Origin: Chiloscyllium plagiosum
Taxonomy: Eukaryota
NCBI RefSeq assembly: GCF_004010195.1
Contig: NC_057718.1
Location: 75,319,300-75,383,299 of the forward strand
DNA length: 64,000 nucleotides
Reading direction: 5' to 3'
The position numbers were made by a program, and so were the translations under genes. Under the pieces are notes generated by a model. The model ran no database searches. It was given only the letters and a program-made list of their open reading frames with translations, and was not told the origin of the DNA. Shown here one piece after another: positions 1-64,000 of the stretch; positions within the stretch are counted from its first letter, which is position 1; each line of letters opens with the position of its first letter.

Positions 1-1182
1 TTTGATCAAGGATAGTCAGCATGGTTTTGTGAAGGGCAGGTCGTGCCTCACAAACCTTATTGAATTCTTTGAAAAGGTGACGAAGGAGGTTGATGAGGGG
101 AAAGCGGTAGATGTGGTATATATGGATTTTAGTAAGGCGTTTGATAAGGTTCCCCATGGTAGGCTACTGCAGAAAATACGGAGATATGGCATTGGGGGTG
201 AGTTGGAGGTTTGGATTAGGAGTTGGTTGGCTGGAAGAAGACAGAGGGTAGTAGTTGATGGCAAAGTTTCTTCATGGAGTGCCGTCACTAGCTGTGTTCC
301 GCAAGGATCTGTTTTGGGACCATTGCTGTTTGTCATTTTTATAAATGACCTGGAGGAGGGGTTAGAAAGTTGGGTGAGCAAGTTTGCGGATGATACGAAA
401 GTCGGTGGAGTTGTTGACAGTGAGGAAGGATATGTCAGGTTACAGCCAGATATAGATAAGTTGCAGAGCTGGGCAGAAAGGTGGCAAATGGAGTTCAATG
501 TAGGTAAGTGTGAGGTAATTCACTTTGGTAAGAGTAACAAAAAGACGGGGTACTGGGCTAATGGTCGGATACTTGGTAGTGTGGATGAGCAGAGGGATCT
601 TGGTGTCCATGTACACAGATCTCTGAAAGTTGCCAGTTGTATAAGACTCTGGTGCGGCCGCATCTGGAGTATTGTGTGCAGTTTTGGTCGCCATACTATA
701 GGAAAGATGTGGAGACACTGGAACGGTTGCAGAGGAGGTTTACCAGGATGTTGCCTGGTATGGTAGGAAGATCGTATGAGGAAAGGCTGAGGCACTTGGG
801 GCTGTTTTCATTGGAGAAAAGAAGGTTTAGGGGTGACTTGCTAGAGGTGTACAAAATGATTAGGGGTTTAGATAGGGTTGGCCATGAGAATCATTTTCCA
901 CGTATGGAGTCAGCTATTACGAGGGGGCATAGCTTTAAATTAAGGGGTGTCAGGTATAGGACAGATGTTAGGGGTAGATTCTTTACTCAGTGAGTTGTGA
1001 GTTCATGGAATGCCCTCCAAGTAGCAGTGGTGGACTCTCCCTCTTTATGGGCATTTAAGCGGGCATTGGATAGGCATATGGAGGATAGTGGGCTAGTGTA
1101 GGTTACGTAGGCTTGGATCGGTGCAACATCGAGGGCCAAAGGGCCTGTATTGTGCTGTATTTTTCTATGTTCTATGTTCTAT
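1..1182 (+). mobile_element. CR1-clade LINE, 3' part (RT domain and 3' UTR), runs off the window start
   Basis: ORF 2-766 has RT motifs [40 protein letters not shown]-terminus in ORF 637-993. Ends in a (TTCTATG)n tail. Confidence 0.95.
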
Positions 1183-2157
1183 ATGAAAACTCAGACTTGA
1201 GTAGAAAGGGTGAAAAGCATACAATCAAGAATCTTATTGAATCGTTTGCCAAAACCTTCTTCAAAATAATCACTACCTTACATAAAACAATTTGGCAAGC
1301 ACCAATTCATCAGTTTTTACTGTGGAGAAAGAATTGGAGGCTATGGAACATGTAGAAATAAATACTGATATCTTGAAAATAGTCCACATTACAGAAGAAG
1401 AGCTATTGGAGGTGTTAAAAAACATAAGGGTGGATAAATCTCCAAGACTTGATCAAGCATATCCTAGGAAGTTGTGGGAAGTGCAGGGCCCCTAAAACAG
1501 ATTTTTGTATCATCTACAGCCGTGGGAGAGGTGTCAGAGGATAGGAGGGTGGCTAATGTTATGCCTTTATTGAAAGAAGGCTGTAAGGAGAAGCTTGAGA
1601 ACTGTTGGCCGGTTAGTCTGACATCAGTGGTTGTTAAGTTATTGAAGGGGTTCTGACTGTTGGGGTTTATATGCATTTGGAGAGGCAAGGACAGATTAGG
1701 GATAGTCAGTGTGGCTTTGTGCATGGGAAATCATGTCTCACAAACTATTTTGATTTTTTTGAGAATGTAACCAAAAGATTAATGAGGGCAGAGTGGTAGA
1801 CATTGCCTGTATGGACTTTAGTAAAGCCTTTTGACATGGTCTACTGATTAATAGAGTAAAATCGCATGGGGTTCAGGGAGAGCTTGCAAACTGACTACAA
1901 AATTTGCTTGAAAGTAATGGTAGAAGGTTGTTTTTCGGACTGGAGGACCATGACCAGTGCTGTTCCACGGGGCTCAAGGCCGGGTCCACTGTTTTTTTTT
2001 ATATTAATGATTTGAAAGTGAATTTAAGAGATGTGGTTGGTAAGTTTGTGGATGACACCTAAATTGGTGGTATAGTTTAGAGTGAAGAAGGTTATCTAAG
2101 ATTACAAAGAGATCTTGATCATTTGGGCAATAGGAATGCCAGATGGAGTTTAATTTG

Positions 2158-2922
2158 GTGGTGTTGGGCCCTCTACTTTTTGTCATTTACATAAATGATT
2201 TGGATGCGAGCATAAGAGGTACAGTTAGTAAGTATGCAGATGACACCAAAATTGGAGGTGTAGTGGACAGTGAAGAGGTTAACCTCAGATTACAGCAGGA
2301 TTGACCAGATGGGCCAATGGGCTGAGAAATAGCAGATGGAGTTTAATTCAGATAAATGCGAGATGCTGCATTTTGGGAAAGCAAATCTTAGCAGGATTTA
2401 TACACTTAATGGTAAGGTCCTAGGGAGTGTTGCTGAACAAAGAGACCTTGATGTGCAGGTTCGTAGCTCCTTGAAAGTGGAGTCACAGGTAGATAGGATA
2501 GTGAANNNNNNNNNNNNNNNNNNNNNNNNNNNNNNNNNNNNNNNNNNNNNNNNNNNNNNNNNNNNNNNNNNNNNNNNNNNNNNNNNGATAAATAGACAAA
2601 GTCTTTTCCCTGGGGTCAGGGAGTCCAGAACTAGAGGGCATAGGTTTAAGGTGGGAGGGGAAAGATATAAAAGAGACCTAAGGGGCAACTTTTTCATGCA
2701 GAGGGTCGTACGTGTATGGAATGAGCTTCCAGAGGATGTGGTGGAGGCTGGTACAATTGCAACATTTAAGAGGCATTTGGATGGGTATATGAATAGGAAG
2801 GGTTTGGAGGGATATGGGCCGGGTGCTGGCAGGTGGGACTAGATTGGGTTGGGATATCTGGTCGGCATGGATGGGTTGGACCGATGGGTCTGTTTCCATG
2901 CTGTACATCTCTATGACTCTCT
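2158..2922 (+). mobile_element. 5'-truncated CR1 nested in the older CR1
   Basis: Starts at [20 protein letters not shown]-coding DNA and ends in a ctctatgactct tail. The host reading (MEFNL..DK..HFG) resumes afterwards. Confidence 0.9.
2506..2586. other. Assembly gap (N run)
   Basis: Run of n. Confidence 1.
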
Positions 2923-4342
2923 ATAAATGATGGTTATTGCATTTTGGTAAAGCAAACAAGGGCAGGATTTATACACTTAATTTTAGCATCCTGGATAGTG
3001 CCATTGAACAGAGAGATCTAGGGGGTTCAGGTACATAGTTATTTAATAGTTGCATCACAGGTAGAAGGATGGTAGAGAAGGTGTTCTCTACGCTTGAGTT
3101 CATTGCTCAAACTATTGAATACATGAGTTTGGATACCATGCTGAAGTTGTACAGGATGTTGGTGAGGCCACTTTTGGAGTACTGTGTACAGTTCTGCTCT
3201 CCTACTATAGGAAGGATATCATTAAATTGGAGAGGGTTCAGAAAAGATTTCCCAGGATGATTCTGGGACTGGAATGTTTGAGTTATAAGGAGAGGCTGAA
3301 TAGGCTGGGTCTTTTTCACTGGAATATAGAAGTTTGAGGGGTGATACCTTACAGAGGTTTATAAAATCATGAGAGGAATAGATAAGGTGCATAGCAAAGT
3401 TCTTTTCCTTTGGATTGGGGAGTTCAAAACCAGGGAACATGTTTTTAAGACAAGAGGAGAAAGGTTTAAAAGGTATATGAAGAACAATTTTTTCCACAAA
3501 GAGGGCCGCTCATATATGGAATGAATAGCCAGAGGAAGTAGTAGATGCAGGTGCAGTTACAACATTAAAAAAAAAATTTGGATAGGTACATGAATAGGAA
3601 GGGTTTAAAGAGGTATGGGCCATACACAGGCAACTTTTAGTTTGGGAAACTTCATCAGTATGGAGGAGTTAAACTGAAGGTTCTATTTCCATGCTGTATG
3701 ACTGCATGACTGTAAATACTAGATACACAACTTTGGTCTCATAAAGCAATAAAGTATTATAAAGCAAATGTAGACTCGTATGGGTCATGTTCCAGGTACA
3801 TATGCAGCATTTACTTTGTGATTCAATTCATAAATAACAATTTTTAGCTGCAGTTTGCAGATGTTTGGCTCACAGTAATAGCAAGTAATTAAAATTGCCA
3901 ACAAGTAGAAACTAGATTTTTTTGCTACTGAGATGAGATAATCTTATCAATCAAGACTATTGTCAATGGATTCTTCAGACACCTACATGAATATTCACAG
4001 TGAACTAGTGCAAAATAAATGAAGCAATAGAGGATCTACACATTTTATCCCTTTGTCATGGACTTCTTCACAACATTGTAGATGCATATTTTATAATTTC
4101 AGGAAATTTTAGCATCCCTGGTTATTTATTGCTCCTCCCTAATTACCATTGAGAAAAAGGCAGTAGGAATTATTCTTGAAGTGCTACAGTCCATAAGTCA
4201 GGAGGTTAATTACTTGCCATAGAATTCCTAGCCTCTGAGCTGCTCTTGTAATCATAATATTTATATCACTGATTTATTTTATTTTCTGGTCAATATTAAC
4301 CTCCAGGAAATTAATAATGGGGGATTCAGCAATAATAATGTT

Positions 4343-4670
4343 TTAGAATCCTTACAGTGTGGAAACAGGCCTTTCAGTCCAACAAGTCAACACCAACCAT
4401 CCAAAAAGTATCCCACCCAGACCCATTTCCCTTTCCATTTACCCCTAACTAATGCACCTAACCTACACATCCCTGAACACTATGGGCAATCTAGCATGGA
4501 CAATTCACCTAACCTGTACATCTTTGGATTGTGGGAGGAAACTGGAGCACCCGGAGGAAACCTACACAGACATGGGGAGAATGTGCAAACTCCATACAGA
4601 AGCTGGAATCGAATCCAGGTCCCTGGCACTGTGAGGCAACAATGCTAACCATTGAGCCAACATGCCTCCC
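4343..4670 (-). mobile_element. tRNA-derived SINE (HE1-like)
   Basis: Reverse complement of the SINE at 5954-6265, with A/B-box head and a CR1-like 3' end. Confidence 0.9.
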
Positions 4671-4894
4671 AAATATCATTGAAATTTTGGGGATGGTCAT
4701 TAAATCTTTTTTGTTGGGAATGATCATTGCTTGGCACTCAAATGACTTAAATATTACTTGCCACTTATCAGCGCAAGCCTGAATATTGTTTAGAATTTGC
4801 TGCATATGGATACAGGCTGCTTCAGTATTTCAGGAGTGCTGAAAATTATGCAAGCATGCAAATATCCTCACTTCTGCCCTTATAAGACTAGAGA

Positions 4895-6700
4895 CCATAA
4901 GAAATAGGATCAGGGTCAGATTATTCAATTCCTTGAGCCTGCTCCACCATTCAATAGGATCATGGCTGATAAAACACTCTTCACATTCACTATCCTGTCC
5001 TTTCCCTATAACTTTCATTCTCTGACTGATCAAAATTTTATCTCAGCCTTAAGTATCTGCAAGTGCTCTGTCTCAACAGTGCACTGTGCAAGGAAATACA
5101 AAGACTCATAACACAGAGAAAAGAAATTCCTCCTTAGCTCTATATAAATATTTAATTCTGAAACTATGACCTCTCATCCTAGACTTTCACAATGCTAACC
5201 ATCCTCTTAGCATTTACCTGTCAAGCCCCTGAAGAATCCTGTATATTTCAATGAGAACACTTCTCATCCTTCCAAATTCCAAGGGGTAGAGTCCCAATGT
5301 GTTTAACTTTTGCTATGCCATGAATCATCCTAGTCAACCTTCTCTGAACTGCCAATAAGTATCGTTTCTTAAATAAGGGACCAAAATTGCTCATGGTACT
5401 CCAGATGTGGTCTCACCAGCACCTTGTACAGTTGCAGTAAAACTTCAACCCCTCTTATACTTCAACCCCTTTAAATTAAGGGCCAACATCCCATTAGCCT
5501 TCCTGGTTACCAGCTGTACTAGCTTTCTGTGTTCCAATAGAAGTACCTCAAGGTCCCTTTGTGTTGCAGCTTTCTGCGGTCTTTCTTCATTTAAATACTA
5601 TCTTGTTCTTTTGTTCTCCTTTCCAAAATGAATAATTTCACAATATCTCACATTGTACTTCATTTTGCCAACTTTTGTAAGCTATCTTTCACACTCTAGG
5701 GAATCTAATCTAATCTAAACTTTACCTACTAATATCTACTTATAAACTGTGTCCCTCTTGCAATTTGCTTTTCCATCTATTTTTGTGTCATCTGTAGATT
5801 TGACTATAGTATATTCACTTCCTTCCTCCAGGTCTTTAATATATTGTAAACAGATGCAATCCCAGCATTAATCTCTGTGGATCCCCACTTGTTACAGGTC
5901 ACCAAGCTTTAAAAGAAAACTTTATCCTCACTCGCTGTTTTTAACTGCTCCTTGGGCGGCACGGTGGCACAGTAGTTAGCACTGTTGCCTCACAGCGCCA
6001 GAGACCCGGGTTCAATTCCCGCCTCAGGTGACTGACTGTGTGGAGTTTGCACATTCTCCCCGTCTCTGCGTGGGTTTCCTCCGGGTGATCCGGTTTCCTC
6101 CCACAGTCCAAAGATGTGCAGGTTAGGTGAATTGGCCATGCTAAATTGCCCGTAGTGTTAGGTAAGGGGTAAATGTAGGGGTATGGGTGGGTTGCGCTTC
6201 GGCGGTTCGGTGTGGACTTGTTGGGCCGAAGGGCCTGTTTCCACATTGTAATGTAATCTAATCTAGTCAATTCTCTATCCATGCCAATATGCTACCTCCA
6301 ATACCATGGGCTCTTTTGTGAGGTATTTTGTTGAACACTTCCTCAAAAAAATTCCAATGAATTAGTTAGACATGATTTTTCTTTCATGCAGCCATGCTGA
6401 TTCTGCTTAAATAGATTATGATTTTTAAAATGTTTTGCTATTACTTGCTTCATAATTGATTCCAATATTTTTCAACAATAGGTGTTAGGCTGATCAGTCT
6501 ATATTTATCCACTTTTTTTGTCTCACTCACTTTTTGAATGGGGTGCTACACTGGCAGGTTTACAATCCTCCAGTGTATCTCTAGAATCCAAGGAGATTTG
6601 AAAATTTACAACTAATGGATCCACTGCAGCTACCTCATTTAGGATCCTAGGATGCAAGCCATCAGGGCCAGGGGACATATGTGACTTTAGCCAGTATAAT
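4895..6700 (-). mobile_element. Degenerate CR1-type LINE (second family), interrupted by a SINE
   Basis: Minus-strand ORF 6523-6711 (SPGPDGLHPRILNEVA). 3' tail cctatttcttatgg near 4895. Similar to 43465-44850. Confidence 0.8.
5954..6265 (+). mobile_element. Full-length tRNA-derived SINE (HE1-like), young
   Basis: A box TGGCACAGTAG, B box GGGTTCAATTCC, 3' end gggccgaagggcctgtttcc shared with the CR1 3' UTR, (TAATC)n tail, many intact CpGs. Confidence 0.95.
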
Positions 6701-7287
6701 GACTGATGCAAATTATCTATTTAAATATTCTGCTGTTTCCTTGTTCCCCATAACTGTCTCTTCAAATTCATTTTCGAAGGGATTATTGTGATCGCTCTTT
6801 TCCCTTTTATATGTTTAAATACGGTCTTATTGTCAGTTTTTTACATTCCTCCCTAGATTACTTCATCATTTATTTTCTCTGTCTTTATTATATTTTTGTT
6901 CTCCTTTGCTGGATTCTGAATTTATCCCAATCTTTGGGGCTATCAATGATGTCTTTCTCCTTACATGCTTTCTCTTTTAGCTTAATACACTCCTTAATCT
7001 CCTTGGTTAGCAATGGTTTATTTATCTGTCTCTTAAAAATTTTCCTCCTAACTGGGGTATATTTTTGCTGTATTCATGAATTTCCTCCTTATGTGTCTTC
7101 CATCGCTTGGTTACTGTCTTGCCTGGTCATCGATCTGGCCAGTTCACTTTATATAACTCTATCCTCATTTCAGTGTAATTCTCCTCATTTAAGTTTCTGA
7201 TCTAAGTTTCTCGCTTTCAAACTGAATATTAAATTCTATCATGTCATGATCACTACTTCCTAGGGTCTTCTATCATAGAATTAAAGC

Positions 7288-7532
7288 ATCCCTACAGTGT
7301 TGAAGCAGGTCATTCAGCCCATACAGTCCACACTGACTTTCCGAAGAGCATATCACCTAGACCCGCCTCATCCCTGAAATCCTACACTTCCCATGGCCAA
7401 TCCTTTGGACTGTGGGAGGAAACCCACACAGACACAAGGAGAACGTGCAAACTCCACACAGTCAATCGCCCGAGAGTGGAATCCTTCACAACATGAGGCA
7501 GCAGTGCTAATCACTGAGCCATTGTGTTACCC
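7288..7532 (-). mobile_element. Degenerate, internally deleted SINE
   Basis: ggactgtgggaggaaaccc...gtgcaaactccacacag...gcagtgctaatcactgagcc matches the SINE reverse complement. Confidence 0.85.
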
Positions 7533-9027
7533 AAATCAAATAACACAAGTTTCAATTTTCCCATGCTCTTTCAAGGGAACTGCCTCAATTACATTGCCTG
7601 TGACTCTGTTAGCAATGGGATTTGAAAATCAATAGAGACCAGAGCTTAAATCCAGAGCATTAAATCACTGGGTCACAACATCAAATTTATTCTAAGGTCA
7701 TTTATTAAACCCATTACCACATCCAGGATAGTTTATTCCCTATTTTGCTTCATGACATCTTACTCTGGGAAACTATCTCTAATGCACTCTATGAATTTGT
7801 TGTTGCAGCTCCCTTTTCAAATTTGATTAATCCAATCAACATGAACATTAAAATCTCCCATAATTATTCCTCCACTCTTCTATGAGAGAGGGAACCTTAA
7901 TCGACATGTTTATCTGTAACATGCATTAAATTGAAAGTATGTGTATCTGCACAGCTTCTGCTTGCAATCAAACTAAATAACTATATATTGGATAATTAAA
8001 TCCTTGGACTATGAATCCTGAACTAATTGATTTAATTTTCAGCAAAAGCAACTGTACTCTTTAAACCTAAAAAGGCACTTATTTGAAGGACACACGTTGC
8101 TCAACATGTAAACTTTCCACCTAATTATCCTGTGTGTTATTCCTAGCTTTAATAGGTATCTAACGAGATGTAATTAGCTTTACTTTATGTTTAAGCATAA
8201 CATCTAAAGTTTGAATTTTGATTTTTTCAGATTTTAGTTGAATAAAAGAATTGGCTAACTCCACTTATATCAAGGATGCACGCTGTAGAATTTCCATTGT
8301 TCACAAACATCAAACATGCATTAATACATGCTCACTTTACATATCAAAACCTGTCAGTGTTATTCAAGACAGAATTCTTACTTCTGGGTCATGCACACAT
8401 GGAGTCAAGCTCTACTGCATAGATATGAGCACAAAATCCAGATGATGCTCTGTGCAATACTGAGGGAAACAAATTGGCAGACACATCTGTTTTTATAATT
8501 AAAAACAAAAACAATGAATGTGGGAATCTGATATAAAAACAGAAATTCACAGCAGGTCATCTGAAAGAGGAAGGTGCTGTTACCTTTTTAGGATAGGACT
8601 TGCATCAATGATACACTGGGCTGATTGCAAGTGGCATTGAGATTTCTGGAGGAGTTTTTTCTCTGCAAGACCAAACAAGTTAAATACCTACCCTGCACTA
8701 TGGTGTCCCTCTCTTCTGATTCTACCTCACTCCATTCTCAGAACAACTCATCACTCAGTGAATATTCACCAAAAGGCTGACATTCCTGATGCAACACCAT
8801 CTTCACTGTGCACCAGGTGTTGCCCCTCAAGGGCAATGTAATGACACAGCAGCCACAAAGCTGGATTGTTCATGGCACGCACCAGTTTGGCTGACACTCC
8901 CTTGTAGATACAAACTGTTTGAACACCAAGCAACACAGTTTACCTGGCCTATCTAAGTCACAAGTGCTCTGTCTCTAGTACCTATTGACAATCCACATTC
9001 TTTAAGAAAGGAACTTTGCCATTCTTG

Positions 9028-9800
9028 GAGAAAGTGAGGACTGCAGATATTGGAGAGCCAGAGTAGAAAAATGTGGTGCTGGAAAAGCACAGTAAGTCAG
9101 GCAGCATCTGAGGAGCAGGAGAGTCGATGTTGCAGGCATAAGCCCTTCATCAGGAATGTGGAAGGGTAAGGGGGCAACAGATTAATATGAGGATGAAGGT
9201 GGGGCTGCGGGGAAGGTACCTGGGAAGGCAATAGATGGATGCAAGTGGGGGGTAATTGTGATAGATTGGAGGGGAGGGTGGAGCAGATAGGTAGGAAGGA
9301 AGATGGACAGGTAGGACAGTTCATGAGGGCAAAGTTGGAGGGTTGGATCTGGGATGAGGTGGAGGGAAACTAGTGCAGTCGATGTTTATGCCATGTGGTT
9401 AAAGAGTCCTAAGGCAGAAGATGAAGCATTCTTCTTCTAGTTGGTGGGTGTCCTGGATTTGGCAGTCGAGGAGGGCCCGGACTTGCATGTCCTTGGGGGA
9501 GTGGGAGGGGGAGTTGAAGTGCTTGGCCACAGGACAGTGGGGTTGATAGGTGCATCTGTCCTGGAGATATCCCCTGAAATGCTGGGCGAGTTGGTGTCCT
9601 ATCTCCCGATGTAGAGAAGACCACATCGAGAGCAATGGACACAATAGATGAGGTGGATGGATATCCAGGAAAATCTCTGCCAGATGTGAAAACATCCTTT
9701 GGGACCTTGAACAGAGATGAGGAGGAGGGGGGGGGGGGTCAGGCTTTACACCTCATGTGGTGGCAAGGAAAGGTGCCACATATGGAGGGTGGGTTGGTAG
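9028..9800 (-). mobile_element. Penelope-like retroelement 3' remnant (GIY-YIG endonuclease end plus terminal repeat with a degenerate hammerhead)
   Basis: ORF 9399-9695 (PVAKHFNSPSHS...LEEECFIFCLRTL) resembles the PLE endonuclease C-terminus. Minus strand reads ctgatgaagggcttatgcctgcaac at about 9128-9152. Confidence 0.85.
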
Positions 9801-10270
9801 GAGCCATGGGGAGGGAAATGTTGGATGCCAAAATCCATGGTCAGGTTTCCCGTGTAGCTGGTGCCCATGGAATTTGCTCTGAGATATTGTATGGTACTAG
9901 ATAATATGGAGACTCCACCCTGCCAGAAGCAGGGTCCCCTCTCTGAATTTCATTTCGTCAATGTGAAATCACTGTGAATTTCCCAGTGCATTTTAAAGTT
10001 GATGATACCAACAAGGAGTGGAATGGCATGTGATGATGTGATGAAGGCATCAGTTCTCATTTCAAGGATTTTGGCCAGACCGTTTTCTCCTCCTCATGGG
10101 TGCTATATTTAACATGCCCCCAGCTTCAAGCAAGTCAGGGAGATTAGCAGAGGCAAGGTAGAGGAGAACAACTTGTTCATGGGAGAACGAGAGGGAGAAA
10201 AGGACTCCAACAGGAAGCTTTGACCAACTTAGGTCTTCGGAGAGCTTTCCAATTACCTCAATCTCAGTAC

Positions 10271-10475
10271 TATGTGTGTGAAATTTCCACTTAATTTAGG
10301 CTTACAGACCTCAAACCTCAGAACAGGATAAGGACCTGGGTGATAAGGACCGTATTGTAGAAGAGGAGAGTGTGAAATGGACTGGTAAGCTAGAATATGT
10401 GTGTGAAATTTCCACTTAATTTAGGCTTACAGACCTCAAACCTCAGAACAGGATAAGGACCTGGGTGATAAGGAC
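10271..10475 (+). repeat. Identical 80-bp direct repeat (10271-10350, 10396-10475) with a 45-bp spacer
   Basis: tatgtgtgtgaaatttccac...gggtgataaggac is present twice. Confidence 0.95.
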
Positions 10476-10479
10476 AATT

Positions 10480-10640
10480 CATTGGCTATCTGGTTCATAA
10501 ACCTAACATGTGAGCAGCATGTATACAATGAAAGCAAACCTGCCACATGCCATCAAACACTGAGATGCTCAAGCACTTCAGTTACTAGGGTAAGCCTTGC
10601 AGTACTTGGTAAAGTTTGTGTTCATGCTCACTTAGACCTG
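10480..10640 (+). mobile_element. Harbinger-type transposase fossil
   Basis: EQHVYNESKPAT followed by frameshifted QT.EMLK and ALQY-like pieces, resembling the HARBI1-family C-terminal motif. Highly decayed. Confidence 0.5.
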
Positions 10641-11678
10641 CAGCATTACTGTATCCTGGACAATCTGCAATGTCTGAGGACATAACCCTTACTATCCGCT
10701 ACAAGTCAACAGCTGAGGAGTAGCAAGAAGGATGAGCTCCAAGAGGAAAAAACAACAAACACCTTACCTTTCTCTATATGTTGTCAGTGATCACCATATC
10801 TGACTGCAGCATCAATGAACACAACCCAAAGCATCCATTCCATTGCAGCCCATACTTCCCTTCTCACTGGCATTGAATATAACAATGGTTTCTTGACAAA
10901 ATGCTGAATTAAAAACCACTACAAAACAGTGACTGCACACTAAATTTATCAAATAAACCATCCAAGATTCTACACAAAATTCAGGAATCACTCTTGTACA
11001 TCCCCTTAATGCCTGTTGGGTGCCTTTCTCTGGCCTTGTGCTCCTTCACAATGCTACCCCAGTGGCTGCATCAGGGTTGGCTGAAGTTGCTGACTTTGCA
11101 GGGCACTCTTGAGCATCTGAAATATGTACAATGCCAGTATTCGAACATGGTTAATCTGAGTGTGAGATCAATTGATGGCATCTCATCATCAATCTCTTGT
11201 TCCTCTCGACTTCATGTTCCAAAATTGCAGTCCAGTAAGGTGTCAGTTTTGGGTATCTGAAAGGACAAAAGCAGAGGATAGGGCTGCAGTAAAAGAGAAA
11301 GAGAACAAGAGTGTGTACCTAGACCATTTACAGTTTGTAAATCCATTGGGATTTTAAGATGGGGAGAAGTGAATAGTGAAATAGCCAATTAAGTAAGAAG
11401 AAAAACATCTCCATTTTAAGTTGCCTTGCTCTAAGTCATTTTCTTTAAAATGTACACAGCTTTTCCTTATTTACATTTTCAGTCGTGGTATCATGTTATT
11501 TTGTTATCACGAACAATTTCATTTCACATTGCAATTTCACAATGCTGCTTCAACACATGGTTTTGCAACATTTCGCATTGCTGTTAGATGTTAGTACTGT
11601 GACCTGACTGAAGCCATTCTGAATTGTTTGCAAGGAGGCGTGTCTGAAGGATTCAAGATTTAAATTCTCAGACAAATT

Positions 11679-11718
11679 TAACTTTCCAAAGTGTAACTTT
11701 CCAAGTTAACTTTCCAAA
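11679..11718 (+). repeat. Short tandem repeat, three copies of taactttccaa
   Basis: Direct reading. Confidence 0.85.
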
Positions 11719-11926
11719 TATTGACTGAAAATACTATAGTTTGAGAACTTTAGGTAGGTCAATTTTTGTCCAATGTGGACAGGAGGGTTTCCTGATGCAG
11801 TATGTGGACATGCCAACAAGGGGCGAGGTTGGATTTGGTACTGGGTAATGAACCTGGCCAAGTGTTAGATTTGGAGGTAGGTGAGCACTTTGGTGATAGT
11901 GACCACAATTCTGTTACATTTACTTT

Positions 11927-12153
11927 TGTTAAAAATCACACAACACCAGGTTATAGTCCAACAGGTTTATTTGGAAGCTTTAGTTTTCGGAGCACCGCTC
12001 CTTCATCAGATGGTTGTGGCTGCACAACCACCTGATGAAGGAGCAGCGCTCTGAAAGCTAGTGCTTTCAAATAAACCTGTTGGACAATAACCTGGTGTTG
12101 TGTGATTTTTAACTTTGTACACCCCAGTCCAACACCGATACCTCCAAATCATG
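11927..12153. mobile_element. PLE-derived fold-back mini-element with hammerhead cores in both arms
   Basis: Inverted arms of about 90 bp (11928-12018 / 12023-12113), a 40-nt unpaired tail, and an 11-bp TSD acatttacttt (11916-11926, 12154-12164). Confidence 0.9.
12029..12063 (+). ncRNA. Minimal type I hammerhead ribozyme motif
   Basis: CAC-CTGATGA-A-GGAGC-AGC-GCTCT-GAAAG-CTA^GTG: stem I CAC/GTG, intact core, stem II, palindromic AGCT at helix III, NUH = CTA. Confidence 0.75.
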
Positions 12154-12647
12154 ACATTTACTTTAGTGATGGAAAGGGATAGGTATATAATGCAGGGCAA
12201 GAGTTACAATTATGATGCGCTTAGGCAAGATTTAGGATGCATAAGATGGGGAAGGAAACTGCAGGGGATGGGCGCAATTGAAATGTAGTGCTTATTCAAG
12301 GAACAGCTACTGCATGTCTTTGATAACTAGGCACCCGTCAGGCTGGGAGGACGTGGTTGAGTCAGGGAACCGTGGTTTACGAAGGAGGTTGAATGTCTTG
12401 CCAAGAGGTAAAAGGAGGCTTATGTTAAGATGAGACGTGAAGGCTCAGTTAGGGTGCTTGAGAGTTATAAGCTAGCCAGAAAAGACCTAAAGAGAGAACG
12501 AAGAAGAGCCAGGAGAGGGAATGAGAAGTTGTTGGCGGATAAGATCAAGGAAAACCCTAAGGCTTTCTATTGGTATATCAGGAATAAACGAATGACAAGA
12601 GTAAGATTAGGGCCAATCAAGGACAGTATTGGGAAGTTGTGCATAGA

Positions 12648-12806
12648 TTAGATTAGATTACCTACAGATTAGTTTACCTACAGTGTGGAAACAGGCCCTT
12701 CGGTCCAACAAGTCCACACCGACACGCCGAAGCGCAACCCACCCATACCCCTACACTTAGCCCTTCACCTAACACTACGGGCAATTTAGCATGGCCAATT
12801 CACCTG
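12648..12806 (-). mobile_element. 5'-truncated SINE
   Basis: (GATTA)n tail and SINE 3' body. TSD ataga at 12643-12647 and 12807-12811. Confidence 0.9.
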
Positions 12807-12944
12807 ATAGAGTCCAAGGAGATAGGAGAAGCACTAAATGAATATTATTCATCAGTATTCACACTGGAAAAAAAATGTTGTCGAGGAGAATACTGAGATA
12901 GAGGCTACTAGACCATTAGTAGCCTAGGCTACTAGGCTACTAGT

Positions 12945-13240
12945 GGGCAGCACGGTGGCACAGTGGTTAGCACTGCTCCCTCACAGCGCCAGAGAGCTGG
13001 GTTCAATTCCCGCCTCAGGCGACTCTCTGTGTGGAGTTTGCACATTCTCTCCGGGTGCTCTGGTTTCCTCCCACAGTCCAAAGATGTGCAGGTTAGGTGA
13101 ATTGACCACGCTAAATTGCCTGTAGTGTTAGGTGAAGGGGTAAATGTAGGAGAATGGGTCTGAGTGGATTGCGCTTCAGCGGGTTGGTGCAGACTTGTTA
13201 GGCCGAAAGGCCTGTTTCCACATAGTAAGTAATCTAATCT
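12945..13240 (+). mobile_element. SINE (HE1-like)
   Basis: gggcagcacggtggcacagtggttagc head, B box, (TAATC) tail. Confidence 0.95.
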
Positions 13241-15424
13241 AAAAAAAAATCACATGGAATTGAAGTTCACAGGAGAAGAGTTTAGCAATTCTGAAAAGTG
13301 TGAAAATAGAAAAGTCCCCTGGGCCGGATGGGATTTATCCTAGGATTCTCTGGGAAGCCTGGGAGGAGGTTGCAGAGCCTTTGGCTTTGATCTTTATGTC
13401 ACCATTGTCTACAGGAATAGTGCCAGAAGACTGGAAGATAGCAAATGTTAAGGGGAGTCAGGACAACCTTGGTAATTATAGACAATTGTGCCTTACTTCA
13501 GTTGTGGGTAAAGTGTTGGAAAAGGTTATAAAAGATAGGATTTATAATCACCTAGAAATTAATAAGTTGTTTAGAGATAGTCAACACTATTTTGTGATAG
13601 ATAGGTCATGCCTCACAAACGTTATTGAGTTCTTTGAGAAGATGACTAAACAGGTAGATGAGAGTAAAGGGGTTGATGTGGTGCATATGGATTTCAGTAA
13701 GGCGTTTGATAATGTTCCCCATGGTAGGCTATTGCACAAAATATGGAGGCATTAGATTGAGGGTGATTTAGTGGGTTGGATCAAAAGTTGGCTGGCTGAA
13801 AGAAGACAGAGGGTCATGTTTGTTGGGAAATGTTCATCCTGGATTTCAATGACTAGTGGTGTACTGCAAGGATCTGTTTTGGGGCCACTGCTGTTTGTTA
13901 TTTTTATAAATGACCCAGATGAGGGTGTAGAAGGATGGGTTAGTAAAATTTGTGGATGACACTAATGTCGGTGGAGTTGTGGACAGTGCCAAAAGATGTT
14001 GCAGGTTACAGAGGAACATAGATATGCTTAAGCGCTAGGCTGAGAGTTGGCAAATGGAACTTAATGTGGAAAAGTGTGAGGTGATTCACTTTGGAAGAAG
14101 CAACAGGAATGAAGAGTACTGGGCTAATGGTAAGATTCTTCACAGTGTAGATGAGCTGAGCGATCTTGGTGTCCATGTACATAGATCCCTGAAAGTAGCC
14201 ACTCAGGTTGATAGGATTGTTAAGAAGGCATACCGAGTGTTAGCTTTTATTGGAAGAGCGATTGGGTTTCAGAGCCACGAGGTCATGTTGCAGCTGTATA
14301 AAACTCTGGTGCAGTCGCACTTGGAGTACTGCATACAGTTCTGGTCACCACATAATAGGAAGGATGTGGAATCTTTGGAAAGGGTTCAGAGGTGATTTCC
14401 TAGGATGTTGCCTGGTATGGAGGGAAGTTCTTATGAGGAAAGGCTGATAGACTTGAGGCTGTTTTCGTTAGAGAGAAGAAGGTTGAGAGGTGACTTAATT
14501 GAGACATATAAGATAATCAGAGGGTTAGATAGGCTGGACAGGGAGAGCCCTTTTCCTCGGATGGTGATGGCTAGCACGAAGGGACATAGCTTTAAATTGA
14601 GGGGTGACAGATATAGGACAGATTTCAGAGGTAGTTTCTTTACTCAGTGAGTAGTAGGGGCATGGAATGCATTACCTGCAATAGTAGTAGACTCGCCAAC
14701 TTTACGGGCATTTAAAGGGTCATTGGATAAACATTTGGATGAAAATGGAATAGTGTAGAATAGATAGTCTTCAAATTGGTTCCACAGGTTGGCGAAACAT
14801 TGAGGGCCGAAGGGCCTGTACTACGCTGTAATGTTCTATGTTCTACGTTCTATGTCTTAAGAAGAATATCCAAAATGAAAAATTCTTTTTGCAAGGGAAA
14901 TATCGAAGCTGGGCTGCTCATTTTTGTGAATAAAAAGTTCATTTCATGACCCTCAGAGTAAGCAGATACTTTGTGATGCTGAACAAGAGATTTTCTCATA
15001 AGCTTCAAAAAACAGTGTGAGTACAGAATTCGTTCATTGTAAATCAATCCTTGTCACTACTTATTTAACCAGAATGGTTTATTGCAAGGTACATAATGCT
15101 GCCTCAGCCAATCCTCAAATGTCTAATTTAGTACCTATGCACACATTGAATTTAGATTTGTTCAATTGAAAGATAGGTTTCAATCTCTGATCCAAAACAG
15201 AAATTACTGGAAATATTTGATCAGTTTAGCAGCATATCTAGAGAAAGAACAAAGCTCACATTTTAGGTTGACAATCTCTCATTTGAACTCAACTCCATAA
15301 GGAAAACAGTCATGGGGATCATGATGTACAATTGCCTGCTCCCATTTGGAGGGATGCAGGTAGCACATATTGTTGGCAATCTACATTAAATGTACAGCTA
15401 AGTCTCAACAGCAAAAAGGGTTAA

Positions 15425-15640
15425 AATGGCACAGAACATGCTCCAAAGATCTCTGAAACAGTGTTGCAGACATTGGGCAAAAAAATCTGTGAAAGGAGAC
15501 AATTTCTTCATTTACAGAAGTCATTTGGCCCTGCAGACAGATATTGAAAAAGCAATACACTAGATAGCTATCACAGTCAATGTAAGCTGAACAGAGCTGA
15601 AGACCTGGCTACAGAGCTGCAAAAGATTCACAAGCAAGAA
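15425..15640 (+). mobile_element. Possible Harbinger Myb/SANT-like ORF fossil
   Basis: Decayed similarity to IA..VN...RTW.QC.K.F (gatagctatcacagtcaatg...gacctggctacagagctgcaaaagattc). Confidence 0.35.
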
Positions 15641-15687
15641 AAAGGATTCTGGGTAATCCAAGATGGAGGATGGGAAGAATTTCAGGC

Positions 15688-18600
15688 TGTAACAGGCTGC
15701 TCCTTTTTTGAGGTATTTTAGGTGTTAGAGGTCATTTCCTTGAAATCCAGGAGCAGCAATTACTGTTTTATATGCTGTTGCATTGTTTTGGAAATTTGGA
15801 GAGAAAAAAAGTCAAAACACCAGCACTTTTAAAAGGGAGAGGAACAGACAAAGGAAGTATATGGTGAGGTCAGTGCAGGAGAGAGAGAGAGAGAGAAAGA
15901 AACCTGCACTGTTCACTGACACAGCAGTGAACCTGTACAGTTACTGACTTTGCTATTTGAATTCATGTATCGCTGGACATTGGAGCATTTCTGGGAAAAT
16001 TAACAAACAGTGAAATTCACAACTAAATTTGGAGGAACCTGTTTGGGAGAGGTCAAAGCACAGAAACAAATAAGTGAATATTTTAAGTGTGGCCTTACAG
16101 TAAGTCTGCAGTAGTGAGTAGAGTGGGTTCTTTCTTGATGACATGTTATATTGAGATAGACCTCTTGATTAAACCTAAAAATTTAAGCCTTAAGTATTAA
16201 TTTAACGTGGAGCAGTATTTTGTAGATGAATAAGACAGTGCTATTTTCTAGGTCTGTAGATCAAAAGAAGCAAAAATGGCCTTTAGTAGAGTGATATGCC
16301 CTTCTTGTCAGATGTGGGAATTTAGGGAGAGTTTATGTGTTACTGAGGATTATAACTGCAATAAATGCCATTGGTGGCAAATTCTATCATATTGAATGGA
16401 TCAGTTGGAGAGACAGTTAGAGGCAATGAGGAATTTACAAGAGCAAGGGGATCTGATGGATGGCAGTTATAGGAAGGGAGAAAAGTCACAAATATAGTCA
16501 CATAGATGGATTAACTGCAGGAAAGGTAAATGAGGCAGGTAAGTAGTGCAGGAGTGTTCTGTGGCTATCCCCATTTCAAACAGGTATGCTGTTTTGGAAA
16601 ATGTAGGGGTGATGGATTCTCAGGAGAATGTAGCACAAACAGCCAAGTTTGTGTTATTGAGACGGGCTCTAATGCAATTAAGGATGCGTCGGGGTTCCAA
16701 GGGATTAATTGTGTTAGGGAACTCTCTAGTCCAAGGTACAGACAGGTGTTTCTGTGGCCAGCAGTGAAAAATCAGAATGGTGTGTTGCTTCCCTGATGCC
16801 AGGATCAAGGATATCTCAGAGAGGGTGCAGAATGTTCTCAAGGAGGGGAAGGGGCCAGCGGGAGGTCATTGTACACATTGGAACCAATGACATAGGAAGG
16901 GAAAAAGGTTGAGATTCTGAAGGGAGATTATAGAGAGTTAGGCAGAAATTTAAAAAGGAGGTCCTCAAGAGAAGTAATATCTGGATTATTCCTGATGCTA
17001 AGAGCTAGTGACGGCAGGAATAAGAGGATAGAGCAGATGAATGCATGGCTGAGGAACTGGTGCAAGGGAGAAGGGCTCACGTTTTTGGATCATTAATGGA
17101 TCGTGTCCGTTTCGAGTTTTAAAGGTCACTCGTCGACAGAATGACAACCCCTATCCAGCTAACCGTGGCCAGATGGTCTAAAGTGGGGACAGTTTAAAAA
17201 AAAAATAAACACTAAGGGAATCTTTGTGAAGCAGGACGAAGGGTGGATTGCACCTAAATTGGAAGGGGACTAATATACTGACAAGGAGATTTGCTAGAGC
17301 TGCTTGGAAGGTGGGGGCGGGGAGCTCAGGGAGATAGTGAGGAAAGAGATCAATCTGAGACTGGTATAGTTGAGAACAGAAGCAAGTCAAACAGTCAGGG
17401 ATAAAGCTGAGAACAAAGTCGGGCTGATAAATCAAACTGCATTTATTTCAATGCAAGGGAAAAACAGGGAAGGCAGATGAACTCAGGGCATGGTTGGGAA
17501 CATGGGACTGGGATATCATAGCAATGACAGAAACATGGCTCGTGGATGGGCAGGACTGGCAGCTTAATGTTCCAGGATACAAATGCTACAGGAAGGAATG
17601 AAAGGGAGGCAAGAGAGGAGGGGGAGTGGCATTTTTGATAAGGGATAGCATTACATCTGTGCTAAGGGAGGATATTCCAGGAAATACATTGTAGGAAGTT
17701 ATTTGGGTGGAACTGAGAAATAACAAAGGGATGATCATCTCATTGGGATTGTATTATAGAGCCCCTAATAGTCAGTCAGAGGGAAATTGAGAAACAAGTT
17801 TGTTATCTGTAAGAATAATAGGGTGGTTATGGTAGGGGATTTTAACTTTCCAAACATAGACTGGGACTCCCATAGTGCTAAGGGTTTAGATGGAGAGGAA
17901 TTTGTTAAGAGTGTACAAGAAAATTTTCTGATTCAGTATGTGGATGTACCGACTAGAGAAGGTGACAAACTTGGGAAATAAGGCAGGGCAGGTGACTGGG
18001 GTGTCAGTGGGGGAGCACTTTGGGGCTAGTGATGATAATGCTATTAGTTTTAAACTAGTGATGGAAAAAGATAGATCAGATCAAAAAGTTGAAATTTTAA
18101 ATTGGAGGAAGGCCAATTTTAATGGCATTAGGCAAGAACTTTCAAAGGCTGACTGGGGGCAGATGTTCGCAGGTAAAGGGACGGCTGGAAAATGGGAAGC
18201 TTTCAGGAATGAGATAACGAGAGTCCAGAGAAAGTATATTCTTGTTAGGGTGAAAGGAAAGGCTGGTAGGTATAGGGAATCTTGGATGACTAAAGAAATT
18301 GAGTGTTTGGTTAAGAAAAAGAAGGAGGCATATGCCAGGTATAGACAGGAAGAATTGAGTGAATCCATAGAAGAGTATAAAGGCAGTAGGAGTATACTTA
18401 AGAGGGAAATCAGGAGGGCAAAAAGGGGACATGAGATAGCTTTGGCAAATAGAGTTAAGGAGAATCCAAAGGGTTTTTATAAATATATTAAGGACAAAAG
18501 GGTAACTAGGGAGAGAATAGGGCTTCTCAAAGATCAGCAAGGCAGTCTTTGTGGGAGCCCCGGAGATGGGGGAGATACTAAATGAGTATTTTGCATCAGC

Positions 18601-20125
18601 ATTTACTGTGGAAAATGACATAGAAGATATAGAATGTAGGGAAATAAATGGTGACATCTTGAAAAATGTCCATATTGCAGAGGAGGAAGTGCTGGATGTC
18701 TTAAAACGCAAAGAAGTTGATAAATTCCCAGGACCTGATCAGGTGTACCGTAGAATTCTGTGGGAAGCTAGAGAAGTGATTGCCGGGCCTCTGACTGAGA
18801 TATTTGTATCATTGATAGTCATAGGTGAAGTGCCGTAAGACTGGAGGTTGGCAAATGTGGGGTGCCACTGTTTAAGAAAGGTGATAAGGATAAGCCAGGG
18901 AACTATAGACCAGTGAGCCTGACATTCGTAGTGGGCAAGTTGTTGGAAGGAATCCTGTCCCTTAGGATTCCCATGTATTTGGAAAGGCAAAGACTGATTA
19001 GGGCTAGTCAACATGAGTTTGTGCGTGGGAAATCATGTCTCACAAACTTGATTGAGTTTTTTTGAAGAAGTAATAAAAAGGATTGATGAGGGCAAAGTGG
19101 TAGATGTGATCTATATGGACTTCAGTAAGGTGTTTGACAAGGTTCCCCATGGGACACTGATTAGCAAGGTTAGATCTCATGGAATACAGGAAGAACTCGT
19201 CATTTGGATACAGAACTGGCTCAAAGGTAGAATACAAGAGGGTGGTGGTGGAGGGTTGTTTTTCAGACTGGAGGCCTGTGACCAGTGGAGTGCCGCAAGG
19301 TTCAGTGCTGGGTCCTCTACTTTTCATCATTTATATAAATGATTTGGATGTGAGCATAAGAGGTAGGGAGTGTTGCTGAACAAACAGACCTTGCAGTGCA
19401 GGTTCATAGCTCCTTGAAAGTGAAGTTGCAGGTAGATAGGATAGTGAAGAAGGCGTTTGGCTTTTCTTTATTCGTCAGAGTATTGAGTACAGGAGTTGGG
19501 AGGTCATGTTGCAGCAGTTAGGCCACTTTTGGAAGATTGTGTGCAATTCTGGTCTCCTTCCTATCGGAAAGATTTTGTGAAACTTGAAAGGGTTCAGAAA
19601 AGATTTAGACAATAGGTGCAGGAGTAGGCCATTTTGCCCTTCGAGCCTGAAGGATGTTGCCAAGGTTGGAGGATTTGAGCTATAGGGAGAGGTTGACTAG
19701 GCTGGGGCTGTTTTCCCTGGAGTGTTGGAAGCTAAGGGGTGACCCTCTCGAGGTTTATAACATCACGAGGGACATAGATAGGGTAAATAGACAAAGTCTT
19801 TTCTCTGGGATGGGGGAGTCCAGAACTAGAAGGCATAGGTTTAGGGCGAGAGGGGAAAGATATAAAAGAGACCTAAGGGGCAACATTTTAACATAGAGGG
19901 TGGCACATGTATAGAATGAGCTGCCAGAGGAAGTGGTGGAAGGTCGTACAATTGCAACATTTAAAACACATCTGGATCGGTATATGAATAGGAAGGGTTT
20001 GGAGGGATAAGGCCCAGGTGCTGACAGGTGGGACTAGATTGGGCTGGGATATCTGGTCGGCATGGACATGTTGGACAGAAAGGTCTGGTTCTGTGTTGTA
20101 CATCTCTATGACTCTGTGACTCTAT
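15688..20125 (+). mobile_element. Near full-length CR1 LINE, inactivated (putative 5' UTR, ORF1, ORF2, 3' tail)
   Basis: ORF1 from ATG 16276 (MAFSRVICPSCQMWE zinc-finger-like start; esterase-like IVLGNSLVQGTDR). ORF2 from about 17434 (CIYFNAR, TETWL, MVGDFNFP, RT). Tail ctatgactctgtgactctat. The 5' boundary is uncertain. Confidence 0.9.
15878..15900 (+). repeat. (GA)n microsatellite
   Basis: Direct reading. Confidence 0.9.
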
Positions 20126-20359
20126 CACAGATCATTTTCATGTTCCTTACATTCTTACAGCATGAGGTTACTGTGAAGGACGCTCCTTCTCAACCTCTCC
20201 CTTCACCTGAGGCATGGTAACTCTTTGGTTAAACGAACACCAGTCATCTCTTCCTGATGAGAAAGCAGCCCTATAGTCCATTTGCACTATGGCGACTTGT
20301 TTCCTTATAACATAAATGGGCCAATAACAGGGTGAAAAAGAAGAAAAAGCTCTAGAGAC

Positions 20360-20455
20360 AAAATGAAGTTTGCTGCAAAAGCTCAGCAGGTCTGGCAATA
20401 CCTAAGGAGAGAAATCAGGGTTAATATTTCAGGTCTACTGACCCTTCCTCAGAAA
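20360..20455 (-). mobile_element. Short PLE terminal fragment
   Basis: aaagctcagcaggtctggca...gacccttcctcagaa, same family as 21657-21790 and 23802-23900. Confidence 0.7.
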
Positions 20456-21264
20456 AATCTCTACTCTAATTTCCTCCTAAAGCCTACCCATTGTGATTTT
20501 CAACTGTCTCTTGAGTTAAGGGTCAGTCCTTCCATTTGAAGCAAACAGGAGCCTCATGATGTTTTGTATTTGAAGGTCTTATCTGGACAGTGTTGTCACT
20601 CATATTGGGCTAGTTGAAAGGAGTTTAGATAAATTCCATCATAACTGTTATACAAGTGTGAGTTGATAATGATGAATCAGATCTAATTTGCAGCTGATTT
20701 ATATTCTTAATTATAATTATAACAAATCTCCGTTCCATTATTAGCAGAAATTTAAGATGCATAATAATGAAAAAATTACATGAGCATCTTTGTACTAAAT
20801 GAAAGGAAATTAATGATGCTGAACATTTGCTTTTTGACTGTCCACCATTAGCTTGGTAATTGATGTCCTTTTGTAAATAGTTTCATTGCAAGCTTGTTTT
20901 CGTGTTTAACAGTTCCATTTTCTGTGATGCTGAAGAAAGTCTCCATGTCTGCACAACTAATCTATAATTGAGATTTGTATTTTGTAGTTACGATTGTCAT
21001 TAATTTTTTTTAACACATCTAAAGAAATTGAATAGAAGTTTATTGAGAAAGTGCAGATTCCATGAAAGCTTCTGAAATAGACTCTTCTTGCAAGTCTTTG
21101 CAAACTGAACCAATGTTGTGGAATTCTATTCCTATCAGCACTGTAGGCATCTTTACACCCCAAAGATTGGAACAATTAAAGAAGAAATCTCACTGTCATC
21201 TTCTCCAGCACAGTTGTGGGTAGGCAGTCTCTGCTGCAGTACTTGCATCCTCTTGCTATGAAGG

Positions 21265-21928
21265 CCTATATTTCATTTGTCTTCTTTACTGCCTGTCAGG
21301 CATCCAGGTCTTGTTGCACCTCCCCTTTTCCCAAGCTAGTGTCATTTGGATAATTATCTGCCTTCTTGATTTTGCTACCAGAGTGACTAACTTCATATTC
21401 ATCCAGTCTATACTTCACTTGCCATGTATTTTCCCACTCATTTGCTCAAATTGTGCCAATCACACCGAAGCATCTTTGCAGTTTTTTCACAGTTCATCGT
21501 CCCGTACAGCTTTATATTGCTTACAAAATTGAAGATATAACATTTAGTTCCCCCATCTAAATTATTAGTATACATTGTCAATAGCTGGGGTCCAAGCATT
21601 GATCTCTGCAGTACATACTGAGCCTCTTGCTCAGAATAGACTAATTTATCCCTACAGTAAAACAAAAAACTGCTGCGTTGGAAATCTAAAACAAAAACAG
21701 AAATAGCTAGACAAACGCAGCAGGTCTGGCACAATCTTTGAGTAGAAAGTAGAGTTAATATTTCAAGTTCAGTGACCCTTCTTCAGAACAAAGCACTATT
21801 TATTCCTAATCTTTGTTTCCTGTCTGACAATCAGTTGTCTATCCATGTCAGTGTACTACTGCCAATCCCATTTGTTTTCATTTTACATGCTAATGTCATA
21901 TGTGGGACCTTATCAAAAGCCTTCCATT
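21265..21928 (-). mobile_element. Decayed CR1 RT fragment with an embedded PLE terminal fragment (about 21657-21790)
   Basis: Minus-strand translations MLGPQLLTMYTNNLDGG and KAFDKVPH. Confidence 0.75.
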
Positions 21929-22085
21929 GACCTGACAATTGCCTCCCAACCCTTAAAGAGGACAGCACCCTTATCCTCACAGGAGAAGATGGGATTCCTG
22001 CAGCTGGAATGCTGAAACAGCGCTGTCCTGCCAAACAAGTATTCTTCATTCCACTGCATGTCTCCCAATAAACCGCAGTCATTGG

Positions 22086-22941
22086 GTCATAGAGTCATAC
22101 AGCACGGAAACAGACCCTTCAGTCCAACTGCATCGATCAGATATCTCAATCCAACCTAGTCCCATTTATCAGCACTTGGCCCATATCCCTCTAAACCCTT
22201 TTTCGTATATCTATCCAGATTTCTTTTCAATGTTGTAATTATACCTGCCTCCACCACTTTTTCTGGCAGCTCATTCCATATCTGCACTATCCTCTGTGTG
22301 AAAAAAAAAAGACTCCTCAGGTCTTTTACAATCTTTCTCCTCTCACCTTGAGCCTCTGCTCTCTAGTTTTGGACTCACATACCCTAGGAAAAAGACCTCA
22401 GCTATTCACTCTATCCATACCCTTTATGATTTTATTAACTTCTATAAGGTCATCACTCAGCCTCTGATGCTCTGGGGAAGAAGTTCCTGTCTATTCAGCC
22501 TCTCCTTATAACTCAAGCACAGCAAGATCCTTGTAAATCTTTCTGCACCTTTTCAAGTTTAACAACAAGTGCTCCGGTTTCCTCCCACAGTCACAAAGAT
22601 GTGCAGGTCAGGTGAATTGGCCATACTAAATTGCCCGTAGTGTTAGGTCCATACTAAATTGCCCGTAGTGTTAGGTTAAAGGGGTAAATGTAGGGGTATG
22701 GGTGGGTTGCGCTTCGGCGGGTCGGTGTGGACTTGTTGGGCCGAAGGTCCTGTTTCCACACTGTAAGTAATCTAATCTAATCTAATCTAAAAACATCTCT
22801 ACTCTCGCAGGGAGATGATAATTGAACGCACATTTCCAAAAGTAGCTTTACCAATGTTCTGTACAGCCTGAACATAACAACCTAACTCCTAGACTCAGTG
22901 TTCTGATTAATGAACCAAACGTCTTCTTCACCATCCTGTCA
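22086..22941 (-). mobile_element. CR1 3' fragment interrupted by a SINE
   Basis: Reverse complement of the CR1 3' UTR (gtcatagagtcatacagcacggaaacagaccc). Confidence 0.9.
22569..22790 (+). mobile_element. 5'-truncated SINE with an internal 28-bp tandem duplication
   Basis: ccatactaaattgcccgtagtgttaggt twice (22621-22676); (TAATC)4 tail. Confidence 0.95.
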
Positions 22942-23248
22942 ATGTCAATATCATTCATTGCAATTGACTTATGGTCATTGGTCATGGGACGCTTTTTTCT
23001 CTTTTATCTTACAGGTACCACCATCATAAGCACCACCTCCGCAATGAAACTGTCGGCTCTCCAGCAGCCATCTCCTGGATGTTTAAGGAGAAAGTACCAA
23101 GGCCTCAAAGGAAACATTGGTAAGGCTGCCTCCTGCATCCCACCATTCCAGATACTGACACCATGGGGGAACCAAAGGGATAGAGAGTGTGGGAGCTATG
23201 ATAACTCCACACGTGGTCAAAGAAGGAACGTCCCCAGTCACTGGCTTG

Positions 23249-24575
23249 GAACATAGGACAGTACTGTACAGGAACAGGCCCTTCGGCCCACTATATCTAT
23301 ACCAACCATGATACCATTCTGGACTAATCCCATTTGCCGGCACAATGGTCTGTCCCCTTTTATTCCCTACATATTTGTGTCTGTCTATAAGCATCTTAAA
23401 TGTTGCTAACATGTCTGCTTCCACTACCTCCTCTCACAATGTGTTCCAGGCACCTACGACAGTCTACATAATAAATTTGCTTTGCACGCCTCCTTTAAAC
23501 TTATCCCCACATATTTAAATCAATGCCCCCAAGTATTTCCATGCTGGTAAAAAGACTCTGACTATCTGCCCTATCTAAGCTTCTCATAATTTTATATAGT
23601 TCTATCACCCTTAAGTCTTCAACTCCCTTGTGAAAACAATCCAAATTTGTTCAACCTCAACTTAGGTCAAATACTCCAATCCAGGCAACAGGAATGTAAA
23701 TCTCTTTTGCGTCCTCTCCAAAGCTCCCACATCCTATTTATAGTGTAAAGACCAGAACTGCATGCAATACTCAAAATGTAGCCTAACTAAAGTTTTATAC
23801 AAAAGCAGAAGTTGCTGGAAAAACTCAGCAAGTCTGCTAGCATCTGTGCAGAGAAATCAACAGTAACATTACGAATCTAGTGACCCTTCCTCAGAAGTGA
23901 AACTAAACTTTTATACAGCTGCAACATGACTCACCAACATTTACACTCAATGACCTGATCAATGAAGGCAAGTATGTCATATGCCTTCTTTGCCACCTTT
24001 TCAATTGACACTTTCAGGGAACTCTGCACTTACACCTAAGATCACTGTGCACATCAGTGCTCCTAAGGGTCCTGCCATTTATTTATGCTTTCATCCTGTA
24101 TTTGACCTCCCAAAATACATCACCTCACACTTGCCTGGATTACACTCCATCTGCCATTTATCCACCCAGGTGGTCTTTATCCTGCGGTACCCTTTGACAA
24201 CCTCCTTCTCTATCCACAACTCCACCAGTTTTCATGTTATCTGTAAATTTAATCAGACCACCTACATTTTCATCCAAATCATTGATATGCATTACAAATA
24301 ACAGAAGTCCTAGCACTGACCCTTGTGGAACATCACTGGTCACACACCTCCAGTCAGAAAAATACTCCTCCACAAGTACTCTCTGTATTTTATGACCAAA
24401 TCAATTTTATATTCAACTTACCAACTCACTGTGGCTCCATTTTGAATTAACATTCTGGTCCAGTTTTCTTTGAGGGACCTTGTCAAATGCTTTAGTAAGG
24501 TCCACGTAGATGACATCCACTGCCCTACCCTCATCTACCAACTTCATCACTTCCTCAAAAAATTTAATGAAATTT
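23249..24575 (-). mobile_element. CR1 RT/3' fragment
   Basis: ORF 24158-24373 ([20 protein letters not shown]). 3' tail near 23250. Confidence 0.9.
23802..23900 (-). mobile_element. PLE terminal fragment inserted in CR1
   Basis: 17-bp TSD aactaaa(g/c)ttttataca at 23785-23801 and 23901-23917. Confidence 0.8.
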
Positions 24576-26324
24576 GTCAGGCACTCGGAGGACTGTAGAG
24601 ACAGACATTTGCTCAGCCCCAGGCAGGAGAGGCCCCTGTGGTATCAGGGACTATGTGATAATTAGGTACTTTGGCCATATCCACATGAAGGAGGAGGAGT
24701 GGCAGGCAAATATCTGGGATGCAATATCTCTAGAAGCTGCAGCAGTACAGTGAGACATGCAACCATCTGGCTGCCTCCAACTACAAGTTGGCAGCTGCCA
24801 TGGAGAACATGGTTCAGACCTTCAGGTTCTGCTGAAGAGACTCACACATCTGCACTTCACACCTCAGGCACTGGTCCTCAGGACTGAAGACATCACAATG
24901 GGATAATAGGGAATTGGATAGTTACTCCTGGTGCCCCTCCTCACAAAGAAACAAGGATACAGCAGGCACCTAGCTGGAAGTGAAACCATACATTGGGCCC
25001 CTCAGAAATCTCCACTCCAGATACTGAGCAGGTAGCTTGGCCTTCCATCTCCATCTTACCGACCCTTCCTCTGGCCCTTGGAAGTTCTCACAGAGGAAGG
25101 TTAATTTGCCTCCAGCAAGAAAAAAGACTCTCAGCACATGTGGCCTGTCCATCCACAAGTGTTCCTCACCCCCACCTCCAGGTTATCTGATCAAACCTAC
25201 AGGATCCACTGCTGAACAGGGTCCCTCCACCCCTGCTATGGAACTAGGGATTATGCTGGGGACATAATGATTCGAATAGGAAGTAAAACTCCTGCTGAGG
25301 GCACTGTGGCGGCATGAGTGATAGTGGCTTGTAAATGAATCTGAAGTTTGTGTAAATATTTGTGCTTTAACTGTATATCCGGCAGTTAGACCGTCTGTGT
25401 ATGCCTGAATTGCATTGTTATAGCACCCAGTATCACTTCATGGGCACGGACAATGTTGTATAGATGGTCTGATTTGTGTTGAGAGCCTGCTGCATCATGT
25501 GGAGGCAGTATGAACAATGTGTAAACATGGCATTGGCTCATATTGACATCTTTTGCCCTCCTTGTGCAACCTCTTTATTGGTTCATCGCCTCTGTGCCCA
25601 GGGATTTAGCTGTCAATGAGTTTTTAGCCCAGTTTGAGACAGGAAAATGGAACACACACGTGGAGCCAATGTATTAGGATGGCCAGGGAATATTCAGCTC
25701 TGTACCCTGTAAAATGCATGGATTTGCCTACAATGTTCTTTCTATTTTGAAGCCCTAATATCAGTGAGTGCCACAACCCTGTCCCTTAAAGATCAGATCA
25801 TTTATGTCACCCACTCCAAAAGTGGGTGTAGCCACATTCTTCCCTTTATTTATTCACTCACAGTCATGTCGGTGTCACTGGCTGGGCCAGCATTTACTGG
25901 GCATCACTGATTGTCTGTATGAATGTGATGATGAGCTGTGTTCTTGAACCATTGCAGTCCATTTAGCATTTGAAGACCCACAATGCCATGAGGGTAGCAG
26001 TTCCAGAACTTTAATCCATTGCACACTTCCAGCAAGGTGAAAGATATCAGTGAGCTCTCCTCAGTCTCTGCCTGAATATGTTGATGACAGCCCAAACACC
26101 CAAATCCCCTTCCTGGTAGTGCATCCCATAGATCCCACAGGCTTCACACATACTCAAGTTCCCAACCAACCCATAGACATATACCTATACCTCCTATGTT
26201 CCCCATCCAGACCCTTGTATACGAGGTGACCATCCCAGTATCTTTATTCACTTTACACCTCTCCTTCAAGCAAGAAAATGCTTCCACAGCTCCTGTGTTA
26301 ACCCCCTCCCAGCTATGCATTATT

Positions 26325-27233
26325 TCAGATGACCTTAGCTGGGTGGGAGGATGAACTGTAAGAAGGATGCTGAGATGCTTCAGAGTGATTCAAGCAAGTT
26401 GAGTGAATAGGCAAATGCAAAGTAGATGAAGTAGGATTTGTACCAGTTTGGTAGCAAAAACTGAAAGAGGATTATTATCTAAATGCTAATAGATTGGGAA
26501 AGGGGGCAGCTGCAATGAAACATGGGTGTCCTAATATACCAATGGTTGAAAATGAGTGTACAGGTGCAGCAGTCAGTGAAGAGGGCAAATGGTATATTGA
26601 CCTTCATGCTGAAAGTATTTGAGGAAGAGAGCAGGGATGTTTTGCTACAATTATACAGGGCCTTGGTGAGACTGCACCTTGAGCAATTTTTGTAGTTTTG
26701 GCATGCTTATCAGTAGAAGAAAGTCCTGGCTATGGCGGGCCTGCAGAAAAGGTTTAATAGCCTGATTCCTCGGAAGGCTGGACTGATTTATGAAGAGATA
26801 CTGGATTGATTAGGACTATATTCTCTAAAGTTTAGAAGAATTAAGGTAGAATCTCATGGAAACTTTAAAAATGTTAACAGGAATAGACAAGGTAAATGCA
26901 GGAACAATATCCCGATGACAAGGGAGTCTAGAACCAGGGGTCACAGTCTAAGCATATGGATGGGCCAATATGGACTGAGATGAAGTAAAATTTCTCCACC
27001 CAGAGCGTGGTGAGACTGTGGAATTCACTACTAAAGAAAGCAATTGAGACCAAAACATTGTATCTTTTCAAGAATGAGTTGGATATAGTCCATGGGGAAA
27101 AAGAGATCAAAGGATAAGGGTGGAAAGCAGAAACAGTATTGAATTAGGAGATTGACCATGATCGTAATAAATGGCGAACCATGCTCAAGAAACGTACTCA
27201 GTGATATACTCCTCCTCCTAATTTCTATGTTAC
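26325..27233 (+). mobile_element. Decayed CR1 3' fragment
   Basis: LYRALVRLHLE-like DNA, tctagaaccaggggtcacag, tail ttctatgttac. Confidence 0.85.
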
Positions 27234-27263
27234 TATTTAGGTTTGTGGCCAAGCACAAATCCC

Positions 27264-28278
27264 AATCCCAGTTACCGCGCAGTAATGGCTTCTAATGGTT
27301 GTGACCAGTCAGCTACCGTGATTGGAAATGATCAACACTGGCTGGCTTTTTTTTTCCAAGTTGAATACAATTTATACAAAAGGAAATCAACAAATCCAGC
27401 CCTAATGAACAAGGCCATATGAGTCAGATGATATGTGCAATCCTGAAATGCCAAGAAAACAAAAGAAATGCTGATCTTGCCAAGCACATATAGCTCAACA
27501 GACCAAAGTATTAATGCTGTTTTTGCAAGTTTATCAAGAAATCATTTTAAGATGTCAGTTGGGAAATTCTTCTTTACAATATTATAACACAATAATATAA
27601 TTTCAGTATTCATATAACTCAAAAAATCACAAACTGAAATGAATCTATCAATTGGGTGACAGATCCGAAATTTCTTCTATTCAATAACATTAAATGTATC
27701 TGTTTTGAGGACAAAACAAACATCTCTTTTTAGGTGCTAGTTAATTTTCGGTTAAACACAATAAAATCAAATGTTAGGAATACAATTTGGAGTATGTTTC
27801 AAAAAATGATGATCTAAGAGGAGATGGAGGATGGGTACTGTTTCACATTCACCTGTGTGTGGAGTAAACTGACTACTCATTATGCTATCTCATATCTACT
27901 CCTGCAGATTATACTTCACATTAATATACCATGCAAGTACACCTATCTCTCCCTTTCTATGTAATGTCCACACATTAATCCCAGACGGGGAAAGAAAAAG
28001 TTCAACCAGAAGGTTGAATCTGTTGCCAGTCAGTGTGTGAAATCTGTTGGAAATGGTTAATCCCAGTTACCGTGCAGTAATGGCTTCTAATGGTTGTGAC
28101 CAGTCAGCTACCGTGATTAGAAATGATCAACACTGGCTGGCTTTTTTTTATTTTCCAAGTTGAATACAATTTGTACAAAAGGAAATCAGCAAATCCAGCC
28201 CTAATGAACAAGGCCATATGAGTCAGATGATATGTGCAACCCTGAAATGCCAAGAAAACAAAAGAAATTCTGACCTTG
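27264..28278 (+). repeat. About 215-bp dispersed duplication (27264-27478 vs 28059-28278)
   Basis: Near-identical non-TE-looking sequence, aatcccagttaccg...aaaagaaat.ctga.cttg. Confidence 0.95.
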
Positions 28279-29029
28279 GTTGTAAGTTTCAAACCTTTCT
28301 GGTAAAACATAATTTATTTAGACATTATATTAATCAGTTTTCTCACCATATCTAATCAAACTTGCCACATTAATTATCTCCCACACCACTCTGCATCTCT
28401 CATGTCTTATTTCCACCCTATTTTCGATATTTTCCTAATCAATCAGCTCAGACACCTTTAGAGTTGGTGGGACTTGAACATGGACCTCCCGGTTTGGAGG
28501 TAGGGATACTACACTAGAGCTCTCTCCACCCCATTTTACCATGCACCATTTCCAGAAACTACTCATCATTCAGCAGACATCCTAGAATTTACCAGAATCC
28601 CTTGCACCCATGCCATCTTTAAAAGTATACCCAGGTAACCACTGTCAGTCCAGAACTACCCTACATGGTTGCTGACCATTGACCTGGGTATGATAGACAG
28701 AGGAAGATTGATGATCTCCTTTGTAAGAAAGTTCTCAGAGGTCCTACTGGATAGATGGATCCCTTAGGACCAGCACTAGAAGAGACAAAACTAGATTATG
28801 AAAGACAAAGTTTGCCACCTGCTAAAGGTTAAAGGAATTTCAACTGCGTGAAGGCTGGTCAATATTCTTTCCCATTCTCTCAACATGAGTACCTCTATCT
28901 TCTCTCCAATACTTCACATTCATTCTATCACTGTACAGACCTTCACCAAAGCCCTTGCTCCACCATACTACTATTGCCTGCATAGTCCTCACTATCACCC
29001 ACCCCAAATCCTGACACCACTAATCCTGA

Positions 29030-29790
29030 GTTTGAGTTTAATTTATTGTTGTCACATGTACTGGGATACAATGAAAAGTGTTGCATTGTGTGCTATGCAG
29101 GCAGATTGTACCATACAAAATGCTTCAGAACAGAGTGTAGAATACAAAGCCACAAAGAAGATGTAGAGAGAGATCGATATTAACAATTGGGAGATTCATT
29201 CAAAGGTTTGATAACAGCAGGGAAGACGCTGCCCTTGAATCTGTTCATATTTGTATTCAAACTTTTTATATTTTCTACCCAAAAGAGGAGAATACAAGAC
29301 AGTATAATTGGGATGGGAGGGGTCTTTGTTTATGTTGATTGCTTTCTTGATATAGTGGGAAGTATAGATGGGTCAATGGATGGAAGGCTGATTTGCATGA
29401 TGGACTAAGTTATGTTCACAACTCGCTGAGTTTTTTGCGTTCTTGGGGAAAATAGTTACCATACCACATTGTGGTGCAAGCAGATAGGATGCTTTCAATG
29501 ATGCACCTCTAAAAATTGGTAAGAATCTTTGTAAAAATGCCAAATTTCCCTTAGCCTCCTGAGGTAGTAGAGGCTCTGATGTACTTTTTTGACCATCGCG
29601 GAATTTGGCTATACAGTTATGAGTATATGAGGAGTACAGTAGGGTGTTGAATACGCAGTCTTGCAGGACACTGGTATTGAGGATTATCATGGAAGAGGTG
29701 TTGTTGTCTATTCTTATTGATTGCAATCTATGGGTCAGGAAGTAAAAGATCTACTTACAGAGGGGGAGTCGAGACTTAAGTCTCCGAGTT
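29030..29790 (-). mobile_element. Rex1/Babar-like LINE remnant
   Basis: ORF 29373-29726 (QSIRIDNNTSSMIILNT..QDCVFNTLLYSSYTHNC) matches the Rex1-type RT region. The minus-strand 3' end reads acatgtgacaacaataaa. Confidence 0.75.
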
Positions 29791-30012
29791 TGCATGTTAT
29801 CGTGTGCTGTCTATTCACTCACTAACTTTAATAGCTGTGCCACTCTCTTCCATCTTCTGTAATGCCTATCTCTCTCTAATTCAATGAAGAAAACAACCCA
29901 TAACAGGGTAGAGACAGTCAAGATTGAACACCATCGTCTATATAAGTATATACAATGTTCGTTAGACATCATCTTTAGTATTATTTTTGGTGGCACATTA
30001 TAGGAAAGATAT

Positions 30013-30290
30013 TGTTATGAAGTTGAAGGTGTGTACTGTACCTTTAAAAGAGAGTGAAAGCTGGCAAGCACCAGTCATGTGACTGACTAACAGGCACAGA
30101 GTGTGCTGGAGAACTTAAAGATGTAACCTCAAGACGTAATCTTTGGCTGTAACCTCGGTACTGCAATTATTTTCACAGCAGTTCAAATTTAACCAAATTA
30201 TGCCCCAACGATCTGATATTTGGGTTATAGAAAAGCAGGCATTTTGGACAGTTAACCGGAAAGAGCACTATCTGCCATTTAGTTAGCAGA
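30013..30290 (+). mobile_element. Probable LTR fragment (same family as 48357-49016)
   Basis: Starts tgttatgaagttgaaggtgtgtactgtacctt, similar to the reverse complement of the 49016 end. Confidence 0.45.
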
Positions 30291-30319
30291 AGGGTTTACC
30301 GCTGTGTCATAATAATATG

Positions 30320-30720
30320 AATGTATTGGAGAGAGAGGAGGCCAAGAGGAAGAACTTTGATAAAGGGTTTCCAAATCATGAAAGGGCTGGATACAGTAGG
30401 TAGGGAGAAGCTATTTCCATTTATAAAGTGATCAAGAATGAAAGAGCAAAGATTTAAAGTGAAGTTCAAGTGAAGCAAAGGTGATGTGAGAAAAACCTTT
30501 CCACACAGTGAGTAGTTAGGCGATGGGAGGATGATGAGACAGTTGTGGAGGCAGTTTCAATTGAGGCACTGAACAGGTCATTGGATAATTATTTAGAAAG
30601 AAATGATGTGCAAAGGTATGGGGAAAAGCAGAAGATTGGCAATAGATAATGATACTTGTTTGATGACCCATTGCAAACACAATGAGCTGAGTGACCTCCT
30701 GTGTCACAGCCATTCTGTAA
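30320..30720 (+). mobile_element. Old CR1 3' fragment
   Basis: LIKGFQIMKGLD..GREKLFP-like DNA and a CR1-type 3' UTR. Confidence 0.7.
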
Positions 30721-30974
30721 TTCTCAAGGGCATCCCGGGATGGGTCATAAATGTTGATTTAGCCAGCATCACTCACATCCCATGAGCGAATAAAAAAGAA
30801 CTTACTGGACTTGGAACCCCAAAGGCCTGCTGGCAACAATGACAAGTTTCTAGGTTTTGTGCCAGGCTTTGGCTCTGCACTAAAAGCACAGCAAGACAGC
30901 CCAGTCCATGAGTTGGTGCATGATCCTGAGCACATAGTGTTTTTACAGCAGAATTACAGTGCTCAAAAAAGCAA

Positions 30975-31187
30975 AACAACATTATGGATGGTGGAAATCT
31001 GAAATAAAAACAGAAAGTGTTGCTGAAGCCCAGTAGATCTGACAGCTTATATGGAAAGAGAAACAGAATTAATGTTTCAAGTTTGACATGACTCTTCTTC
31101 AGAACATGTTCCTGAAGCATTAACTCTATTTCTCTCTCCAAAGATGTTGTCAGGTCTGCTGAGACTCTCCAGCACTTGCTGTTTATA
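30975..31187. mobile_element. Older PLE-derived fold-back element
   Basis: aacagaaagtgttgctgaag..cagtagatctgacagc pairs imperfectly with gatgttgtcaggtctgctgagactctccagcacttgctgttt. Confidence 0.65.
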
Positions 31188-31976
31188 CTTGCTGTAGTCG
31201 CTGGTGCAGCCTGACATGCAGCACTGAAATGCAGAAGTATGTGGGAAGTTCATTGGAGGTGTGCCACGAGAGTGCTCAGAGGATGGAACAAGTACGATGC
31301 TAATACTGTGGATGTGATATTATATGTGGCCAGTGCCTATGGAATCTGCCTTGAGGTGTCAGTGCCCACTTTCTGTGATCATGCAGTGTAAGTGGCGAGT
31401 TGAATCTGCAAGGTGCTCATTCTAATATCCTTGTTTGGTGTGTTTGGTAAAATGGGAGTCTGAATATTAATGAGGCATGTTGTGATGTTAACAAGGTGTT
31501 TATCAAGTTTTCATTTCTGTCAATTGGCATCTCCCTACTGCCTAGACAGAATCTCACTATCTCAGATGTGGAATGTGTAAGATGGCACAAGTTCCTCCCC
31601 AGGTGAGGTGAGCCTTGCTGCAATTACTTATTACCCAATTCAGCCACACATCTTGCTATAGCACACATTGCTCAGACCCCTGTAAGATTCTGCTTCATTG
31701 TTTGTTGCAAATGTCTTAGGATGCACTTAGTCTGCCATGGCCTGTGCCAAATTTTCTCATGCAATCTTCCATTTTTCACCTCGGTAATTATGCAACTGAG
31801 ATTTCCGATTATTTCTCAGGTAGAAGTGCTCACCACTGGCGACTGTTTCCAGCTTTCATGAACAGTACTTGAAGCTCAGCTGCACACCATTTCAAGTGTT
31901 GCAAGCTAGGAAGTGCCCCTCACACTGTGGGGCTGAAGTCTCAATACTCAAGGCATGACACTGAGGAAAGGTATAC

Positions 31977-32360
31977 TTGCTCATTGCTCCTCACGAAAAT
32001 AGTCTAGAAATGCAGGTTAATGGGGTAATAGAGAGGGAGGATTTTTTTTTTGTTCCTTTGTCTCAAGACCACCAAAATAGACCATGTCATCAGACCCTCA
32101 GCTCTATTCCTGATGAAGGGCTTTTGCCCGAAACATTGATTTTCCTGCTCCTCAGATGCTGTCTGACCTGCTGTGCTTTTCCAGCACCACTCTAATCTAG
32201 ACTCTGGTTTCCAGCATCTGCAGTCCTTGTTTTTACCATGTCATCAGACCTAACCAGCCTGGATACAATTAGAATTGTGGGTCAGTGCTGTGTCCTGGGT
32301 GAAAGGGAACACCCAGCAGTGCAGGAAGAAGGTCAGTGATCTTTTGTGCTCTGCAAAAAT
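31977..32360 (+). pseudogene. Harbinger Myb/SANT-like DNA-binding ORF fossil, split by a PLE insertion
   Basis: Removing the insert and one TSD copy restores the frame: SLEMQVNGVIERED..RPCHQT*PAWIQLELWVSAVSWVKGNTQQCRKKVSDLLCSAK. Confidence 0.7.
32097..32234 (+). mobile_element. PLE 3'-terminal fragment with a hammerhead core
   Basis: CTGATGA-A-GGGC-TTTT-GCCC-GAAAC at 32110-32134. 16-bp TSD accatgtcatcagacc at 32081-32096 and 32235-32250. Confidence 0.9.
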
Positions 32361-32486
32361 GTCAATGATTTCCTGCATGACAGGCATGACAAATTTCAGG
32401 CTCCTTGCTCCTTGCAAAGTAATAGATTTTGTCAGAGAAGAGTATAAACGCTCACGTGCGAGTGGAGAGACTTCATTAGCAATCAA

Positions 32487-32800
32487 GGTGGCACCGTGGC
32501 TCAGTGGTTAGCATGCCGCCAAGCACCCGGGTTCGATTCCACCAGAAGGCAACTGTCTGTATGGAGTTTGCAGATTATCCCCATGTCTGTGTGGGTTTGT
32601 TCCAGTGCTCCGGTTTCCTCCCACAGTCCAAAGATATGCAGATTAGGTGGATTGGCCATGCTAAATTGCCCATAGTGTCCCAGGATGTGCAGACTAGGTG
32701 GGTTTGCCATGGGAAATGCAGAGTTACAGGGCTAGGGTAGGTTAGCTCTTCAGAGGGTCAGTGTGGACTTGTGAGTTGAATGATCTGTTTCCACACTGCA
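32487..32800 (+). mobile_element. SINE (longer subfamily)
   Basis: gtggctcagtggttagca A box, gggttcgattcc B box, conserved SINE body. Confidence 0.9.
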
Positions 32801-33124
32801 TGAGCTTTTATGCATCTTTGACAATTAACTCTCTTCTCTCATGCCTGACGGCATGCTATCCACTGAGCCACGGTGCCACCCTTGATTGCTAATGAGGCAG
32901 GAACATCACCCAGTGAATCTCCACCAGGAAGAGGCCAGAGCTAGGGAGCCTCAGCTCTGGCTTTATCTCAGGGGAGGAAGTCACTAATCCCTCAGAAAGC
33001 TGCACCAGCAAGGCTTTCACTTGCACTCTCCACCAGTTCAGGCACTTTTACTGTATCTGGATTAGACTCAGGAGTACAAATCTAGTGAGCACATCAGTAC
33101 GTCATGGAAGAAATGCTCTGATAT

Positions 33125-35991
33125 CCAAAGAACAGACACCTACGATGGACGAAGACTCGCCATCTGAGGTAGTTTGGGCTGAGTTAGGAATAGGAAAGGT
33201 GAGGTCACCCTGTTAGGAGTTTTCTACAGGCCTCCTAATAGTCCAAGAGACGTAGAAGAAAGGATTGCGAGGATGATTCAGGAGAAGAGTGAAAGTAATA
33301 GGGTGGTTGTTATGGGGGACTTTAACTTTCCAGATATTGACTGGGAAAGCTATAGCTCGAGTTCGTTAGATGGGTCAGTGTTTGTCCAATGTGTGCAGGA
33401 GGGTTTCCTGACACAATCTGTAGACAGGCCAACAAGAGGTGAGGCCATATTGGATTTGGTTCTGGGTAACAAACCAGGCCAGGTGTTAGAATTGGAGGTA
33501 GGTGAGCACTTTGGGGACAGTGACCACAATTCGTGAATTTTTACTCTAGTGATGGAGAGGGATAAGTGTGCACTACAGGGCAAGAGTTATAGCTGGAGGC
33601 AGGGAAATTATGATGCGGTGAGGCACGACCTAGGATGCGAATCTTGGAAAAGTAGGCTTCAAGGCATGGGCACAATTGATATGTGGAGCTTGTTCAAGGA
33701 GCAACTATTGAGTGTCCTTGATAAGTATGTACCTGTCAAGCAGGGAGGAAAGGGTCGTGTGAGGGAGCCGTGGTTTAATAAAGAATTGGAATCCCTTGTT
33801 AAAGGGAAGAAGGCGGCCTATGTAAAGATGAGGCGTGAAGGTGCAATTGGGGCGATTGAGAGTTATAAGGTAGCCAGGAAGGACCTGAAGAGAGAGCTAA
33901 GAGCAGCAAGGAGGGGACATGAAAGGGCCTTAGTTGGTAGGATTAGGGAAAACCCTAAGGCTTTCTATAGGTATGACAGGAATAAAAGAATGACTAGAGT
34001 AGGAATAGGTCCAGTCAAGGATAGTAGGGGGAAGTTGCGTGTGGAGGCGGAAGAGATTGGGGAGACACTGAATGAATACTTTTCTTCAGTATTTACTCAG
34101 GAACAGGGCATTGTCGTCGATGTGAATACTGAGTCACAAATAAGTAGAATGGATGGCTGTGAGGTATGTAGAGAAGAGGTGTTGGAAATCCTGGAAAAGG
34201 TGAAAATAGATAAGTCCCCTGGGCCTGATGGCATTTATCCTAGGATTCTCTGGGAAGCAAGGGAGGAGATTGCAGAGCCATTGGCCTTGATTTTTATGTC
34301 CTCGCTGTCNNNNNNNNNNNNNNNNNNNNNNNNNNNNNNNNNNNNNNNNNNNNNNNNNNNNNNNNNNNNNNNNNNNNNNNNNNNNNNNNNNNNNNNNNNN
34401 NNNNNNNNNNNNNNNNNNNNNNNNNNNNNNNNNNNNNNNNNNNNNNNNNNNNNNNNNNNNNNNNNNNNNNNNNNNNNNNNNNNNNNNNNNNNNNNNNNNN
34501 NNNNNNNNNNNNNNNNNNNNNNNNNNNNNNNNNNNNNNNNNNNNNNNNNNNNNNNNNNNNNNNNNNNNNNNNNNNNNNNNNNNNNNNNNNNNNNNNNNNN
34601 NNNNNNNNNNNNNNNNNNNNNNNNNNNNNNNNNNNNNNNNNNNNNNNNNNNNNNNNNNNNNNNNNNNNNNNNNNNNNNNNNNNNNNNNNNNNNNNNNNNN
34701 NNNNNNNNNNNNNNNNNNNNNNNNNNNNNNNNNNNNNNNNNNNNNNNNNNNNNNNNNNNNNNNNNNNNNNNNNNNNNNNNNNNNNNNNNNNNNNNNNNNN
34801 NNNNNNNNNNNNNNNNNNNNNNNNNNNNNNNNNNNNNNNNNNNNNNNNNNNNNNNNNNNNNNNNNNNNNNNNNNNNNNNNNNNNNNNNNNNNNNNNNNNN
34901 NNNNNNNNNNNNNNNNNNNNNNNNNNNNNNNNNNNNNNNNNNNNNNNNNNNNNNNNNNNNNNNNNNNNNNNNNNNNNNNNNNNNNNNNNNNNNNNNNNNN
35001 NNNNNNNNNNNNNNNNNNNNNNNNNNNNNNNNNNNNNNNNNNNNNNNNNNNNNNNNNNNNNNNNNNNNNNNNNNNNNNNNNNNNNNNNNNNNNNNNNNNN
35101 NNNNNNNNNNNNNNNNNNNNNNNNNNNNNNNNNNNTCCAGATGCCTTTTAAATGTTGTAATTGTACCAGCCTCCACCACTTCCTCTGGCAGCTCATTCCA
35201 TACACGCACCACCCTCTGCATGAAAAAGTTGCTCCTTTGCAGATGGGGTACTGGGCTAATAGATGGGGTACTGGGCTAATGGTCGGATACTTGGTAGTGT
35301 GGATGAGCAGAGGGATCTTGGTGTCCATGTACACAGATCTCTGAAAGTTGCCACCCAGGTAAATAGTGCGGTGAAGGCGGCATATGGCGTACTGGCTTTT
35401 ATTGGTAGAGGAATTGAGTTCCGGAACCCTGAGGTCATGTTGCAGTTTTATAAGACTCTGGTGCAGCCTCATCTGGAGTATTGTGTGCAGTTTTGGTCGC
35501 CATATTATAGGAAGGATGTGGAGGCACTGGAGCGGGTGCAGAGGAGGTTTACCAGGATGTTGCCTGGTATGGTAGATAGATCGTACGAGGAAAGGCTGAG
35601 GCACTTGGGGCTGTTTTCATTGGAGAAAAGAAGGTTTAGGGGTGACTTGCTAGAGGTGTACAAGATGATTAGGGGTTTAGATAGGGTTAACCATGAGAAC
35701 GTTTTTCCATGTATTGAGTCAGCTATTACGAGGGGGCATAGCTTTAAATTAAGGGGTGGTAGGTATAGGACAGATGTTAGTGGTAGATTCTTTACTCAGC
35801 GAGTCGTGAGTTCATGGAATGCCCTGCCAGTAGCAGTGGTGGACTCTCCATCTTTATGGGCATTTAAACGTGCATTGGATAGGCATATGGAGGATAGTGG
35901 GCTAGTGTAGGTTAGGTGGGCTTGGATCGGCGCAACATCGAGGGCCAAAGGGCCTGTACTGCGTTGTATTATTCTATGTTCTATGTTCTAT
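33125..35991 (+). mobile_element. CR1 ORF2 (endonuclease to 3' tail), young subfamily shared with 1-1182, spanning a gap
   Basis: ORFs 33273, 33549 and 35263-35910; (TTCTATG)n tail. Confidence 0.9.
34310..35135. other. Assembly gap (N run)
   Basis: Run of n. Confidence 1.
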
Positions 35992-37409
35992 TCAGGCCAA
36001 AACAAGAGATGTAAGCCTGTTCTGAGCCATTAATCACTTGGTCAAGTGTATAATTGGGCACAGGCACGTCAGGCCGCTTTGTCAGAGACAGTCAATGAAC
36101 TGAAGCAAAGAATTGAGGAGTCCATTATTATAACATTAACATGTTGACTCCAGCATATATGTGTCTGGCTGTCCCAAAGGATTGGTTGATGATTGGTTGG
36201 TGCAACACAAATCCAACACACTCAGTGCCTGTGGATATGTACATGATCCTTCACTCTATCACTTTATCCATGGCTGCTCAACATCAATGGGAAGGTAAGA
36301 GGGAAACAAGGGACCTTGATCTCATTCTAAGTGTCCCTTTCTCTCCAGAAGACAGAGTGGTGCAAGCTGAGAGGGAGGAGGAGCACCCCAGTGGACCATC
36401 AAAAACTTCTTCTTAGGACACTTCAGAGATGCCAGGTTCCTTCATCTTTCCCTTCCTGTGATACTAAAACCTGCAGCTGAAAAATCAAAGCAGCATAAGC
36501 CTGCCTATGAGCAAGAAACTCTCATTGAGTCTCAGCCTTCTAGTACCAAAGGCACAAAAGTGTGACCATCCAGATCTTCCAAGCCCACACAGCAAGATTC
36601 CTCCACCCCTAACTGTGGAAGTAGAAATGGCATTTATATGTAGTGAAAAAGATGTAGATGCAAAAAGAAGGAAACTTACTGAGGGCACCATTGTTAATTA
36701 ACCTTTCACGTTTTAAAATGTATGTTCACTTGCACTGATAAAATGTCTCCTTGTAATATAATAGTGGCTACTAGAACTGGTTATGTCACACCCATGTGAA
36801 AGATAATCAGCCCCTGTTGACATCCCAAGGATGACAGAAGTTGCAATTGCCAAGCATTATCCATATCTCACAAGAAGCTGACTACTTGGCTGCAGGTGTC
36901 CTCAGATGGTCATTGATCCTTAGACCATAACGTTGTAGATTGTGATTAATGGCTGAGAACAGAGCTGCATCATTTGCCTGGGTCTGAGTAGATGTTTTTG
37001 GGTTCTTTGGGTATCAGAGCATTTCTTGAGGTGTTGCACTTTCATGTGAACAGCAGAAAGGTTAAACACTATCTTCAAGGAATGGGCTAGGGCTTGGCCC
37101 ACATACATCATTGATGATTCCACTGGAGGGAAAAGATCATTCTAGTATCAGCTTTTCAAGGGTTGAGGGGTGTACAACATGCATCTCACATCTCCACTCT
37201 CCCTCAATTCACAGTGATCTGTCAAGACCAACTGCACAAATTGCTATCCTTCACAAATTCAACACTGCCCTAGAGGATGCTCCAACTGAGCAGTATGTGT
37301 GTACCATGACACTTGAAGGATTACCAATAATGGAAGTGTCAAGGGGAAATTCTTCAGGATTCCTCAACCGGTCATGAGGAATTTCACTGTACAACACTTG
37401 CATATCATG

Positions 37410-38190
37410 GAACAAAGAACTGCGGATGCTGGAGATCTGAAACAAAAGTAGAAAATTGATGGCAAAACTCAGCCAGACTGGCAGCATTTATCCAAAGAAA
37501 ACAGAGTCTGAGACCTCACTACAGAAGGTGGCATCATCAGAACAGATGCATTGGAAATGGTGAAACTAGGTGAATGGGTTGGAGTCCTTACAGGAAGGGG
37601 AGGATGTATAGTCCAGGTAGCTGTGGGAGTCTGTCCCAAGAGACACTGGAACTGAAATGTTCCATGTACCCCACAAAGAGACAGGCCTAACTGGGGTCCA
37701 AGTGGGTACCCATTAACTTTGACTCAATAAAATGAGAGGAGATAAAGGAGAAGCAGTTCAAAGTAAAAGCAGGTAGAAACTGTGAACTGGAAATTTTGAA
37801 AATGACATAATGCTTCAAAGGAATCATGGATGTTGGTGGGAAGGGACTGGACAATATAAGAGTTCTATGAGGCAGGAGTAAGCAGAAACCAACTGCCCGG
37901 GCAGTCCTGTTTCTGAACTTCTGGAAGGAGATAGAAGTGGGCTATGCCAGGTTGGGAAATTACCAACTTGCAGACGGTGGGTGGGAGATCAAATGAGAAA
38001 TGAGATTAGCAACTGGATGGAATCAGGCTCTGAAGTTATTGAACTTGATGTTGAGTCCTAGAGGCTGCAGGGTCCCAAAGCAGAAGATGAAATGTTCTTC
38101 TTTGAGCTTGCACTGAGGCTCACTGGAGCACTACAGCTGGCCTGCAACAGAAATGTTGGCATGGGAACACGGTGGTGTGTTGAATGGTGT
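37410..38190 (-). mobile_element. Penelope-like element remnant (RT and endonuclease pieces)
   Basis: Minus-strand MGTH..P..ACLFVGYME-like RT motif (about 37660-37713) and EEHFIFCFGTLQPLGLNIKF (about 38040-38100). Confidence 0.75.
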
Positions 38191-40341
38191 TCAATGGTGG
38201 GGCCGTGATCCAGGGGGAGAAAGGAGGAGTTATCTGAAAGCTGGTGGGATGGTGGGAGCCTGCCTTGCAGTGAAGCCTCTTGGTCTTGCAGTTTTGCTCA
38301 AGTATTTGAGGCTAGTGGGCCCAGAAATGAAATGCTTTCTTCCAGAAGCATGTGACGCCCCCTTGTCTTGATATCCCACAGGGCAATATTTGGTAGGTAG
38401 GGTGGATGTGGGATACTTGTAGATTGTTCTGAAAGGAGACTTCTAAGGGACCTGTATGTGATCCTTTCTTTGGCTGGGGCCTACTGGCACTGCCCTGTCT
38501 TTGTCTGAGAGATAGGGACAGCTGGAGTGAGGTCAAGGTTGCTGTTTTAGGCAATGTTGACCATCATTGCCTAGAGTGACAGAATGCAGGCCCATGCATT
38601 AATCCAGCAAACAGTGAACACTTTGAACCTGGCTGTCCATGGTAGCTGCCGAACTCTCCATAGAGACAGCTTGATGCTCCTCTACCAGAGTCACATGCTG
38701 CAGACAGCATTCATGCAGTCCTGTAATCTTTGAGTTAGTTTGCCCAGTGCCTCTGACAAACCTGCCTGCTGCTCCTGTATCTGTTTATGCATTTCTGTGA
38801 AGTTCCTAATTGCCAACACTATGGGATCCTCTCCTGCTTCCAGCTGAGCAGGTCTGGCCTTCAACATTCCTCTGAACACTAACAACTTGGGGCATTTCTT
38901 CTTCAACCAGGATGTGCTCATCAGAATTTGTGATCCAGTTACTGCGTACCACTTACTGTTCATTGTTTCAAATCATATAGGCAGAATGGCCAGTTCTTCA
39001 AATACTGACATAGACACAAATACATCTCAGTGTGAATTGCCAGCTACAGGAAAGTAAGACAGAAAAGTGGAGGAAAAACATTCTACGATATTAAAGCAGA
39101 TAGCCATAAAGGAACTGCAACAGCAAATGTTATCTGCTTTCGATATCTTGGTAAGACATTTTTATTTAAATGACAAAAGCAATGTTTCATGCTTTCAAAA
39201 TATAAATCAAAAGTAACTGAAGTAATGAAATTCTTTGAAATAGATTAAAGATAATTCAGATGGAATGTTTCAGTCTAGATAAAGGGAAGGCGTTTTTTAT
39301 TAAGGATCAAAGGTATAAACAATTTAAATTGCAAAAGAATCCCATACAGGCCTCTCTATGTCACCACCAAAAGACAAATATGAGATTGCGATTTGTTGCT
39401 ATGTCACTGTGGGACCTGTCATGTTTTGCTAATAAGGAAATATTGTGACAGCTAGATCATATAATAATGTTCTGAGCCTTTGTGAGACAGTCATATTCTG
39501 TCTGATCTTCAGAGAACAATAACTTTGTGTTATTGTTCATTAGCAGCTACCAAGTGCTGCAAGGAAAAACTTACCTATTAGATTGCATTAACTATAAGTT
39601 TATTTATCATGTTTTGCAGAATAGATTTATTGACACCATAAAATTGTTTAGCATTTTCTAATTGATTAATTAATCTTTCATGAGATGTAGGTATCATTAG
39701 CAAGGCCAACATTTGTTGCCCATCATTTTAGGCTTTACTGAACATGCAAGGGCATCATAGCAGAGTAACATGTAATAATTTCCAAATAACCTACTTTTGT
39801 ATATGACCTCAATCTCAGCTGGCACATTGTTTTCATTTGGGTGTAAACAAGGGTATAAACAAGTAGATGAGTTTGCCTTCAGTGTGATGTGGTAATGCAG
39901 CATTCAGTTTCTCCAGGCCTTCATTCTTTTCTTTATTTTTCCAACCCCCAAATCACCAAGACCCTCATTTTAGTGTTATCCACCTCTGGCAAATTATCTA
40001 TGCAGCTAATTAGATATCTATGCATAGCTCTCTATTGGCAATGCAAACCATCAAAAGTGAGGGGTAGGGAGAGCAATGGAAGCCTACATCATAATGGACA
40101 CCAGCCCTTTAAAGAGTTTTGTGAATTGTTTAAACTAATTTTCTGATTTCTGGCTGATAATTGTATCTGCTGTAAGGCATTCGGCTAAGCCATGAACATA
40201 GCTAGATAATACATACAATTTCAACTATTTATTTGTTTTTGTGCATTGATGTTCCTCAAAGCTGGCCCATCCCCATGATGCTGGTTCCTTCCAGACCCTG
40301 TAGTTGGAAAAATGAAGGCTGCAAGGCTATCCATTAGAACA

Positions 40342-40550
40342 GAGATGGAAATGTGTTGCTGGAGAAGCGCAGCAGGTCAGGCAGCATCTAGGGAACAGGA
40401 GAATCGACGTTTCGGGCATTAGCCCTTCTTCAGGAGAAAGTAAGGACTGCATATGTGGGAGATTAGCTGGAAAAGCACAGCCGGTCTAGGTCTGCCTTCT
40501 CCAGCAACACATTTCCATCTCTGATCTCCAGCATCTGCAGACCTCATTTT
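40342..40550. mobile_element. PLE-derived fold-back mini-element with an intact minus-strand hammerhead core
   Basis: 27-bp perfect inverted repeat (40341-40367 / 40496-40522), 28-nt tail, 15-bp TSD ctatccattagaaca (40327-40341, 40551-40565). Confidence 0.9.
40402..40435 (-). ncRNA. Minimal hammerhead ribozyme motif
   Basis: Minus strand: TC-CTGAAGA-A-GGGC-TAAT-GCCC-GAAAC-GTC^GA. Canonical GUC triplet and palindromic ACGT. Confidence 0.75.
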
Positions 40551-41502
40551 CTATCCATTAGAACATTAAATAGCATCTAATAGCTGTCCATTGCAACTTT
40601 AATCATGCCCCTGTTTTCAATTCAAAATGTGTGAATTTCTCATTGATGGCAATGGCAATGCTCCAGTACTGGCCATCATTGTCTATGACTTCTCAAGAAA
40701 AATAATTTGCAGTATGGTTTCGCCTTTAAAAGCTGTTACTTTTAAAAACTTTTTAAAACAAAAAGGGCTGCTGTATCTGCAACCATGGCTTTCAGTAATG
40801 TGGACAGGTCTCTCTTCCCTCTGTGGATGTTCCTTGTGCCATCTCAAAAGCTGGCAAAATAATAGTAGGGGGTGATGCCTTTTTCCACATGCTTTCACCA
40901 TTGTTGGTATGGCACACCTACTATACCCGTTATGGTGACTCCACACTTGTTGAGCCAGCCTAGGGCCCTGCATTATCCAGGAGAAAGTAAGGACTGCATA
41001 TGTGGGAGATTAGCTGGAAAAGCACAGCCGGTCTAGGTCTGCCGAGGCCCTCAATTATCCAGAAGACTTTTGGGTGATTAGGACTGAATTGATCGCTCAA
41101 CTAAGTTAAATCTTATCTTCCATGGTGTTGTCCATATTGTTCAATGCGGGCAGTCAAGTCATTCACCCGCTACTGCTGGACAAATTTTCCTATCTTCTGT
41201 TCTTGGATTGCTGGGCTGACCTCAATCTTTACCTGTAGCACTGTACTGCTGCTGGACCTTACTTCAGGAGCTTTGAACCTCCTGCCTTCAGTTCCATGGG
41301 TTTGGTCACCATTTCCTCATGTAAGATCAGTAACTGAGCCTATAATCAGGATAGTGCATTGGAACAGATTTTATATACACACACGTAGTTGGTAAGAGGG
41401 CATGGACATCACTGAAACATTAGACTCAGGTTCCATATGATCTAATGTCACTATGCCATAGCTCCTTATACACATGCTTAGTGATATTATTAGAGAATAG
41501 AT

Positions 41503-42070
41503 ATTGACAGGGGTGGAGGGTTTGAGCTATAGGGAGAGACTGAATAGACTGGAGCTATTTTTCCTGGAGCACCAGAGGCTGAGGGATGACCTTACAGAGG
41601 TTTATAAAAATCCTGAGGGAAATGGATAAGACAAATAGGCAAGGTCTTTTCCCCAATGTGGGGGAGTCCAAAACTAGAAGGCATAGGTTTAAGGTGAGAG
41701 GGGAAAGATTTAAAATGGACCTAACGGACAATGTTTTCATGCAGAGGGTGATGCATGTATGGATGATTTGGAGATGCCAGTGTTGGACTGGGGTATGCAA
41801 AGTTAAAAATCATACAACACCGGGTTATAGTCCAACAGGTTTATTTGGAAGCACTAGCTTTTTGTATGGAATGAGCTGCCAGAGAGAGTAGTGGAGACTG
41901 GTACAATTGCAACATTTAAAAGGTACTGGATGGGTATGTGAATAGGAAAGGTTTACAGGGATGTAGGCCAAATGCTGGCAGATGGGACCAGATTTATTCA
42001 GGATATCCGGCCAGCATGGATGAGTTGGACCGAAGGGTCTGTTTTTGTGCCATGACAGTATGACTCTATT
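41503..42070 (+). mobile_element. CR1 3' fragment with a PLE-end insertion at 41764-41862
   Basis: ORF 41586 (NRQGLFP..ESKTRRHRFKVRGERF). The insert is flanked by TSD tgtatgga (41756-41763, 41863-41870). Confidence 0.9.
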
Positions 42071-43464
42071 CCACAACAACTAGACCACCTCAGATGGCAG
42101 TTAACAGTTAATCACATTCCCATAGGACTGGAATGACTTTTAAAGAAAGAATGGCAGTTTTTGTTCCGTAAAAGAAGGTAGAGAACCAGGTATGTTTGTA
42201 GAGCAGTTGATGATAATTTCATGATTACCATTACTGAGACTAACTTTACACCCCAGAATATCCAGTTATTGTGTTAGGATTTAAACTCATGCATTCAAAG
42301 CTTTCACTTAGTCCTACTGGATTCAAAATTTTTGACTTGTACTCATCAGGAATAACATACAAGAGATCAAACTTAAAAAGAGAATGCAGTTTTATGCAGC
42401 GCAAAAGATGGTGTAGATTGGTCGGATGGTTGGCATGGAGATGCAGCAGGAACAATTAATTGCTCATCCTAGTTGAAAAACACAGATGAGGCAGGTAGAC
42501 TCTGATTGATCAGTTGTTGCCATGGGGATTACAGCAGAGAGTGACAATCATCATGACCCTTTTCTCAACAAAAAGGTTTTCTTTCCAGATAGTGAGTTTA
42601 ACTGATCATCTTAAACTGGTTTCTCCACACATTGGATGTTGCTGTTCATATTTTTGACTATTGTATAAATGAGGAATGTGATGTGTTTGAATTCCACGTC
42701 TTTGCCTTACCAGGTGTGTTGGCCATAGAGTGGAGAACCATATCAAACAGCAAAGCATTTGATCATTTGCAGGAGGCAGCGTTGTGTTCAACCAATCTGT
42801 GCTTTGGAAAATTCCGACATCATGAGCAACATTAGATATGATTCTCCTTTCAGATAGCATTTATTACTTCTGACTGTGCTAAGAATTGAAGGGAAATCAA
42901 TTTAAGATCATCAGTCAGCTTGCAGTGATGTATTTGCATATACTAGAAATCACATAAACTAATGCACAGGATGCTGCTCTGTGGAAGTAAACGCAAATTT
43001 TCCATATGTTGCATCGGTTACTTTGAGAAAAGGACCATGGAATCATTTGCCAGTCACTGCTGCATTCCCCATGGAAACAACCAGGCCAATCACAGTCTAG
43101 TTACTGGTCTGAATATTTTCAGCTAACTCAGATTGACAGTTAACAGTATCTGCTGAATCTCCATGCCAATCAATCAGCACCCTCTTCTCATGCTGTCTCA
43201 AATGGTCTTGCCTTTCCAACTTTGGTTTCTCGTTTGTCAGTCCTGATGAATGCAAGATCAAAAGCTTTGATATCCTGTCTCTTTTTAGAAAGGTTTTATG
43301 CTTTGCAAATACATCCAACTATATATAATTTATATATATATGTATACACACAAGAAAATAAAATTCTACAGAATTATTTTTTAGAAGAACTTTGGTCAAG
43401 GAACAGTCAAATTCCACTGAAGCTATTTATAATGAAGTTATTCCAAGTAGACAAATTTTCTGTT

Positions 43465-44850
43465 TAAGATCATAAGGCCAAAAGAAATTGAAACAGAAAT
43501 AGGCTGTTTGGCATCTTGATTCAGATCATAGCTGATCTGACCTTCCTCACATCCACTTTCTTGTCTTTTCCCCGTAACCCTTGATTTCCCTACTGATCAA
43601 GAATATACCTATCTCAGCTTTATATATACACAAGGACTCTTCTCCCAAAGCTCTCTATGGCAAGCAGTTCCAAAGCCTCATAATCCTTAGGAGAAATTCC
43701 TCCTCATCTCAGTTTAAATTGGCATCCCTTAATTCTGAGACTATGCCCTCTGGTCCTAGATTCTCCCAGGAAGTGAAACATTCTCTCAGCATTTTCCTTG
43801 TCAAGCTCCTTAAGAATCCCATATGTTTCAATGAGATTACCTCTCATTGTTATAAATTCCAAATGAGTGCCATACAAACCTATTTCACTTTTGCCCACAA
43901 GACCATCCCTCCAAACTGGATATCATCCCAATGAACCTTCTCTGAACTACCTCCAATAAAATAATGAAATAATTTTCTTAAATAAGTGTCCAAAACTGCT
44001 CATGATAATCCAGGTGACGTCCCATCTGCACCTTGTGTAGTTCCAGTAAGACTTCCCGAAACACATACTCCAATCCCTGTTAAATAAGGCAACATATTCC
44101 AAGAGCCTTTCTAATCATCTGCTGTACCTGTGTGCTAGTTTTCTGTATTTTCTGCACAAGTACTCCTAAGTCCCTTTCTGTTACAGCTTTCTGCAGTTTT
44201 TCTCCATTTGGTTCTTTGTTCTTCCTTCCATAATGAGCAACTTCACATTTTCCTACATTCCACTCCAGTTTGCCAATATTTACCTACTTATGCAATCTGC
44301 CAATACCTTTCTCTAAAGGTATCCCTCTCACAACCTGCCTTTCCACCTATTTTTGTGTAATGTGTAAATTTGACTACAGTATATTCGCTTCCTTCCTCCA
44401 AGTCATTAATATAAATTGCAAAGCGTTGCGGACCCAGCACTGATCCCTGTGGAGCACCAACAAAGGTCACCAACCTACAAAAGAATCCTGAATCCCTGCT
44501 CACTGTTTCCTACCATTAGCCAATTCTCTATCCATGCCAATATACTACCTCAACACTGAAATCTCTAATTTTATGACTTAAACATTTGTGAGGCACCTTG
44601 TTGAATGCCTTTTGGAAAACCAAGTACAACACATCTACTGACTCTCCTCTATTCACTCTGGTTGAGACTGCCTCGAAAGACTCTCACAAATTACTGATAT
44701 GATTACCCTTTCATGAAGCAAAGCTGATTCTGCTTGATTAAATCGTGATTGTACAAATGTTCTGCTATTATTTCCTTAATAATTAAAAAATAAAATGCTA
44801 GACTGATTGGTCTATAGCTACCCACTTTATGCCTCCCTCCTTTTTTAAAC
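43465..44850 (-). mobile_element. Decayed CR1-type LINE
   Basis: ORFs 43704-43898 (ESRTRGHSLRIKG) and 44288-44503 ([22 protein letters not shown]). Confidence 0.9.
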
Positions 44851-45787
44851 AGAGAGCTGGTAGCATAGATATAAACCTCTCCTTTAGGAAGCCTCCGACA
44901 GTGATGATAGGATTTTGCAATGAGTTTGAAACCTGCAAATTTTAATGAGAACAGTTCAAGTGAAAAAAAATGAGAATGCTAAACCATATTTAGAGGTAGC
45001 TCTCGAACTGTTCAAACCATTGACACCTGAACTGCAGGCAGCTCTGCATGCACGGTCACTTGGAAACATGTCCATGGTTCCAGATCCTTTACATCATTAT
45101 GTCATGCACAAATTCCATACTGCACAAGTGCATAGGACAGGCATGACATTAAAACAGGAATCAGTTGAGGAGGGGAGAGAACAGATGAGGCTGGGGGGAG
45201 GGGAATGGACAGAGCTGGGGTGGAAAAACAGAGAAGATGGGGGAGAAATGGATGGGTGGAGGTGAGAAACGCACCTTTCTCTCTCTTAAGAAATTGTTGC
45301 CACTGTGAGAGAGCTGGTCAGATAATCCAGAGAGTCAGAGCTTTGGTCTAGACAAGAACTGGTAATGGATGTGGGAGGATCATCAATAAAGTATTCCAGT
45401 TCAGATTTACTATTCGTCTACATTGTGCATATTTCCTGGTTCCAAAGAAAGCAGCAACTAGTGACTAGGTTGGGATCTAACCGGCAAATTGAATCCAAAC
45501 ACTGGTTTTCTTTGTCCGGGTGGAGACTTCAGCTTCACCTTTACTGACACTTCAGAAATGGCACAGGATTAAGGAGGTAACATTGGGCGAGCGGTCACAA
45601 GGTGACTCGGGCCAACAGCCAAAGAAGAAAGTATGTATCCGTGAGCTAACAACATTTTTGCAGAGCGTGAATGTGAGGAACAGTATGCCAGCACAACAGG
45701 AATGGCCAATGTGTGGAGAATGTTCACTGAGGGGACATGGGCTGCAAATGGCTAATAGACTCAATTGGCAGGAAAAAAATCCAAACA

Positions 45788-46830
45788 ATGGGAAACCAAA
45801 ATGGCAGATCAATTTGCAACAATGGTTTAGTTTCATGAAGAATCAGAAAATTAGACTTTATATAAGGAATGCTTTAATTCATTCTTAAAGACAAACAATG
45901 CAGCTGAGGACATTGTGGTACTGGTTTTCTTAAGTACCACCAGGAGCAAGACCTTCATGATTCTAAGGAGTCTGGTGCAACTATAGAAACCTGCAGACAA
46001 GACTTTTCAAGCATTATGCTTCGAGTGAATGAACCATATTGCCAGAAATTGCTGGGTACAACCCAAACAAGAGGAGTCAGACAGAAACAGCCCTGAGGAC
46101 AAGACAAAAGGTATATGCCATGAACCAATGAGTAGATCAGGTGTTAGCTGGGTCTGCAGAGAAGCAGAAGACCCAGAGTCACCAGAGTTTCAGCAGACAT
46201 CCTGTCAGTAAAGGTGAAGCTGATCGTTTCTGGATTCTACCCAAAGTGGAGGGGATGACAGTTAAAATAGAAGTGTGTACGGGTGCAGTGGTGTCTCTGA
46301 TTCCCGAATCAGTCCATAAGGAGAAGTTGAGGGCACTACCATTAAAGCCTGTCAAGATTATGTTATGGACAAACGCAGAATAAATAGTGCCGCTGAAGGA
46401 CTATGTACTGGTGAAAGTACAGTTAAGGGATCAGTGTGCACAATTGGCACTTTACATGGTAAAAGACAAATAAATTGCATTAATTGGATGCTCCTGGTTG
46501 AACTCTGGGGCATGCTTAAAAGGCAGGAGGACTCAAATATGTGTTGGAAAGAGACCCTGGACAAATAAAAAGATATCTTCAAAAAAACTCTGGGGAAATG
46601 AAAGGAGTTGAAACTAATCACAGCTAAAGCCAGAGGCTTGTCCTAGGAGTGTGATGGTGCATCCAGTACCACACATTATCCAAGCTAAAGTAGAGATGCA
46701 ACTGGAACAGCTGGTGAACTGGGAGCATTGGAACTAGGAACCAGCTGTGAACAAGCTGCACTCTGGTCATGCTTCTGCTCTTAAAAATAGATGGTATAGT
46801 GAGGATTTGTGGTGACTTTAAGGTCACAGC
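45788..46830 (+). mobile_element. Gypsy LTR-retrotransposon gag-pol fossil
   Basis: Gag-like DNA near 45800-46010, HIARNC zinc-knuckle remnant, protease-like VCTGAVVSLI, RT motif KIDGIVRICGDFKVT at about 46783-46828. Confidence 0.8.
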
Positions 46831-46959
46831 CCTGTGTGTGGATTAATAATCCTTTCTGATCATAGAAGACCTTTTCTCTTATTATCTTACGGTCCAAGAG
46901 GGGGTCAGAGTAGGGCTCTTGTGCCAGACCTTGTCCACTTAGATCACATTTCATTTTCT

Positions 46960-47690
46960 TTTTCCTTTCTGTCTCTTTTATTTTATTTTACTTACTTTCC
47001 TTGTCCTGAGCATGGATGGCATCGGTGGCAATGACAGCCCAGCACATGGAGCTCGAGTGGACCCAGGGTGCAGGCCTTGAGTGGTCTCACCAGGCCCGGG
47101 GTGCCGACCTCGGATGGGCCTACCAGAGACTTTGAGCAGGCCCAAGACATATACTTCAAGTAGGCCCAGTGGAAAGGAGAGTGCACCCCCACGTACTTTT
47201 CTGGAGGAAGCACAGGACCTGGAATCAGTAGCTGCTACATCGACAGAGGCTACGTTGGTGAGATAGGCCCAGCAGCAAAATATGGCGCCTGAGGATCCAT
47301 GACTTTGTTGTTGATTGGGTCGGTGCTGGCAGTGGTGAAGTCCTGGTGGAAAGTCCAACATGGATGAAGTGGGCCCAGCAGCAAAAGACATAACTCCAAT
47401 GTTGATTGGGTGGAGGAGCATCAGCCCAGCTGAAAAGATGGCACCACAGCATCAGCGACTTTAAAGTTGGTTGGGTCTGGGTTCAACGGTAGCGAAGCGA
47501 TGATAGAAAGATAGCAGTGATGAGCTAGCTCATGACTGATGGACTCTCCTCAATCTATGTCTCTTTGTTTTAAACCTTATTCCTAAATTATTGAAAATGA
47601 TACCATTTCATGGTGATAAATGAAAGCTTTTCATTACATTTTATTGTATTCTTACTGTAAAATACACATGACAATAAAATTAAAATCAAG
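46960..47690 (+). mobile_element. Unclassified GC-richer repeat ending in a LINE-like 3' tail
   Basis: Ends tttcattacatt...tacacatgacaataaa, similar to the Rex1-like 3' end at 29040-29080. Confidence 0.4.
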
Positions 47691-47869
47691 AACTGTTCTG
47701 TGAACTGGCTGGGTGAAAGAAATTCTCAAAAATGGATCTGTTGCAGGCCTATTAGCAGATGGGGGTCCTAAAGGAGTCCCACCTGCTGCTGGTAATAGTG
47801 ACACACATAGGTTTTGACATCGGGTAAACACCCCCTGCTAATTCAAACCAGTGACACAGAAAAGATTTA

Positions 47870-48347
47870 ATCTCATTCATAAAGTCAGGAAGTATGGGAT
47901 ACATGGAGATTTGGCTGTCTGGATTCAGAATTGGCTGGCTGACAGAAGGCAGAGAATGGTTGTAGATGGAAAGTATTCTGCCTGGAGGTCAGTGTTGAGT
48001 GGGGTCCCGCAGGGCTCTGTTCTTGGGCCTCTGCTCTTTGTAGTTTTTATAAATGACTTGGATGAGGAGGTTGAGGGTTGGGTTAGTAAATTTGTAGATG
48101 ACACAAAGGTTGGAGGTGTCATTGATAGTACAGAGGCTGCAGCACGACATAGACAGGATGCAGAGCTGGGTAGTGGAAGCAGAGTCATTGGGGACATTTA
48201 AGTGACTGCTGGACATGCACATGGATAGCAGTGAGTTGAGGGGGTGCGTAGGTTATGTTGCTATATTTTACATTAGGATTAACTTCGGCACAACATTATG
48301 GGCCAAAGGGCCTGTTCTGTGCTGTACTTTTCTATGTTCTATGTTCT
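47870..48347 (+). mobile_element. CR1 fragment with a large internal deletion
   Basis: ORF 47851 ([16 protein letters not shown]) jumps to the 3' end at about 48170; (TTCTATG)n tail. Confidence 0.9.
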
Positions 48348-48356
48348 AACCTATGC

Positions 48357-49016
48357 TGTAATCTTTTAAAATTTGAGAAGCAAAGAATATCCCAAAGGTC
48401 ACTATTTAAAGTAAAAACTTAACAACTTTATTTCTTTTTAAAAGTCTAACTGAGAATAATTAACTAACAACTATTTACAACTCCTTTTCATAACCTATTG
48501 TTTACTTTCTCTTCTATAATAATGGTCCAATAAAACTCCCAATTAAGATTTTCCAAAAACTTCATATTTCAGAACCAGCCAGCTGTCAAATCTTCTCTTT
48601 GTATCTTCCTCAGTCTTCTTTTCTTCTTTTCTTCTTCTGGGTTTCTGTTTCACAAGTCATTGATAGATAAAGGTACCATTAAGAGAGCTATTCTTTAGGT
48701 AGGCTGCATGTGTTGGTAGCTTGGCAGTTCTCCTCTGTTCAATTTTTGTTTTGGTTTTATACCCCAAAGCATTTGATCATTTCATTGGTGTTAATATTGT
48801 CAAAATTCAAACTGGATTGGAGTTTGGTATTTTGGGGCATAATTTAAACTGATTGACCGAATTTAACTTTTTTTTTGTCTCCAGGCAACCCAGCTAATCT
48901 GGCTGCTTGACCAAATGTTACATTGTTACTTTTTTCAGTACACTTGGTGCTGTGTCAGGTAGCTCTGTTAGTTTTTAATTCTCACAAGGTACAGTACCCC
49001 TTGCACTTTCATAACA
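48357..49016 (-). mobile_element. Probable solo LTR
   Basis: TGT...ACA termini and start shared with 30013. No clear TSD. Confidence 0.45.
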
Positions 49017-49639
49017 CATAACAGAAAATTGATTGTTACATAAGAGGCAGAGTAAAGGCTGAGTTCTGAACTCTAATTGGCAGGATAATCCTAATGGAAT
49101 CAGGAATCTGATTGCTATTTTTGAAAGTAAATGGCTCAATTGTTCAGAAGTGATATTGAGAGACCCCAGGAGGTAGGATGATGAGGCTGTTGCAGCCTTG
49201 TCAATGGGAAAAGGCAGTTCCCCAACAGGCCAATGGTGGTAATTGGTTGGAAATGCATTGTACATGGCTCAGTGTAAATTAGCCCATGAAGCTTCAGTTC
49301 ACAAATCAAGAGCAATATTCTGATGTTTCCGCTGATATGAACCAACTGCTATTTTTCGTTGAAAAAACTTTTAAAGTCACAATCCTGACCATACTAACTC
49401 CTTAACAAGCTCCTCATGGAGCTTAGCAGGCTGTTAATTGACTGTTCGTGTGTTTTCCATGCCCTACACACCCTCTCACCAGCTCTTTGAAATTCCAGAT
49501 TTTCCTGGAGATGCTGGGATGTCAAAGTGTCTTCTGGAACTACAATTTTGAAATTATGTTCACACCAGGTGTCACCTTCATAGTCAATTGAAAATCTGGC
49601 TTGCCGGATACCTCAAGGTTCTATACCAGGGTCATTCTC

Positions 49640-50265
49640 CTGAGAAGTGTTGCCTAACAAAAAGTCCTTGGAATGCAGGTTTATAGTTCCTTGAAAGTGG
49701 AGTCACAGGTAGATAGGGTTCTGAAGAAGGCATTTGATATGCTTGCCTTTCTTGGTCAGTGCATTGAGTATAGGACTTGGGAGGTCATGTTATGGCTGTA
49801 CAGGATGTTGATTAGGCCACTATTGGGAAACTGCATTCAATTATAGTCTCCCAGCTATTTTCCCTGGAGCGTCAAAGATTGAGGGGTGATTTATAGAGGT
49901 TTATAAAATCATGAGGGGCATGATAGGGTGAATAGTCAAATTCTTTTACCCAAGGTAGGGAGTCCAAAACTAGGGGCCTTAAGTTTAAGGTAAGAGGTGA
50001 AAGATTTCGAAGGGAGGTAAGAGGCAACTTTTTTAACCCAGAGGGTGGTGCATGTATGGAACAAACTGCCAGTGGAGATGGTGGAGGCTGTTTCAATTAC
50101 AACATTTAAAAGGCATCTTGTTGGGTACATGAATAGGAAGATTAGGAGGGGTATGGGCCAAACGCTGTCAAATGGGACTAGGTTAATTTAGGATATCTGG
50201 TTGCCATGGACAAGTTGGACTGAAGGGTCTATTTCCATGCTGCATATTTATGATTTTATGACTCT
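49640..50265 (+). mobile_element. CR1 3' fragment
   Basis: ttgaaagtggagtcacaggtagatagg... as in 2470-2500; tail ttatgactct. Confidence 0.9.
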
Positions 50266-63429: not shown

Positions 63430-64000
63430 GATGAACTATCATTTGGTAAGATTTGCCATGGTAGACTGATGGAGAAAGTGAAGTCATATGGGGTCAAGGG
63501 TGCACTAGCTAAATGGAAAGAGAACTGGCTGTGCAGCAGGAGACAGAGTAATGGTGGAAGGGAGTTTCTCAAATTGGCGAACTGTGATCAGTGGTGTTCC
63601 ACGGGGATTCGTGCTAGGACCACTGTTGTTTGTGATATACATAAATGATCTGGAGATAGGTATAGGTGGTCTGATTAGCAAGTTTGCAGATGACACTGGT
63701 GGTGGTAGCAGATAGTGAAGGGGACTGTCAGAGAATGCAGCAGAATATAGATAGATTGGAGAGTTGGGTAGAGAAATGGCAGATGGAGTTCAATCTGGGC
63801 AAATGCGAGGTGATGCATTTTGGAAGATTCAATTCAAGAGTGAACTACATGGTAAATGGAAAAGCCCTGGGTAAAATTAAGGTACAAAGAAACCAGGGTG
63901 TTTAGGTCCATTGTACCCTGAAGGTGGCAACACAGGTCAATAGAGTGGTCAAGAAGGCATACAGCGTGCTTTCCTTCATCGGACGGAGTATTGAGTACAA
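63430..64000 (+). mobile_element. CR1 RT fragment running off the window end
   Basis: [54 protein letters not shown]. Confidence 0.9.

What the first reader, a model, noticed from the sequence alone, without database searches (positions are those of the whole stretch)
11916..12164. Fold-back mini-retroelement carrying hammerhead ribozyme cores on both strands
Seen: a 227-bp non-coding insert in a CR1 with an 11-bp TSD, made of two inverted arms of about 90 bp, a 4-nt loop and a 40-nt one-sided tail. The right arm has a complete minimal hammerhead (CAC-CTGATGA-stem II-GAAAG-CTA^GTG). The left arm has one on the minus strand (CTGATGA-A-GGAGC-GGT-GCTCC-GAAA) with a mutated stem I/III. Known: Penelope-like elements carry minimal, dimer-acting hammerheads in their terminal repeats, and inverted-repeat copies with a short 3' tail occur. 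Inference: this is a non-autonomous unit reduced to ribozyme plus terminus. In a transcript, the long dsRNA hairpin would compete with and mask the ribozyme fold.
Basis: partly seen in the sequence, partly recalled or inferred. Interest (0 to 1): 0.75.

Follow-up and report, generated by a model that had tools for sequence, protein, structure and literature searches.

The report
Penelope stub copied twice from RNA
This 227-base hairpin is one of roughly 100,000 stubs of a known kind of jumping gene (Penelope-like) rather than a self-copying ribozyme element, and it was likely made when both cut DNA strands copied the front end of one RNA, which hints at how these poorly understood elements copy themselves.

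Summary
The anatomy is confirmed: 91-nt arms, 4-nt loop, 40-nt tail, 11-bp TSD, empty sites in host-LINE paralogues, and hammerhead cores on both strands. Both cores are mutated in this copy. The arms are the terminal repeat (pLTR) of an ORF-bearing, Neptune-like Penelope element, and the tail ends at the ORF's ATG. It is not a propagating family: 88 of 95 junctions differ, and each left arm matches its own right arm's subfamily. Inverted pLTR plus tail, and paired opposite-strand hammerheads, are published. The added value is mechanistic. Inner ends pile up at a TATA/initiator-predicted start with a cap-like extra G. RNA reads place the poly(A) site inside the pLTR, before the tail. Three U6 copies join exactly at the predicted ribozyme cut, and two of them do so in both arms. 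Best reading: both nicked strands primed on one RNA, ran off its 5' end, and were joined head to head, like paired strong-stop cDNAs. The scan reported this reading many times before, in this genome and others. I did not see the poly(A) mapping in the notes shown to me.

The parts
11916..11926 (+). left copy of the 11-bp target-site duplication
   Evidence: single copy in 11 of 11 host paralogues
11927..12018 (-). inverted, tail-less pLTR arm (R0 to R92, where R1 = 12023 on the other arm)
11978..12012 (-). degenerate hammerhead: core and stem II intact, G15.2 and the stem I 3' strand mutated
12019..12022 (.). head-to-head junction (GCTG); differs from copy to copy
12023..12113 (+). sense pLTR arm; starts one base before the predicted transcription start (A at 12024)
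12029..12063 (+). minimal type I hammerhead, predicted cut after 12060; pair 10.1-11.1 is G-U in this copy
   Evidence: U6 joins at the equivalent bond in L319-L321
12070..12075 (+). poly(A) signal AATAAA (family: ATTAAA 175, AATAAA 50 of 261 arms); family transcripts are polyadenylated at about 12085-12090
12114..12153 (+). 40-nt one-sided tail; its last three bases are the ATG of the PLE ORF
   Evidence: L211 ORF begins at this ATG
12154..12164 (+). right copy of the TSD; its first two bases also match the ORF continuation (microhomology)
11790..12640 (+). host LINE remnant (AP-endonuclease end onward; CR1-like, label recalled)

Best explanation
The insert is a promoter-less stub of a Neptune-like Penelope element, likely made in one insertion event when both nicked target strands primed reverse transcription on the front end of one element RNA and the two short cDNAs were joined head to head. 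Shown: the arm is the pLTR of an RT/GIY-YIG element; the tail ends at the ORF's ATG; the pLTR holds, in order, a TATA box, the hammerhead, a poly(A) signal that is used, and then the tail. Inferred: the mRNA starts at R2 (12024 equivalent) and ends at about R65 of the downstream pLTR, so it is terminally redundant. The two internal RT start sites (tail start and tail end, shown in vitro for the anole element) then occur near its 5' end. The enzyme makes a staggered cut about 11 bp wide. One strand primes at the tail end and gives the tailed arm; the other primes at the tail start and gives the tail-less arm. Both run off the capped 5' end after 90-130 nt, and end-joining fuses them. The ribozyme is a passenger in such copies. 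It likely cuts a minority of element RNAs in the germ line.
For: (1) PLE link: L191 runs from a GIY-YIG C-terminus through a 3'UTR into the arm and tail. L211 has two direct pLTRs 3.7 kb apart, with the ORF starting at the tail's ATG. RT with DKG and YIDD motifs, RVT_1 E 8e-10. (2) About 33 insertions per Mb in 1.15 Mb of evenly spaced sample, about 118,000 if extrapolated; 12,193 exact copies of a 31-mer. (3) TSD of 8 bp or more in 65 of 95, against 2 of 95 in the control. (4) 5' ends fall in R-2..R12 for 33 of 70 tail arms and 30 of 54 adjacent inverted arms; only 2 of each fall in R-15..R-3; binomial p about 1e-20, window chosen after looking. No upstream RNA hairpin or excess microhomology explains the edge. 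(5) TATAWA in 96 of 106 long arms, 74 of them 30 or 32 nt before R2, while the spacer differs between subfamilies. (6) G precedes R2 in 52 of 62 non-templated contexts among the first 100 of 1,168 matches, tallied by eye. (7) Poly(A) behind 12084-12090 in 574 reads and at the same place on L211 in 986 reads, with depth falling about tenfold beyond it; 0 of 261 genomic arms have an A-run there. (8) Short arms run on into the ORF start: 5 of 43 match five bases, against 0.05 expected. (9) Neither arm is systematically longer: tailed arm 22, equal 16, inverted arm 27. (10) L319 and L320 carry a rare U6-R39 join in both arms, with the longer U6 piece in the tail-less arm. (11) The anole PLE protein cuts and extends both strands and starts at two sites flanking the tail (PMC11167929).
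Against: The start site was not seen in RNA: the library was poly(A)-primed and no start pile-up was listed. The extra-G test was negative one base upstream (G 335, A 348, T 1155), which is where this copy's own G sits, and a partner arm can supply a G. In 6 of 66 insertions the arms disagree on a 2-nt indel, so some used two RNAs or slipped. L255 and L256 share a junction and a private variant despite different flanks, and L009 shares this copy's loop, so some stubs may have been re-mobilised. There is no general pile-up of ends at the ribozyme cut (3 of 17 and 3 of 16, p about 0.3). The U6 joins are only 3 loci, found with a targeted pattern; 0 of 20 top U6 copies joined this family. In the anole element the hammerhead was not needed for insertion in vitro. 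The breakpoint sample is mostly from one contig and needs an exact 31-mer, which favours young copies.
Confidence: 0.75

Rival explanations
1. A non-autonomous fold-back family: one master hairpin is transcribed and mobilised in trans by the PLE protein.
For: Thousands of near full-length matches with uniform outer ends. L255 and L256 share a junction with different flanks, and L009 shares the GCTG loop. pLTRs can mobilise cargo in trans (PMC3846280).
Against: 88 of 95 junction types differ. Left-left distance equals left-right distance; arms match their own partner's subfamily; only one column (loop II) changes majority between left and right arms. The four copies sharing one junction type use a 4-nt microhomology in two orientations. 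The stub has no TATA box.
Confidence: 0.07
2. Self-priming fold-back: one cDNA, or an antisense RNA, folds on itself and is copied to make the inverted arm (the hypothesis of PMC3846280).
For: It explains arm concordance, the mirrored U6 joins in principle, and junction microhomologies.
Against: Copying the tailed cDNA requires the tailed arm to be the longer one, but the tail-less arm is longer in 27 of 65 and in both U6 palindromes. A tail-less cDNA cannot template the tail. The inner ends match a sense-strand start, and 6 of 66 arm pairs are discordant.
Confidence: 0.1
3. Ordinary random 5' truncation plus the known inverted copy; the pile-up at R1-R10 has another cause, such as RT falling off after the ribozyme or an alignment edge.
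For: PLEs are heavily 5'-truncated (PMC8557442). Subfamilies diverge just upstream of R1, which could stop an alignment there.
Against: Seventeen reference arms from several subfamilies were used. Most breaks abut the inverted arm directly. The edge coincides with TATA +30 and an extra G. Folding just upstream is weak.
Confidence: 0.08

Closest known systems
EN+ Penelope-like insertions with an inverted 5'-truncated pLTR and a 30-40-bp tail (PMC8557442 Fig. 2 passage; Pen2a_Av in PMC3846280)
   Same: Head-to-head inverted pLTR, one-sided tail, TSD of about 9-13 bp, pLTR with TATA and initiator, tail reaching into the ORF start.
   Different: Here both arms are cut down to the transcribed part of the pLTR and no ORF lies between them; about 1e5 copies. 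Those papers explain the inversion by self-priming or leave it open.
Minimal hammerheads of metazoan PLEs (PMC4209133)
   Same: Core boxes, extra base between 9 and 10.1, palindromic 15-16 positions, short helix I. The paper already reports dual motifs 100-700 bp apart on opposite strands as truncated PLEs.
   Different: The two cores here are about 20 nt apart and both are mutated. That paper had no in vivo evidence of cleavage; the U6 joins are indirect evidence.
PAc (Poseidon of Anolis) in vitro mechanism (PMC11167929)
   Same: Two internal RT start sites that bound the tail; both target strands cut and extended.
   Different: Different clade. In PAc the tail lies more than 100 nt into the ORF, here it ends at the ATG. 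The main text does not discuss inverted copies, poly(A) or strand transfer.
Minus-strand strong-stop DNA of LTR elements (established knowledge, recalled)
   Same: U3-R-U5-like layout; priming near the 5' end of a terminally redundant RNA gives a short run-off cDNA.
   Different: Target-primed, with no tRNA primer and no integrase. A functional analogy only.
Non-LTR retrozymes (bioRxiv 10.64898/2026.07.22.740005)
   Same: Non-coding, PLE-derived, type I hammerhead.
   Different: Retrozymes are head-to-tail tandem repeats; this is a single head-to-head pair.

Membership tests
EN+ Penelope-like element (parent of the arm) | single ORF with PLE-type RT (DKG motif) | tested here: met
   ADKGG, YIDD, RVT_1 above cut-off in 3 of 6 ORF pieces; copies are broken and no intact ORF was read
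EN+ Penelope-like element (parent of the arm) | C-terminal GIY-YIG endonuclease with CCHH | tested here: met
   VY..C..C...YIG and two His in P0001; Atlas first hits GIY-YIG at 0.97, on 23-27% of members; Pfam scan blank
EN+ Penelope-like element (parent of the arm) | direct pLTRs flanking the ORF | tested here: met
   L211 2631-2763 and 6333-6465
EN+ Penelope-like element (parent of the arm) | inverted 5'-truncated copy, one-sided 30-40-bp tail, TSD | tested here: met
Neptune/Nematis clades | CX2-5CxxC linker before the GIY-YIG | tested here: met
   PCHGGRCKTC in P0001; definition from PMC8557442
Neptune clade | RT phylogeny | not tested
   no reference RT set on hand
minimal PLE hammerhead | core boxes, extra base after A9, palindromic helix III | tested here: met
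   stems paired 94-98% in 175 motifs (innermost stem II pair 77%) while loop II varies; a sibling family swaps AGCT for ACGT and the stem letters
minimal PLE hammerhead | G10.1-C11.1 pair in this copy | tested here: not met
   G-U in the right arm; the left arm keeps it but has lost G15.2 and stem I
minimal PLE hammerhead | self-cleavage as a dimer | not testable with these tools
   indirect only: 3 U6 joins at R39
non-autonomous propagating family (MITE- or SINE-like) | shared internal junction and arm-specific lineage across loci | tested here: not met
non-LTR retrozyme | head-to-tail tandem units each with a hammerhead | tested here: not met
   head-to-head single pair; definition

The most novel reading that the evidence does not exclude
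These Penelope elements replicate like LTR elements in disguise. The mRNA runs from R to R, the RT start sites exist only near its 5' end, and so every insertion begins as a strong-stop cDNA. To reach the ORF it must either jump to the 3' R or use an RNA circularised by the two R-borne hammerheads acting as an intramolecular dimer. The hairpin stubs are the pairs that failed to do so, and U6 joins record in vivo cutting.
Probability: 0.45. Interest if true: 0.75.

Novelty: new member of a known kind. Interest (0 to 1): 0.5.

Why it matters
The object itself is ordinary and dead. As a class, the stubs record the RNA ends used during insertion. They bear on two questions that the papers I read leave open: how PLE head-to-head inversions and partial tandems arise (PMC3846280, PMC11167929), and whether animal minimal hammerheads cut in vivo (PMC4209133). 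The mapped layout (start, hammerhead, poly(A) site, tail, ATG) makes both testable with the existing in vitro PLE assay and with CAGE.

Tried and rejected
Rfam: no hammerhead model matched. Breakpoint peak at the ribozyme cut: not found. Extra G before R1: not enriched; the G seen in the top BLAST hits was selection by the query. PDB sequence search with the RT piece: 0 hits. Pfam did not see the GIY-YIG. No RNA holder was listed for the locus; run X18 laid 0 reads, which is no test. A-to-I editing of this copy could not be judged because family reads collapse on it (24 of 1,665 were 99% alike or more). The marker-linkage table meant to separate jump from circle returned nothing because of a faulty expression and was not repeated, so that question stays open. 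U6 sample: 0 of 20 copies read (of 48 scored) joined this family; 2 of 20 began at the predicted cut of a sibling family. Earlier-finding look-up by sequence gave only unrelated phage notes. Rows dropped: L221 (duplicate of L219), L245 (N upstream), and one pattern match not fetched because it was already held as L176. Six long arms in the random set matched themselves as references, so their values beyond -700 only mean 'long'. Literature searches with no relevant prior description: Penelope-like + strong-stop, Penelope + pLTR + polyadenylation + template. Subscription papers, Repbase and Dfam were not searchable.

Full report
Coordinates: R1 = window 12023; hammerhead core starts at R10; predicted cut after R38 (12060); tail R92-R131.

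Observation. The structure is as described: 91-nt arms, 90% complementary, around a 4-nt loop, a 40-nt tail and an 11-bp TSD. Eleven of 11 paralogues of the host LINE hold the 11-mer once and no insert. Both hammerhead cores are present. The right one has G-U at 10.1-11.1 and the left has lost G15.2 and stem I. In 175 family motifs the stems pair in 94-98% of cases (innermost stem II pair 77%) while loop II varies. A sibling family in the window changes the stems and swaps the palindrome AGCT for ACGT. The hairpin is 45 kcal/mol more stable than the fold with the hammerhead enforced. Rfam has no matching model.

What it is part of. The first genome search gave 3,252 candidates. The 30 best loci all had the same outer ends but different centres. 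To avoid that selection I took 120 evenly spaced 10-kb stretches. They hold 38 insertion clusters in 1.15 Mb, about 118,000 if scaled to the genome. A 31-mer over the tail junction has 12,193 exact matches. Longer copies continue upstream into a CA-rich 3'UTR and an ORF. L191 runs from a GIY-YIG C-terminus with a CX4CxxC linker into the arm and tail. ORF pieces have the DKG and YIDD motifs and hit RVT_1. L211 has two direct pLTRs, and its ORF begins at the ATG that ends the tail. So the arm is the pLTR of an EN+ Penelope-like element, Neptune- or Nematis-like by its linker; phylogeny was not tested.

Not a propagating family. Among 95 paired insertions, 88 junction types differ, and 65 have a TSD of 8 bp or more against 2 in the control. 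Among 66 pairs, arms agree on a 2-nt indel in 60 (38 when shuffled) and on the poly(A)-signal variant in 58 (34 when shuffled). Left-left, right-right and left-right distances between loci are equal (0.102, 0.104, 0.105), and the distance within a locus is 0.085. Against this: L255 and L256 share a junction and a variant with different flanks, and L009 shares this copy's loop, so rare re-mobilisation is not excluded.

Where the arms stop. In 70 tail arms chosen only by the 31-mer, 33 end in R-2..R12 and 2 in R-15..R-3; for adjacent inverted arms the figures are 30 and 2 of 54; the random sample gives 23 and 1 of 63. There is no peak at the ribozyme cut. Long arms have TATAWA in 96 of 106 cases, mostly 30 or 32 nt before R2, across subfamilies whose spacer differs. 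The same test at R1 was negative. Upstream folding and microhomology do not explain the edge. I infer a capped start at R2; it was not observed directly.

Where the RNA ends. In run X17, 574 reads carry poly(A) behind 12084-12090, just after AATAAA at 12070. On L211, 986 reads do so after ATTAAA, and depth falls about tenfold beyond that point. Genomic arms have no A-run there (0 of 261), and the two main variants are both known poly(A) signals. These are family reads from one sample, and some may be host transcripts that use the signal. The poly(A) site lies before the tail, so an R-to-R mRNA has its tail only near the 5' end. In line with that, short arms run on into the ORF start far above chance.

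How the two arms arise. The anole PLE protein cuts and extends both strands and starts at two sites that bound the tail (PMC11167929). That predicts one tailed and one tail-less arm. Inverted arms end near R92 and tailed arms near R131. Neither arm is regularly longer (22, 16, 27), which argues against hairpin self-copying. Three loci join a U6 3' end exactly to R39, and a pattern allowing joins from about R23 to R51 found only an R39 join (1 match). In L319 and L320 both arms carry the join, and the tail-less arm has the longer U6 piece, which fits one rare RNA copied twice. The numbers are small, and 0 of 20 top U6 copies joined this family. Six of 66 discordant pairs suggest two RNAs in some cases.

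Shown and inferred. Shown: anatomy, PLE parentage, copy number, junction heterogeneity, breakpoint edge, poly(A) position, U6 joins. Inferred: start at R2, double priming, end-joining, in vivo cleavage. Open: whether long copies arise by a jump, a circle or read-through RNA.

Known. Inverted pLTR with tail is in PMC8557442 (passages and section 10) and PMC3846280 (abstract and passages), which also notes TATA plus initiator and proposes self-priming. Dual opposite-strand minimal hammerheads are in PMC4209133 (parts 1-2 of 4). Also read: PMC11167929 parts 1-2 of 4 and a term search; bioRxiv 10.64898/2026.07.22.740005 parts 1-2 of 5; passages of PMC2377424 and PMC6765202. No supplements were read; those of PMC11167929 and PMC4209133 may bear on inverted copies and on fish or shark motifs. 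Searches found no strong-stop or poly(A)-in-pLTR model.

Verdict. Interest 0.5, for the testable replication model rather than for this copy.

Noticed in passing
L303, L304, L307, L311, L314-L317: 8 of 20 U6 copies read are followed directly by the head of a tRNA-like SINE (the same SINE as at window 12946-13200; name HE1 recalled); L300 is followed by a tRNA-like sequence. U6-SINE chimeras look common here.
   Followed up: no
L299, L313: U6 3' end joined at the predicted hammerhead cut of a sibling PLE family (the family at window 32110, 40410, 55509).
   Followed up: partly
window 20427-20452, 21761-21786, 31075-31102, 32110-32133, 40410-40433, 55509-55532: Six more hammerhead-like cores from at least two other families; 9 core matches in the window against 3.1 expected.
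   Followed up: partly
window 41763-41861 and 62271-62400: Two more stubs of the same family: a solo tailed arm starting at R32, and a shorter hairpin without the ribozyme core.
   Followed up: partly
window 12648-13242: Two SINE-like copies in inverted orientation, with an 18-bp inverted end and a small internal palindrome at 12913-12946, nested in the same host LINE.
   Followed up: no
L086 2285-2821: The tailed arm at about R7 is joined directly to an internal 310-bp piece of the PLE ORF and then to the inverted arm: a likely template jump from the RNA 5' end.
   Followed up: partly
L255, L256: Two stubs 110 kb apart share a junction and a private variant but not their flanks: possible secondary mobilisation.
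   Followed up: no
L318: Overlapping direct and inverted U6 pieces at one locus.
   Followed up: no
The pLTR poly(A) signal is heavily used in single-cell RNA; scattered stubs may supply 3' ends to host transcripts.
   Followed up: no
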